Program-made: the position numbers and the translations under genes | The notes under the pieces: model-generated | The model's database searches: none | What the model saw: the letters and a program-made list of their open reading frames with translations, nothing else | Told to the model about the DNA's origin: nothing | DNA from: Neoconidiobolus thromboides FSU 785 | Lineage: Eukaryota > Fungi > Entomophthoromycota | Direction of reading: 5' to 3' | Assembly (NCBI GenBank): GCA_025603075.1 | Contig: MU626298.1 | Location: forward strand, 73,607-137,606 | DNA: 64,000 bases | Shown: positions 1 to 64,000 of the stretch, piece after piece | Layout of the letters: every line of letters begins with the position of its first letter | How positions within the stretch are numbered: position 1 is the stretch's first letter

Positions 1-136
1 TTTGATAAATGTTTAGAACGCCGAAATTGAACATTTGCAAACAAAAACTTAACAAATTGCTAAAGTTTCTAGTATTAAATTTTTGCTCTTAGTTCCCTAA
101 TCATCAGAGCTTTACACATCTTTCAAAAGGGTATAT

Positions 137-234
137 GAGGATGGTTTTTTAGTTTTATTATTTTTTCCATCTTTTAAGCGCTATTTGAGCGGAAAAATTA
201 TTAGTAAAATTCTCAAACAAAAAATACATCCCCC
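137..234 (-). mobile_element. ~99-bp MITE family copy 1, TSD ATAT
   Basis: GAGGATG...CATCCCCC termini, internal AAGCGCTATTTGAG; ATAT at 133-136 and 235-238. Strand labels give orientation relative to copy 2. Confidence 0.85.
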
Positions 235-397
235 ATATTTTAATTTTAAATGAAATCGTATATCAAAATTTTTAATATATCATAATTAATGGAAAAAAAA
301 GGTGAAAAAAAAGTAAGAAAATAACAAATAAAATATAAAAATTTATTAAAATTAAGATAATGAAAAATCGAAAAATATTGTTGTATAATTACTTGTG

Positions 398-3300
398 TTA
401 CCCTTGATTTTGTAATACTTTTTCGATACATCTATTAATCAATTCTTTATAAGGTTGCATATCTCTATTTAATTTATTTGCCACTTGATCTCTTACTTGT
501 TTTTTAGTAATTGCCATTAAATCCGCATTTTCTAAAATAATAGCTACTTCATCCATAATTTCGACTTCTAATTGTGTAGCAACGATTGGGCTATTAGATG
601 TAGTGTCATTTGGTGTATCATAACCTAATAACGGTTTTGGAGATTCGGTGCCTGGAACATAATGATGACCCAAATACCCTTGTTGATTTGTATTATCAAA
701 CATACCACTACCGGATCGATTATTGACATTCCTTTGGTAAGGATTCGTTATATTATTATTATTATTAGTTGGCATTGGCATCATTTGATAAGATTCATTT
801 TGTATGTTATTATTATATTGACTCATTGTATTTTTATTTATTATTGTATTATTATTATTATTATTGTTATAAAATTCGGTACTTGGATTATTTATATTTA
901 ATCTTGATCCTGGACGAGAAGCAATATTATTTGGTAACATATTGCCAATAATCATATTAGAAGATCTTGGACCTGAATTCATATTTTGATAAATAGATTG
1001 AGTTGGATTTTGCAATTGATTAGGCTGATATAGCATTGAGTTTGTATTATTGATTGGTGGATAAAAACCAGATTGTGTTTTATTTTGTAAGTTTGATTTT
1101 TTACTTTCATTAGAATATTCCGTTCCTGCTTCCCAGATCTCTTCTTCATATTCGGTCCATTTCTTAGTTGGTATTGTTTTAATATCGAATTTACCTTCAT
1201 CTGCTCCAGATGCAACTATTACTTTTTTACGTTTTCCATTTTCACCAACTACAATTCTAGTTGATCCCCATGAAAAATCATCAAAATGCCAAAAGGAATA
1301 AATTGGTATAAAAAAGGCAAAGATTGGCAATGCTAATAAATAAACAATCATCCAACCAATGTGTTGCCATTGCCTTCTTAATATAAATACGGTCATTTGT
1401 AATACATAAGGTGCTAATATAAATATCAAAGATATAATAGGTATATTACTTGAATCAGTAATTAATCGATATAATAAATAACCCAAATAACCCAATGTAG
1501 CAGGCATTATAATTGTTGATAATAAATCCATAAATACAACAAATCTCATTGAAAAACAACAAAACCCACATAACCTCGGTAAAAATACTAGTTCTAATAA
1601 ATTATGAACAGTTGAATTGATCCATCTTCTTCTTTGAGACAATAAAACATCCCAAGTATCTGGTGCATTAGTTAAACACATAGCATCTGGTGTAAATGTC
1701 ATTTTTTGAAATGGAAAATGTTTTAACATTAAAGTAGTTAAATAACGATCTTCTCCTAAATGTAGCAAATTCTTTTTATGTAATGTATCTACTCGATTTT
1801 CGGAATAATCTGTAATTAATACATTATGTACTAATAAAGGCTGACCTGCTGGTGTCCTTAATCGATACATACAAAAACAACCTGGTAAACAAGTAACAGA
1901 ACCAAATAAAGATTCGAATGCTTTAGCTAAATGATGGGATATATAATATTCATAAACTTGGATCATGGTAGCCCAAGTATCTTTTTCATTAGCTAATGCC
2001 GTTTCTCCACATAATCCCATAATCTTAGTATCATGTAACATAGCAGATACTAACCGATTTAATGAATCCGGCATAACTACAGTATCTGCATCTACCATTA
2101 ATACATATTCATAAAAATGTGGATCTACACCAATTACATTTTTAATTTGATGATACATTTCTAACTCTAAAGGTACCATTGGATGATCATAATGAACTTT
2201 ATTAAAGAACTTCATTAAGATTAGTTGTGAATCTCTTTTTCCTCTGTTTCCTGGTTTAGCTCTTTCTGTAGGTTTACCTACTTTAACAACAACCAAATAA
2301 GGTACTACATGACCATAACATTCATATAAACCAGTATAAACTTTAGCCATATTATGTTGTTTTGAACCTTCCCCTAAAGAATGAAAAGATAATGCTTCAG
2401 GTTCATTATTGGGATCCGATCCTAATATATCCAATACAATTCTTGGTGTAGGTTTATCATTACCACCTCCCATTACCATACCATCAGCTACAATAAATAA
2501 TAATTTACGTTTATCATCGTATTTTAATACGGCTAATGAATCAATTGTTTTCTTTAAAGATTCTTCGCCTTCAGTATAACAAGGTACATTAATAATAACA
2601 AATCGATCATGATCTTCAGGTTCTGGACGAGAACCTAATTGCAGAGATGCTAAAAATTTAACAAATAAAATAGCAAATAAAAAGATAGATAAAGCTAATA
2701 AGATATATTGTGCAAATACGCAACGGAAAGATTGTCGGTCATCTAAAACTCCTGAATAAAATACATTATTTAAACACTGCATTGTTAATGCTTTAGTTTG
2801 TGCATCATTTTGATATAGCTTATTGAATGCTAAAGTAATATCTTTCCCAGATCCAACACGAACCAAATCAATAAAATTAGGGTCCATAAAATCATAACCT
2901 GAAGATGAAGGAGATTGACCAGGTGGTGTTAAAGTATATAAATTGCCAGTAACATAAGAATTTAAATCATATATTTTTTGATTTAATTCTACCCAAAAAT
3001 AACCAGTTGCTGCTTTTTTAGATAATGTAGTTGGATCTACAGCTAAATCACCTGCTTTCATTGTTAATCTCATTCTTTGCATGGCATTTTGATACCAGTC
3101 TGGTTGATAATAATCTGATCCTCGATAATATCGATGATCATGATATTGGGCATTTTTATCTTGAGCACCTAAAGTTGTATTTTGTAAAGAAACTGTTTCA
3201 TCAATAGAGCTACCATCATATCGATTACATAAGGAACTTAGTTGCTGTGGAAATAAATAAGACACGTCATTACCAGCATAAACTTTAATTAACTGAGTTT

Positions 3301-6145
3301 GTTGAGTACCATAATGAGTAGATAAACCTTGTAAATTAAAGACTTGTCCATAAATGGATACCAATGGTTTACTTGCTGTATTAAAAGAATTCACTTCATA
3401 ACTTGAAAAAATTTGACGAGTTGGGCAGATTAAAGGATTAATACCAACAATAAATAAAACTACCAAGGCACATAAAAAGAAAATAAGTAAGCATAAACTA
3501 ACTTTTTCACGCCATGCCATACGAACTTCTTTTAATTTCATTCTTCCACAACAGGATAAAAAGGAAGTAGGCACCCACCAAGTCATTGCCCAAGTAAAAC
3601 AAATCCAAGATTTTCTCACTTTTGTTTTTGGTATATCTTCTTCTTCTTCTTCTTCTTCTTCGATTGCATTTAAATTTAATTGATTTTCTGCTTTAGTTAA
3701 ATGAATTTCCCCATCTTGAGATTGAGAAAATTTACTACCTTTTTCATAAAAAGATAATTGATCTTCATTTAAATTATCATCATCTGAGTAATAAGATTGA
3801 TTGTCATTTAAAAACCCAGTAGGAGAATCTTTATTTAGAGCATTAACTCCTTGTGTTTCTATTACTTTTAAATTATCTTCTAAATCTCTCCAAACACCAT
3901 CACAAAGATAAGTAAATTTATGTCCAATTGCCATATGTTCCGTACCCCAACCAAAACTTTCTCTTGAATTAACTAAAACTGATAAAGGATCATTTTCATC
4001 CACTTCAATTCCCATAGCTATTAAAATTGAAGAATATCTTGTAACAAATTCATTATGCTGATAACAAACAGTATATTCAATTTCTTTACGTTCGGTCATG
4101 TAAACTAATCTATATCTTTCAATTTGTTGTAATATAATTTTACTATCAATATTATCAAACATTCGGTTTTGATTCGAATTAAAACATAATACAAACCAAG
4201 CTTCAGTATTATCAAAAGTATCAAATAATTCATCTAATCCAGTTTGGAATTGAGCTAATGAACCTTGAGGTTTATCTTTGCTATTTTCTTTTAAATTTGC
4301 TTCTTTTTTCTTTTTCATACTTGGTTTACGTAAAGGTACACTTGGTTGTTGTGCAGCTACAATAGCATTCCCATTTTTGGGATTCACTTCAGTATAAACC
4401 GCATCCGAAGTAAATAATCCAGCTACAAATGGATTACCAACTAAAGCATCTGGACCACCACGAAATGTCTGAACAAAATCAGCACCAATAGATGCTCGAT
4501 TTTGTTCCATAAAACCAGCTACTGAATAAGTTATTGGTTGAGTAAAGTGATGAACACAAAATTGGTTATTGCTACGATCTAATTGAAATAAATCTTGATG
4601 AGAATGATTTTTTGCTAAAGAAGTCATCAAGGAGGCATCAGTAGCTGGTCCCTTAACTTTATTGGCTAATTTATCCATAATAGCAACAATACCCGAACTT
4701 GGTTTACCAAGTAGTTGAATTAATGTATGATTATCAGGATATTCTACAATTGGAATAGTAATACCATCTTCTTGATAAGAAGTATTAGAAGCTTCAAATA
4801 CTTGAAAACAACAATAATTAAATAATCTTTCATTAGCATAATTAACACAAAACTGTTCAAAGTTACAAGAAGAATCAGAATAATAAAAACCAGGTAAATC
4901 TAATAAACCAATAAAATTAGCTTGTATATCTTGACAATATTTAGTATTAATATGTTCAATCATCCAAGAAAATAATAAAGAATATAAACATTTAACTAAA
5001 TCATCTCGTTGAATTTTGGCATCTTTAGCATCTAAAAATATAGTACACATTTCTTTTTTAATCATTTGCGTTTTATATGTTAGTAAAGCTTCTAATGTAT
5101 TGGGTAATAAACCTAAAAAATCAGCACAAATATCTAAAATATCGATATTTTTTATCAAGGCAGGTTCATTATTATTGTTTCCATGATTAACAAAATTCAA
5201 ATTTCCTAAATGTAATATTGAAGCTAATAATTGAAAGATTTGACTTTGTGAACGCTGATGAAAACCTAATACTTTTAAAGATTTTTTAAGTTCACTAAAA
5301 CTTTGTTTCAATTCTTCTTGATTGAAATCATTATTAGTATGAGCCAAATAATTAAAACTCACAGCATCACCAAGTTTAAAATGTTCTTTTTCTTGAAGGT
5401 CAACACCAGCTAACAGCATATAAAACACTTTAAAATTACTTTCATTTCTAGGTACATTAACTACTCGGTTTTTAGCTAATAAATAATTTAAAAATTTTAA
5501 ACCATAAACTCGTCCCTTTTTGTCTAATTGTAATTCTAAATATTTGCCAACTTTGGAAGCATTTGGATTTTGAAATGTCTTACAACTACCAAACGCTTGG
5601 AAAACAGCATCCGCTTCTTGAGATGCTTCTAATAACCGTGCTTCTTTACGATGCGTTTTTCGTAATTCAAAATAACAACGTAAAAATTGTTGAAATAAAT
5701 GCGATTTACCAGAGCCAGAATCACCGCTATTAGAAAGAAAAAGAATTAGTTTTAGTTACCAACAATAAAATATAAGAGTTTACTTAAAAATCAAGGTTTG
5801 ATCAATACCTGATCGTTTTAAATGAAAATAAATTACTTTACACAATTGAAAGATATGAGGTTCTAATTCTTGTTGATGATTGACATTATTATTATTTTTT
5901 AAATAATAACCCATCACATCTTCATGAAAGCAAGATAAATCATTATATGGATTAATATATAATAATAAGCGTGCTCCTACTTTAGTGAAATATTGTCGAT
6001 CTTTGAAGCGTAAGTTAAGCGCTTGGTTTAAATACACATCCGTCTTGGGACTCAGAAAAGTTAAGTCTTGAATTTTACCTAGATCATCAATTGAGGACTT
6101 ATCATCTTCGGCAGGGTTTGGGAAGTTAGATAAGTGCTTAGCCAT
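398..6145 (-). CDS. csmA: Class V chitin synthase with N-terminal myosin motor-like domain (~1896 aa, 2 exons: 6145-5784, 5726-398)
   Basis: P-loop GDSGSGKS across the intron, NPNASKVGKY and LDLPGF switch-like motifs, cytochrome b5-like segments, GT2 motifs GEDRYLT and QRRRW, C-terminal DEK-like domain; GT-AG intron 5783-5727 keeps the frame. Confidence 0.96.
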
Positions 6146-7559
6146 CTAAAATTGGAGAATTGACACTTTTTTATGAAATATGAGAATGGGATGCTTTCGA
6201 TATGAGTTCAAAGTATTTTTATGAAAGAATATAAATAAAAAAAGTATTATAAAATCTAAAGAAAAGATAGAATACTTTTTTTAATTAAAAAAATTAAATA
6301 AAGGAAAATTAAAAGATAGTTATAAAAAAAATAACTACTTATTTAACAAAAAATAAAACTAAATAAAAGGAAATTTATTTTTTATTGATAACTTATTTAT
6401 AATCCATCTTAACTGCCCCACAGCTTCCTACATTTGGCCTTTTGATTGTAACGAACTGTTTTTTTTACTTTTTTTATTTTTAGCTAGAAAATATATAAAA
6501 TGCCTGTTAGCTTTCTTATTTTGGTAGGTTTCAATTTCCATTTCAAAATTTTTTGGCTTTAAGGAGATTACTAAAACGTGGGTGGGGTTTGAAAATAGAG
6601 AATTTATAAAAGATAAAATGAATAAAAAATGGATTGTAATTAAAAAATAGTGGAAAAAATTAGGATAAATTAATTAAAAGCACACTTTATTATTTTGTTA
6701 TATACATATTATACTGTATATTGTTCATTGATACGGTCTTAGTAGCCCTATTGTATTTTTTTTAAAAATAATATCAACTCATTTTCAACTAAATGCTAAG
6801 CTTTTCAATCTGTCTTGGCAAGTTTCTATTTATAAAATATCATTAGCAATAATTTTATTTTTATTAGACATAAATAGATTCTTATCTACTTTTATAAAAT
6901 ACCATAAAATTAAATGAGAATTCACATAAATCAAGTTAGGTTCTTATTATTAAGTATAATATATCGAAGTCTTATGGCCTTTTTGCTATAAAAAAGCTGG
7001 TTAAGTATTAACATTTTTGATATGAAGTAATAGAGTACTGGAGCTTACATCTGTTAAACTTCAGCTATACAACAATTAGTAGTAGTATTTATAATTAATG
7101 ATCTGTTTAATTATATTGATTTAGGGCTTATTTATCAACTTTTTTTTTTAAAGATAATAGATGACTACTTCACAATTGAAGTTTAATAGCCATATTTTCA
7201 TAAAATTAATAGTTATCATCTGAATTTGTATAGAAAATAAACAATATTAAAACCAAAACTTCAAACAAAACATAGTTTTATTAACAGTAAAGTATTTAAA
7301 TATAAACTAATATATAAAAAGATAGTACGTGGTATATTGATTTTTGTTCTTATTTTTGAAATATCTAAAAGTAAAATTCAAATTAGTATTTGTTTTTAAA
7401 AGCCAAAAAAAAGTTAAATTCAAAATTGGGCCATCTTCTAACGGCTATTTTTCAATTTAAAGATCGGCATTTTTGGCTAAAAATTGGAGTTAGGAATTTG
7501 AGGTGTCATTTTTTTACTTGAAATTTTAAGCGGATTAGAAAGTGAACAAGATATTATAT

Positions 7560-7658
7560 GGGGATGTATTTTTGTGTTTAAGAATTTTACTAACAATTTT
7601 TCCACGCAAATAGCGCTTAAAAGATGGAAAAAGTAATGAAGCCAAAAAAAACATCCCC
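7560..7658 (+). mobile_element. ~99-bp MITE copy 2 (reference copy), TSD ATAT
   Basis: GGGGATGTATTTTTG...CAAAAAAAACATCCCC imperfect ~15-bp TIR; ATAT at 7556-7559 and 7659-7662. Confidence 0.92.
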
Positions 7659-7675
7659 ATATAGATTAATATTTC

Positions 7676-7872
7676 ATAACTAATTACAAGGAAGTAAAGA
7701 TATTTGACTCATTTAATCGAGAGAATTCGAAATACAAAATTATGGTGACCAGCTAGATATTTCAAATATCTCAATTTTGAGCTTTAATTGGTCATCACTA
7801 TTTTTACGCATTTTGAATTCTCCCAATCGAATGAGTTGAATATTCTTGTTTTTCGTAATTGATTATATTAGT
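7676..7872. repeat. Degenerate long inverted repeat (foldback/MITE-like relic), ~90-bp arms
   Basis: Left arm ...GACTCATTTAATCGAGAGAATTCGAAATAC...GGTGACCA aligns by eye with the reverse complement of right arm TGGTCATCAC...GAATTCTCCCAATCGAATGAGTTG. Confidence 0.65.
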
Positions 7873-8171
7873 TCAAGTTGAATTTTGTTAAAAATTCTTT
7901 TTTAACTTTTTTTAATCGAATATTTTACAAGGGTTAAAAATATTAATTTATAAATAGTTTGCTTTTAAATACTATTAGAGAAGGGCACAGTGTATAAATG
8001 ATCTATAAAGGAACAGCTAATATCATGTTAGATTTAGGGTAAAAGCTAGAACATTTCATGACTTGCTTCAAGAAAAGACAATTCAATTACCTTGACTATT
8101 TCAATTTTATTAAACCCAAGTAATATTTGATTTAAAAGCTGATGGTATTTTACTAAATCCTTATAAATAAT

Positions 8172-8269
8172 GGGGATGTTTTTTTCGATTTCATTACTTT
8201 TCCATTTTTTAAGCGCTATTTGAGTCGAAAGATTGTCAGTAAAATTCTTAAACACAAAAATACATCCCC
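8172..8269 (-). mobile_element. ~99-bp MITE copy 3
   Basis: GGGGATG...CATCCCC termini and family internal sequence; flanks TAAT/ATAT (imperfect). Confidence 0.88.
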
Positions 8270-8579
8270 ATATATTGTAATTAATAATAGATTATAGTTA
8301 ACAATAGCTTATTTATAAATTCGCATCTACAGGTTGTAAAGTTATAAATGATTATAAGTTAAGATTTAAAAATACTTTATAATGATTTTATACTAAACTA
8401 AAATATATAAAGAAATAACAGTTTTATGGGAAGGGGTTACATATAAATGTTAAAATTTATTAAAAAGATACATATATAATTTTTAAAAAAGCGACTTATT
8501 AATAAAACAAATGCTCAAATAAATAAAAGTGTGATATAAAGATAAAGTAGAAGCAATAAATGGATTCTACATAATATAT

Positions 8580-8676
8580 GGGGATGTGTTTTTGTATTAA
8601 GAATTTTGCTAATAATTTTTCTGCTCAGATAGTGCTTAAAAGATGGAAAAAGTAATGAAGCCAAAAAAACATCCCC
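8580..8676 (+). mobile_element. ~99-bp MITE copy 4
   Basis: GGGGATG...CATCCCC; flanks ATAT/ATAC. Confidence 0.88.
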
Positions 8677-8845
8677 ATACAACTGATTATGCTCATCAAA
8701 GAAAGTAAGTATAGAAAACTTTATATAAAAAACTATTAGCTTTAAGTAGTTAATTCAAATTAGTAATAAAATAAAAAAAGAAAAGCTTAAGTTATAATTG
8801 TTTATTAACTATATTAATAAAACTCGGGTTTAATCCGTCTCATTT

Positions 8846-10127
8846 TCAACTACTTTCCTTAAGTTTTTGAATTTTTTCCTTAATTTCTTTTGAAACAAAT
8901 AAATCGTCTAAAAATTTGGTGGATCCTTTGACAGCAGAATATTGATCGATATCAGTTACTCCATTCTCACGTAAAAATAATTCATCCACTAAAAAATTAC
9001 CACTAAATTAAAACACCGCCAGTCAATATCATATAATAAAGAGTTAGATGAGATACTTACGTAAATTTCTTACTATCTTTATTAAATACCATATATGCTG
9101 AGTCCGCCATAATCTCTGGGGTACTAGAAAATATCAATTTAATCAATTTACAATAGGCTTAATTTACTTACCGACAAAGCTCTGGTTTATTCATTGGTCC
9201 TAGATAATCGATTTAATATAACACAGAAACTGAGATCAACCTACTTACCAAGCGCTTGTAAAGCTGCAGTCATGATAACGGTAAAAGGCCACAATGCATT
9301 CACTGCAATACCATCTTTTTTAAGTTCGCTAGACATACCAAGTACGCACATTGACATGTTATATCTGAAAATTAATAAGGATAACAGCTTTAAACCTGAA
9401 AAAATATATCCTACTTTGCCATAGTATAAGGACCATAACTCCGAAACCATTTTTGGTCCATGGTTAGTGGTGGAGCAAGGTTTAAAATATGTGGGTTACT
9501 ACTCTTTCTTAAGTGAGGAATAGAGTGCTAAAAGTAGTTAAAAATTAAATAAAATTGATGTTTTATACATAAGCTAATAACAAACTTTAGATACCAGCCA
9601 AGTACCACGGGTATTGATTTGATGCATCAAGTCATACTTTTCTATCGTAGTTTTTTCGGTATTTGTTAAATTAATGACAGAGGCTTAAAGTAATCAACAA
9701 AATTAATAAATGAAATCATAAATTAAATTTACCATTATTAACTAAAATATCAAGCCCACCAAACTGTTTCACTGTTTGACTAATGGCGTCAGCAATCTGT
9801 TCTTCACTTCGAATATCGCAAGCTATAGGTAATGCTTTTCCTCCAGCCTCTTCTACTTCTTCAGCTGTGGCATAGATTGTTCCTGGCATCTTTATGGAAA
9901 TAATTAATGAGTTCTTATTTATTTTTCATTTTGCTCACTTACTTTTGGATTCGTGGTGGTTGTCCTTGCTGCTATTGCTACATTTGCTCCATCTCTGGCT
10001 GCTCTTAAAGCTATTGCTTTACCAATCCCTCTATAAAATTGGTATCGTCATTTACTATTATCTCATATACTTTGTCAAGTTACCTTGATGCTCCAGTTAC
10101 AAAAATTGTCTTTCCTTTTAAACTCAT
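8846..10127 (-). CDS. HSDL2: Short-chain dehydrogenase/reductase, HSDL2-like (multi-exon, no SCP2 domain)
   Basis: Spliced translation MSLKGKTIFVTGASRGIGKAIALRAARDGANVAIAA..LPGTIY..CDIRSEEQI..; YTMAK catalytic YxxxK; GIAVNALWP; GNFLVDELFL; several short GT-AG introns. Confidence 0.9.
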
Positions 10128-10236
10128 TATACTTTAACAAAAAAGAATTTTTTGATTTTTGATTTTTTGATTTTATTGATGTCATTACTCTTATGAAACT
10201 TCGTCACGTCATTAGCCCCTAGCCTAAGTGGCTTTG

Positions 10237-10450
10237 TATAATAATGGTTGAAAGTGATTCCACTGTATTTTTCGATTTTTTCTAAATAATACAAATATTA
10301 GAAAATGAAAAAATCGGGAAAAAATGGCGGATTAGAAGTAGTACTACAAGCCATAATTAGCAAAAAAAATTCGATTTTTTGACTTTCCAATATTTTTGTT
10401 ATTTGAAAAACTGAAAACACATTATAGAATACTTTTCGCCCCTGTTATAT
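10237..10450. repeat. Degenerate long inverted repeat (Tc1/pogo-like MITE relic)
   Basis: Left TATAATGGTTGAAAGTGATTCC..TTTTCTAAATAATACAAATATTAGAAAATGAAAAAATCG versus reverse complement of right arm TATAACAGGGGCGAAAAGTATTC..TTTTCAAATAACAAAAATATTGGAAAGTCAAAAAATCG. Confidence 0.65.
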
Positions 10451-11285
10451 TACTATGACTTGTAAGTAGAGTAAGTTTGTAAAAATTTTATTGAATTTTA
10501 ATTAAACCTATAAGATTGATATATGTTACTATCAGGTATTTGTTTTTATTACTTATTATTTAATTAAAAGACACTTAAAATGTACAATTAAGGTTGAAAT
10601 TCTTCTATCAGAAAATTTAATCATTGATATCCAACAACAGCAATTAAGCTATTAGATGTCAAACACTATATCCAAACGTCCCAAAAAATAAATTGAAATA
10701 CATAGTGATTAATGAAAATAATATCAAGTCCTTTAAACTTCAGTTGTCCTAGGAATTGAGTTAAAATAAGCATTGTAAATGCCAGTACTATTTCAAATTG
10801 CGATTTTCGCTACTTCCATATTGTATCCCCTTTTATCTCATTTAAATCAAATAAAAGAATATAACAAAACAACATATTCATTATTGATTTTATGTCTAAA
10901 CATAATTTAACTTTGTGTTTTCATATTATAGTGTTTTATCAGAGTTTCAATCAGCTATTAAAGTATGAAGAATTCAGTTGAGATAGCACTCTCAGTTCAA
11001 CTACGCATCAAGTTCCAAACCAAACACAGCATACTCTAGGAATAAGATTTTAATTTGTTACAGCATAAGCCTTGACTAGTATGATGGTTTTCCTACTTTA
11101 GTTAAAACATTTGTGAATTAGCTAATAAAGCACTTGTTTAATGGAATATCACAATAAATTGAGCTATATATCCAGCTAAAAAAAACCTTAATTTTAAAGC
11201 AAGGAATGAACAAGTGTTTTGTATCTGAATCCCCTCCCATAAGCAATAAAAGTGATGACTATAGAAACTATTATATTTTTTATTT

Positions 11286-11383
11286 GAGGATGCTTTTTTA
11301 GCTTCATCACTTTTTCCATCTTTTAAGCGCTATTTGAGTGGAAAAATAGCTAATAAAATTCTTGAGTACAAAAATACATCTCT
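11286..11383 (-). mobile_element. ~99-bp MITE copy 5, TSD ATTT
   Basis: GAGGATG...CATCTCT; direct repeat ATTT at 11282-11285 and 11384-11387. Confidence 0.85.
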
Positions 11384-11649
11384 ATTTTTATTTTATTTTT
11401 ATTTTTATTTTTGGCAATTTAAAACAATGGAAATTGGTAAATTTTGAATTTCACCAGTAAAGAAAATAAATGATCAAATTAAAGTGATAGTTTAAGAATA
11501 TTTTATAAAATTTAGCACTAATATTAGTATTTTATTAAGAAGCAATTATTAAATAAAGAGTCTAGAGTAGAAGGAAAGATAGATTATTAACAATTAGATG
11601 ACTGTACAAAGGAAAAAAATAAATCTCTACTTATGAATTGAGTCTACTC

Positions 11650-11701
11650 AGTATCTAGTGAGTATCTAGTGAGTATCTAGTGAGTATCTAGTGAGTATCT
11701 A
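11650..11701. repeat. Minisatellite, 11-bp unit AGTATCTAGTG x ~4.7
   Basis: Perfect tandem units read directly. Confidence 0.95.
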
Positions 11702-12249
11702 AAAACAGAAATAAGCGATCAAGGAAGGAAATGGAGAGGATCAATATGATAGGTTTATAAAGCAATAGGAATAGAAATATTAGAATGTGATAAAGATCTG
11801 GATATGGCTGAATGGAAGCTCAAAAAGTAAAAATAATGATAAGTTTAAGTAATCCAAAGGCAGTGAAAAATATAAAAACAATAATAATAATGAAATAGAT
11901 ATCATAGACAGTGTTATAACTTAGAAAGTAAACTTTATTATATTTTTGCAGAGCTACTATTAATATAGTCGCAGCTTGTAAGCTTATATTTAGATTTTGA
12001 CTGTTATTTAGTCAAAACTCGTTTTAAAAAACTCGGCAATCATCATCCAAATCCTGTAGAAAAGTCCTTATAAACCAAACACTAGATCAGCGATAGCTAA
12101 ACGCAAACTAAAATCTATAGTAATTAGTAAAGAAAATTTACTTCTTTAAACATGGCTATTTTCGAATCTTATCTATAACGAATACACCAAAAGAATAATC
12201 CAATCCACTATTCCCATTGATTCCCTCATTTTCATTTATTTGAACATAT

Positions 12250-12348
12250 GGGGATATGTTTTTATGTTTAAGAGTTTTATTAACAAATTTTCCGCTTAAA
12301 TAGCGCTTAAAAAATGGAAAAAACAATGAAGTCAAAAAAGATATCCCC
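12250..12348 (+). mobile_element. ~99-bp MITE copy 6
   Basis: GGGGATA...TATCCCC; flanks ATAT/ATAC; family internal sequence. Confidence 0.87.
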
Positions 12349-12991
12349 ATACTAAGAATGGTTTATGAACAAATCAGTTGAATATATATATCAACACGAC
12401 GAGGCTACATTCGAATAATAAAAATATATAACTAATATAATAGTCCAATAAGAATCTTTATAGACGGAACTATAGATTTTACAATGATACTAAGGATACT
12501 CAACGAAAAAGCGGAGAACCCTTAGTTGTCAGATGCAGTTGCTTTGATTTTTATGGTTATTTCTAGTCTGATCTGAGCCACTATTACTTTCTTTTTCAAG
12601 GCTATATCAAGGCCCATTAAGTCACTTTCTTAATTCCTATTTAAGGCTATAAAATCCAAGATTAAATGAATTGAAAGTAGTCCCATATTGAGTAAAATAT
12701 TATCGATAGTGATATTAAAATATGAAATATCTCAACTTGTCAACTTTTATTCTCATAGCGCCTAAAATGCGGATAAAAAAGTCATTTTGGCCCAAATTAT
12801 CTTAATCGTGCCAATAGAATTTAAGCTTTAAGTTCAATTGAGGTGGAAAAAAAATATTCTAGCTAGGAGATGCAAAATGAGAGGGGGAAACTGCAAATTA
12901 AAGTGACATCAACCAGGTCATCTGAAAAAATAAATTTATAAAAAGGAAAACGCAAGCGTTGAAAAGGTTATTTTTCTTTATACATTTCAAA

Positions 12992-13516
12992 ATGTCGCCA
13001 GCAGAAAACCATTATTTAAACCGCATGCTACGCCATCAACATGGAGACCTTAAAGGTACATATGGTACTGGAAAAAATTTGACAAAAGATCAGATGCTGA
13101 TGGATTTAAGCTATCACCCTTGTTTAGGAAAAAATGAAGGGAAGCAGAATAAAGTATATCACCAAGATTTTGTAACACATATTACAGAGGATAAGGAAGA
13201 GATAAACGCAACTGAAAAAAGTGAAAATAAAACAATTGAGAAGGTCAGTATTAAGAATGAGAAGATTAAGTTCCCAGTTTATGGCAATTATGGTTCGATC
13301 AATGAGAAGATGGAACCTACTTTAATGGAACAGGGCATGGGTAAGTATATTAGTTATGTTAGTATAGTTTACTTTTTAAACCTTTAACTTTTAGTTACCA
13401 GCCCAATTAAACCAAGCAATGGCACCAAAAAGTTAGTATTTTTAGTTTTAGCAGGTTTGTTCTTCTTGGGCTCATTCTTTTATCTTTATTACTATTATAA
13501 TTATTGTATGAAATGA
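12992..13516 (+). CDS. Hypothetical protein with a C-terminal transmembrane anchor (2 exons)
   Basis: ATG at 12992; intron GTAAGT...TTTTAG; exon 2 encodes VTSPIKPSNGTKKLVFLVLAGLFFLGSFFYLYYYYNYCMK*. No family recognised. Confidence 0.65.
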
Positions 13517-13564
13517 ATAAAGTGTTTTAAATACACTTGTTTTGTTTTGTTATTTTATTTTATT

Positions 13565-14800
13565 TTAACATTTTGGTGCAAAATCCAACTTATCAAACCT
13601 TGAGTGTAACTTACGATCTAGATCAGGAATAGTAGCTAGAGAGCACGAAGGATCTTCCATAGCAAATATAGTGTTGATATTATTACATACTTTAATCTCG
13701 AATCTATCATTAACAATATTAGATTGGAACAATTCCAATGAGTGATGGAAATACCCAAACAACCTTGGAGGTGCATGGGGGACTGGATCGTTATAATTAA
13801 CCATTCTGTAGTAAGTCAAGCCCAACTGATTCACATAGCTAGCATATTCCTTGTTTCCCAGCCTTGGTTGACCAAATGTGAATACTTTGATTCTTTCTTT
13901 TGGTAAATTCAATTTATAATAAGCTTTTACTGCACTCAAACCAGCGATTGCACCACCCAAACTATGGCCTGTAAAAATTAAAGTATACCCTTGATCTTGT
14001 CTCAACAATTCCTGTAAACTTTGTACCATTGATTCAAACAAAGAATTGGTCATAGTAAGGAAACCATTGTGAACTTTTAAATTTCTTACTTTAAATAAAT
14101 TGTTATCAAAATCTAAAAAGTCATTCAAAACAATATTAATATCTTGAATTAAATTGATTTCCGTTTCTGTGCCTCGAAAACTTATTATGATTTCTTTTCT
14201 ACCTTCATTGACCACAATTACACCTTTAGTTTGTAAGTTTGAATTACTTAGGACTTTATGAACCCTGTTTCCACTACCTAAAGACTGGCAGTATCGACAT
14301 TGCCAGTTAAATAATAGATCGTCGTTACATTTTGCTATACCTGCGTATTGGCCATAGTAGTTTATATTGTTCAATAAGTCAGGTGCTGCTAACTCATTAG
14401 CTACCTGTTCCTCTTTTGGTTGGATTGGGTGTTCTATCATCTCAGTAAGAAATGGAGGTAGATTTATTGTGTTGTTTGCTAACAACTCCTTCAATACATT
14501 TGTATCTAAGGTTTTAGTTTGATTTAATTTTTCTATAATATTACTGTCAATAAGCTGTTTTATAAAATCACTGTCTTTGAGTTTGTCAACTATTTCAGTG
14601 TTTTTGATTTCTTCAGCTATTCCATTGTCTTTAATGTCTTTGATTATTTCACTGTTTTTGATGTCTTCTATAAACTTGTTGTGCTGAAGCTGATCGATTA
14701 TTTTTTCAGGATCGAATGAGTCACTGCTATTCACTGCTCCATTATTAAGGAAGGATAAAATGACACTTAATAGAAAAAATAATATAGAGTTCAATAACAT
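13565..14800 (-). CDS. Secreted class 3 triacylglycerol lipase with a repetitive propeptide
   Basis: Signal peptide, SFRGT oxyanion/lid region, VHNGF, GHSLGG nucleophile elbow, TFGQPRLGN, NDPVPHAPP; single exon of 411 aa. Confidence 0.95.
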   Translation of the reverse strand: MLLNSILFFLLSVILSFLNNGAVNSSDSFDPEKIIDQLQHNKFIEDIKNSEIIKDIKDNGIAEEIKNTEIVDKLKDSDFIKQLIDSNIIEKLNQTKTLDTNVLKELLANNTINLPPFLTEMIEHPIQPKEEQVANELAAPDLLNNINYYGQYAGIAKCNDDLLFNWQCRYCQSLGSGNRVHKVLSNSNLQTKGVIVVNEGRKEIIISFRGTETEINLIQDINIVLNDFLDFDNNLFKVRNLKVHNGFLTMTNSLFESMVQSLQELLRQDQGYTLIFTGHSLGGAIAGLSAVKAYYKLNLPKERIKVFTFGQPRLGNKEYASYVNQLGLTYYRMVNYNDPVPHAPPRLFGYFHHSLELFQSNIVNDRFEIKVCNNINTIFAMEDPSCSLATIPDLDRKLHSRFDKLDFAPKC

Positions 14801-15220
14801 TGCTTATATTTATGTTAATATATTATATGGATGTATATGATATATGAAAAGTAGTAAGAAGTATTAATTGAAAGTTCAATATTAAACCTTATTTACATAA
14901 ATAATAGATTTTCAGTTATTTTATTTTACTAGCGAATATCGCTACCCTTTTTACTCATTTGTTTAATACCCATATGTTCTTTGTTTACAAGTTGATTTCA
15001 TATAATAATAAAACTATCAGCACTTTCTTTTATAACGTTTTACTTTTTATTACGGATCTCAAAAATAGCCAGCAATTTAAAATTAACCGTTAATTCATAA
15101 CTTTAATTTGATAATTAAATGGACTAAATTTAAATTAAATTTTATTAAGTATTAGTAGTTAATTAATTAATAACATTAGCTATACAGGGGATTGGATTAA
15201 AATGACTGTAGAATAGTAAG

Positions 15221-15454
15221 TTAAACTTCTTTAGCAATGAGAGGGGTTATAGACAATCTTAGAGTTTCCACTTTTTGGCCATCTTTTAGTATAAAGCCCT
15301 CCTCAATCATTCTATCAAACTCTTCCTTTTTAATCCCTTCAAGTTTACTGCTTACTTCGATCCCAAGCTCTTCCTCAACTAACTTTGCACTTCTTCCCAT
15401 CAACTTGGCGCTCAGTCTCCGACATTTTTTTATATTATCAATTAGCATAGACAT
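15221..15454 (-). other. Short unassigned ORF or gene fragment
   Basis: Higher-GC island whose translation reads like protein (EEELGIEVSSKLEGIKKEEFDRMIEEGFILKDGQKVETLRLSITP); no family recognised and start uncertain. Confidence 0.3.
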
Positions 15455-16222
15455 TATTAAAATAAATTAGTGTTTTTTTACGATTTAAAAGTGGGTATAT
15501 GCTTTTTATATTCGTTTCTAAGAATTTAATTTATTTTTTGAAGGTGAAGAGAGTTCCCTATTTAAATTTTAATATATGTCTTTATTTTATTCTTATTTTT
15601 GATCATTTTCCCTATTATGTAGTTTAATTATAGTTGCTAAAAATTCTAATGCAGCCTGTTACCCTTTTCATTTACTTGAATAAATTAGTAATCATTGTTT
15701 AATCAGTGTTATTGAGTATTATAAATAACATGGTTGATTTTATTCCATATAATCGGATACTTTTATCTTTGCATTTTTTACAAAATTCTCTAATAAGATC
15801 AAAATTAATTAGTTCCATTTAATTCATTAACTTATAATAAAATTCATAGGAATCAAATATCAATAAAGTCAGAATAATCGATTTACTTTTCTATTTATTG
15901 ACTTGCATTATTAATAAAATTAAAATGAAAATATTAATGTTTGTATGAAAAATGGGTGAAATAAATATTAATAGAATACTTTGTTTATTTTGACTTAATA
16001 GCTAAATTATATTTAAATTTAAAACCTTAATTTTTAGATGGTTCGAATTTAATTTGGTTTCATATTAGTTATAATTAAAATAAACCCCATTTTTTGTGCT
16101 TTATTTCTTATAATTTTAGCTATTATCTCATATTAATAAAAGCAATCTCATTTAGTCCATTTTACATAAAAACGTCTCATTGCTTCACTTTTTTAATATA
16201 CAAAAATGTCTTGTTTATTTTG

Positions 16223-17977
16223 TTAAAAATTTAACTTAATAGTAGGAGATTCTGGTAACGAATTATCTAAAGGAAGAGGAGGTTGATCATGATTGAGATG
16301 AAAAGAGTGAACAATAGTAGGTTTACTTTTACCTAAAAATAATACCCTTTTGACACTGTTTTTAACTTCTTTTTCATCAAAACTATCTATTGAATCATTG
16401 AGTTCTGCTTCATTGTTAGTATGATTGTTGTGGCTGTAATTATTGTTAATATTCTCTATCTTATTTTGTGTTATTTGAAATACTGTTTTTGGCTGACTTT
16501 CTTCATAGTACTTTGAATAGTGCTCATACACTTTTTTGCCAAAATAATCTCTTACTTTTAAATTGAATATTAAGCTTATGATGCATACAGTAAGTGTTAC
16601 GCTAACTATTAAAATATTTAAAGGAATTATTAGTGAAATACAAATTAACTTACGCAAATAAATGGTAGGAAATAAATAGCTACGATATAATGGCGGCAAA
16701 CTTCCAGTAATATTTAATTTGATGTTTAACCCATTTAACTCTTTTTTGATATTTATAATACTTGCTAATGGGTTTAAAAATGGGTTGATATAGCTTTGTT
16801 CAGATAGTGGGACAGGTAACGGCTCAAAATCCTTATTTAGAAGAGGAGTTACATTTAATGAAAAACATTGAAATATTAGGATCAATGACAATAATACAAA
16901 TGTCATCAGATATAATATATACCCTACTATCATCTTTTTGTTTTCATTATAAATCTAGATAAAAAGATAATTAATATATTGCTATTATACTAACATTGAT
17001 ACTACTATTACCGAATAGAATCCAATTAAAGTAAACGCCAAACATAAATCAATGCTAATGGCTAATATAGCAATAACGTCTGGCAATGAACGATACCAAA
17101 ATAAAGTAGATATTTGAAAGCAAGTGATTAAAATCAATCCTGCACTTAATTTGTGTAATAATATTGTACAATCATACCATTTTATCATGACTGAAATAAT
17201 TAATTTTAGTCGAAACATACGATAATAATAAGTTTACTGTTTGTTTTAAAATCATTCATAGATAAGTTGTGATTATTATACCATCTTGGATCTATATTGG
17301 CCAAAAATAACAGTGTCAATAGACAGGGAACGTAACACACATTTAAGATCAAAAATAAAATATCAATATAAATAAACAGTCGATAATATGTTATATTCAT
17401 ATTGGTTAGATGCTAATTGAAATTAAGATTAGTTCAATAATGTAATAGCAGATATTATTCTTGAGTTACTTCATATCCTCTGTTTAACTTTAATATGATA
17501 TAACCATTGATAATAAAATCAAGGATTAGACTACTGAAAAGTTGTAAGTTTAATTTTTTTATACACTAAATAAAACATTAAATAAGTGATCCGAATAAAG
17601 TATAATAGTAAGTTTACCCCATCCCAGATTAAAAACAGTTGAAACGAGAACAAAAAAAATAATTGTAAGTGAAAAAAATATTGAAAGTTATAATTTGCAA
17701 TATTTGTATCATAATTGTTATCATTAATGTAGAAGTAAATGCCTAGTATCAAGTTAGTTAATCCTAATAGCACATATCGTATTATATTCAAAATCAATAT
17801 CCTTTGTCCTTGTTTATTATTTGGTATCTATAATTAATTTATTAAACAAAAATATTATAGCATATGTTGTCTTACCATCCAGTAAAACCTGGGCCTTGAT
17901 TCATCTAGGATAAAGTTGGACATTAAAGTGGCTGTGGAATTGGAATCCAGAGCATGTAGATAAGGATGTTGTAGCAT
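16223..17977 (-). CDS. Hypothetical multi-pass membrane protein (about 5-6 exons, ~7-8 hydrophobic segments)
   Basis: ATG at 17977 (MLQHPYLHALDSN..); successive hydrophobic ORF pieces (17797-17531, 17400-17206, 17218-16985, 16933-16223) joined by plausible GT-AG introns; hydrophilic C-tail. Confidence 0.65.
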
Positions 17978-19164
17978 TAAAACTAAGATTTACACACTAT
18001 TTTAAAAAAATGAAATTAAAGAGAACTTTAGTTGCTTTTATGTCAAATTTACTTCTTTTTTATGGTTGGATTTAGCTGCTTTTTTCACATTGCTTTTTAA
18101 CTTTGTTATAACGGCTTATTTATATTTTCATCTTGACTTTTGACTATTTTTTCTCACTTAAGTTGTATTTTAATTTCACCATTATCAGATAAAAAATAAT
18201 ATAAATAAACCCCTGACATAAATAATAAACTACAATGAAACAATAAAATATGAAATAACACTAATACTGTCAAATAAATTCTAGTATAGTATCTTTTATC
18301 TGAAGCTAAAAATAATATTTACTTGTAACTAAACTTTATGTTGCCTTAAAGTGCCATTTTTTAACGGCCTTTTAAAAGTTTGTAAAGTTTTCAACTATAC
18401 TAAATTTATTATTGATGAAGTAAATAGATATAATATTATAGTAATCTTTATTTAACAATATCTTTAAATTAATATTTCTTTTTTAACGGAAATTATATGT
18501 ATTTTGACATGCCTGGAGTATAAGTTTCGTATATTTTATTTTCTTAAATAGGAAGGAGTTTTAGTACTTAAATTTATGGCCAAATGGCCTGTGGGCCTTT
18601 TTTGATAAGTGAAAAAAACTCAAGGATTTTATTTATATTGCTCAATACAAATAAACAATTATATTAACATTTATGTAAATACCAAACAATCACTTATAAT
18701 AATAAGTCTAAATTGTACTAAATTTCTTAAAGATAGTTGTTTAAATTTAATTTAAGTTCTTAATTCAACACTATGATATGAGGTAGATTTTTTGACCCTT
18801 GGAAAAAAACTTGTGCTTAAATTGTGATGGCCTTTTAAAAACAGATCAAAATTTGGGTTTTAATCTAAGCTTTAAAAAAATATATATCCCAGTATAGACC
18901 TGCCATAGCTTTATTGCGAACTTCTAATTCATTTAAAAATAATTATCTGCTGAAACTAGGATAAAAATTCTTTAATAGGCTCTTACGAGAAAAACGAATA
19001 GCTAACTCTAAAGATTGCTGTAAATTATATCATAATAGAGTTACAATATTAAAATAAGTTTTTGGAATTTTCTCTAAAAAGGAATTAAATCAAGAACCCA
19101 TAATAGTTCATAAACCAAAATTTAATAATCATAAAGTGAATCAGTGACTTTTTAAACTTACAAA

Positions 19165-21429
19165 ATGCCAAGTTTATTTAATAAGGATAGCTTACCAGCT
19201 AGTGAGAACGAAATAGATTTTAGTGATTTGGAAAGAGAATATGCCTTAGAATTTGAAAACAACTTTGACAACTTGATCGTAGTGGACGGATTACCAAAAG
19301 TAGACGAGAGCAAATATGACAAACTTATAACAGTTGTTCAAAAGATCTTCAAAAAATATGGTACTTTGGTTCAAGATAATATTGTTATGCCAATGTCCGA
19401 AAAAGATGGTAAAAATACCTCTGAAGGGTAAACATATTTTCTATTTTCTATTTGCTATATTAAATCGCTTTTTAGTTTCCTTTTCTTGGAGTTTGAAAAC
19501 GCTGAACAAGCAGCACTTGCTATCAAACATGTTAACGGCTATCCTTTTGATAAAAAACACACTTTAGCTGTAAATAAATTTACCGACGTAGAAACCTATA
19601 GCGCTTTAAGTAATGACTACATTGAGCCAGAACTTGAAGAGTATGTTGAAAAAGAACATTTATTAAGCCATCTTTCAGATAGCCTTGCAAGAGATCAATT
19701 TGTTACTTTGATTGGTGACAACACATCTATTGTATGGAACAACCGTACAGAAGCTCCAGAATCTCTATTCAGCCGTAAATTATGGACTGAAACTTATACC
19801 CAATGGTCTCCACAAGGTACTTATTTATGTAGTCTCCATCCTCAAGGTGTAGCTCTTTGGGGAGGTGCTAGTTGGAACAAAATTGTACGTTTCGTACATC
19901 CAGGTGTCAAATTAATTGATTTTTCACCAAGTGAACGTTATATTGTTACTTGGTCCAATGATCCTATAGTGGCTGGGTCGGGCGCTGCTCCAGGTGCTAC
20001 TTCTCCTTTTGGTGAAGAAAATGAAGGTCATCAAATTTGTATATGGGATGTCAAAACTGGTGTACTTTTAAGATCTTTCCCTAACACTCAACAAACTGTC
20101 CCTGATAGTGACTCCCCTACTAAGATCACCTGGCCTGTATTCAAATGGTCTCCTAATGATGTTTACTTTGCACGTGTTATACCTGGTCAAATGCTTTCAA
20201 TTTATTCTGCTCCAGATATGGGCTTAGTAGATAAAAAATCCCTCAAAGTTGAAGGTATTATTGATTTTGAGTGGGCACCAGCACATAAAAAGGTAGATAA
20301 GAAAGGAGAAAGTAAAACTAAAGAAGGAGATGATATGCTTGCTTATTGGACCCCAGAGTTGGCCAATACACCAGCAAGAGTAACATTAATCTCTGTACCA
20401 TCTAAAGAGATACTAAGGACTAAGAATCTTTTCAACGTAAGCGACTGTAAACTCCACTGGCATAAGAATGGTGAGCTCTTAGCAGTAAGAGTGAATCGAT
20501 TTACCAAGTCTAAAAAATCAACCTTTTCAAATGTTGAAATCTTCAGAGTTAGAGAAAAGGACATACCAGTTGAAGTTATTGAGATTAAAGACACTATCTT
20601 ACAATTCGCTTGGGAACCATCTAATAATCAACGTTTCGGTTTCATTGCTACTGGTGATGCTCCTCCAACTGCTCCTACCGCTCCTGGTATGGCTCCACCT
20701 ACTCCAAAAACAAATGTCAGCTTTTATGGCCGTGAAATTAAAAAGGGAAGCAAAAATACAGTATCAAAGGATGAATTTAAATTGATTACTACCCTTGATA
20801 AAAAGACTGTAAATAGTTTAGTATGGTCACCAAAAGGACGTCACTTCGTTCTTGCCACCCTTCGTTCCAAGACAATGAGTAGTATTGAGTTCTGGGATAT
20901 TGACTTTGAACTTGAAAGCAAAAAGGACAGTAGTTCCAACTTGCATATGATTGGTTCTCCTGAACATTATGGACTTACCGATATCGAATGGGATCCTACT
21001 GGTCGCTATGTTATTACCAGTTCTTCAATGTGGCACCATGAAATAGAAAATGGTTTCTGTATTTGGGACTTTAAGGGTACTCCCTTATATAAGAAACCAA
21101 TTGAAAACTTCAAACAAATCTTATGGCGCCCAAGACCTAAGTCTCTGTTATCTATGGAACAAAAACGTAAAGTGCGTAAGAACCTCAACACCTACTCCAA
21201 ACAATTTGATGAAGAGGATGCTATGTCCCGTAACGCTATTTCAGCTGCTGAACTTGCTCATCGCAAACGCCTTAATGATGAATGGAAGGCATGGCGTAGT
21301 ATTATTGAAAAACAACTTGCCGATAAGAGGATGGATAGCTCTGCAACTCAACTTGATGATAAAGAAGAAGAAATTGAGGAATGGGTCGAAGAGGTTGTTG
21401 AAGAATTTGAAGAGGTTGTTGAGGAATAG
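19165..21429 (+). CDS. PRT1: Translation initiation factor eIF3 subunit b (intron 19428-19475)
   Basis: N-terminal RRM (IVVDGLPKV, spliced RNP1 EGFLFLEF, GYPFDKKHTL), WD40 propeller (WTETYTQWSPQGTYL, WDPTGRYV), acidic C-terminus EEIEEWVEEVVEE. Confidence 0.97.
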
Positions 21430-21486
21430 AGGCTTTGAAAATCGTATTGACTTATTAATAAAAGATAGTAATTATTTTCATTCAAA

Positions 21487-21606
21487 ATATGGTATTTCCA
21501 ATGTTTTTTTGGCTTCATCACTTTTTCCATCTTTCAAGCACCATTTGAGTGGAAAAATTGTTGACAAAATTGTTGATAAAATTGTTGAATACAAAAATTT
21601 TATTCC
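21487..21606 (-). mobile_element. ~99-bp MITE copy 7, degenerate with an internal duplication
   Basis: TTTTTTGGCTTCATCACTTTTTCCATCTTTCAAGCACCATTTGAGTGGAAAAATTGTTG matches the family; AAAATTGTTG is repeated; termini eroded. Confidence 0.75.
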
Positions 21607-22074
21607 TAAAAATATAAAGCTTTATAAAATATAGAAATTAAAAAGATATGCTTAAAAGTTAAATTAAAATTAAAATTGATATCATGAATAGTAATTATAC
21701 ATAAATTATTTTAAAAAATTATCCAATAAAGATAATTTTCATGATAAAAGTGTTAAATTTCGTATGCGATTAAGCTAGTGTATTCGATGCTCTATTTCAT
21801 GACTTAATGACTTTATACTGTTTATTGATTTGAATTAAATTTAATAATACAAGAAAGACGAAATTCAAACAACTTATTTTTTTAAAGCAATATAAATCAA
21901 ATTTAATTTTTAATATTCTATAATAATTTCTACAACTTTTATCTCTTACATAACACTTAGTTTAAGCCAATAAACTATCAACTATTACCACTTGTGTAAA
22001 AAAGGAAAGTGAGCTTCCAAAAATCGGGCTAGTAATTTCAAAACTTATCTTTTGATAAAATTCAAGTTATCAGG

Positions 22075-25000
22075 ATGGAAAGTAAAGGAGATAAAGCGGA
22101 CAAAGGGAATAACGAGAACATATCGAGTACAAATTCTCCTATGAATGGAGCCCAGATTGATCTAACAAATGTTGAATGCATAGGAGGAACTAATAAAGTA
22201 GAAAAAAGAAATAATAATATATATCTAAAATATAGTAATTATATGAAAAATTATGTATCCAAAGATAGGCCTGAGTTTGAGCAAGTCACTGAGGATCAGT
22301 TACAAGAAATATTTAATAAAGTTTATACGGAGGTAAGTATAGAAAATTGATTGTTTTACAAAAAGTTCTCACTTTAAATTTTAGATTTTGGAACAAAAAA
22401 AAGAGTTTTGGGAAATAGTTTTAAAACTGACAGATGAAGAAATCTTTATTGCAAGCGACTTCGAAGTTTCTGCTAAGAAAGATGTTAGAGAATCACATCA
22501 ACAAAGCACACCTACTTTGGTAAATAATGAATCTATGATATCCCCTTCGACAAATTTGGATGGAATAAATAATAAAAATAGGCACAGGGACCAATCCAAT
22601 ACTGACGAAACACAAAATGATAGTAAAGTTTATTCAAATAGAAAACTTTTTAACTTAATTTTTAGATCAAGTAATTGACCTTTCACAAATAACGGTAATT
22701 AATTTATTTTAATCCGGTTCTATTACCAATTTGAATTTACGTATAATAAGCTAACTATAAATAGCCCAAAAAAAAGCAGGCCGCAGGAAACCTGTCAAGA
22801 ACAGCATTGATAAATTTACAAGAAGCAGAGATTGACACTTATTCTCAATCTGCGATACGTGCTATGGTATATTTTTACTCATTCGTTTGATTTGCTAAAA
22901 ATACATCTTGATAAAATTGATTACTTATCCTGTTTTAGCTTTCCGCTGCATTAACGCATCTTTCTACTGTTGAAACTGAAGCAAAGCTTGATCGAGCTAC
23001 ATTTAATAAAGAGGTAGTTAACAGGTTATGGATTAGATGAACGTGTATATTAATTTGTTTTTTATAGAAAGTCATAAAAGATAATATTATTGAAGACCTT
23101 AAAGCTGAAGTTGCAGGCTGTAAGCTTCTGTTACGATCAGTAAGAAATTCTAATTATTGTATCTATCTTTTAATACTTTTAGTACCAAGAAGGCATCGAA
23201 CTTAGAAATATTGAAGAAAAACTAAGGATGAAAGAAGTAGAAGTACTTCAAAGGAAATATACTGAATGTTTATATGAACTTAATAATTATAAGCTTTCAA
23301 CTCAGAATTTCTCTCCTATAGTCAATACAAATTTACATAATAATGAATCAGATCAAGCTCCCCGAGAACCACAGTCTACCCAGTTTCATAAAGAAGTCCA
23401 TGCTGAACCTCATAACGAAAGATATGAACCTGCAGAGTCAAGACCACAGTATCAAAATCAAGATGAAGTAGATAACAATTTTAATCCGAACCAAACCTTT
23501 CCTGGATTGGTAAACTAGTTTATTTGTGATGTTGATAATTTATTTAACTAATTTCAAGAATGAAAATAAATCTATAAATATGGACGATACCTTTACTTCA
23601 ACAAGGAGCGTTCATTTTAATATACCTCCAAGGCAAATAAGTTCAATTTCTAATCCAGATCCTATATCATTAGATAATAGGACAAGGAGTAGAAATAAAG
23701 GGTCTGTTCAATTACAGTCAACGTCATCGACACGCGTTCAAAAAAGTCCCCCAAATCGTTTAAAGACTAAGTCTCGACGTAAAACAAATGATCTTGATTT
23801 AAGTTTAAGCGAAATTGAAGATTTTGTTGAGGAAAATCCACCTATTCGTATAAGTGGTTTCCATAACGTATGATTTATAAATTGTTTAAAAAAATTTACT
23901 AATTTTTCTAGGGAAATAATCATAAGGAGGTACCAGTATTCCATAAAGAAGTTATTAATCCTACTAGGCATATTTCACTCTTGAAAAGTTATGGACAAAA
24001 AGAAAGTCAAACTTCAACTCATAATCAAAGGCGACTTCAATCTCAAATCAAAAACCAAAATCAACAACTTCAAAATCAAAACCATCGTCAGCCTCGTTCC
24101 CAATTTAATAAAAACGATCATGAAATAGAGGGTCAGGATTTGCGTTATAGTCACAAATCTATAAACAATGAGTATGAGCTTTTGATCAATAAAACAAATC
24201 AGCAAAGGGATTATGCTCATTCATTAACAAGACATAAGACAGTAAATTATACAACCTCAAACGATATTCAAGCTAAAGTATCACTAACTCAACGTCCAAC
24301 TACTGTCAGTCAGTACGATCCTGGCACGCATAGACATACAGAAGATAATTCACATATTGAGCAGCAAATGTACACAGATTTGCATACGGAACATTCACAA
24401 AATCGATTTAGAGCCTTAAAACCGAAGCCTTACTATAGTAGCGCAAAAGCAGTCAGAATGGATGTTAGACGCCCTGAATTAACTCATCATCGCCCTCCTT
24501 ACTTAGACTGTATTGCTTTTTGTTTTGTTATTTAATTTTATGTCCTAATATTTAATATAGTAGCTGAGCCAGTGATACCACAAATGCAAAAGAGAAGCCA
24601 AAATGCTCCAGTTGGTGCCTATTTCGATCCTAACAAAAGGATGGCGGTGGTCCATCCAGGAGTGGAGCTAGGGACAACCTATAGATCAGAAAAAGATATT
24701 CAAGGAGATCCGAAATTTGTTGACTTCCAAGGACCTGTAGGCCATCAGAACCACATAAATTATGGTCCAAATTCAGAAGTAATAATTAGTCGCCCAAATC
24801 ACCAGCCAGTGGCTATGAATCCAAATCATCAGTTAACAAATATACGTCCAAGCCATCAACCGATATCTACAAATTCAAACCAACAACCAATAAATATTCG
24901 GTCTAATAATCAGCCATTGCCCCCCAACCAAAATAATGAAGCAACTAGAAATCAGGCTCCAGCTACTGAAATAGGGTCAAAAAATACTTTTGTTCCAGAA

Positions 25001-25177
25001 GAAGCAAGTGCGAGTAAACAGAAGCAAAAGGAGGGATCCAATGAAGGTAAAAAAGCTAAAAAGAATAAGGTAATATCGTTTAAGAAGCAACGCGAAAAAC
25101 AAAATGGTAAAGAAAAAGAGAATGAAAGGATTAATGACACATTGTTTGCCTCGGGGAAAAAAGGTATTAAGAAATAA
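22075..25177 (+). CDS. Hypothetical multi-exon protein: coiled-coil middle, Q/N/P-rich low-complexity C-half, basic tail
   Basis: Chain of ORF pieces linked by short GT-AG introns (e.g. 22333-22384); spliced segment reads ..KVIKDNIIEDLKAEVAGCKLLLRS..EEKLRMKEVEVLQRKY..; could be more than one gene. Confidence 0.6.
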
Positions 25178-26332
25178 GGAGCTGTAGGAAGGATGTTTGA
25201 TCTTTTAATGGCTATAAATAGTTGATGGTAGAATGGAAGCATTATGTGTTTATTATATGTTGAGAAATGAAATGTTGTGGCCGAAAAAGGAATAAAATGA
25301 TATGTTTTATGCTCTTAAATTAAAAATGGCCTTTACTTATTTTACTGTTGAAAAGATGCTATTATTTGATACCACATGTATACTAATTCCTGCTTTGTTA
25401 ATTTTAAACAAAAAACTTATCAATCCAAAATTGTAAATAAATTAAAACTATAAAATAAAAACAAGTAATAAGAAGCTTATAAAATATGGAGAAAAGCTGC
25501 TATTTTATTTTTTTAAAACTGATATCCCTATAAAAAAAATATCAGTAATTAATATAATTAAACTACAATCCAAATCCACTAAATAATTTTTAATAATAAT
25601 ACAAGGAGTAGATAAAATAATAATAATGTTTTCAAAATAATAGTATAAACTTTAATACAATAATTAATTTTAAGTTATATCTTTGACTTTATTCTTAAGT
25701 TTGAATGTTTAGACCCAGTGTTTATATTTTAATTCAGTATTAAACATTGTATATTTGACAACAAGACTGAGTTGTTAATATTTATAAATTAAAATTTTAA
25801 ATATGAATACAAATTAGTTAAAATATTCAAAAATTCGAAAAAATGAATAAAAATTCAACTGTATCAAAAAGGACAACTTGAATTAAGCAAAGTCTGCAAA
25901 GAAGGATCGAATTAGGTGGGAATTCAAAATAAGTCTAAGAATTGAGAATAGTAGTTATCGTAAGTGATACTATCCTCTTTTTAACTCTGATTGCATAAGG
26001 TAGGTGACATGCATCCATTTTAAAATTAGAATAAGAAGAATAAGAGGAGAAGACTTGATGGGTTAAAGAAAGGAAATTAAGAGGAAGAAAAGGATCGAAA
26101 AGAAGTTATTTTAATATACCAAAATTGTGGGCGGCAGAGGTTAAATGTTAAAAGACAAAAGAAAACGAAGAAAAAACGGGAAACAATACATCCAAAAGTT
26201 ATAACCCAGAAATATTAACCAGTCACATCAAATTGAGTCTATCTTATTCATCTTATTCGAAATTAGCTATAGTTAATCAACAAATTTATAAACAATAAAA
26301 CTGACATATTAATTAAAGGAGTCTTATTATCA

Positions 26333-27041
26333 ATGGCTGTATATTCTGCTATCCCTGCCAACCCAGAAAAATGTAATTTTTAATTTAAATCTTAATCATC
26401 AAATTTTAATTCAAATTTCAGCTGCCCGTGCCAGAGGCTCCGATCTTCGTGTTCACTACAAGGTAAAAAAACTTTATAATTTTAAAGATTTTAATTAATT
26501 TAAAATCAAAGAATACTCATGAAGCTGCCGTCGTACTCAAGGGTATGAAAGTACAAAAAGCTCTTGCTTACCTTGAAGCTGTTAAAGAACACAAGCGTTG
26601 CGTACCATTCCGTCGTTATAACGGTGGAGTTGGTCGTACCGCTCAAGCTAAAGAGTTCAATACCACTCAAGGTCGTTGGCCCGTAAAGAGTGTTAAGTAT
26701 CTTTCCGATCTTTTAAAGAATTTAGTCTCCAACGCTGAACTTAAAGGTCTTGATGCTGAAGCTTTAGTTATTAAACACATTCAAGTTAACCAAGCCCGTC
26801 ACCAACGTAGACGTACTTACCGTGCTCATGGTCGTGTTAACCGTAATTATTTTTATTATTTCTATGAGTTTTTTAGAGATTTATTTTTTTTTGATTAATA
26901 GCATACATGTCTTCCCCATGTCATATTGAAATTATTGCTACTGAAGCAGGAAAAATCGTAGCTAAAGCTAAGGAACCAAAAGTACTTCGTAAGTTATCCG
27001 TACGTCAACTCGGAAACAAAGCTGCACGTTTCCAAAATTAG
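26333..27041 (+). CDS. RPL17: 60S ribosomal protein L17 (uL22), 3 introns
   Basis: [84 protein letters not shown]. Confidence 0.98.
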
Positions 27042-28326
27042 AAACGCTAAAAAATAAAATTCACTGACATAATTTAAGCTTTAAGATATTAAGTAAATAA
27101 TAAATTTGTTTAAATGGTTTTTAGGAAGGTTTAAAGTTGTATTTGTAAGGTTTTATAGTTAGTGTTTAAAGGGCGATAAACTAGTAATACTATGTGTATC
27201 AGGATTATAGTATAAGCGTATTAGTGGATATATATTAATAATAAATAGGTTTTATATAAAGTAAATCAAATAATTGAAAAGAGGTTTTTCAATAAAAAAA
27301 AAAAACCATAGCCTTATTTGTACTATAAATAGAATCTATTTGAATCAACATATCAGAGTATTTATTAAAAGATAAAGCCATGTCCGCTTTTTAAACATAT
27401 AAATTGAATAGTATATTAGTTATTCTAAGTAAAAACATGTTTATAGAAACCAAAGTAAAATGGAACAGTAGCTGAACTAATTTTTCTCTTTGTTCCGAAA
27501 TAAATATCTAATTTCCAGAAAATGTATAGGTTTATAAATTAGAAATAAAAGTACGCTTTGAAATATAATTAATCTTCCGTGATTTTTTTTAATGCTATAA
27601 AAAATTGTCATACAGCTGCATATTATCCCATGGACCTTAAGTTCTACAAAGTCATATTCACTTTTTGAAATTGAATTATTTAACAAATCTTTATGTCTCA
27701 ATTTGAATCATCAAATTAGCAAAGTAAAACGTTCAACCTTCTCTTATAGCTAATATTGTTAAGCTTATATGGTGATGTTTTTTACAATAATAAATTACTT
27801 CAAAGCTTAAAGGGGTACATATGACTTTTCATTTAAAAATTTAACTAGGATTTATAAAAAAACTAAATAGCTTAAAAAAGAGATAAAATTTAATAAACAT
27901 CTTTAGTTTAGTTAATTTAAATAATCCTTTTTGGGACAACTCAAAAATATGCAATTAAATGTCTATTTTGGAACAGAAGTACCATTAGATATGTGATAAT
28001 TATAAAATAAAATCTTATTTTTGGTGGCCTCTAAATTTATTAAAAGCTATATTTCCCTAAATAAATAAATACGAAAAATGCCTCATTAATTTATTTAATA
28101 AAATGAAATTAGTTACTAAAAATGAAAAATTAAGATTAATTCAAGAAATTTTAAATATAAATTAGATAAAATATTCTAGTGATTGAAACTACTTTAGATA
28201 TGAAATAGCTTTTATAAAATAAAACTATCATTTTATATAATAACCTTGTTCTTAGTTTTAATAAATTTATAAAAATGTTATTCTATAAACAGAATAAAGA
28301 AATAAAAATATAATTTTTTTATTAAA

Positions 28327-29043
28327 TTAATTAAAATAAAAAATGGCTACTAAAAATAAACTAAAGCTGAAACTAGTCCAGTTTTTAAACACATGCCTAT
28401 GGTCTGAAGTAACAGTAGCTGTAATAGCGGTGTAAGTAGAAACACTAGGGGAATTATCTCCGCCGCTCTTAGTATTATCCCCCATCAGATCTTTAACTAA
28501 GACTTTCTTAATGGTTCCACAGATCAACCTTCTTTTATCAGCAGGATAATGAATAACTATGGACTTATTAATCACGGATAATTTCCCTTTAATTTTAATC
28601 TGATCATCAATAATAGTAAAACGAGAGTTATTACGGCCTTTTAGTTTACCATGTTTACCAGAAAGATCCCCGTGCTGACATGCTTCTACTTTGGCTGAAG
28701 TACATTTATAGTTTTCATTTTTATCATTTGGGTTTTTATTCGTTGGATCCCAATGACCACCTGCACTGTCACAATCATCATTTTTGATTGGTAGTTGATG
28801 TATATGATAAGGGTATTCTTGGCTTTTATCGGAGTCAATGAAATGATTTACAATGAAATCTAATTTGACACTGCCGTTTTTAAATTCGCTCATCAATATA
28901 GAAGCACTTATTGGGTTTTTATAAAATTCCACGTACCCTAAATAGTCTTCATTTTCTTGGTTTTCAACGGATTGAGGTAATATATATTGGATGTATAGAA
29001 AAAGTAGTAAAGCAAGTCTTATTGGGTTCATTTGTTTTAACAT
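28327..29043 (-). CDS. Secreted, probably GPI-anchored Cu-only superoxide dismutase (SOD5-like)
   Basis: Signal peptide; YHIH, GGHWDP, GDLSGKHG, SIVIH, RRLICGTI; no electrostatic loop; S/T-rich spacer and hydrophobic C-tail. Confidence 0.88.
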   Translation of the reverse strand: MLKQMNPIRLALLLFLYIQYILPQSVENQENEDYLGYVEFYKNPISASILMSEFKNGSVKLDFIVNHFIDSDKSQEYPYHIHQLPIKNDDCDSAGGHWDPTNKNPNDKNENYKCTSAKVEACQHGDLSGKHGKLKGRNNSRFTIIDDQIKIKGKLSVINKSIVIHYPADKRRLICGTIKKVLVKDLMGDNTKSGGDNSPSVSTYTAITATVTSDHRHVFKNWTSFSFSLFLVAIFYFN

Positions 29044-29397
29044 TAATTAAAAAATAAATATGCTTATTTCTACTAAATTTAAATTTCTACTATTTTATAT
29101 CTTTTTGTATTCTTTATTAAATGACATTGAACCGCATAATAATTATTAGTTAGTATGATTATGAAATCAACACAATTTGAATTTACTAGAGCTTAAAAAA
29201 ATTTCAAGAAAATTCTCTTCTATTTAAATCTAAGATTAATTCAAGGCACATGTTTATTTCATATGATAAAATAATTTAAATATATTATTATTTGAATAGA
29301 GTTTATCAACTTTTGATATTAGAGCTAATACGACTAATGAAATAAGGAAATCATTCGCTACAAGCACTTGGCCATTTAAAGTATAACTGATTTGTTG

Positions 29398-31375
29398 TCA
29401 AGGTATCAAATTATCATTAGCCTCCTGTTGGAAATAATTACTTTTTACAGTATTAAAACTTTTACTTTTTATATCATAATTTAACATAACATCGTCCATA
29501 AAATCAAAGTTTAGCTTACTAATCATCTTTTTTTCGTTGTTCTTTAACTCTTTCTGTTCACTCACTTCCATGTTTTTACTCATTTGGTTTAATAAATGAC
29601 AATATAAATAATGATATTCTTCTAAATAAATAAACTCCTTTTTTTCTAATATCTCTCTTGTTAATACATTATCCTGATCTGCAATCAAATTAGCTATTAA
29701 TTTTTGATATATCTTACTCATTGCTACTAAATTGCATATTAGCTCGTCTTTATTATTATCATTTAATATGCTGTGATTGTTTTTTATTATTTCTGACTCA
29801 AAGTCTTTAACTAATTGTTCCCTAGTTTGGCTAAACTTGTTCTGTTGTAATTTAATTTTATAATTAGCATGAAGATTTTCTATCCTTTTATACAATACAA
29901 AGGAGCCTAGTTCAGTGCCTATAGATATCAAATAGGTTGCTGCTACTAATCCTAGGAGTGCATACACAATAAACACAACTTTGCCATGCAAAGTCTTGGG
30001 AGTTATATTACCATACCCGATCGTTGTAAACGAGACAAAGCAAAAATTAAAAGATTCAAAATAGGTCCAATTTTCCGAGTACATAAAAATTACTCCACCT
30101 AAAAACCTAGATAAAAAAGTTAATATTGTACTACTATATATTGCTAAATTTATTATTATTTACCAAAATAATAATAAATAAATAATTGCAAAGATAAATT
30201 GCCGTTTTATAATAATCAGTTTTTCCTTATTTACTAGTTTACGCTTTTTTCTTCGAATAAAACTAGCATTTTTATAATCCAATTTAGAGTTCAATAAAGT
30301 AATGATTTGACATTGATTGCTATTATATTTAACATTATTGATTTGATCACTATCATTTATATTTTCACTTTCGTTATTGTCTCTTTCTTTAATGTCCTTA
30401 ATCTTGTTTTTTTTCCTGTTATCTTCGATCTCTTTCAATTTCAATAAAAACTTTGTTTCTATTTTTTCAAGTAATGCAATTCTTATTGCATTAATAAACA
30501 AACCCATAAATACGATACCAATAAGTGCATAAAAAAATAAGAATATTTGCGAACTTTGATTATTGGGAAATACGTCTCCAAATCCAATAGTTGTGTTTGT
30601 TACTATATAATAATATTAGTACATATATCAATTCATTATTGTTGCATGGGTTACCCAAAATAAAATAAAGTCCGTCAACAAAGCCCCAATCTTCAAGGAT
30701 ACAAAATATTATAGTGCCGATTTTACCCCAAACTGTGTTTAAAATTAAGTAAATTATAAACATTCTTTGTTTGTTTACTATTCCACTATTCTTATTTATT
30801 AAATGATTGTTCTTGAAATAATCAATCATCAAAAATAATATTGATGTTGCTGATACTAATATACCAACTAAATTAAGTACAAGATTATAATAATGTTTTT
30901 GCCATCTCTCATAATATATTATTATTGAAATTATTATGCATATTACTATAAATTTTAGTTAATATATTATCATATGGTGCTCTGTATTAAACTTACCATG
31001 TAAAGATAAGAATACTACTGTTAGTAAGGTATTGCTTCGAATCTTTCTTTCCCAAAACCTAAATAGTAGCGTAATAGTACCAATTATTTGAAATATGATA
31101 GCTAATGATAAGCAAGCGATATTGGCTAATAGAAAAATGAATAAAGTTTACTACATTTATTGGAATAACCTACCATTATAGATCTGATATTGCTCCTCAC
31201 TCAGACTTTCTAAACTGATCCAGTTACCTTCCAATGGCGGTATTGTCAATATAAGAGAAAGTGGTGTAACTATACCAACGAGCGTAGGTAAAATTCTTAG
31301 TTCTGGGTGCTTTACCTTATAGTTGTCTTTATCATTATCATTATCATTATTATTTTTGAAATTGTAAAATAGCAT
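29398..31375 (-). CDS. TOK1: TOK-type 8TM/2P outward-rectifier K+ channel, paralogue A (5 exons)
   Basis: Five TM segments before P1 (VTNTTIGFGDVFP, spliced), P2 FTTIGYGNITP; four GT-AG introns at positions shared with B and C. Confidence 0.9.
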
Positions 31376-31688
31376 TTAAATAATCAAAAAGAAAACCTTT
31401 CATTCTTTATAATGATTTTTATTACCAATCTTCTTATATATACTTAAAACATTGTTTCGGTTAATAAAAAATAGGCAATTTATGATCTAAACTAAATAGG
31501 CAATTTTAGTGATAAAATTAATTTTTGTATGTTACAAATAACAAGCTGACTTTAAAATGTCAGTATTCTAACCTCTTCTATATCTACTTCTAAATTTCTA
31601 TATAGTATATCTGTTAATGTGAGATATATAAAAATCCGTGTATTAGTTTTGCCAAGGATGGTTAAAGCGCTTAAACTTTAAACCATAT

Positions 31689-31783
31689 GGGAATGCCTTA
31701 TCTGGTTTCATCTGTTTACTTTTTGTGCTACATGAATTTGAAAAATAATTATTAGTAAATACTGAAACGAGGAAGATGTTCCA
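31689..31783 (-). mobile_element. ~99-bp MITE copy 8, strongly degenerate
   Basis: ATATGGGAATG..TGGTTTCAT..GAAAAATAATTATTAGTAAA resembles the family; right terminus poor. Confidence 0.45.
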
Positions 31784-31957
31784 ATCAAAAACGATATGAT
31801 TTTTGAAGTCCAGAGTTTATATTCTGGGTGATTTTTTATTTTGGTTAGTTTTAAATTAGTGAGTACTTCAATTTAACCAAATTTATAGTATTTTCAGCTT
31901 TTCATGGTTATAGCAAGGAGAATTTTGAACAAGCTTAATTTTTTTAAATAACAATCT

Positions 31958-32039
31958 AAAACAAAAATAAAAACAAAAATAAAAACAAAAATAAAAACAA
32001 AAATAAAAACAAAAATAAAAATAAAAATAAAAACAAAAA
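31958..32039. repeat. A-rich tandem repeat, 12-bp unit AAAAATAAAAAC x ~7
   Basis: Read directly. Confidence 0.92.
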
Positions 32040-32418
32040 GTTTTAACAATATATTATTATTAAGCTGTGAAAATTCACACTATGAAAATTCATTCATATC
32101 TTTTAAATTTTAACTGGGTTATTGAAAATTTTTACTTTTAAGATAAATGTGATGGATCAAAAACTATATTGTAATAAAACATAGGTTGAAAAAACTGGTA
32201 AAATTGAAAAAAGTAAAATTTTGTGTTTTTTAAACTACCCATTAAGAATATTTAGTAATCTTTGTTTAATTTTTTATTTATATGGGTAATATTTAACTTT
32301 TTAATAGTATTGAAAACTAATTTTCAATTATCAATGAATAATAGAAGAACAATAAAGAAAAGAATCAACGAAATGATATAGTTGACAGATTTGGGATTTG
32401 AACTAGCTTTTAAGTTTT

Positions 32419-34403
32419 TCAAGCTAAAGAGGAATTGATAGCTTGTTGAAAGTAATAACTCCTTTCAGAATAACAACTCATTCTTTCTGTATTATAATTT
32501 AACAAAACATCATCCATAAAATCAAAATTTAACTTATTAACCATCTTCTCTTCACTATTTTTTAACTCTTTCCGTTCTTTTAGTTCCATTTTGTTACTCG
32601 TTTGACTTAATAAATGGCAATATAAATAATGATACTCTTCTAAATAAGCAAATTCTTTTTTATCTATTATTTCTTTTGTCAGCACGCTATCATGATCTAC
32701 AATTAAATTAGCTACTAACTTTTGATATATCTTACTCATCACTACTAAGTTTAATATCAATTCATCTTTATTATCATGATTCAATATGTTATCATTATTT
32801 TTTAATATTTCTCTTTCAAACTCTTTAACTAACTGCTCTCTTGTTTGACCAAATTTATTCTGTTGCAATTTAATTTTATAATTAGTATGAAGATTTTCTA
32901 TCCTTTTATACAATACAAAGGAGCCTAGTTCAGTGCCTATAGATATCAAATAGGTTGCTGCTACTAACCCTAGTATTACATACGCAATAAATATGACTTT
33001 TCCGTACGGTGTTTTGGGAGTTATATTACCATACCCGATCGTTGTAAACGAGACAAAGCAAAAATTAAAAGATTCAAAATAGGTCCAATTTTCCGAGTAC
33101 ATAAAAATTACTCCACCTAAAAACCTAGATAAAAAAGTTAATATTGTACTACTATATATTGCTAAATTTATTATTATTTACCAAAATAATAATAAATAAA
33201 TAATTGCAAAGATAAATTGCCGTTTTATAATAATCAGTTTTTCCTTACTTACTAATCTATGCTGCTTTTTTCTGATATAAGTGGCATTTTTGTAGTCCCA
33301 ATTTGAACTCAATAGAGCAATAATAGGATTTTGATCATTACCATCTAGGATATTACTATTTTGATCGTTATGGTCTACACCTCCATTTTCAACACTTTTT
33401 CTTCCATTATTTTTTGTCTTATTTTTTTTCCTATTATCTTCTATCTCCTTTAATTTCAATAAAAACTTTATTTCTATTTTTTCAAGTATAACTACTCTTA
33501 TCGAGTTAATAAATAAACCCATAAATATAATGCCAATGATTGCATAAAAAAACAAAAATACTTGGGAATTAAGATTACTAGGGAACATGTCCCCAAATCC
33601 AATAGTCGTATTCGTTGCTACATAAGATAATATTAATACAAACGTTGTTTTGATTGTTATATAGCTCACCTAAAATAAAATAAAGTCCATCTACAAAATT
33701 CCAATTTTCAATGGTACAGAATATGATGGTACCAATTTTACCCCAAATTGTATTTAGAATTAAATAAATGATTAACATTCTTTGATTATTTACTATTCCA
33801 CTGTTTTTATTCAACAAATAGTTGTTTTTAAAAAAATCAATTATTAGAAAAATTATTGATATAGCTGAAACTGATAGACCAATTAAATTGAATACAAATC
33901 GGTCATTATATTTCCGCCAACTTTCATAGTATATCATTACTGATACTGAGATAAATGAAACTATATAAGACTGATTAACATTGTATTAAGTGGTATAATA
34001 TCTTAAGCTTACCATGTAAAAATAAGAATACTACTGTTAGTAAAGTATTGATCCTAACTTTCTTCTCCCAAAATCTAAGTAACAATGTAATCGTGCCAAT
34101 TATTTGGAATATGATAGCTAAAGATAAACAAGCGATATTAACTAATATATAAATTAAAATAAGGCTATTGTATTATTCTTGTTATTTTAATTTACTTTTG
34201 TAGTTGTAGTATTGGTCTGCATTCAAACTTTCCTTAACTAACCAGTTGCCCTCTAATGGGGGTATTGTGAGTATAAGAGAAAGTGGTGTAATTATACCAA
34301 CGACCATAGGCAAATACCTTAGCTCTGGATGTTTTATTTTATAGATATCCTTATCTTCATCTTTATGATTGTTACTTTCTTTTTTAAATTTACTAAATAT
34401 CAT
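32419..34403 (-). CDS. TOK1: TOK-type K+ channel, paralogue B (5 exons)
   Basis: Same exon layout as A; P1 TNTTIGFGDMFP, P2 FTTIGYGNITP. Confidence 0.9.
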
Positions 34404-35391
34404 TTTACTAATTAAATACTACTTTCTTGTTTTTGAGCATCTTTTATAATACTTATTACTATTCACGTTCTTATTTATATGCACCCCATCATTTTTTGGG
34501 CTAATAAAATAGTTGATTGTGGTCTAAACTTTAGATGTAAATTTAGTAAAAAAAACTACTTTGAGCACATTAAATAAACAATAGTTGACGATAAATAGAA
34601 CATTAAATTCGTTTTACCTTTGAACTAGTTAACTACGGCTTATGTACTTAAATATTTTTTAGCCGATTTTTTTAAAGCCTAGCTCTCATGCTTTAGTAGA
34701 ATTTTAACATTGATTTTATCCTCAAATAAACGGTTAAAAATTTTGTAAAGGAATTGAAATACCTTTAGCTGCTCATTTAAAGGTAAAAGTGGACTAAATT
34801 TTAGCTAAAGCCTAATGAGTTGCTTTGAAAAATTGGTGATACTATCTGTCAGTTTAAACGTCATCAGGCTTTACAATTTGCCACCTTGTTATTTTAGAAT
34901 TTTAATAAGTTGATAGTATCTCTTATAATTAAAATCCTGAGTGAAAACAATAATATTTTAAAGATTTTAGTTGGATTTATACTGAATCAATAATACTAAT
35001 AAAAAATAAAAGTTGTTCAAACCTAAATTTTAAGCAAGTATTTTAATTAAAACCACAACTTTACTATGATAAAGCTTTTAAGGTTTAAATCTTTTTAAAA
35101 ATCTCTAAACTGGAGCATTTGTTTATTTAAGTTTTTAAATTAATATCACTAATAAGTCTACAAAAGTTAATATTGTTTTATGTAGATAAAACATAAAAAG
35201 GTATAAATAAAATCCACTTTTAATTTAATAGCCTTTTTGTCTTGACAAAATTGTTAGCCAAGTAATCTGAATTGTATCTAATACAAATAACAAAATGAAA
35301 ATCTTTTAAAAATAAACTGACTTTATTTTTAAAATTATTATCATTATTTAATTTTTACAAATATATAAATATGAAGCAAACGTAAAGATAT

Positions 35392-36807
35392 TCAAAGCCC
35401 TCTAAGGAAGTGATCCAACGTAATGCCTGAATCAGATTCATGGAAAATCTCAGATTCATCATTTTTTACCATGTCTGTGTCTTCTTCAGATTGGGTACTA
35501 GATTCATCTTCCCACCTGTCATCTGCCAGAGGGGTGAATGAAGTGATGGTATTAGGTGTTATAGGAATAGCCGTGGATTGAAAACTATTGTCAGATGTCG
35601 ATGGATACTTTATTTCTCCCAAACTAATATCGACTTCTGGAATACTACATGCCAATGATCTAGCTACTTGATTTTCTTGATTAACGTCACTCATATGGTC
35701 GTCCTTTTCTGGAACAGGAGGGGGAAGCGGATCATCTGCAACATTTAAATAAACCGAGGACTTATGCATTTTTAACTCAATCGGCGGATTTTCTTCTTTC
35801 AGTGTCGTGCTTGAATGTGTTGAATGCATATTTCTTATTGATTTTATAGCAGCAAACAAGGAAGGATCTAGTAAAAATGCAAAAAGATTTAATAGTCCTG
35901 GAGAATCTAATTTGATAATTGTCAATACAGAATGTAGTATATATTATTTTTATAGTTACCAGTTCCAACAAAAGACCACCATACTAGAACTTCGTGTGGG
36001 CTGGTAGGGTTGTGATAACTGTAAATTTGAGAAGCAACATATCCAATCTGGGTTAAGACGGGGATAAGGCAATATAATGATCTATATATTTTGTTAGTAT
36101 GCTGTAAATTAAAAATTAATTTAATATTACATTCTTCTTATTAACCTTTTTAAGCTTTTTTGCACTTTTTCATTGATATTAACTCTTTTTCCTTTTTCAT
36201 CAGTGTAGTATTCTGGTTCACATATACGGTTTATGATTGTAACTTTGCGATTTAAATTAAAAATCACTATAATAACAATCAATGTACAATAAAAGCATCC
36301 AGCTAATACCCAACTATGATATGTAGCCCATATAAATATTTGTGTGTTGGGGGAAAGGGAATCTTTATAAGTACAGTATAGGGTATCTTCATCAAAGCCT
36401 AATTGATCCATAGCTAATGGTACCGCCATTATACCAAATGCACTGACTATAGAAACACACCAATACCACTTTTCCCATTTACTATTGAACCTCAAACCAT
36501 TGACGAATGTAAGCTGTAAATTTAATGCTATACATATTGTCAAGAACATATATAATAATGTAAACACAGGTATTAAATAAGCCAATAGCACACATTCAAC
36601 TCCAGGGGTGTCAACAAATATATATATTAATATTGATACTGCTTTTAGGAAATCAACAATTGAAATAGCTAAAGTAAATCTCAAAGAGACACGATCCATT
36701 AAACGACGATCGATTACATATACGAATACCATCATTGTAATTACTATTATACTAGCAACTGCAGATATCACATTTAGGGCAATGCTCAATCCCCCACCAA
36801 AATCCAT
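35392..36807 (-). CDS. 7TM GPCR-like protein (Git3/cAMP-receptor-like), 2 introns
   Basis: Seven hydrophobic helices; DRVSLRFTLAISIVD, LTICIALNLQLTFV, extracellular Cys (VEC, YCTY), TM7 GLLNLFAFLLDP after splicing; long acidic C-tail. Confidence 0.82.
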
Positions 36808-37679
36808 TTCTGTACTTTGTTATATTTTAAACTAAAAATAAAATTCATCTCATGCTCATATGTATATTTATATATATTATTCAAAACAAATCTAAAAAGG
36901 TCTAAAGAATGAAGCTAAATCATATTAAAAAGTACTAGAACTATTAGCTCATTGCATATATTTTACTTTATTGTTTAATGGGTAGCAATTGTTGAATAAC
37001 TTGGAACCTCTTTTTAATTTAAGATTTGGAGCTAAATTAACTTAAATTATAGGTACTTTGATATAAATATAATATTAATAGATTTTATTCTAATAAACTT
37101 AGGTTTAATAAAAGTATTTATAACTACTTATAGGAACTGTGATATTTATGTTACTATTTATCAATCATGGTATATAATTTTTTCATAAATCAACTACCCT
37201 GAAGTAAAACCCCAATTAGATAGTTATAAAGGTTTGAAAGAGTAAATCTAAACAGTTCTAGACAAATTTTCAAATTTTTCAATAAAAAATAAACTTATTT
37301 GAACAAAAAACTAAGTAAATATTAACAGTTTTTACTATTTTAATTGTTTTTTGTAACTTTTGCTGATTCATTTAATCTACTTTAATGTTTTTCATTCTAA
37401 TAATGAAGTGTTTTTTAGAGGTGTTAAAAGATTGATGTTTAATTTCTATTTCTAAGTGTTCAGCTATGTTATCACTTCAGAAGACAGCTACTTTCTAAGA
37501 AAAGTGTAGATAGTTTTTTTGAGACTTATCCCTATTCAGGGATAAATTATAGTGTAAAAAAACATATAAACTATATTATTAACATTATTCATAAGAGCTC
37601 AATAGTTTGATTTCAAATAGAAATACCAGTATGAAGGAAACCTTGCCAAGGATGCTTCTAGCTTTTTTATCTTATATTT

Positions 37680-37778
37680 GGGGGTATTTTTTTTGATTTC
37701 ATCACTTTTTTCATCTTTTAAGCTCTATTTGAGCGGGAAAATTGTTAGTAAAATTCTTAAACCCAAAAATACATCCTC
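37680..37778 (-). mobile_element. ~99-bp MITE copy 9, TSD ATTT
   Basis: GGGGGTA...CATCCTC; direct repeat ATTT at 37676-37679 and 37779-37782. Confidence 0.87.
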
Positions 37779-38033
37779 ATTTGTTAAATCATTTTAGATT
37801 ATAAAATAATCCACCTTAATTTATCATTGACAAACTTGGCACATTGACTTAAACTAACCTAAAAGTAATTTTTTATAATCAAGTATTTTTTGAAAATGAT
37901 TTGATACTTATAATTGCCTAAAAATCTGAATAAGACATCGATAGAATATAAATATAGTGATCAAATTAATTTAAATAGATATCAAACCAAAATCAAAACT
38001 AAAGACACACTCTTTTTATTAATTAAACATTCA

Positions 38034-40047
38034 TTAAGGTACTAAATCATTATCCGCCTGATCCATATAACCACTCTCTGGATTATTATCATTGGAATGT
38101 AAAGTATCGTCCATGAAATCAAAATCTAACTTACTAATAATTTTATTTTCACTTTTTTTCAACCTTCTCTTTTTATTCAATTCCATTTTTTTACTCGTTT
38201 GATTCAATAAATGGCAATATAAATAATGATATTCTTCTAAATACACAAACTCTTTCTTATCCGTTATTTCTTTTGTTAACACACTATCATGATCTGCTAT
38301 CAAATTGGCTACTAGTTTTTGATATATTTTACTCATTGCTACTAAATTACATATCAACTCATCCTTATTATCACCATTTGTTGTACTATCATAATCAGTC
38401 ACAATTTCTCTTTCAAACTCTTTTATTAATTGTTTTCTTTTGTGATTAAACCTATTATGATGTAATTCCATTTTATAATCAGCATGGACATTTTCTATTT
38501 TCCTATGCATGGTAAAGGCTCCCAATTGAGTACCAACGGATATCAAATAGGTTGCTGCTACTAAACCCAATATAGCATAGCCAATAAATATGATTTTACC
38601 GTGGAATGTCGTAGGTGTAATATTCCCATACCCAATTGTTGTAAATGAAATAAAACAAAAGTTAATGGCATCAAAGTAAGACCAATCTTCTGAATACATA
38701 AAAATAACCCCACCCAAAAACCTATAGACTCAAATCAATTAGTTTTAACTTTAGGTTTAGTTTATAACATTATAGTCTTTACCAAAACAACAATAAATAA
38801 ATAACAGCAAAAAAAAACTGGCGCCTTATAATAGCTGACTTTTCTTTATGAGCTAACTCACGTTGTTTTTTTCGAATAGAACTAGCATTCTTATAGTCAA
38901 AATTGAAATTTAATAGATTGACGACACCACTTTCTGTTTGATTTTTGATCCTTGTATTTATGTTATCATTTTGGCTACTACCTATTGCATTATCGCTGCT
39001 ATTTTGATTATTTTTCATCGCATTTTCACTTTCATCACTTTCATTTTCATCGCTTTCATTTTCACTTTCATTGATACGTTCTTTGGTGCTCTTTTCAACC
39101 TCTTTCAGTTTTTTTAAAAATTTGTTTTCTATCTCTCCAAGTAGTACTATTCTTATTGAGTTAATAAAAAGACCCATAAATATAATTCCAATAAATGCAT
39201 AAAAAAACAAGAATAGTTGTGAACTTCGGTTGTTAGGTGTAATATCTCCGAACCCTATAGTTGCATTCGTTACTATACAAAATAGAAAACAATAAGTAAA
39301 GATTTGGATTGAGGTCATTCCGTAACTTACACAATACGAAATAAAGCCCATCCACAAACTCCCAGTCTTCAAGGATACAAAATATGATGGTACCGATTTT
39401 ACCCCAGACAGTGTTTAATATAAAATAAATTATTAACATTCTTTGTTTATTTACTATTCCACTATTCTTGTTTATTAAATAATTGCTTTTAAAATAATCT
39501 ATTATTAAAAGTAATATCGATATTGCTGATATAGATATGCCAATTAAATTAAGTATTAATTTATAATAATACATTTGCCATCTTTCATAATATATTACTA
39601 TCGAAGCTATTATGAATAAGACTAAATAAAGTTGATTAGTGGTATTTATTGTATGATATACATTATATTTACCATGTAAAGTTAAGAATATTATTGTTAA
39701 TAATGTATTGATTCGAATCTTTTTCTCCCAAAATCGAAATAACAGTGCAATTGTGCCTATTACTTGAAATATAAAAGCTAATGATAAGCAAGCGACATCA
39801 GCTAATAAAATAAATAAACCAATTGATACTAGTGTTATTATCATGATTTACCTTTAAAATCGTGATAATAATCAACGCTTAAGTTTTCCGTATTTACCCA
39901 ATTACCTCTTAATGGTGGTATTGTAAGTATGAGTGAAAGTGGGGTTATTATGCCTACTAAAGTTGGTAGATACCTCACTTCTGGATGCTTTATTTCTTGA
40001 TTTTCTTTGTTATCATGGGCCTTTTTATTTTTGAATTTATTTAACAT
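38034..40047 (-). CDS. TOK1: TOK-type K+ channel, paralogue C (5 exons)
   Basis: Same exon layout; P1 VTNATIGFGDITP, P2 FTTIGYGNITP. Confidence 0.9.
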
Positions 40048-41024
40048 TTGTTTTAAATTTTATTTTGTTTTTTACTACTATTCTCCTATTTAAATACCCC
40101 ATACATTTACCACCTTTTAATATAAAAAGTGGTCATTATGATATAACTTTAGTTTTATTGAAGTTGAAGTTTAAGATTTGTTTTTACAAGCTAAAAATTA
40201 ATTAATTGATCATTGTAGTGTAATCAGAGTTTATTTTCAAATGTTTTATCCTAATTTACTATATTTGTTCATAATATGAACTTAACGCATACTGTTTTTT
40301 ACAAAGTTAATAAAGCACTTAAGTCGAAAATAAACTGTGATATACTATTTTAACACCTTTTTAGGTTATTTTGATTGATAGTAACTTTAAAATAGTTGAG
40401 TATTTTTTTAGAACAATGATTTTTTTGTAAAGTTTCTGTTACTAGTTTGTCCTAGCTTAATTTTAAAATCAAATATCTTTAACATAATATCATCGTATCA
40501 ATAATATAATAAAAAATTGATATACATAAAAGCTTAAGGTATATTGTAAAAAAGTAAATATAGAATTTTATTTTTCTAATTCTTGCATTGGCAAATACTT
40601 ATTTAATGGGCAAATTAATAAATTAAAATTTGATTTGTCAATATAACATTATTTTATTGATTAAACTACCAAATAGCAATAAAACTATTTTTGTGCCTTT
40701 AGTACAAAGTAGTGCATACTTTTTAAACTATAAATAAGGTTGAAGAATTAATAATATAATATAATATTAGTAATGGAAAATGGTTTAAAATAGTTAAATG
40801 ATAATATTTTGCATAAAAATATCCAGTCACCTTCTGTTGAATATTGAATCAGAATTTACCGCAGTTTCAAACTCCTTAAATAGGTAATTTATGATAAACC
40901 TTAATTGAATTATGATCATGTCATGCTTTAAGCTTTTAAAAGAGTATATAAAGGAAACAGTATCGATTTTTAATTTTACTTTTATTTTTGTGTAAAATAT
41001 TTAAATTTAAATCTTACAATTAAA

Positions 41025-42182
41025 ATGATTGAGATTACCAAACTTATTGTTTACCCTATTAAATCATGTGCTGGACTTGAAATAGATGAGATTGAATTAG
41101 ACAAGCGTAAGAATTGAAGAATAGTTGCCAAATATGAAAGTATATTAAAAATGATTAATTAGATGGCCTTAAGTTTGATAGATTATATACAATAATTGAC
41201 GAGAATAATACCATAATTAGAGCTACTGAATATCCAAAAGTAAAAAATAATGTAAATTGGATATCCAATTCATTAATAGTTTAAGTTATACAGCATAAAA
41301 CCTAAGTTGATTGAAGATAACGATCATACTTTAATTAAAGTATATGTGAAAGACGATGAAAATAATAGTATCATTTTAGACCCAAACACGAAGTAAATAA
41401 ATTATGATGTAAAAGTTAAAAATTGACAATATATAATACCTATTTAAATAGTGAATATGGTGACGAGATTTATTTAGATTTTTACGAGGCTAAAAATATT
41501 CATGGATATAAATTAAATGACAAAATCGATGACTGGTTTTCAAGAAATTTAGGTATGAAAGTTAAGCTAATCATTAAGGGAGACAAGGTCCGTCCAGTTG
41601 ATTATGTCAACTTTGATAAGGAAGAATTTAAGAATACTCCTACAGAGGTAAGTATATTATTATATTTGTGATAAAATTATAATACAAATACAAACCATTA
41701 ATATATTCAGATCGCTTTTTCTAACAGATACCCAATATTAATGTTAAGTGAAGAATCTGTAAAAGAATTACAGGACAAATTACGTGAAGAGAATAAAGAT
41801 GTGAATGTAGACTATCGAAATTTTCGACCAAACATAGTAATTAAAGGAGTCAATGAACCACATAAAGAGGATGATTTTTTAGTAGCAAATGTTAATAATG
41901 ATATAAAATTATATTTTGATCTTCCATGTGCCCGTTGTCCATTCCCTAATGTTAATCCAGATACTGGTATTAAGCATACGTTGGAACCCTCAAAGACACT
42001 GTCCACATATCGTCGAACTTTTAAGAATATCAACAAATATAGATCCTTCTTTGGAATTAATGCTATCCCATTGTCCTATGGTAAATAATAAACTATTGAA
42101 AATATATATTCGATTAATTTCTATAGGTAATCTTAAAATCGGGCAAGATATTAACGTTGAATCTTGGTCAAAAAAGGACTGA
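41025..42182 (+). CDS. MOSC-domain (mARC/YcbX-like) molybdoprotein, copy 1 (multi-exon)
   Basis: MIEITKLIVYPIKSCAG (MOSC_N), FDRLYTIID, RNFRPNIVI, PCARCPFPNVNPDTG motif, FFGINAI. Confidence 0.88.
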
Positions 42183-42489
42183 TTTAGGTTTTATAAAATA
42201 GTATCTTGGAGCTTTAAATAAAATATTTTTAAATATTGGTAACTTTTAGTAAATGTTATATACGGAAACATTTATATACTGTATAAATAATAAAAATCAA
42301 AATAGAAAATATAAGGATAAAAGAAAGGAATTATGAATAAATTTGTTAATTTTGATGGTTTAAAAAAATTATTTCGAAAGTCAATTTCACTTTTCTTTGA
42401 CTTTTTACTTTTGGAAACACTTATATTATTTAATTTAGTCAGTATATTTAGATAGATGTTAAGGATAAATGGATAGTTTATATTAAAAA

Positions 42490-44190
42490 GCCATATCTAC
42501 ACCAGCTATATCCAAAAAACTACCGAAATTAAACTTAGGAGTTTCCCATTGTTTACAATTAAGACCAAGTTAGATAGTATGTTTTTGTAATAACATTAAG
42601 GGTATGACTCTTTGTTCAATTAAAGAAAAGCTTAATATAATGCCTAGAAACTCAATTAATATTTATATATTTATACTAAAATTTAAAATCATACATGTTC
42701 TTATTCTAATGCCAAATGGTACCTGCACAGTTGATTTAACGGTGCGAGGGTCTCTAAATATATCCAGATTAAATTTTTTGGGCTTTGGAAAATACCTGGG
42801 GTTTTGGTCATGAAAGTATATAGGCAATGTAACCATATTCCCCTTTTTAACTTATGTACCATCACTTAAAGTTACATTTTTAAGAGCATATTCCCTTACT
42901 AAAATTACAACTAAAGATATATGGATACTCTCTTTAATGACACAGTTAATGTACTCTGACTTTTTTGTTGATAATTAGCTGGAGCTTTAATTTCACTTGA
43001 ATCTTCTAAAATGTTTAAGGCTTCTTGGTGAGCTTTATTCTGAATATCTTAAAAAAACCAAATATCTATATAATTTAGAAAAAATATTGTTTATTTGATG
43101 TTTAGGTAAACAACATGGTGTTGAGTTAAGTGTGCTAACAGTGGTGCCTGACCAGAAACAAAAAGAACAGTCAGGTCATTTAAAGTCTCTTTGTTAGTTA
43201 AATCATTTACATCATTTTCTATGGGATCACGAATCACCAAAGAAACAATATCATCTTCTACTAGACCAGACTTAACTTCCTTTCGTTTAACATTTATAAT
43301 TCCTTCTAAGAAAACTTTAAAATGTTGCCCTTCCTGATAACCATGCTTATGCGAGTCTATAAACTTGGGTACAAAGGGACTAGGGAAAGAGAATGTAAAG
43401 AAAGTGAGATTAAAAGTGCCAAATATAGTTTCTTTATAATAAAGTAAACTTTCATCTTTTCAACTATTTTTTAGAGCAAAAGAGTCATAGCTAAATATCC
43501 CACAACCTAAAACATTTAGAGCCAGTTGCTGCAGCATATTATCTATATCTGGAGGCAGTCTATTTTAAGATTCGATTTTATCAATAAGTTCATACTCACT
43601 TTTAGTAAAAACTTTTATATCCAAAGACTTTTTAAAAGCTGGGTTAACTGTTCTACAATGATATCTCGATTTACTTTATCTGATAAAACAATATTTAATT
43701 TACCAAAGAGTTTGTACCTTGATTCTCCAAAATCAACCTGGTTTATTAGGTTCTTATAAAAAACAAGAGTATGCATTGCAACTTCTTTAATTATCATATA
43801 ATCAGATATCATCAAATGTCGATATTTTATATATTTATATATCGTCTACTATTTCTATTGGTTTTATGAATTAATGAATTTTAGGTTGACATGGGCTTTG
43901 TCCAAAAAACATAGGGGTGTCTTTTTTCATTACTTTTTCCATTTCTTAAATACTATTTAAGGTAGATAAACTTACTAGTAAAATTCTTCAACAAAAAATA
44001 TATCCCCATATATATATTTATACAAAGCTGATAAGATCAAAGCAAAAGCTTTTCAATACGAATTCTGGATTGGAAGCCAATATCAATTTCTTCAAAATTC
44101 AATAGCTAAATCATCGTGGTTTATTAGTAAATACAAAATTCAGTTTAATCTGAGGAAAAATAGCAATGCCATTAATTAGAAGTATAAAAC
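42490..44190 (-). pseudogene. Cytochrome P450 pseudogene (frameshifts, stops, MITE insertion); 5' limit uncertain
   Basis: Frame-hopping translation gives I-helix VLFVSGQ/TTVSTL, DIQNKAHQEALNIL, K-helix YINCVIKESIH, YFPKPKKFN, and heme loop PFGIRIRT|CIILSFSLIEQRVI (intron inside the Cys codon). Confidence 0.85.
43914..44007 (-). mobile_element. ~99-bp MITE copy 10
   Basis: GGGGTG...TATCCCC with the family internal sequence, diverged. Confidence 0.78.
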
Positions 44191-44202
44191 AAATGAGGGT
44201 AT

Positions 44203-44298
44203 GGGGGTGTATTTTTTTGTTTAAGAATTTTATTACATCTTTCCACTCAAGTAGCGCTTAAAAAATGGAAAAATAATGAAACCAAAAAAAACAGTCCC
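44203..44298 (+). mobile_element. ~99-bp MITE copy 11
   Basis: GGGGGTG...CAGTCCC, internal TAGCGCTTAA; right flank ATAT. Confidence 0.85.
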
Positions 44299-44302
44299 AT
44301 AT

Positions 44303-44391
44303 ATTTATGTTTAAGAATTTTACTAAGAATTTTTCGATTTAGATAGCGCTTAAAAAAATGGAAAAGTAATGAAATCAAAAAAAACATCCCC
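44303..44391 (+). mobile_element. ~99-bp MITE copy 12, 5'-truncated, in tandem with copy 11
   Basis: TTTATGTTTAAGAATTTTAC..TAGCGCTTAA..CATCCCC then AAAT. Confidence 0.82.
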
Positions 44392-45692
44392 AAATTATTT
44401 TTTCCGGTTCAAATTCGATTTAGAGTTCTAATCTTTGAATTAACTTAAGTTTTTGATACCAGGTGTTAAAAACTGAGGTGCCTATAGTTTGGGTTAAAGC
44501 TAAATAACTCAACTTATAATAAAGCTATATAAAAAACGAGCAAGGAAATGAGATGGAAAAGCTTCTATGAATATATTCTTTAGAATTCCTTTACTTGATA
44601 CTCAAACTAATCTAATCTAAGATGTAATAAAAAAGATAGGATTTTTTTAAAGATCTATGTCAAAAACTCTCTTTTACAATGTAATAAGACCTTGACAGTA
44701 ATCGAAAGTCAAGTCAAATTATTACGTATACGAGCGTCTTTTTTGTAGTATTATTTTATCCCTTTTTCTGAAGCGTAAACTCTCGAAGAATCAATAGTTG
44801 TTGAAAAAGCATCCACATCCAACTTTTTACAACATTTTTGTTAAACTATTGAGCAATAGGAGTTTTTATATTTTACATTCTAATACAATATAAAACCTAT
44901 TATATTAAATTTTAAACCATATAAAAGTACTAATAATTTAATGTATGCTAGTTATATTTAAGTTTATTATAAGCTTAATAAAGCATAAGTTTGAAGAAAC
45001 GGATTAAGTTGAATTAAGATTCAACTACTCTCCAATTTTAATTGATTGCAAAGTTCGAATTTAAGCGTATGTGCTAAGGAAACTCTCGTTTTTTTGATAA
45101 AATTGAAATTAGTAGAATAGTGGAGTTTTAAAACTAAATTAAGCTGTAGATTTTATATTTTAATTTTTTCTAATTTTTATAACTATTTGTCCAGATTTTG
45201 ATATTTGAAAAAAATATTTCTAGTTTCAAAATGTTTAGTAATAGAACTTGCATTAAGCTTTATTAAGATCATAATGTTGTGCTTTAAGCCTTATAATTTT
45301 TTTTTGAAGGAAGTTATAATTACCATTTGTTTTAGTAAAACAATCTATACATCATACTGAAATTATGTTTCAATTTAAATGACTAAAGGTTCAAAACTTA
45401 GTATTTATCCCATCAAATTTTGTATTGATGAAGTATACAAGTATATGAGATTGAAGTGCAAAAAGTAAACATTAGACGGATGCCTTTGTATATGAATGTA
45501 TAATAACTATTAACTAAAATTATTGTAGTTGGTATCAGGTATGATAAGTTATATATTCTAATTGACGGGAATAAGAATATTGTATTAGCTGTTGATTATC
45601 TGAAGTAATACTAATATGATGAATATTATTCAATTTCTTAAATGATAATTTATGTGGACATTACCCAAATTAACTAAAGATGATAACAATAT

Positions 45693-45782
45693 GGGGATGT
45701 TTTGATTTCATTACTTTCCATTTTTTTAAGCACTATTTGAGTGGAAAGATTGTTAGTAAAATTCTTAAAAAAATACATCCCT
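45693..45782 (-). mobile_element. ~99-bp MITE copy 13, inside the MOSC pseudogene, TSD ATAT
   Basis: GGGGATG...CATCCCT; ATAT at 45689-45692 and 45783-45786. Confidence 0.88.
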
Positions 45783-45946
45783 ATATATTAATTAAAGAAT
45801 TTATCAAAGATAATAAAGATAGTTTACTATTTTGGATTCAAACATAACGTAAAAATTGCATAGTATAATGATATAATAGCAATACATTCTATACAGTGAA
45901 TATGGTGAAGAGATTTATATAGGCTTATACGTATCTTTAAATATAT

Positions 45947-46045
45947 GGGGATGTATTTTTGTGCTTAAGGGCTTTACTAATAAATTTTCCACTCAAATAG
46001 CGCTTAAAAAATGGAAAAAATAATGAAATAAAAAAAAACATTCCC
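45947..46045 (+). mobile_element. ~99-bp MITE copy 14, inside the MOSC pseudogene, TSD ATAT
   Basis: GGGGATG...CATTCCC; ATAT at 45943-45946 and 46046-46049. Confidence 0.9.
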
Positions 46046-47146
46046 ATATATCAATATAAATAAGCAAAATGAGGTTATTAATTAGTTTTCAAAATACTTG
46101 GGGATAAAGTTGAGTTTAGTCGTGAGAGGAGAAAAATTTCGTCTAATTAAATGTACCAACTTTGATAAACAGATACATAAAAATGCTTTTATTCAATAAG
46201 ACACATATATATTATTAATATTATTATATTAATAGATTCGGATCGCTTTTTCTAGTAAATACTCGATATTAATGTCAAACGAAGAGTATGTAAAGGATTT
46301 ACAAGATAAATTACATAAAGAAAATAAAGACATGGATACAGATTATCATAGTTTTCAACTAAACGTAGTGATTAAAGGAGTTGATAAACCACATAAACAA
46401 GGCAATTTTTAGTAGTATATATTGATAATAATATAAAACTACATACTGATATTTCATATGGTCATTGTCCTTATCTTAATGTTAATCTAGATGCCGGTAT
46501 TATACATGAACAAGAACCTACCAAAATTATGTTCAAATATTATTGAGGTTTTCAAAACATCGTTAATATATATCTTTGTTTGGAGTTAGTGTTATCTCTT
46601 TTCTTATGATAAATAAGATTGATTTAAATTTTGTTGTATATTTTAACTGTTTTTATATAATTAATCTTAAGATTGGACAAAACATTAGTATTAAGTCTTG
46701 TTCAAAAAAGAACCGGTTTAAAGTTCATAAAACAACCTTTTGAAATTTCAAATAAATTATTACTAAACATTAGTAATCTTTGTTTTTTTAAATGTTATAT
46801 ATATGGAATATATTCGCTTTTTTTGATAAAAAATAAAAGTGTAAGGTACAAATAAAGTCTATAATTAAAGGAAAGAAAAACATCAATTTAAGTGATATAA
46901 AATACCAGTTTATTATGTAATTTATTGATAATATTTGCTATGATTTAATTGAAAATTTGTTATTAAATAACTTTAAAGTGATTTGGTGTTAAGGAAATAA
47001 ACAAATACATCTTAACTTTTAAATAATGTCAAATAAATCGAATTTCATACTTTATGAATAAAATGAAAGATAACAAAATGCATTTATTCTCTAAAAGTAT
47101 ATATAAATAACAAAAAGGACTAAAAACAAAATAGCTTAAACTTAAA

Positions 47147-48298
47147 ATGATAACTATCTCTAAATTAATTATTTATCCTATTAAATCCTGTGCTGGTATT
47201 GAAGTAGAAGAAGCCAATTTGATAAAAAGTAATAATATATAAATAAAAATATAGTAAAATATAATTCATTTTATTAGGTGGTTTACAATATGATCGTTTA
47301 TTTACTATAATTGATAATGAAGATAAAATTATTACTGCAAGAACACATCCAAAAGTAAATATTATTAACTATTAGCAATAAAGTTAACTCAATGTTGTTA
47401 GTTAGTTACTATTCATCCCTCCTTTATTAAAAGAGACAATAAACAATATCTCAAAGTAATAACTTTGGAAAACAAAGACAACGAGTTATTGATTGACCTT
47501 GATGACGACCAGTAATTGATATAAAAATTATAAATGATGTAATAAATATACTAAATATATTAAAAGTGAACCAAAAGAGGGTGAAGAAGTAAGTTTAGAT
47601 TTATGGGAAAGCAAAGATATTCAAGGGTATAGATTGAATGAGAAAGCAAATACTTGGTTTTCAACTTATTTAAATGAGCCTGTTTCTTTAGTTAGAAAAG
47701 GAAGTAAGCCACGTCCAGTAATTGATTTTTATTTACAAAAATCAGGCTTATTAGACGTAAACAGTGAGGTAAATTAGTAATAGTAGTAGTAATCAGTATG
47801 AATATTAATACGTTGTTTGTCAAGACTTCCTTTGCAGATGGGTTCCCATTATTAATTATAAGTGAAGAATCAGTTTTTGAATTAAAAGATCAGTTGCCTA
47901 AAGATAGCGGCATAAACGTAGATTATCGTAATTTCAGACCAAATATATTAATTAAAGGGGTAACTTCAGCAAATAAAGAAGATGAGTTCTCATTAATTAG
48001 TATTGACAATAATATTAAAATACATTGTGATATTCCATGCGAACGTTGTTCTTTGCCCAATGTCAATCCAGATACTGGTATTAAACATTCATTAGAACCT
48101 TCAAAAACATTATCAAAATATCGTAGAAATTTCAAAGATATTAATAAATATAAAAGCTTTTTTGGAATCAATGCTATCCCACTTTCTTATGGTAAATAAC
48201 AATACTATTCAATATTCAATATTTAATATTTAATACTTTATTTAGGTAATATTAAAATTGGCCAAACAATCCATGTTGACTCACTATTAATCAAATAA
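47147..48298 (+). CDS. MOSC-domain (mARC/YcbX-like) molybdoprotein, copy 3 (multi-exon)
   Basis: MITISKLIIYPIKSCAG, YDRLFTIID, SFADGFPLLIISEES, RNFRPNILI, PCERCSLPNVNPDTG. Confidence 0.9.
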
Positions 48299-48316
48299 AT
48301 ATAATAAGAATAAAAT

Positions 48317-49658
48317 TTATTTTTGTATTAACAAATCTTTTGATTCAATTTGTTCTACAATTAAGGTATCTGGTGAACTGGCTTCCGAGTTAATGTTTAA
48401 AGGTATATTACTATGGGTTATATGGTCATTAACATTATTTTTGTTAGATAACTTAATATAACCAAAGAATAGTAAACCAATCAAAGTAATTACAGATAAC
48501 CAAATGGGTACCCAATAAACGTCTGGGAAGATCTTTAAACCAAAAATGAAATTGATCATTGCTAAAGTATAAGTAAAACGACCTAAATACCAATGCAATT
48601 TATCATACCAGGGTATTTCACTACGATTATTATCATACAATTTATCAATAACGAAACCTAAAGTTAATTGTATAAAAAATAATAATGTAACTAAATAACC
48701 TAAAAACTAAAAAAATAGATATTAATTTTACTTTCTTATTATAATTAAATTAAATTAACTTACTGAATGTGGATCATTAATAACAAACCCAGTATGCACA
48801 TTCATTAACACAATAGCTAAAATTGAAAACAACAGAGTAAATGAAAAGCACATTATATGACAACGGAACCACCACACACCTAATTGACTTTTATAAAATT
48901 TAGCAATTGCTATAGCTATTGGTGGCAATACAACCCAAGCAATAAACATAAAAAAGCCATGCAACAAAATCAAAGTTGGTATTGAGTTGTCTTCTTCTTC
49001 TTCTTCTTCTGAAAAATGGGTGTGGTCCAATTCTTCCCCTTCTTTTTCCAATTCAGAAGATAAAACAAGGTCAAACATCCCCTTCTCTTGTTTTGAATTA
49101 TTGTTATCTTTTAGGTTATATTTATACTCTAAAGTTAAAGAAGCTGTTTCTCCTTCAACTTCTCCTTCTATACCTTGAATTTGATTTAACTGTAAATCAT
49201 TTAACAATAATTGATAATAGTAAGTATGGTTTTTAAATAGTTGGATAACATTGTCTAATTTTAATTTTTGAGAAGTTGAATTAGATTGTAAATAAACGGT
49301 ATGATTTATAGAAGGAGAAGGCTTAGGCTCAATAAACTATAAAAAAGGAGAAGAGGTTAATGTTTGTTATTTAATATTTAAGACAAAGTTTTACTATCTT
49401 TTGAGTTTCAAGCTGACATTCGAAGTAGCTAAAAGAAGAAGCATTATTAACATATTATTGTACTATGTAAATATCAATATCAACCTACCTAACATTTTCA
49501 GCAAGTTGGATATTTAACTGGGAAGAAGTTAATAAATCTAAATTTATTAATTCAAAACAAAAATGTTGATTTAATGTACAGTTCTTTATGTTTGGTAAAA
49601 AAGCTGCTAGTTGAGTTATATGAAATAATACAATGAAAAATCGTTTCAAAAGGCTCAT
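48317..49658 (-). CDS. Cytochrome b561-family membrane protein with an N-terminal extracellular domain (multi-exon)
   Basis: Signal-like N-terminus; heme His pattern LHGFFMFIAW, WFRCH, DPHS|FLG (spliced), DKLHWYLGR. Confidence 0.82.
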
Positions 49659-50502
49659 TCTTGGGATGAGTGTAATAAAAAATGAAGATATCAAATAATT
49701 GAGATATTAAAAGCTTTTTAATGGATTTATTCTGGATGAGTATTTATATTCCTCTACTTTCTAAATACTAACTTGTTTAATGATACCTCATGCTCATTCT
49801 TCAACTTCTATTATGAATTTCTAATTTCAAGCTTAATTATTGTTAGTAAGTATTTCAATTACTCTAACTTCCATACTTTTTAAAAATTTTCTTTATTGTG
49901 AATTACCGTTAGTCATTAAAAGACATTGTTTGGAATTCAAATTTGAAGTTGCTTTGTTTTCACATGAGTGAAAAAAGTAACGTATAAATAATGATAAAAA
50001 ACATAACGGTTATTGATAGTGAACTGATATTTCAATGTTAAAAAATAAAGCTGTTTTGTTTTCAGTAACTAACTAATGTTTTTTAACAATTTTATGTTGC
50101 GAGAAAATGATCATAGTAAATCCATTTTTCAACTATAGCATTACCTTTTTGAAAGGTAATGAAACAAGTTGTTCAAAAGGACGTAATTAGTTTTGTAATA
50201 CTATCAATAAAGCTTAAATTTATTAAAAACTTAGATTGTTTACTTTCCTTGTTTTATCAATATTAATAAATCATTAATATAGTAAAACTTAATATATATC
50301 CCTCCATTTATTTTAACAATAAGAAAGCAAACTATGCAAACTATGATATCTAAAACATACCAATAATATAATAGCAATAGATGATATAACACTGATATTT
50401 AAAAGATATTAATATAATTTATGCTAAAAATAATTTATTAGATGATTTATATCTTTTATACTTGGTTAAAGGGAATTAGAAAACTTATTAACAACGCTAA
50501 AG

Positions 50503-51042
50503 TTAACAGCATTTAGATTTGGAGCTGCAACAGGCTGAGGTGGTTTTATCAGTGGTACATTCACATGTTTTTGAATCAGATTTGCAGGTTTCGCACTTAC
50601 ACCCTACTTCACAGTTACATCCTTCTTTGGCACAGGCACATTTAGATTTGGAGCTGCAACAGGCTGATTTGGTTTTATTAGTAGTACATTCACATACCTT
50701 TGAATCAGATTTGCAGGTTTCACAGTTACATCCTTCTTCACAATTACATCCTTCTTTGGCACAAGCACAACTAGTTCCTTTGTTTTCTACTTTGCGAGTT
50801 TCACAGTTGCAAGAAGCATCACATTTACAACCATCTTTGCTTCCAGTGCAGGCACAGATCTTGGCTAAAGCTTGAGCCTTTCTGGTTTCACAACTGCATG
50901 AGCTGTCACAATTACAACCACCTTGGCTACCTGTACAGGCGCAGACCAATTCAGCTACTTGGGCTTGGCGAGTGGAGCAGTTGCATGCAGATTGGCAATT
51001 ACAGCCATTGGTGTTTCCAGTACATTTACAAGTTTGAGGCAT
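50503..51042 (-). CDS. Large metallothionein-like protein 1 (179 aa, 42 Cys, no aromatic residues)
   Basis: CxC-rich modular sequence, intronless; three 29-aa and two 43-aa repeats; upstream TATA box. Confidence 0.88.
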   Translation of the reverse strand: MPQTCKCTGNTNGCNCQSACNCSTRQAQVAELVCACTGSQGGCNCDSSCSCETRKAQALAKICACTGSKDGCKCDASCNCETRKVENKGTSCACAKEGCNCEEGCNCETCKSDSKVCECTTNKTKSACCSSKSKCACAKEGCNCEVGCKCETCKSDSKTCECTTDKTTSACCSSKSKCC

Positions 51043-51114
51043 TGGGTTATTATTTAATTGTTGGATTGATTTAAATTGAGATTTTTTAAAGTTAATGACT
51101 ATTCATTTGTTTGC

Positions 51115-51122
51115 TTTATATA
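51115..51122 (-). promoter_or_regulatory. TATA box candidate of MT-like gene 1
   Basis: TATATAAA on the minus strand 73-80 bp upstream of the ATG; weak evidence in an AT-rich background. Confidence 0.45.
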
Positions 51123-51252
51123 CCTAACGTTGCCTTGGGGAACCAATTTATCCAATCATTGATGACGATAAAAGATGGGAATGGTGTCGTAAAGCACAAA
51201 TAATGATTGGCTTAATCCAGGTTTTAGTTGCTTTAAATAAGTCGAGAGGTTA

Positions 51253-51343
51253 ATGCTATTGGTTGGAATAGGAATTGAGTTTGTAAAAAAATGAGTGACA
51301 AATTATCTAAATGTGAGTTAATATGGAATCCAGCCAATAGCAT
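51253..51343. promoter_or_regulatory. Inverted pair of 14-bp CCAAT-containing elements upstream of MT-like gene 1
   Basis: ATGCTATTGGTTGG (51253-51266) and CCAGCCAATAGCAT (51330-51343), 13/14 complementary; the left element is conserved upstream of gene 2. Confidence 0.5.
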
Positions 51344-52303
51344 AAAATTCTCGGTCACTTTTTTCCCCAGCTCAAATGTAAAGATGAAATTGATAACTTA
51401 TTCTCTGTAATAGGGAAAAACAGTTAGATTGATTATTTATGGTTAAAATCCCCTTAGCAGTATGGTTTAGGTTTACTTTATAGGAGCTTAAACATCTTGG
51501 TTTTGTTTTAGTTTAATACAATTTTTTGATTTCTTTTCTAAGATTGTATCAAATAGCTTATTATTATTTATGATATTCGTCTTAGCTTATTCAAACTTCT
51601 AGTATTTTCGATCTAATAGGCATTATTAACCAAGTTTTAATAAATCATAAACATCATGTTTATCATTTAACGAAAATAACCTATACATTCTTCTTCCGCT
51701 CAGTAATTTATTAGTTTCATACTAATTACTATCACTTGGTATTTCTAATCTCATACTATTCGGCAAAAATAGTTCGTTTTTCACAAGTAAACTGAATATA
51801 ACTTCTTTGCGCTATAATCTTAACTAAGATTGAATAGACAATTCAGGTTAAATAATGCAACAATAAGTATTATTTTTGTTAAATGCAGGGATAACTAACT
51901 CCAATCAAACAGGCAATTCTGGGCAGAATGCATGTATTTAACTTTTTATTCAATAATAGTAACTGTTAATAAATCTCAAATCGTCATAGATTAAGAAACT
52001 TTAAAAGGAAATGGATTAAATAGTAGTAGTAATAAATACTTTGAATTTTTTTATTTAAACAGGTACTTTTACCCTTCTCTTTTCAAAAATAGTAAAGTTA
52101 CTAACAGCGAGCTTATCATAAAGCTTTATTTGCACCTTCTCCGATATGTTTTAAACCATATAAATTGTTTTTGAATAATAAAATAAAGTGATATAAAACA
52201 TAAAAATGTGAAAATCCCTTACTTAAAATATTAACCTTCCCTTACCTTTCCTGGCTTTACTAAAGAGTTTTTGTTTTTTGAGAATTCCAGAAAATAAGTA
52301 TAT

Positions 52304-52400
52304 CGGGATGTTTTTTTGTCTTCGTTACTTTTTCCATTTTTAAGCACTATTTGAGTGGAAAGATTATCAGCAAAATTCTTAAGCGAAAAAATACATCCCC
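52304..52400 (-). mobile_element. ~99-bp MITE copy 15
   Basis: CGGGATG...CATCCCC; flanks ATAT/AAAT. Confidence 0.86.
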
Positions 52401-52790
52401 AAATAGTAGATAGGATAGTATACTCAGAACGTTAAGTGACAAAACAGAGTTTTTGATAATGTAATAAAGCTCACTAAATTTTTTAATTATCAATTCATTT
52501 TGGTTTACCACTATAGTAGATAATTTATAAATATAGTAAAACTTAATCTTTCTTACTTTTCTAATTTAATAGAATAATAAATCAAATACAATAAAAAACC
52601 ATGTTATTAGCGAATTAATAAAGTAATATTAAAAAAATGTAAATACAGTAATAGTAAATTAATAAACAGTAAATTAAATCATTGTACTACCCTTTTAAGC
52701 ATTAAAATAGCTTCTAAAAAACTAATTATATAGTTCAAATATTTGTGTTATATTTAAAGGCACTTATAAGTTTATTATTAATACTTGAAT

Positions 52791-53330
52791 TTAACAGTAT
52801 TTGAATCTGGAGCTGCTGCAGTCTAAAGTAGTCTTACAAGTGATACACTCACATACATTTGAGTCCGATTTGCAGGTTCTGCAGCTACATTCTATTTTAC
52901 AATTACATCCATCTTTAGCACAGATGCACTTATATTTGGGGTTCGAATAAGTTAAAGTAGTATTATCAGCGATACACTCACATGTTTTTGAATCAGATTT
53001 GCAGGTTTCACAGTTACATCCTTCTTCACAATTACATCCTTCTTTGGCACAAGCACAACTAGTTCCTTTGTTTTCTACTTTGCGAGTTTCACAGTTGCAA
53101 GAAGCATCACATTTACAACCATCTTTGCTTCCAGTGCAGGCACAGATCTTGGCTAAAGCTTGAGCCTTTCTGGTTTCACAACTGCATGAGCTGTCACAAT
53201 TACAACCACCTTGGCTACCTGTACAGGCGCAGACCAATTCAGCTACTTGGGCTTGGCGAGTGGAGCAGTTGCATGCAGATTGGCAATTACAGCCATTGGT
53301 GTTTCCAGTACATTTACAAGCTTGAGGCAT
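52791..53330 (-). CDS. Large metallothionein-like protein 2 (179 aa, 39 Cys)
   Basis: Paralogue of 50503-51042: first 115 aa identical except residue 4, C-terminal third diverged with Tyr/Phe. Confidence 0.87.
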   Translation of the reverse strand: MPQACKCTGNTNGCNCQSACNCSTRQAQVAELVCACTGSQGGCNCDSSCSCETRKAQALAKICACTGSKDGCKCDASCNCETRKVENKGTSCACAKEGCNCEEGCNCETCKSDSKTCECIADNTTLTYSNPKYKCICAKDGCNCKIECSCRTCKSDSNVCECITCKTTLDCSSSRFKYC

Positions 53331-54352
53331 CTTGGATTATTGATAGATTATTTATTTTATTGTTTTTGATTGTTTTGATTGTTTTTAGTAAGCTTTATGA
53401 CCTTCATCTCGATTATTTTTATACTCTGTGTTGACTTTCAACAATTTAAGTTTAAATTAATCGATTAATTATGGCGATAAAGACACGAATAGTATCGAGA
53501 GGTATAGATAGTGACTGCCGTAACACAATCATTGGTAAAATAATTGCGAGCTTAATGCTATTGGTTGAAACGACAATAAATTTCAAAATAGTGAATGATA
53601 AAATATCTAAAAATGAGTTGATACAGAATACAGTTAATAATAACTTCTAATCACTTTATTTTCTAAGTTCGAATGTAAAAATGAGTTTGATGACATTTGT
53701 TCTTCTCGATATAAGAGTAGCGGTTAGTTTCTTCATTTATAGTTAAAATACACTATAAAAATATTGCTTGGCTCTTTGTTAATATATCAAGTGCAATGAT
53801 TCGGTGTGGGTTGATTTAATACTAAATAAACTTACATTATTAAAGGTTAGCCAATACGGCTATATCAAATGTTAAAAACAATAAGGTTTGGTAATCTGTA
53901 ATTAAAGTTATAAATAGTTACAAACTACTAAATTTTAAATACTATATTTGTTATTTAGTGAAAACAACTCACTTTATTTATCTTCTGCTTAATTGCTCAT
54001 ATATTCTATATTAGTCATTATCATTCGTCATTTCCACTTTTAGATTATTCAGCAAAAATAACTCATTTTTTAAAGTTGTATTTTGTCAGTTTGCCACTCA
54101 TTGCTACAAAATAAGATGAAACAGCCAAGCTACCTTAAACACCAAAATAACATGTACTAATTTTCCAAATATAGGGATAACCTAGCTTTGATTAAACTAA
54201 AAATTTGAGTAAGATTGATGACTGGTTTTTCATTCAATGGTAGCAACTTTTTTTAAAGTTTCAAATCGTCATAAACTGGAGAAATTTAAAAAAGGATGAG
54301 CTGAACAATAAAAATAACAAATTAAGTTTACTTTTGATTATAGCCAATATAA

Positions 54353-55573
54353 ATGAGAATAAATAAATCTACAATAGTATTGATCACCTCAATAACCCTA
54401 TTGACCATCGTTTATTTTCACTTGAAGTCAATCTTAGCTACCGAAGAACAAACTTTAAACAGTCTAAGATCTGGTTCAAATAGAGTTCGCGGCATAATTG
54501 TCATAATGTGTCGCAACAGCGATCTTTCAGGCATGGTATCGACATTAAAAGAATTTGAACTTAACTTCAATGACCAATTCAACTATCCTTATTTATTTTT
54601 AAATGAAATTGAGTTTACTATGGAGTTTAAAACCACCATTTTGAAACATACTAAAAGTAAAGTAATATTTTCAAAAATTGAAGAAGAGTTATGGGAAATA
54701 CCTAAATCAGTGAATCAAACCTTAATGACTATAAAGATGCAAGAATTGAAATATCAAAACATTAGTTATGCAGATTCAGTGAGTTATAGATTAATGTGTC
54801 GATACCAATCGTATTATTTATTCCAACATAAAGAGGTAGTAAATTATGACTATGTTATGCGGATTGAACCAGACACCCATTTCTTTTGTAAGACTAAGTA
54901 CGACTTGTTTGATTATATGAAGAGAAACCAATTGAGCTATGGGTTTTCTATCACTTTAAAAGAGATTCCAGAAACGATTCCAACTCTTTTTGATACAATT
55001 ACAAAGTATATCAAACAGACAAAATTAACAGTCAATAGCGATCTATTTCCTTTCTTTTTAAAACAAGCTGACAAAAAAGATTTGGATCATATCGAATTTC
55101 AACAAAGAATAGGTGATATTCTATTTTTTTAATTTTTTTACTACTAATTCGTATCTTTAGGCAAAACAAACCTCTATCAGCCTCTCACATATAACTTATG
55201 TCATTTCTGGACCAACTTTCATATCATAGATACTAACTTTATTAAAAGCAATACATACAAAAAATATTTCAAGTACTTGGAAGACAATAACAATTATTTT
55301 TATGAGCGATGGGGGGATGCGCCAGTCATTTCCTTAGGACTTGGTTTGTTTAGAAATGCTTCTCAAATCCATCATTTTTCTGACTTGGGCTACCAACATG
55401 ATAAATTTGTCACCTGCCCTAATAACCCATTAATTGAAGTAGGCGTGGAATCACGTTGTAGATGTCCAATCAATTTCAAAGAGTTTTTTTATGATCCTGG
55501 CTCCTGTTTACCAAGATTTAAAAATTATGAAAAAATTGAGTTTAAAAAGGAACATGTTGATTTACTAGTTTAA
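54353..55573 (+). CDS. Alpha-1,2-mannosyltransferase, GT15 (KRE2/KTR/MNT1 family), 1 intron
   Basis: Type II membrane anchor; RNSDL, YPYLFLNE, SYRLMCRY, RIEPDT, YNLCHFWTNF, FYERWGDAPV. Confidence 0.93.
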
Positions 55574-55610
55574 ACTTAATCTATTCTATATTCCATTTAT
55601 TATTTGTACA

Positions 55611-56702
55611 TTAATAAACATAAATCACCCTATATTTATCACCCATATCCTTTTTCAAAACCGAATGAAACCCACGATGATCAAAGTACTGTTTTAACTT
55701 CAAGCCCTGTTCTTTAGTCCCATATTCAAAAACAAACTTTGGTAGGCCATTCTTAATTTTACTCTCTTTTTCATCATTTCTTATGCGTTTTTTATAAACC
55801 TCATATATACGATGATAATACTCTAATCCGTGGCTATCCTTCGTTTTCAATGCGCCACTATCCTCCCATTGCTTCACTGATAAATCCAATAGCTCATATT
55901 CGTCTGGAGGTATGTAAGGTGGGTTTGAAACGATCATATTAACAGGTGGGATTGATGATAGCAACTTTTTGATTTGGTAATCATTAAATAAATCCACCAG
56001 TTTAAAATGAACTTTATGATTTAACTGTTTTTCATTAAAAGTTTGGTTTTCTTGGCTCAATAATGTGGCCTTTTCGTTTTTGTCTATAGAATAAATATCT
56101 ACCTTGGTTTTTATTTTACTGCTTAACATCAATGGTATACAGCCACTTCCACTTCCTATTTCAAGTATTGTAAAGTCATCATTTTTGCTTTTGCTCAGTT
56201 GTTCATCTATCATGTTAGCTAGCTCAATGCTCCATTCCTCTGTTTCCCATCTGTTATAATAAAAATAATATAAGAAATAATATAAAATGGCATAAATAAT
56301 TTACCTTGGTATTAATATTGGTTGTTTAACTTTAATTAGTAAATCTCCAAATGGCTGATCTCCTATTTTAATATTAAAATTCAATTGCTTAGTTATTTTC
56401 TATGAGTTACCTATTATGTATTGTAATGGTTTGTTTTTAAATATCCTTTCTCTCAATAGGTTACTTAATATCCTATCATTGTCTATACTATCATCATTTA
56501 ATGTTGCTATAGTGCCATCTACTTTATTATTGTCTACTATAATTTTATTTATATCATTTATATATTCTTTCAACCACCTGATTTCTTGTTTAGCATGTTC
56601 TATATTCCCAGAATATACTCTATTTGCTAATAATTTGATAAGGTTGTTTAAACTAGAACTGGGATCAATGGATGAGTGAATCGTGTGTCGAAGGAGTGAC
56701 AT
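55611..56702 (-). CDS. MTQ1: HemK/PrmC-family release-factor N5-glutamine methyltransferase (mitochondrial type), 2 introns
   Basis: PLQYII, LIPRWETEEW (spliced), ILEIGSGSGCI SAM motif, VSNPPYIP. Confidence 0.9.
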
Positions 56703-56847
56703 AATTGATAAACAAGTAATATCAAATGAATGCAAAATTTATTAAAACACGACTTTTTAGTAAAAAAATCGTTATTTTTTGATTGGTTAATTTGAATCCC
56801 TATTATAAATAGTAAATCATAAAATATTGCTTTTGATTTTTTAAAAA

Positions 56848-58106
56848 ATGAAAAATTCCAATAATAAAAAGGAGGACACCTTACCGAATTTATGTAGATC
56901 CGCGGATTCAAATGGGTATAGCGTCAATGCCATAACTTTATCGAGTTCAATTGAACCAATCACTCCTCAAGACGCTGATATTAAAAGAAATTTATTTCAT
57001 TCCAACTCGCTACCAAACATCAATATCAACTCTAATCAAGAAGATAATAACATTTCCATTGAGACTGAATTTTCATTTCAAAATAACAACAACAACAATT
57101 TTAATGTTACTTTCTTGAATGATAATACTTTAAACTTTGACTTTTCACTTAATGAAACTTTAATAAGAAATAGAAACTCAATGAATAATCATATGAGCAG
57201 TGAAACTATTGGACCTATTTTAGATGGTAATTCAAGTTATAATATGAAAGATAAATTGATATTAGATAACATCAATTATAATATATTAACCAAAGATGAC
57301 ATGTTAATTAATGATAATATATTAAATAATGATGATGATAGAAGATGCAGAATATGTTTTGATTCAGAAGAAAATCAAGAGTTAGGTAGACTCATTTCAC
57401 CCTGTCATTGTAAAGGAAGTATGAAATACGTTCATCTTAATTGTTTAAATTTATGGCGATTAACCTCCAGTAATAATAATAATAATCAATTCAAAAAAGA
57501 CTCTTCCTTCCTTCGGTGTGATAATTGCCTTTATCAATATTCGTTTTTGCACTCTAATTTAGCCAAACTTGTTACATATCCAAGTAATTATTTTATACTC
57601 TATTTATTTACACGTTTATATTTATATGTTTGTTAGTTACCCGTTTTCTGTTATCGAGTTTGATTTTTATTCTAATCATCATCTTTGCCGGGTTTATATC
57701 TAAATATTTACTTTTATTCATAAATAATGAGGATATTGAAGAGTTACTAAATGAATTAAATTTGGACTCGACTACTAATGATTTATTTTATTTTACTATT
57801 GATAAAATCCATTTATTTTTAGGTGTTTTATTAGTTGGCACTATTGGGTTTTTAACTTTATTGATCCGACTTATATTTATGGGAACATTACCTATCTTAG
57901 GGCTAAGATATACATTTACCTCTATGAATCAAAATAACGGAAGGAACCCCAACAATGCTTCTTCATTTCCTTTGATTTTGTTTTCTATTTTACTTTTGGG
58001 TTCTCTTCATTCCTTTTATTCTCTGTTCAAGTTTATTAACCATTATATCAAATGCTGGCAACAAGCCATTGGTCTGAAACTTTTAGATGTTTCAACTACT
58101 TCATAA
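56848..58106 (+). CDS. Membrane RING-CH (RINGv/MARCH-like) E3 ubiquitin ligase, 1 intron
   Basis: C4HC3 motif CRICF..SPCHCKGSMKYVHLNCLNLW..CDNC followed by ~3 TM helices in exon 2. Confidence 0.9.
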
Positions 58107-58397
58107 TTTCTAATAAAAAAGTTTACCATTATTTTTATAATTCATCTATTTTCTATATTGTATATATATTATTCCAAAGATCAAATTTTAGATATAGTAT
58201 TTTGTTGTTTAGTAAATACATACAAGTACGATATTTTTATAGTATATTTTATACAAGAATAACTATGATTTATTTTAAAGCGCGTTTTCATCCAATAAAA
58301 TTACGAACACAATGAATGATATAGCAATAATAACACAATAATTTACAACAATAATGGATATAAAATTATTTCATAAATAAACTTCAAGTCTAATTAT

Positions 58398-59137
58398 TTA
58401 TTTAGCAGTATAAAACTCCTTCACCATTTTTACAAAGTACTGATGCCATCTGTAATCTTTAGTCAACTCAGGATGGAACGAAGTCCCTAATATATGTTTT
58501 TGCTGTACTGCTACAATAAACTCTTTAATTCCGAGTGCTTTTCCTTCCTCTGTATACTGATTATGATAATCAATAGTACTTAAAACCTCAACACCTTCTT
58601 TTCTATCTACTTCCAAGATTACAGGGGCTCTAATAAACATGCAACGGTATGGTGAATTACTTCCTTTAACCTTTGACACTTGAGCAAGGCATGGGACCTC
58701 TAAATCAGCTTCAAATGACTGAACTTGAGAACCAAACTGATTTCTATTGACTGTAATGTGTAAACCTCCAATAAGCTCTTGTCCTCCTTTCTTGACTTGG
58801 TTGGCTTCATCTGCTAATAAAATTAATCCAGCACATGTTCCCTAAAGAAGAGTTAGTCTTTTATCAATTTTTGATTAAATAAATTTTATTGACTTACCCA
58901 AACTGGTTTGGTTTTGACGAATTGACGCAAAGGTTCGAATAGTTGATTTCTTTCTGCAATTAAGGCCATTGCTGTAGATTCTCCCCCAGGTAAAATTAAA
59001 GCATCAACATTCTGAAGTTGAGCTTCTGTACGAACTGCAACTGCTTTTATATCGCCTAGTTGATTGATTATATCAATGTGCTCTTCAAAGGCACCTTGTA
59101 AAGCTAATACTCCGATAGTGTGTTGAAAGTTAACCAT
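58398..59137 (-). CDS. SNO1: PLP synthase glutaminase subunit (PDX2/SNO), 1 intron
   Basis: [24 protein letters not shown]|GTCAGLI, RNQFGSQ, FIRAP, SFHPEL catalytic His-Glu. Confidence 0.96.
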
Positions 59138-59397
59138 AATATAATAAAGGTTGATTAGTTTTTGAGAAAATAATTTAGTTTTAAGCAAACTATTTTTGCT
59201 TTTACTTGGTAAATTGAAGTTCGGGAAGTAGCCAATTAAATCAAAGCTATAATTTACCATTTTTTAAATATACACGATACTTTAATTCATCACTAAGCAA
59301 TCAGATAGTAAAAGTAAAATAAACTTTAGTCTCAGAATTAACAAAAAGAAAAAACATTTTTTATTTTATATAAATACGATAAATCAACTCAATACTT

Positions 59398-61179
59398 TTA
59401 TAAATCAGCCGATTCTAAAATTTCTTTACTACTATTAATCAGCCTCTTAATCTCTTCAGCAAACTCTTTCTCCAATATAAAATTACTCATATACAACTTG
59501 ATCCTATTAAGCGCTCTTAATCCATCATATTTATTATCAAAGGCTTGGCAAAACTGGGCCAATAGCGAAACAACGATAATACTCTGATTTTTACACTGCT
59601 CAATAATACTTGCATACCGTTGATAATTACTCTCAAACGATAATATAGAAAATAACACAAACGTCGGATAAGTGATTTGCATAAATATGGGCGCTTCTAA
59701 GATAGTTGCAAGCTTATTGGTCCTTCTAGTATTACTTTTATTTAAATTTCTTTTCAACCAGGCGATATAAAACCCAATAATGTCATCACTCGCTTTAAAT
59801 AGCAAATGGATTTCGATATTATTAAATTGGACAGGCATTGGCTCAGCTAATACAGAGGGATAAAATAAGTAAATATAAATAGCATTGATGAAGGATTTAA
59901 ATTTATTTTTCATTGTACAATCGCCCTTGTTATTATCACTATCACTCATCATTTTTAATTTGACTTCATTCTTGAAATACTCCTCATAAATATATTTCAA
60001 CTCCTGCAATCTTAATTGAAATTTAAGTGGTGGTAATCTTAGCATTTCATTACTTATCACCTGATTCAATCGACTATACTGTTTATGTTGTACTTTTACA
60101 TTCTGTATTTGAGCCATGATTTCGAAAAAAATCTCTAATACTTTTTTAGCAATAACAGGCAAATCAATAGCTAAATGTCCCATGTTACCACTGTTACTCA
60201 AATGCCGCAACTCTTTATCGAAATTTAAATTTAAAGAAATTGAAGTTGGTAGCACGTTAATAGCCGGTAACTCAGGTCCAACACATCTTAATATCATATA
60301 AGTCAATCCTAATGCTTTCCATATACTATTTCCCCTCTCATGCAAATGATTTTTTCCTTGCACTTCATCTTCTAAAAAGATATTATCTCTGATCTCCGCA
60401 TCAGCTTTATTTAATCCAAGGCTTTCAGCCATCCTAATAGCTGATGAAAAATATTTGAAAGCTGATTTTAAATCAACATGAGAAAATGAGATAAAAGTTA
60501 AAAATACTAACCCAGTTACATTTTCAATGGAAGGATTAGCATAAGCAGCTGGTAGACATCTTTTTGCATTTTTTAAGTTTAAATGATAAAGCTCATGTTG
60601 ATATTTCAATGGTGGATAAGAAGAAGTGAATCTAGTTAACATACCGTGTAATGAATAGGATAGAAGAGTAGGTTTCTTACTTTTTAAAGTATTAAATACT
60701 TGAGCTGGATTTAACCAAACTTGAAAAAAATCAATATCTTTTGAATAGACAGTAACACAATTTTCTAAAAAGGAGTTCAAATTATGGCTAGGCTGTTTCA
60801 TAAATGGAAATACATCCAATTTTTTTTCCTTTGATTGGTTTAATTGATGTTTGAACTCTTTAATCTTATTTTCAATCATCATTTCCTCATCAGAATCATA
60901 TGTTGTATCATTAATCAATTTGACCAGTTGTTTGTTTGTAAAACTCAAGTAATCTAAACTATTAATAAATAATATTTAAACACCAACTATTTATTTACCT
61001 GCTATTATAACTCTTCTTGGGTCTTTAGCCATCAGCTTATAATTCCCCATCATTTTAATAACTATATCTTCCATCTCTTTTATCTTAAGTCTTCGTTTAT
61101 CCATATTACTTCTTATTGCCTCTTTCTTCCTTTTAATTTTAAATTTTATCATATGCTTTGAGTATCCTTGTTCTTCCAT
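59398..61179 (-). CDS. Fungal transcription-factor middle-homology-domain-like protein lacking a Zn2Cys6 cluster (2 exons)
   Basis: NPSIENVTGLVFL..AFKYFSSAIRMAESLGLN..RGNSIW resembles the Fungal_trans domain; exon 1 is basic (KFKIKRKK..KRRLKIK) and joined by a GT-AG intron. Confidence 0.7.
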
Positions 61180-61914
61180 CTTGTTTTTTTAAAAATAATA
61201 AAAAACAATTTAGCTTATTTTTATATAAATGACTAAATAGTCAAAGTTCAGTTTCAAATGTAGCCAATAAAATTAGGAAAATATTGGTAGAAGTAACAGC
61301 ATGATTTAGAGTGGTAAAATCGAACTATTACTTTTATTTAGTAAACAATAGATTGATATCCTTATATATTTGTTACCAAAAAATGTTTTCTTTACATTAA
61401 AGCATTCATAAGTAATTAGTTATAGATCTTATATAGTCTTACTAGATTTAAATCAAATTAAAGTTTTTTAATGAATAAGTGAAATCATTTTTGCTCTTGA
61501 ATATTAAATAATTAATCTTAAAAATGATGTATTTTGTTTTATTTGATATTGAATTTGGCCTATTTTTATTGAACTCTTATTTAATAAGTATTCTAATTAA
61601 AATATGAAAAAAGCTAAAAGGAAGCCAGCTGAGGGAAGTACGCTTAACATGGACACTATTAGAGAACTTTTTGACTTTGATTTAGTAGTTGACAAAAGTA
61701 AATAATCCATTGATCAAGATGTAGATATGCTATTATAGCTTAAGTTTATTAGAGTTGAATTTAAAGTGATAAATTAAGTTTATATCCATTATATTTTGTA
61801 AATTTGTCTAGATTTTAAGCTTAAAATTGAAGAAAGTCAAACAACATAGAGAAACTTTTATTAGTTTCATTTGTTTATTTTCTATATTAACTAAATATGA
61901 AAAATAGTCAATAT

Positions 61915-62006
61915 CGGATACCTTTTTATGTTGAAGAAATTTACCAACATTTTTTTCTACTATAATGCTTAAAAATGGAAAAGTGGTGAAGCCAAAAAAC
62001 ATTCAC
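61915..62006 (+). mobile_element. ~99-bp MITE copy 16, degenerate
   Basis: CGGATA...GCTTAAAAATGGAAAAGTGGTGAAGCCAAAAAACATTCAC; flanks ATAT/GTAT. Confidence 0.7.
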
Positions 62007-62081
62007 GTATAAAACTACTAAATAAGGAAATATGTAAGGATATACAAATTAGCTTCATCTTTTTATCTAATTTTTAAATAT

Positions 62082-62176
62082 GGGGTGTTTTTTTGGCTTC
62101 ATTATTTTTTCTCTTTTAAGTGCTACTTAAGTGGAAAGTTTGTTAATAAAATTCTTAAACATAAAGACATATCCCC
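62082..62176 (-). mobile_element. ~99-bp MITE copy 17, TSD ATAT
   Basis: GGGGTG...TATCCCC; ATAT on both sides. Confidence 0.87.
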
Positions 62177-62635
62177 ATATAAATGAAAATCCCAAATTTC
62201 AAAATTAATTGATTAATACTTTTTATTTTAATATTTCAAAACTATTTTCACATTATGAAAAATTCTTAAAATGTCTATCAATTATACTTTTTCTATAATA
62301 TTTAGCAAAAACGTTAAAATCAATATTTAAACTACTATTTGTTTTGTAAAATTTTTTAAATGTATAGAATATAAAAATAAAATTTTAAATAGTTTTCTGC
62401 ATTTGCTTATATATTAATTTTTATAAACTTTTTAAATAAAAGTTCTTTAGGTATTAAATTAATTAAACAGTTTTTTATACATGCTGAATCGTAATTTAAT
62501 GTTTTAAACAAATAATCAAAATAAATTTTGCTTATTGTTTTTTGAATGTAAAACATTGAAGTTTAATGCTAATATAGCTTTTTTATTATAATAATCTGAA
62601 TTTGTTAGATCTGGTTTTATTTTTATTTAATATAT

Positions 62636-62734
62636 GGTGATGTATTTTTGTATTTAAGAATCTTACTAACAAATTTTCCACTTAAATAGCACTTAAAAAA
62701 TGGAAAAAATAATGAAGTTAAAAAAGACACTCCC
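62636..62734 (+). mobile_element. ~99-bp MITE copy 18, TSD ATAT shared with copy 19
   Basis: GGTGATG...CACTCCC; ATAT at 62632-62635 and 62735-62738. Confidence 0.87.
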
Positions 62735-62738
62735 ATAT

Positions 62739-62834
62739 GGGGTTTTTTTTTTGATTTCATCACTTTTGCCATTTTTTAAGTGTTGTTTGAGCAGAAAGAT
62801 TATTAGTAAAATTCTTGAACAAAAATATGCCCCC
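62739..62834 (-). mobile_element. ~99-bp MITE copy 19, inverted against copy 18
   Basis: GGGGTTT...TGCCCCC; ATAT at 62735-62738 and 62835-62838. Confidence 0.85.
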
Positions 62835-62860
62835 ATATGTACATTATTTGATAAATATTT

Positions 62861-62959
62861 GGGAGTGTTTTTTTTGGCTTCATTACTTTTTCCATCTTTT
62901 AAGCATTATTTGTGTGGAAAAATTATTAGTAAAATTCTTAAATACAAAAATACATCCCC
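62861..62959 (-). mobile_element. ~99-bp MITE copy 20, TSD ATTT
   Basis: GGGAGTG...CATCCCC; direct repeat ATTT at 62857-62860 and 62960-62963. Confidence 0.88.
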
Positions 62960-63132
62960 ATTTGTTACTATTATTTTTTTAATTAAATCTTGATAAAATA
63001 GTTAAATTATCAAATATTATATAGGGATATATTTTTTTGTTTTACAGATTTTTTAAAAATTCCGTTGTGAAGTTTAGTTATAAAAGCTTGGGCTTTATTT
63101 TTATTTTAATAAATAAACTGAGATAATTATAT

Positions 63133-63231
63133 GGGGATATATTTTTGTATTTAACAATTTTATTAACAATTTTTCCACACAAATAACGCTTAAAAGATGG
63201 AAAAAGTAATGAGGTTAAAAAATATATCCCC
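63133..63231 (+). mobile_element. ~99-bp MITE copy 21, TSD ATAT
   Basis: GGGGATA...TATCCCC; ATAT at 63129-63132 and 63232-63235. Confidence 0.9.
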
Positions 63232-63467
63232 ATATATCTTTATATATTATATATTTGTTAAACATTTAACAAAAACAATATGAAACATATAATTAAACAA
63301 ACAAAACAATTAAAACAAGTCCCAAATTAAATATTTTTACTTAATTTTATATTTTATTTGATCATTATATTAAAGTACATGATATTAATTAATTTGGTAA
63401 CTAAAAAATAATTTAGAGTAAGTTTTAATCTTTTATTAAATGAATAATATTTTTATACTTTATTGTT

Positions 63468-64000
63468 CTAATTATCATCTATATCCTCTTTAACTTTATC
63501 TTTGTTTACAAATGCATTTTTTAATCTATCAATAATTTTATGATTATAGAATTGTAAATTATAATTATTTATGACATTTTCCTTCATTTCATTTGTATTA
63601 TTATTATTGTCATTACCATTACTTAACTCATGAATGTATTTATTTAAAATAATACAAAAAAATAAATGAAATTGTTCTAAATTTGTAAATTCTTTCTTCT
63701 CCAATAGCTCTTTAGATAACAGTCCATCCTGATCAGCTAATAATATACCCACCATTTTTTGATACATTTTACTTAATGTAATTAAATTCAATAAAACTTC
63801 ATCTTTATCTTTTATATTATCTTTTTGAAACTTACTCAATAATTCTTTGATCTCTTCATTTAACCCATCATTGTTACTTTCTGATACTTCCATTTTATAT
63901 TTGTCATCATTGATTCTTTTATCTAATAAAAATACACTTACATCCATGCATACTGATATTACATATGCTGCAGTAACTAATCCCAATAAAGAATAAAATA
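63468..64000 (-). CDS. TOK1: TOK-type K+ channel paralogue D, C-terminal part only (runs off the window)
   Basis: LGLVTAAYVIS (TM8) and NLITLSKMYQKMVGILLADQD..KKEF align with the C-tails of A-C; pore motifs lie outside the window. Confidence 0.78.
   Translation of the reverse strand, partial: FYSLLGLVTAAYVISVCMDVSVFLLDKRINDDKYKMEVSESNNDGLNEEIKELLSKFQKDNIKDKDEVLLNLITLSKMYQKMVGILLADQDGLLSKELLEKKEFTNLEQFHLFFCIILNKYIHELSNGNDNNNNTNEMKENVINNYNLQFYNHKIIDRLKNAFVNKDKVKEDIDDN

Follow-up and report, generated by a model that had tools for sequence, protein, structure and literature searches.

Metallothioneins stay unfolded until their cysteine thiolates wrap metal ions, and their genes often lack annotation. 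Long metallothioneins are rare; in Cryptococcus, CnMT1 and CnMT2 are virulence factors against host copper. In the literature searched, the only long fungal metallothioneins are CnMT1 and CnMT2 of Cryptococcus neoformans (122 and 183 aa) and TmMT of Tremella mesenterica (257 aa), all from Tremellomycetes; they are Cu-thioneins assembled from N. crassa-like 7-Cys boxes, and TmMT mixes 7-Cys and 6-Cys boxes (PMC4755600). The heptaCys pattern of Neurospora and Agaricus is CxC-x5-CxC-x3-CxC-x2-C (PMC4755600), and the metallothioneins of N. crassa and Agaricus bisporus (26 aa, 7 Cys) constitute Binz-Kagi family 8. Metallothioneins made of two submodule types have already been described in Tetrahymena, and CxC and CC motifs can arise by convergence (PMC1808422). 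We analysed a pair of Cys-rich genes, MT1 and MT2, found in a window of 64,000 nucleotides (the whole stretch of DNA under study) from a Zoopagomycota fungus.

Results

Gene structure and composition

Two uninterrupted, ATG-started ORFs of 179 codons plus stop were located side by side on the minus strand, in agreement with the original prediction of a tandem gene pair. The genes and their units are listed below.

50503-51042, minus strand: MT1 coding sequence of 179 codons and a stop; the protein (18.5 kDa, pI 8.0) has 42 Cys
50953-51039, minus strand: MT1 unit A1 (aa 2-30), block of 6 Cys and its linker, Arg (CGC) standing in for the seventh Cys
50866-50952, minus strand: MT1 unit A2 (aa 31-59), block of 6 Cys and its linker, Arg (AGA) standing in for the seventh Cys
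50779-50865, minus strand: MT1 unit A3 (aa 60-88), block of 6 Cys and its linker, Arg (CGC) standing in for the seventh Cys
50650-50778, minus strand: MT1 unit B1 (aa 89-131), heptaCys core plus 4-Cys extension, 11 Cys
50521-50649, minus strand: MT1 unit B2 (aa 132-174), 11-Cys composite module, 86% nucleotide identity with B1
50506-50520, minus strand: MT1 C-terminal tail KSKCC, repeating the start of a B unit and terminated by CC
52791-53330, minus strand: MT2 coding sequence of 179 codons and a stop; the protein has 39 Cys and four aromatic residues (3 Tyr, 1 Phe)
53067-53327, minus strand: MT2 units A1'-A3' (aa 2-88), protein identical to MT1 apart from T4A
52809-53066, minus strand: MT2 units B1' and B2' (aa 89-174), heptaCys cores retained, extensions without CC and with aromatics

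In-frame stop codons precede both ATGs and, judging from the continuity of the ORFs, both genes are probably intronless. The ORFs are beyond chance because a 180-codon ORF is improbable in DNA of about 25% GC, because the GC content of the coding sequences (43%) exceeds that of the flanks (22-28%), because the paralogs differ in frame with an omega of 0.32, and because only these two genes gave genuine matches when the whole genome was scanned for three spaced CxC pairs. The opposite strand of MT1 carries an ORF of 118 aa, the MT2 counterpart of which is split in two. The remaining matches of the genome scan were rejected as simple repeats or an antisense artefact. Candidate L021 was an antisense ORF across a trypsin-like gene, candidate L005 a Cys patch ending a larger protein, and candidates L024-L027 low-complexity stretches of the (TGT)n type.

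Metallothioneins are defined here operationally by a Cys content of roughly 15-30% arranged in CxC, CC or CxxC, by few or no aromatic and His residues, by a cytosolic location with no secretion signal and by metal-thiolate clusters on which folding depends. Cys represents 42 of the 179 residues of MT1 (23.5%), 34 of them in CxC and 6 in CC (40/42 in one or the other), and 39 of the 179 residues of MT2 (21.8%), 34 of them in CxC. MT1 contains no Phe, Trp, Tyr or His; MT2 is also devoid of His, and its 3 Tyr and 1 Phe all fall within the diverged C-terminal third. As read from the ATG of the uninterrupted ORF, the N-terminus is polar and no hydrophobic stretch is present: the Kyte-Doolittle maximum over a 9-residue window is 1.84, within a linker, and the mean of the first 25 aa is -0.7. 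These values reproduce the counts of the original prediction (42 Cys and no aromatic or His residue in MT1, 39 Cys in MT2) and are compatible with its assignment of long modular metallothioneins without a signal peptide. AlphaFold2 gave no confident fold (mean pLDDT 38), as expected for an apo-metallothionein.

Unit architecture

Each protein consists of three 29-aa A units, then two 43-aa B units and a short tail, which is KSKCC in MT1. The A unit is CxC-x6-CxC-x3-CxC followed by a linker. In MT1, the 11 Cys of the B unit, CxC-x4-CxC-x3-CxC-x2-C-x6-CxC-x8-CC, are distributed between a heptaCys core (CxC-x4-CxC-x3-CxC-x2-C) and a 4-Cys extension (x6-CxC-x8-CC). This is the arrangement that had been proposed, with the addition of the KSKCC tail; the proposed 129-bp duplication in MT1 was likewise recovered by Tandem Repeats Finder (period of 129 nt, 2.0 copies, 90% matches, 50510-50769, covering B1 and B2). 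The claim of two different module types was not supported: A and B are not independent since their cores (A1-A3 and B1) constitute one DNA repeat family, 62-77% identical. At the position of the seventh Cys, the A units carry Arg ('CNCETRK' versus 'CNCETCK'), encoded by CGC, AGA and CGC in A1, A2 and A3 versus TGC, and CGC and TGC are one base apart. The A unit is a block of the B type in which the seventh Cys is replaced by Arg.

Divergence of the two paralogs

The two genes share a tract of perfect identity.

50699-51032, minus strand: MT1 side of the tract, 334 nt, codons 4-114, identical to MT2 52987-53320
52987-53320, minus strand: MT2 side of the tract, 334 nt, identical to MT1 50699-51032

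In the 5' part, dS between MT1 and MT2 is 0 over 68 synonymous sites, versus 0.87 in the 3' part, where omega is 0.32 and where Cys (13 of 17 retained) is better conserved than the remaining residues (22 of 48; p=0.046). These figures indicate purifying selection on both copies where they differ. The pair is an old tandem duplication, and gene conversion has homogenised the 5' two-thirds of its members. MT2 lacks all three CC pairs. At the module ends (final 49 nt), the two units of MT1 share 86% identity whereas those of MT2 match every other unit at only 59-71%, and the internal 129-nt repeat is no longer found by Tandem Repeats Finder in MT2. The C-terminal third of MT2 seems to be drifting from an ideal metallothionein composition.

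Promoter regions

Each gene is preceded by a TATA-like box and by the same CCAAT-containing block.

51116-51122, minus strand: TATA-like box preceding the MT1 start codon by about 80 nt
51250-51265, minus strand: 16-nt CCAAT-containing block upstream of MT1, identical to the one upstream of MT2
53417-53423, minus strand: TATA-like box preceding the MT2 start codon by about 93 nt
53552-53567, minus strand: 16-nt CCAAT-containing block upstream of MT2, identical to the one upstream of MT1

No ACE1/CuSE (Cuf1), Mac1 CuRE, MRE, Zap1 ZRE, STRE, Yap1 or HSE site is conserved across the two promoters; a single ACE1-like match was found, upstream of MT1 only, with 0.3 expected by chance. A single gene for a copper-fist transcription factor, the body of which is rich in Cys, lies in the genome at G000:C19:143066-143179, and the usual class of fungal Cu-sensing regulator is therefore present.

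Searches for relatives

No Pfam match was obtained at E≤1 or E≤10 with the whole protein or with each half, and none in the PDB sequence search at E≤10. A word-indexed protein search gave no match with the whole MT1, with the last B unit plus tail or with the MT1-MT2 alignment at E≤10. With phmmer against 1.84 billion representatives, 0 matches were returned and the query did not even find itself; the composition filters of HMMER suppress Cys-rich matches, so that searches built on it can hardly see proteins of this kind. The exact MT1 and MT2 sequences are absent from a collection of 15 billion proteins, the ESM Atlas returned only sub-threshold and uninformative neighbours (0.76), and metagenome scans with MT1 and with the B-unit alignment revealed no relative. 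These blank searches point to the lack of a close annotated relative rather than proving absence. As no sequence relative was found, the family assignment is drawn solely from composition and Cys spacing, features that may also arise by convergence. In the literature, no metallothionein described from Conidiobolus was found, and among the papers listed by a broader search on early-diverging fungi none concerned a metallothionein.

Discussion

With a probability of about 70%, MT1 and MT2 are cytosolic metallothioneins derived from a repeatedly duplicated fungal heptaCys unit, with Cu(I) as the favoured metal and with gene conversion acting on the tandem pair. According to this scheme, the common fungal heptaCys unit would have been duplicated repeatedly within each gene; three older copies would have lost the seventh Cys, giving 6-Cys boxes spaced by linkers of roughly 8 residues, and two younger copies would bear the additional CxC...CC segment, giving 11-Cys modules. 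Since the old tandem duplication, gene conversion has kept the 5' two-thirds of the genes identical. The examples of N. crassa MT, CnMT1/2 and TmMT lead us to expect a separate Cu(I)-thiolate cluster in each box, with a load of about Cu4 per 6-Cys box and Cu5 per 7-Cys box; this would amount to roughly 30 Cu(I) per MT1 molecule, with some capacity for Cd or Zn.

The sequences themselves show the anatomy of the proteins, how the repeats are related, the conversion tract, the purifying selection and the missing signal peptide; it is by analogy with characterised metallothioneins that we infer metal binding, Cu preference, stoichiometry and regulation. Cu(I) is the best guess for the preferred metal. 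In Tetrahymena, metallothioneins dominated by CxC and poor in CC are of the Cu type (PMC1808422), and the long heptaCys fungal metallothioneins characterised are all Cu-thioneins (PMC4755600). Many Agaricomycete heptaCys metallothioneins protect against Cd or Zn too (PMC12508003), so that a preference for Cu is not assured. The lack of a conserved ACE1/Cuf1, Mac1 or MRE-type site in the two promoters counts against the preferred explanation, as do the four aromatic residues and missing CC pairs of MT2.

These peculiarities of MT2 could be explained differently if MT2 were a decaying copy, with relaxed selection on its C-terminal third and a 5' part that seems intact only through continued overwriting from MT1, the sole working metallothionein. 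The loss of the three CC pairs, the four aromatic residues (3 Tyr, 1 Phe) gained outside the converted region, the low identity of the module ends and the undetected 129-nt repeat are compatible with such a decay. We nevertheless consider it unlikely: the ORF is intact and exactly as long as that of MT1, the diverged part combines an omega of 0.32 with 13 of 17 Cys kept, a TATA-like box of its own and the shared CCAAT block precede MT2, and specialisation of paralogs (constitutive versus inducible, or for different metals) is common in fungal metallothionein pairs (PMC12508003). That neither protein is a metallothionein at all is very improbable. The ORFs might encode a disulfide-rich protein that is secreted or placed in the cell wall, a protein with a zinc-dependent role in structure or regulation, or a redox or sulfur store, or might be unexpressed, and the assignment is indeed anchored by no Pfam, PDB or database relative, the exact sequences are absent from the 15-billion-protein collection and no known metal-responsive promoter element is conserved. 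However, the proteins have neither a signal peptide nor a hydrophobic segment, AlphaFold2 predicts no fold, and the CxC-dominated spacing, the small or polar residues and the lack of aromatics typify metal-thiolate clusters and not disulfide knots. Purifying selection and the maintenance of two copies argue for real genes, and the ORF opposite to MT1 is broken in MT2.

A further reading, that of the original prediction, treats MT1 as a two-domain, two-metal chelator in which the three 6-Cys boxes (A region, 18 Cys) and the two 11-Cys modules with the tail (B region, 24 Cys) are functionally distinct and bind different metals, for instance Cu(I) versus Zn or Cd, or one metal with different affinity or kinetics. 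The regions do differ in Cys density and motifs, CC pairs being confined to the B region, and CC-rich modules are associated with Cd in Tetrahymena (PMC1808422). Through the conversion tract the paralogs have retained identical A regions and first B cores, whereas their B extensions have diverged, which hints at different constraints, and the second half of the B unit shares its motif order with the C-terminal half of Cup1. Set against this, one and the same unit of heptaCys origin makes up both the A and the B cores, the mixed 6- and 7-Cys boxes of CnMT and TmMT are additive with one metal, Cu (PMC4755600), and neither His nor any other hallmark of divalent-metal binding is present; a division of MT1 into two metal domains thus seems distinctly unlikely. 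We would be similarly doubtful of a bolder proposal, in which the B module would be a new lineage-specific domain forming one larger, Cup1-sized cluster rather than a Cu5 box with loose thiols, MT1 a two-domain high-capacity chelator and the pair a Cu-detoxification virulence factor of an entomophthoralean insect pathogen, paralleling CnMT1/2.

If MT1 and MT2 are cytosolic Cu-metallothioneins, as preferred here, they (179 aa, with 42 Cys in MT1) would rank among the longest fungal metallothioneins and would be, within the literature searched, the first from early-diverging fungal lineages. The pair would also be a clean natural case of gene conversion preserving part of a metallothionein paralog pair. 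The host is probably an early-diverging, insect-killing fungus; if it is truly an insect pathogen, it would offer a second system for the role of copper detoxification in infection. Both proteins are easy to test since the ORFs are short and uninterrupted.

Compared with known systems, the long hierarchical metallothioneins of Tetrahymena (family 7, 96-181 aa) resemble MT1 and MT2 in having modules composed of two submodule types and joined by linkers of a few residues (PMC1808422), but their elementary motifs differ (C2X6, CKCXXCKC, CCC), they belong to ciliates and the searches detected no relationship in sequence. The second half of the B unit (CxC-x2-C-x6-CxC-x8-CC) and the C-terminal half of Saccharomyces cerevisiae Cup1 of family 12 (CxC-x3-C-x5-CxC-x10-CC; sequence from PMC4755600) have the same motif order, CxC, C, CxC and a terminal CC in a Lys/Ser-rich tail, with 9 residues between the two CxC in both and otherwise different spacings. 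The lack of a Pfam match at E≤10 means that there was none to the yeast metallothionein model (Yeast_MT) either, and this likeness is a resemblance only.

The Cys pattern of the cores is close to that of N. crassa, A. bisporus and the Agaricomycete heptaCys metallothioneins, and in both the residues between Cys are small and polar (Gly, Ser, Asn, Ala). The match is near and not exact: the first spacer is off by one residue, x4 in the B cores and x6 in the A cores (CxC-x6-CxC-x3-CxC-x2-Arg) instead of x5, and each chain contains five cores, three of them with Arg at the seventh position. Similarity to family 8 gave no matches in phmmer, word, PDB or Pfam searches, a weak test for Cys-biased units of 20 residues, on which homology is statistically unprovable.

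The construction of MT1 and MT2 matches that of CnMT1/2 and TmMT: a unit of the form CxC-x(n)-CxC-x3-CxC-x2-C is amplified in tandem, Cys-free spacers lie between the boxes, CxC motifs predominate and, as in TmMT, 6-Cys boxes occur beside 7-Cys ones (PMC4755600); five tandem boxes per protein, with spacers and internal duplication (the DNA repeat family and the 129-nt B1/B2 duplication), were found here, and the length is similar to that of CnMT2 (179 versus 183 aa). They differ by an undetectable sequence similarity, by the first spacer of x4 or x6, by the additional x6-CxC-x8-CC in two units, by the lack of introns deduced from the ORFs (9 introns in TmMT), by the homogenisation of the pair by gene conversion and by the host, a Zoopagomycota fungus instead of a Tremellomycete. 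Since they repeat the 7-Cys unit of other fungal metal-binding proteins, MT1 and MT2 vary an established design; they do not represent an invention of their own. The architecture announced as unfamiliar is therefore so only in part: the cores are near the Neurospora/Agaricus pattern, and what is genuinely new is the x6-CxC-x8-CC tail giving an 11-Cys module, together with the probably intronless genes and the Zoopagomycota host. The independent origin that had been suggested for these long metallothioneins similarly applies to the amplification and not to the unit, which is the common fungal one; since no relatives were found, a separate amplification in this lineage is plausible, and the heptaCys unit would then have been amplified in a phylum distant from the Tremellomycetes, probably as a separate event and with a new composite module.

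Two neighbouring cysteine-rich genes and their genomic setting

Two open reading frames of the window, spaced by 2,288 nt, code for long Cys-rich proteins, MT1 and MT2, built from two kinds of repeated units and a short tail.

50503-51042, minus strand: MT1, 540 nt, 179 codons, ATG start
52791-53330, minus strand: MT2, 540 nt, 179 codons, ATG start
Residues 2-88: three A units of 29 residues, CxC-x6-CxC-x3-CxC followed by a Cys-free linker (e.g. ETRKAQAL)
Residues 89-174: two B units of 43 residues, CxC-x4-CxC-x3-CxC-x2-C-x6-CxC-x8-CC
After the B units: C-terminal tail, KSKCC

MT1 contains 42 Cys (23.5%), of which 34 belong to CxC motifs and 6 to CC pairs, and is devoid of Phe, Trp, Tyr and His. 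MT2 contains 39 Cys (21.8%), 34 in CxC motifs and none in CC pairs, together with three Tyr and one Phe. In both genes in-frame stops are found upstream of the ATG, and neither protein has a hydrophobic N-terminus. The long plus-strand ORF running across MT1 is broken in MT2, indicating that it is the minus frame which has been conserved. The coding sequences have a GC content of 43% versus 22-28% in the surrounding region. An AlphaFold2 prediction from the two-sequence alignment gave a mean pLDDT of 38 and a pTM of 0.18; this low confidence is consistent with, and no proof of, a protein which folds only around metal.

The gene content of the window is fungal. A 1,676-aa open frame (398-5428, minus strand) codes for a chitin synthase of class V/VII type that also has a myosin motor head, a cytochrome b5 domain and a DEK_C domain. 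As the match to the myosin profile begins only at position 193, there is likely another exon upstream. This gene marks the genome as that of a non-yeast fungus. Divergently from MT2, a GT15 (Kre2/Ktr-type) alpha-1,2-mannosyltransferase ORF (54353-55132, plus strand) matches profile positions 56-261 of 325 and therefore probably extends past an intron. A class 3 lipase is also encoded.

Repeat relationships and history of the pair

The unit spacings and the 129-nt repeat of the original prediction were reproduced: Tandem Repeats Finder detected the B1/B2 duplication at 50510-50769 (period 129 nt, 2.0 copies, 90% matches), as well as an 18-nt mini-repeat coding twice for EGCNCE within the B core. 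The A unit ends in C-N-C-E-T-R-K and the corresponding B segment in C-N-C-E-T-C-K. At this seventh position, A1, A2 and A3 use the Arg codons CGC, AGA and CGC and both B units use TGC, a single transition away from CGC. Furthermore, the repeat finder assigned the cores of A1, A2, A3 and B1, from MT1 and MT2 alike, to one 61-nt DNA family (62-77% identity). Taken together, the similar spacing, the Arg/Cys codons and the common DNA family argue that the A and B units derive from a single ancestral heptaCys unit, the 7-Cys unit of Neurospora/Agaricus type, and have since diverged. Synonymous sites are saturated among the A units, whose duplications must consequently be ancient; between B1 and B2 of MT1, dS is 0.31.

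Over their first 344 nt the MT1 and MT2 coding sequences show a single difference, against 56 in the last 196 nt, and a tract of 334 nt is perfectly identical (50699-51032 in MT1, 52987-53320 in MT2). The flanks are hardly alignable, apart from a 160-nt upstream block (74% identity) and a 48-nt downstream block (81%). By the Nei-Gojobori method, dS is 0 over 68 synonymous sites for codons 1-114, and codons 115-179 give dS = 0.87, dN = 0.28 and omega = 0.32. These values point to an old tandem duplication whose 5' two-thirds were recently gene-converted, and to purifying selection on the diverged 3' part, where Cys are kept at 13 of 17 positions versus 22 of 48 for other residues (Fisher p = 0.046). 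Over the final 49 nt of the B modules, the two MT1 copies are 86% alike, and those of MT2 share 59-71% identity with any other unit. Either the MT2 tail would be evolving faster or the MT1 B units would have been homogenised. That MT2, with its fewer Cys and lost CC pairs, is a decaying copy is possible; the omega of its diverged part and the preferential retention of Cys speak against this reading.

Searches for relatives

No relative was found in Pfam, in PDB sequences, in three word-indexed protein searches, in two metagenome scans or when 1.84 billion representatives were searched in full with phmmer. The phmmer search gave no self-match either, as the exact MT1 and MT2 sequences are absent from the 15-billion-protein collection. 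The ESM Atlas contains the exact MT1 sequence, and no relative was found in it. HMMER filters penalise Cys-biased sequences. As metallothionein genes are moreover often overlooked by annotation (PMC4755600), and no fungal genome collection was among the sets searched, these blanks are weak evidence. In the host genome (24.6 Mb, 799 contigs), MT1 and MT2 are the only copies, and no further genuine candidate emerged when the genome was scanned for three spaced CxC pairs.

Other Cys-rich loci were met there. An 81-aa ORF with 26 Cys (L021, G000:C42:90332-90385) was rejected as an antisense artefact: on the other strand, the sequence codes for a serine protease of trypsin type and, after it, a repeat rich in Pro and Gln. 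An open frame of 60 aa (L024, G000:C58:10321-10455, minus strand) consists of (C-D/N/G)n dipeptides, contains 21 Cys and lacks a start codon; it represents either a microsatellite of TGTGAT type or one exon of an unknown protein with Cys repeats. A larger Gln-rich protein (L005, G000:C2:208919-208969, plus strand) ends in a Cys patch (CC...C...CxCC...CxC...CxC) that looks like a metal-binding tail of a non-metallothionein protein.

Promoters and candidate regulator

A TATA-like box lies 80-93 nt upstream of each gene. A 16-nt CCAAT-containing block, identical at 51250-51265 (MT1) and 53552-53567 (MT2), about 210-235 nt upstream and within otherwise diverged sequence, may be a CCAAT-complex site. 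CCAAT motifs are commoner than chance upstream of both genes (5 and 3 versus 1.2 expected), with more boxes within 51043-51742. No ACE1/CuSE, Mac1-CuRE or MRE consensus is conserved between the two promoters. Copper-fist factors are the regulator class driving metallothionein genes in yeasts and Cryptococcus. The single copper-fist domain of the genome (PF00649, 73.9 bits; L023, G000:C19:143066-143179, minus strand) is followed by a 374-aa open frame with 39 Cys in CC/CxC patches; it likely belongs to a Cu-sensing transcription factor, a candidate regulator of the pair.

Proposed function and comparison with known metallothioneins

We consider that MT1 and MT2 are metallothioneins (probability about 0.7), with Cu(I) slightly favoured as their main metal. 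They would act as high-capacity cytosolic thiolate chelators, each Cys box nucleating its own metal cluster by analogy with the long metallothioneins of Cryptococcus neoformans (CnMT1/2) and Tremella mesenterica (TmMT). Such separate clusters have been demonstrated in CnMT and suggested in TmMT, with Cu5 per 7-Cys and Cu4 per 6-Cys box (PMC4755600). On this basis the MT1 cores would bind 3x4 + 2x5 = 22 Cu, plus the contribution of the 10 remaining Cys; scaling from TmMT (57 Cys, Cu40-45; PMC4755600) would give about 30 Cu(I). The original prediction also raised the idea of a two-domain, two-metal chelator. This is possible but less likely, and the common origin suggested for the A and B units speaks against it.

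The assignment to metallothioneins made in that prediction is plausible and its description of the proteins stands, but the novelty of the modules was overstated: in the repeat architecture that it called unfamiliar, the cores are close to the heptaCys pattern, and A and B cores belong to one DNA family. The Neurospora/Agaricus pattern, [CXC]-X5-[CXC]-X3-[CXC]-X2-C, is amplified in CnMT1/2 and TmMT (PMC4755600). The B core departs from it solely in its first spacer, which is 4 residues long and not 5; the A unit has a spacer of 6 and Arg in place of the seventh Cys. TmMT, with six 7-Cys and two 6-Cys boxes (PMC4755600), mixes both types as MT1 and MT2 do. For Tetrahymena, metallothioneins made up of two kinds of submodule have been described before (PMC1808422). 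Literature searches combining metallothionein with Conidiobolus or with early-diverging fungi returned no description of one. In contrast to the cores, the x6-CxC-x8-CC segment by which the B unit is extended has no counterpart in CnMT1/2 or TmMT. Read from the third core CxC to its end, the B unit has a motif order like the C-terminal half of Saccharomyces cerevisiae Cup1 (CxC-x3-C-x5-CxC-x10-CC, from the sequence printed in PMC4755600), a resemblance only. MT1 and MT2 would represent a variant within the known group of long, modular metallothioneins that fungi have built from the heptaCys unit, with the 11-Cys composite module as the new element.
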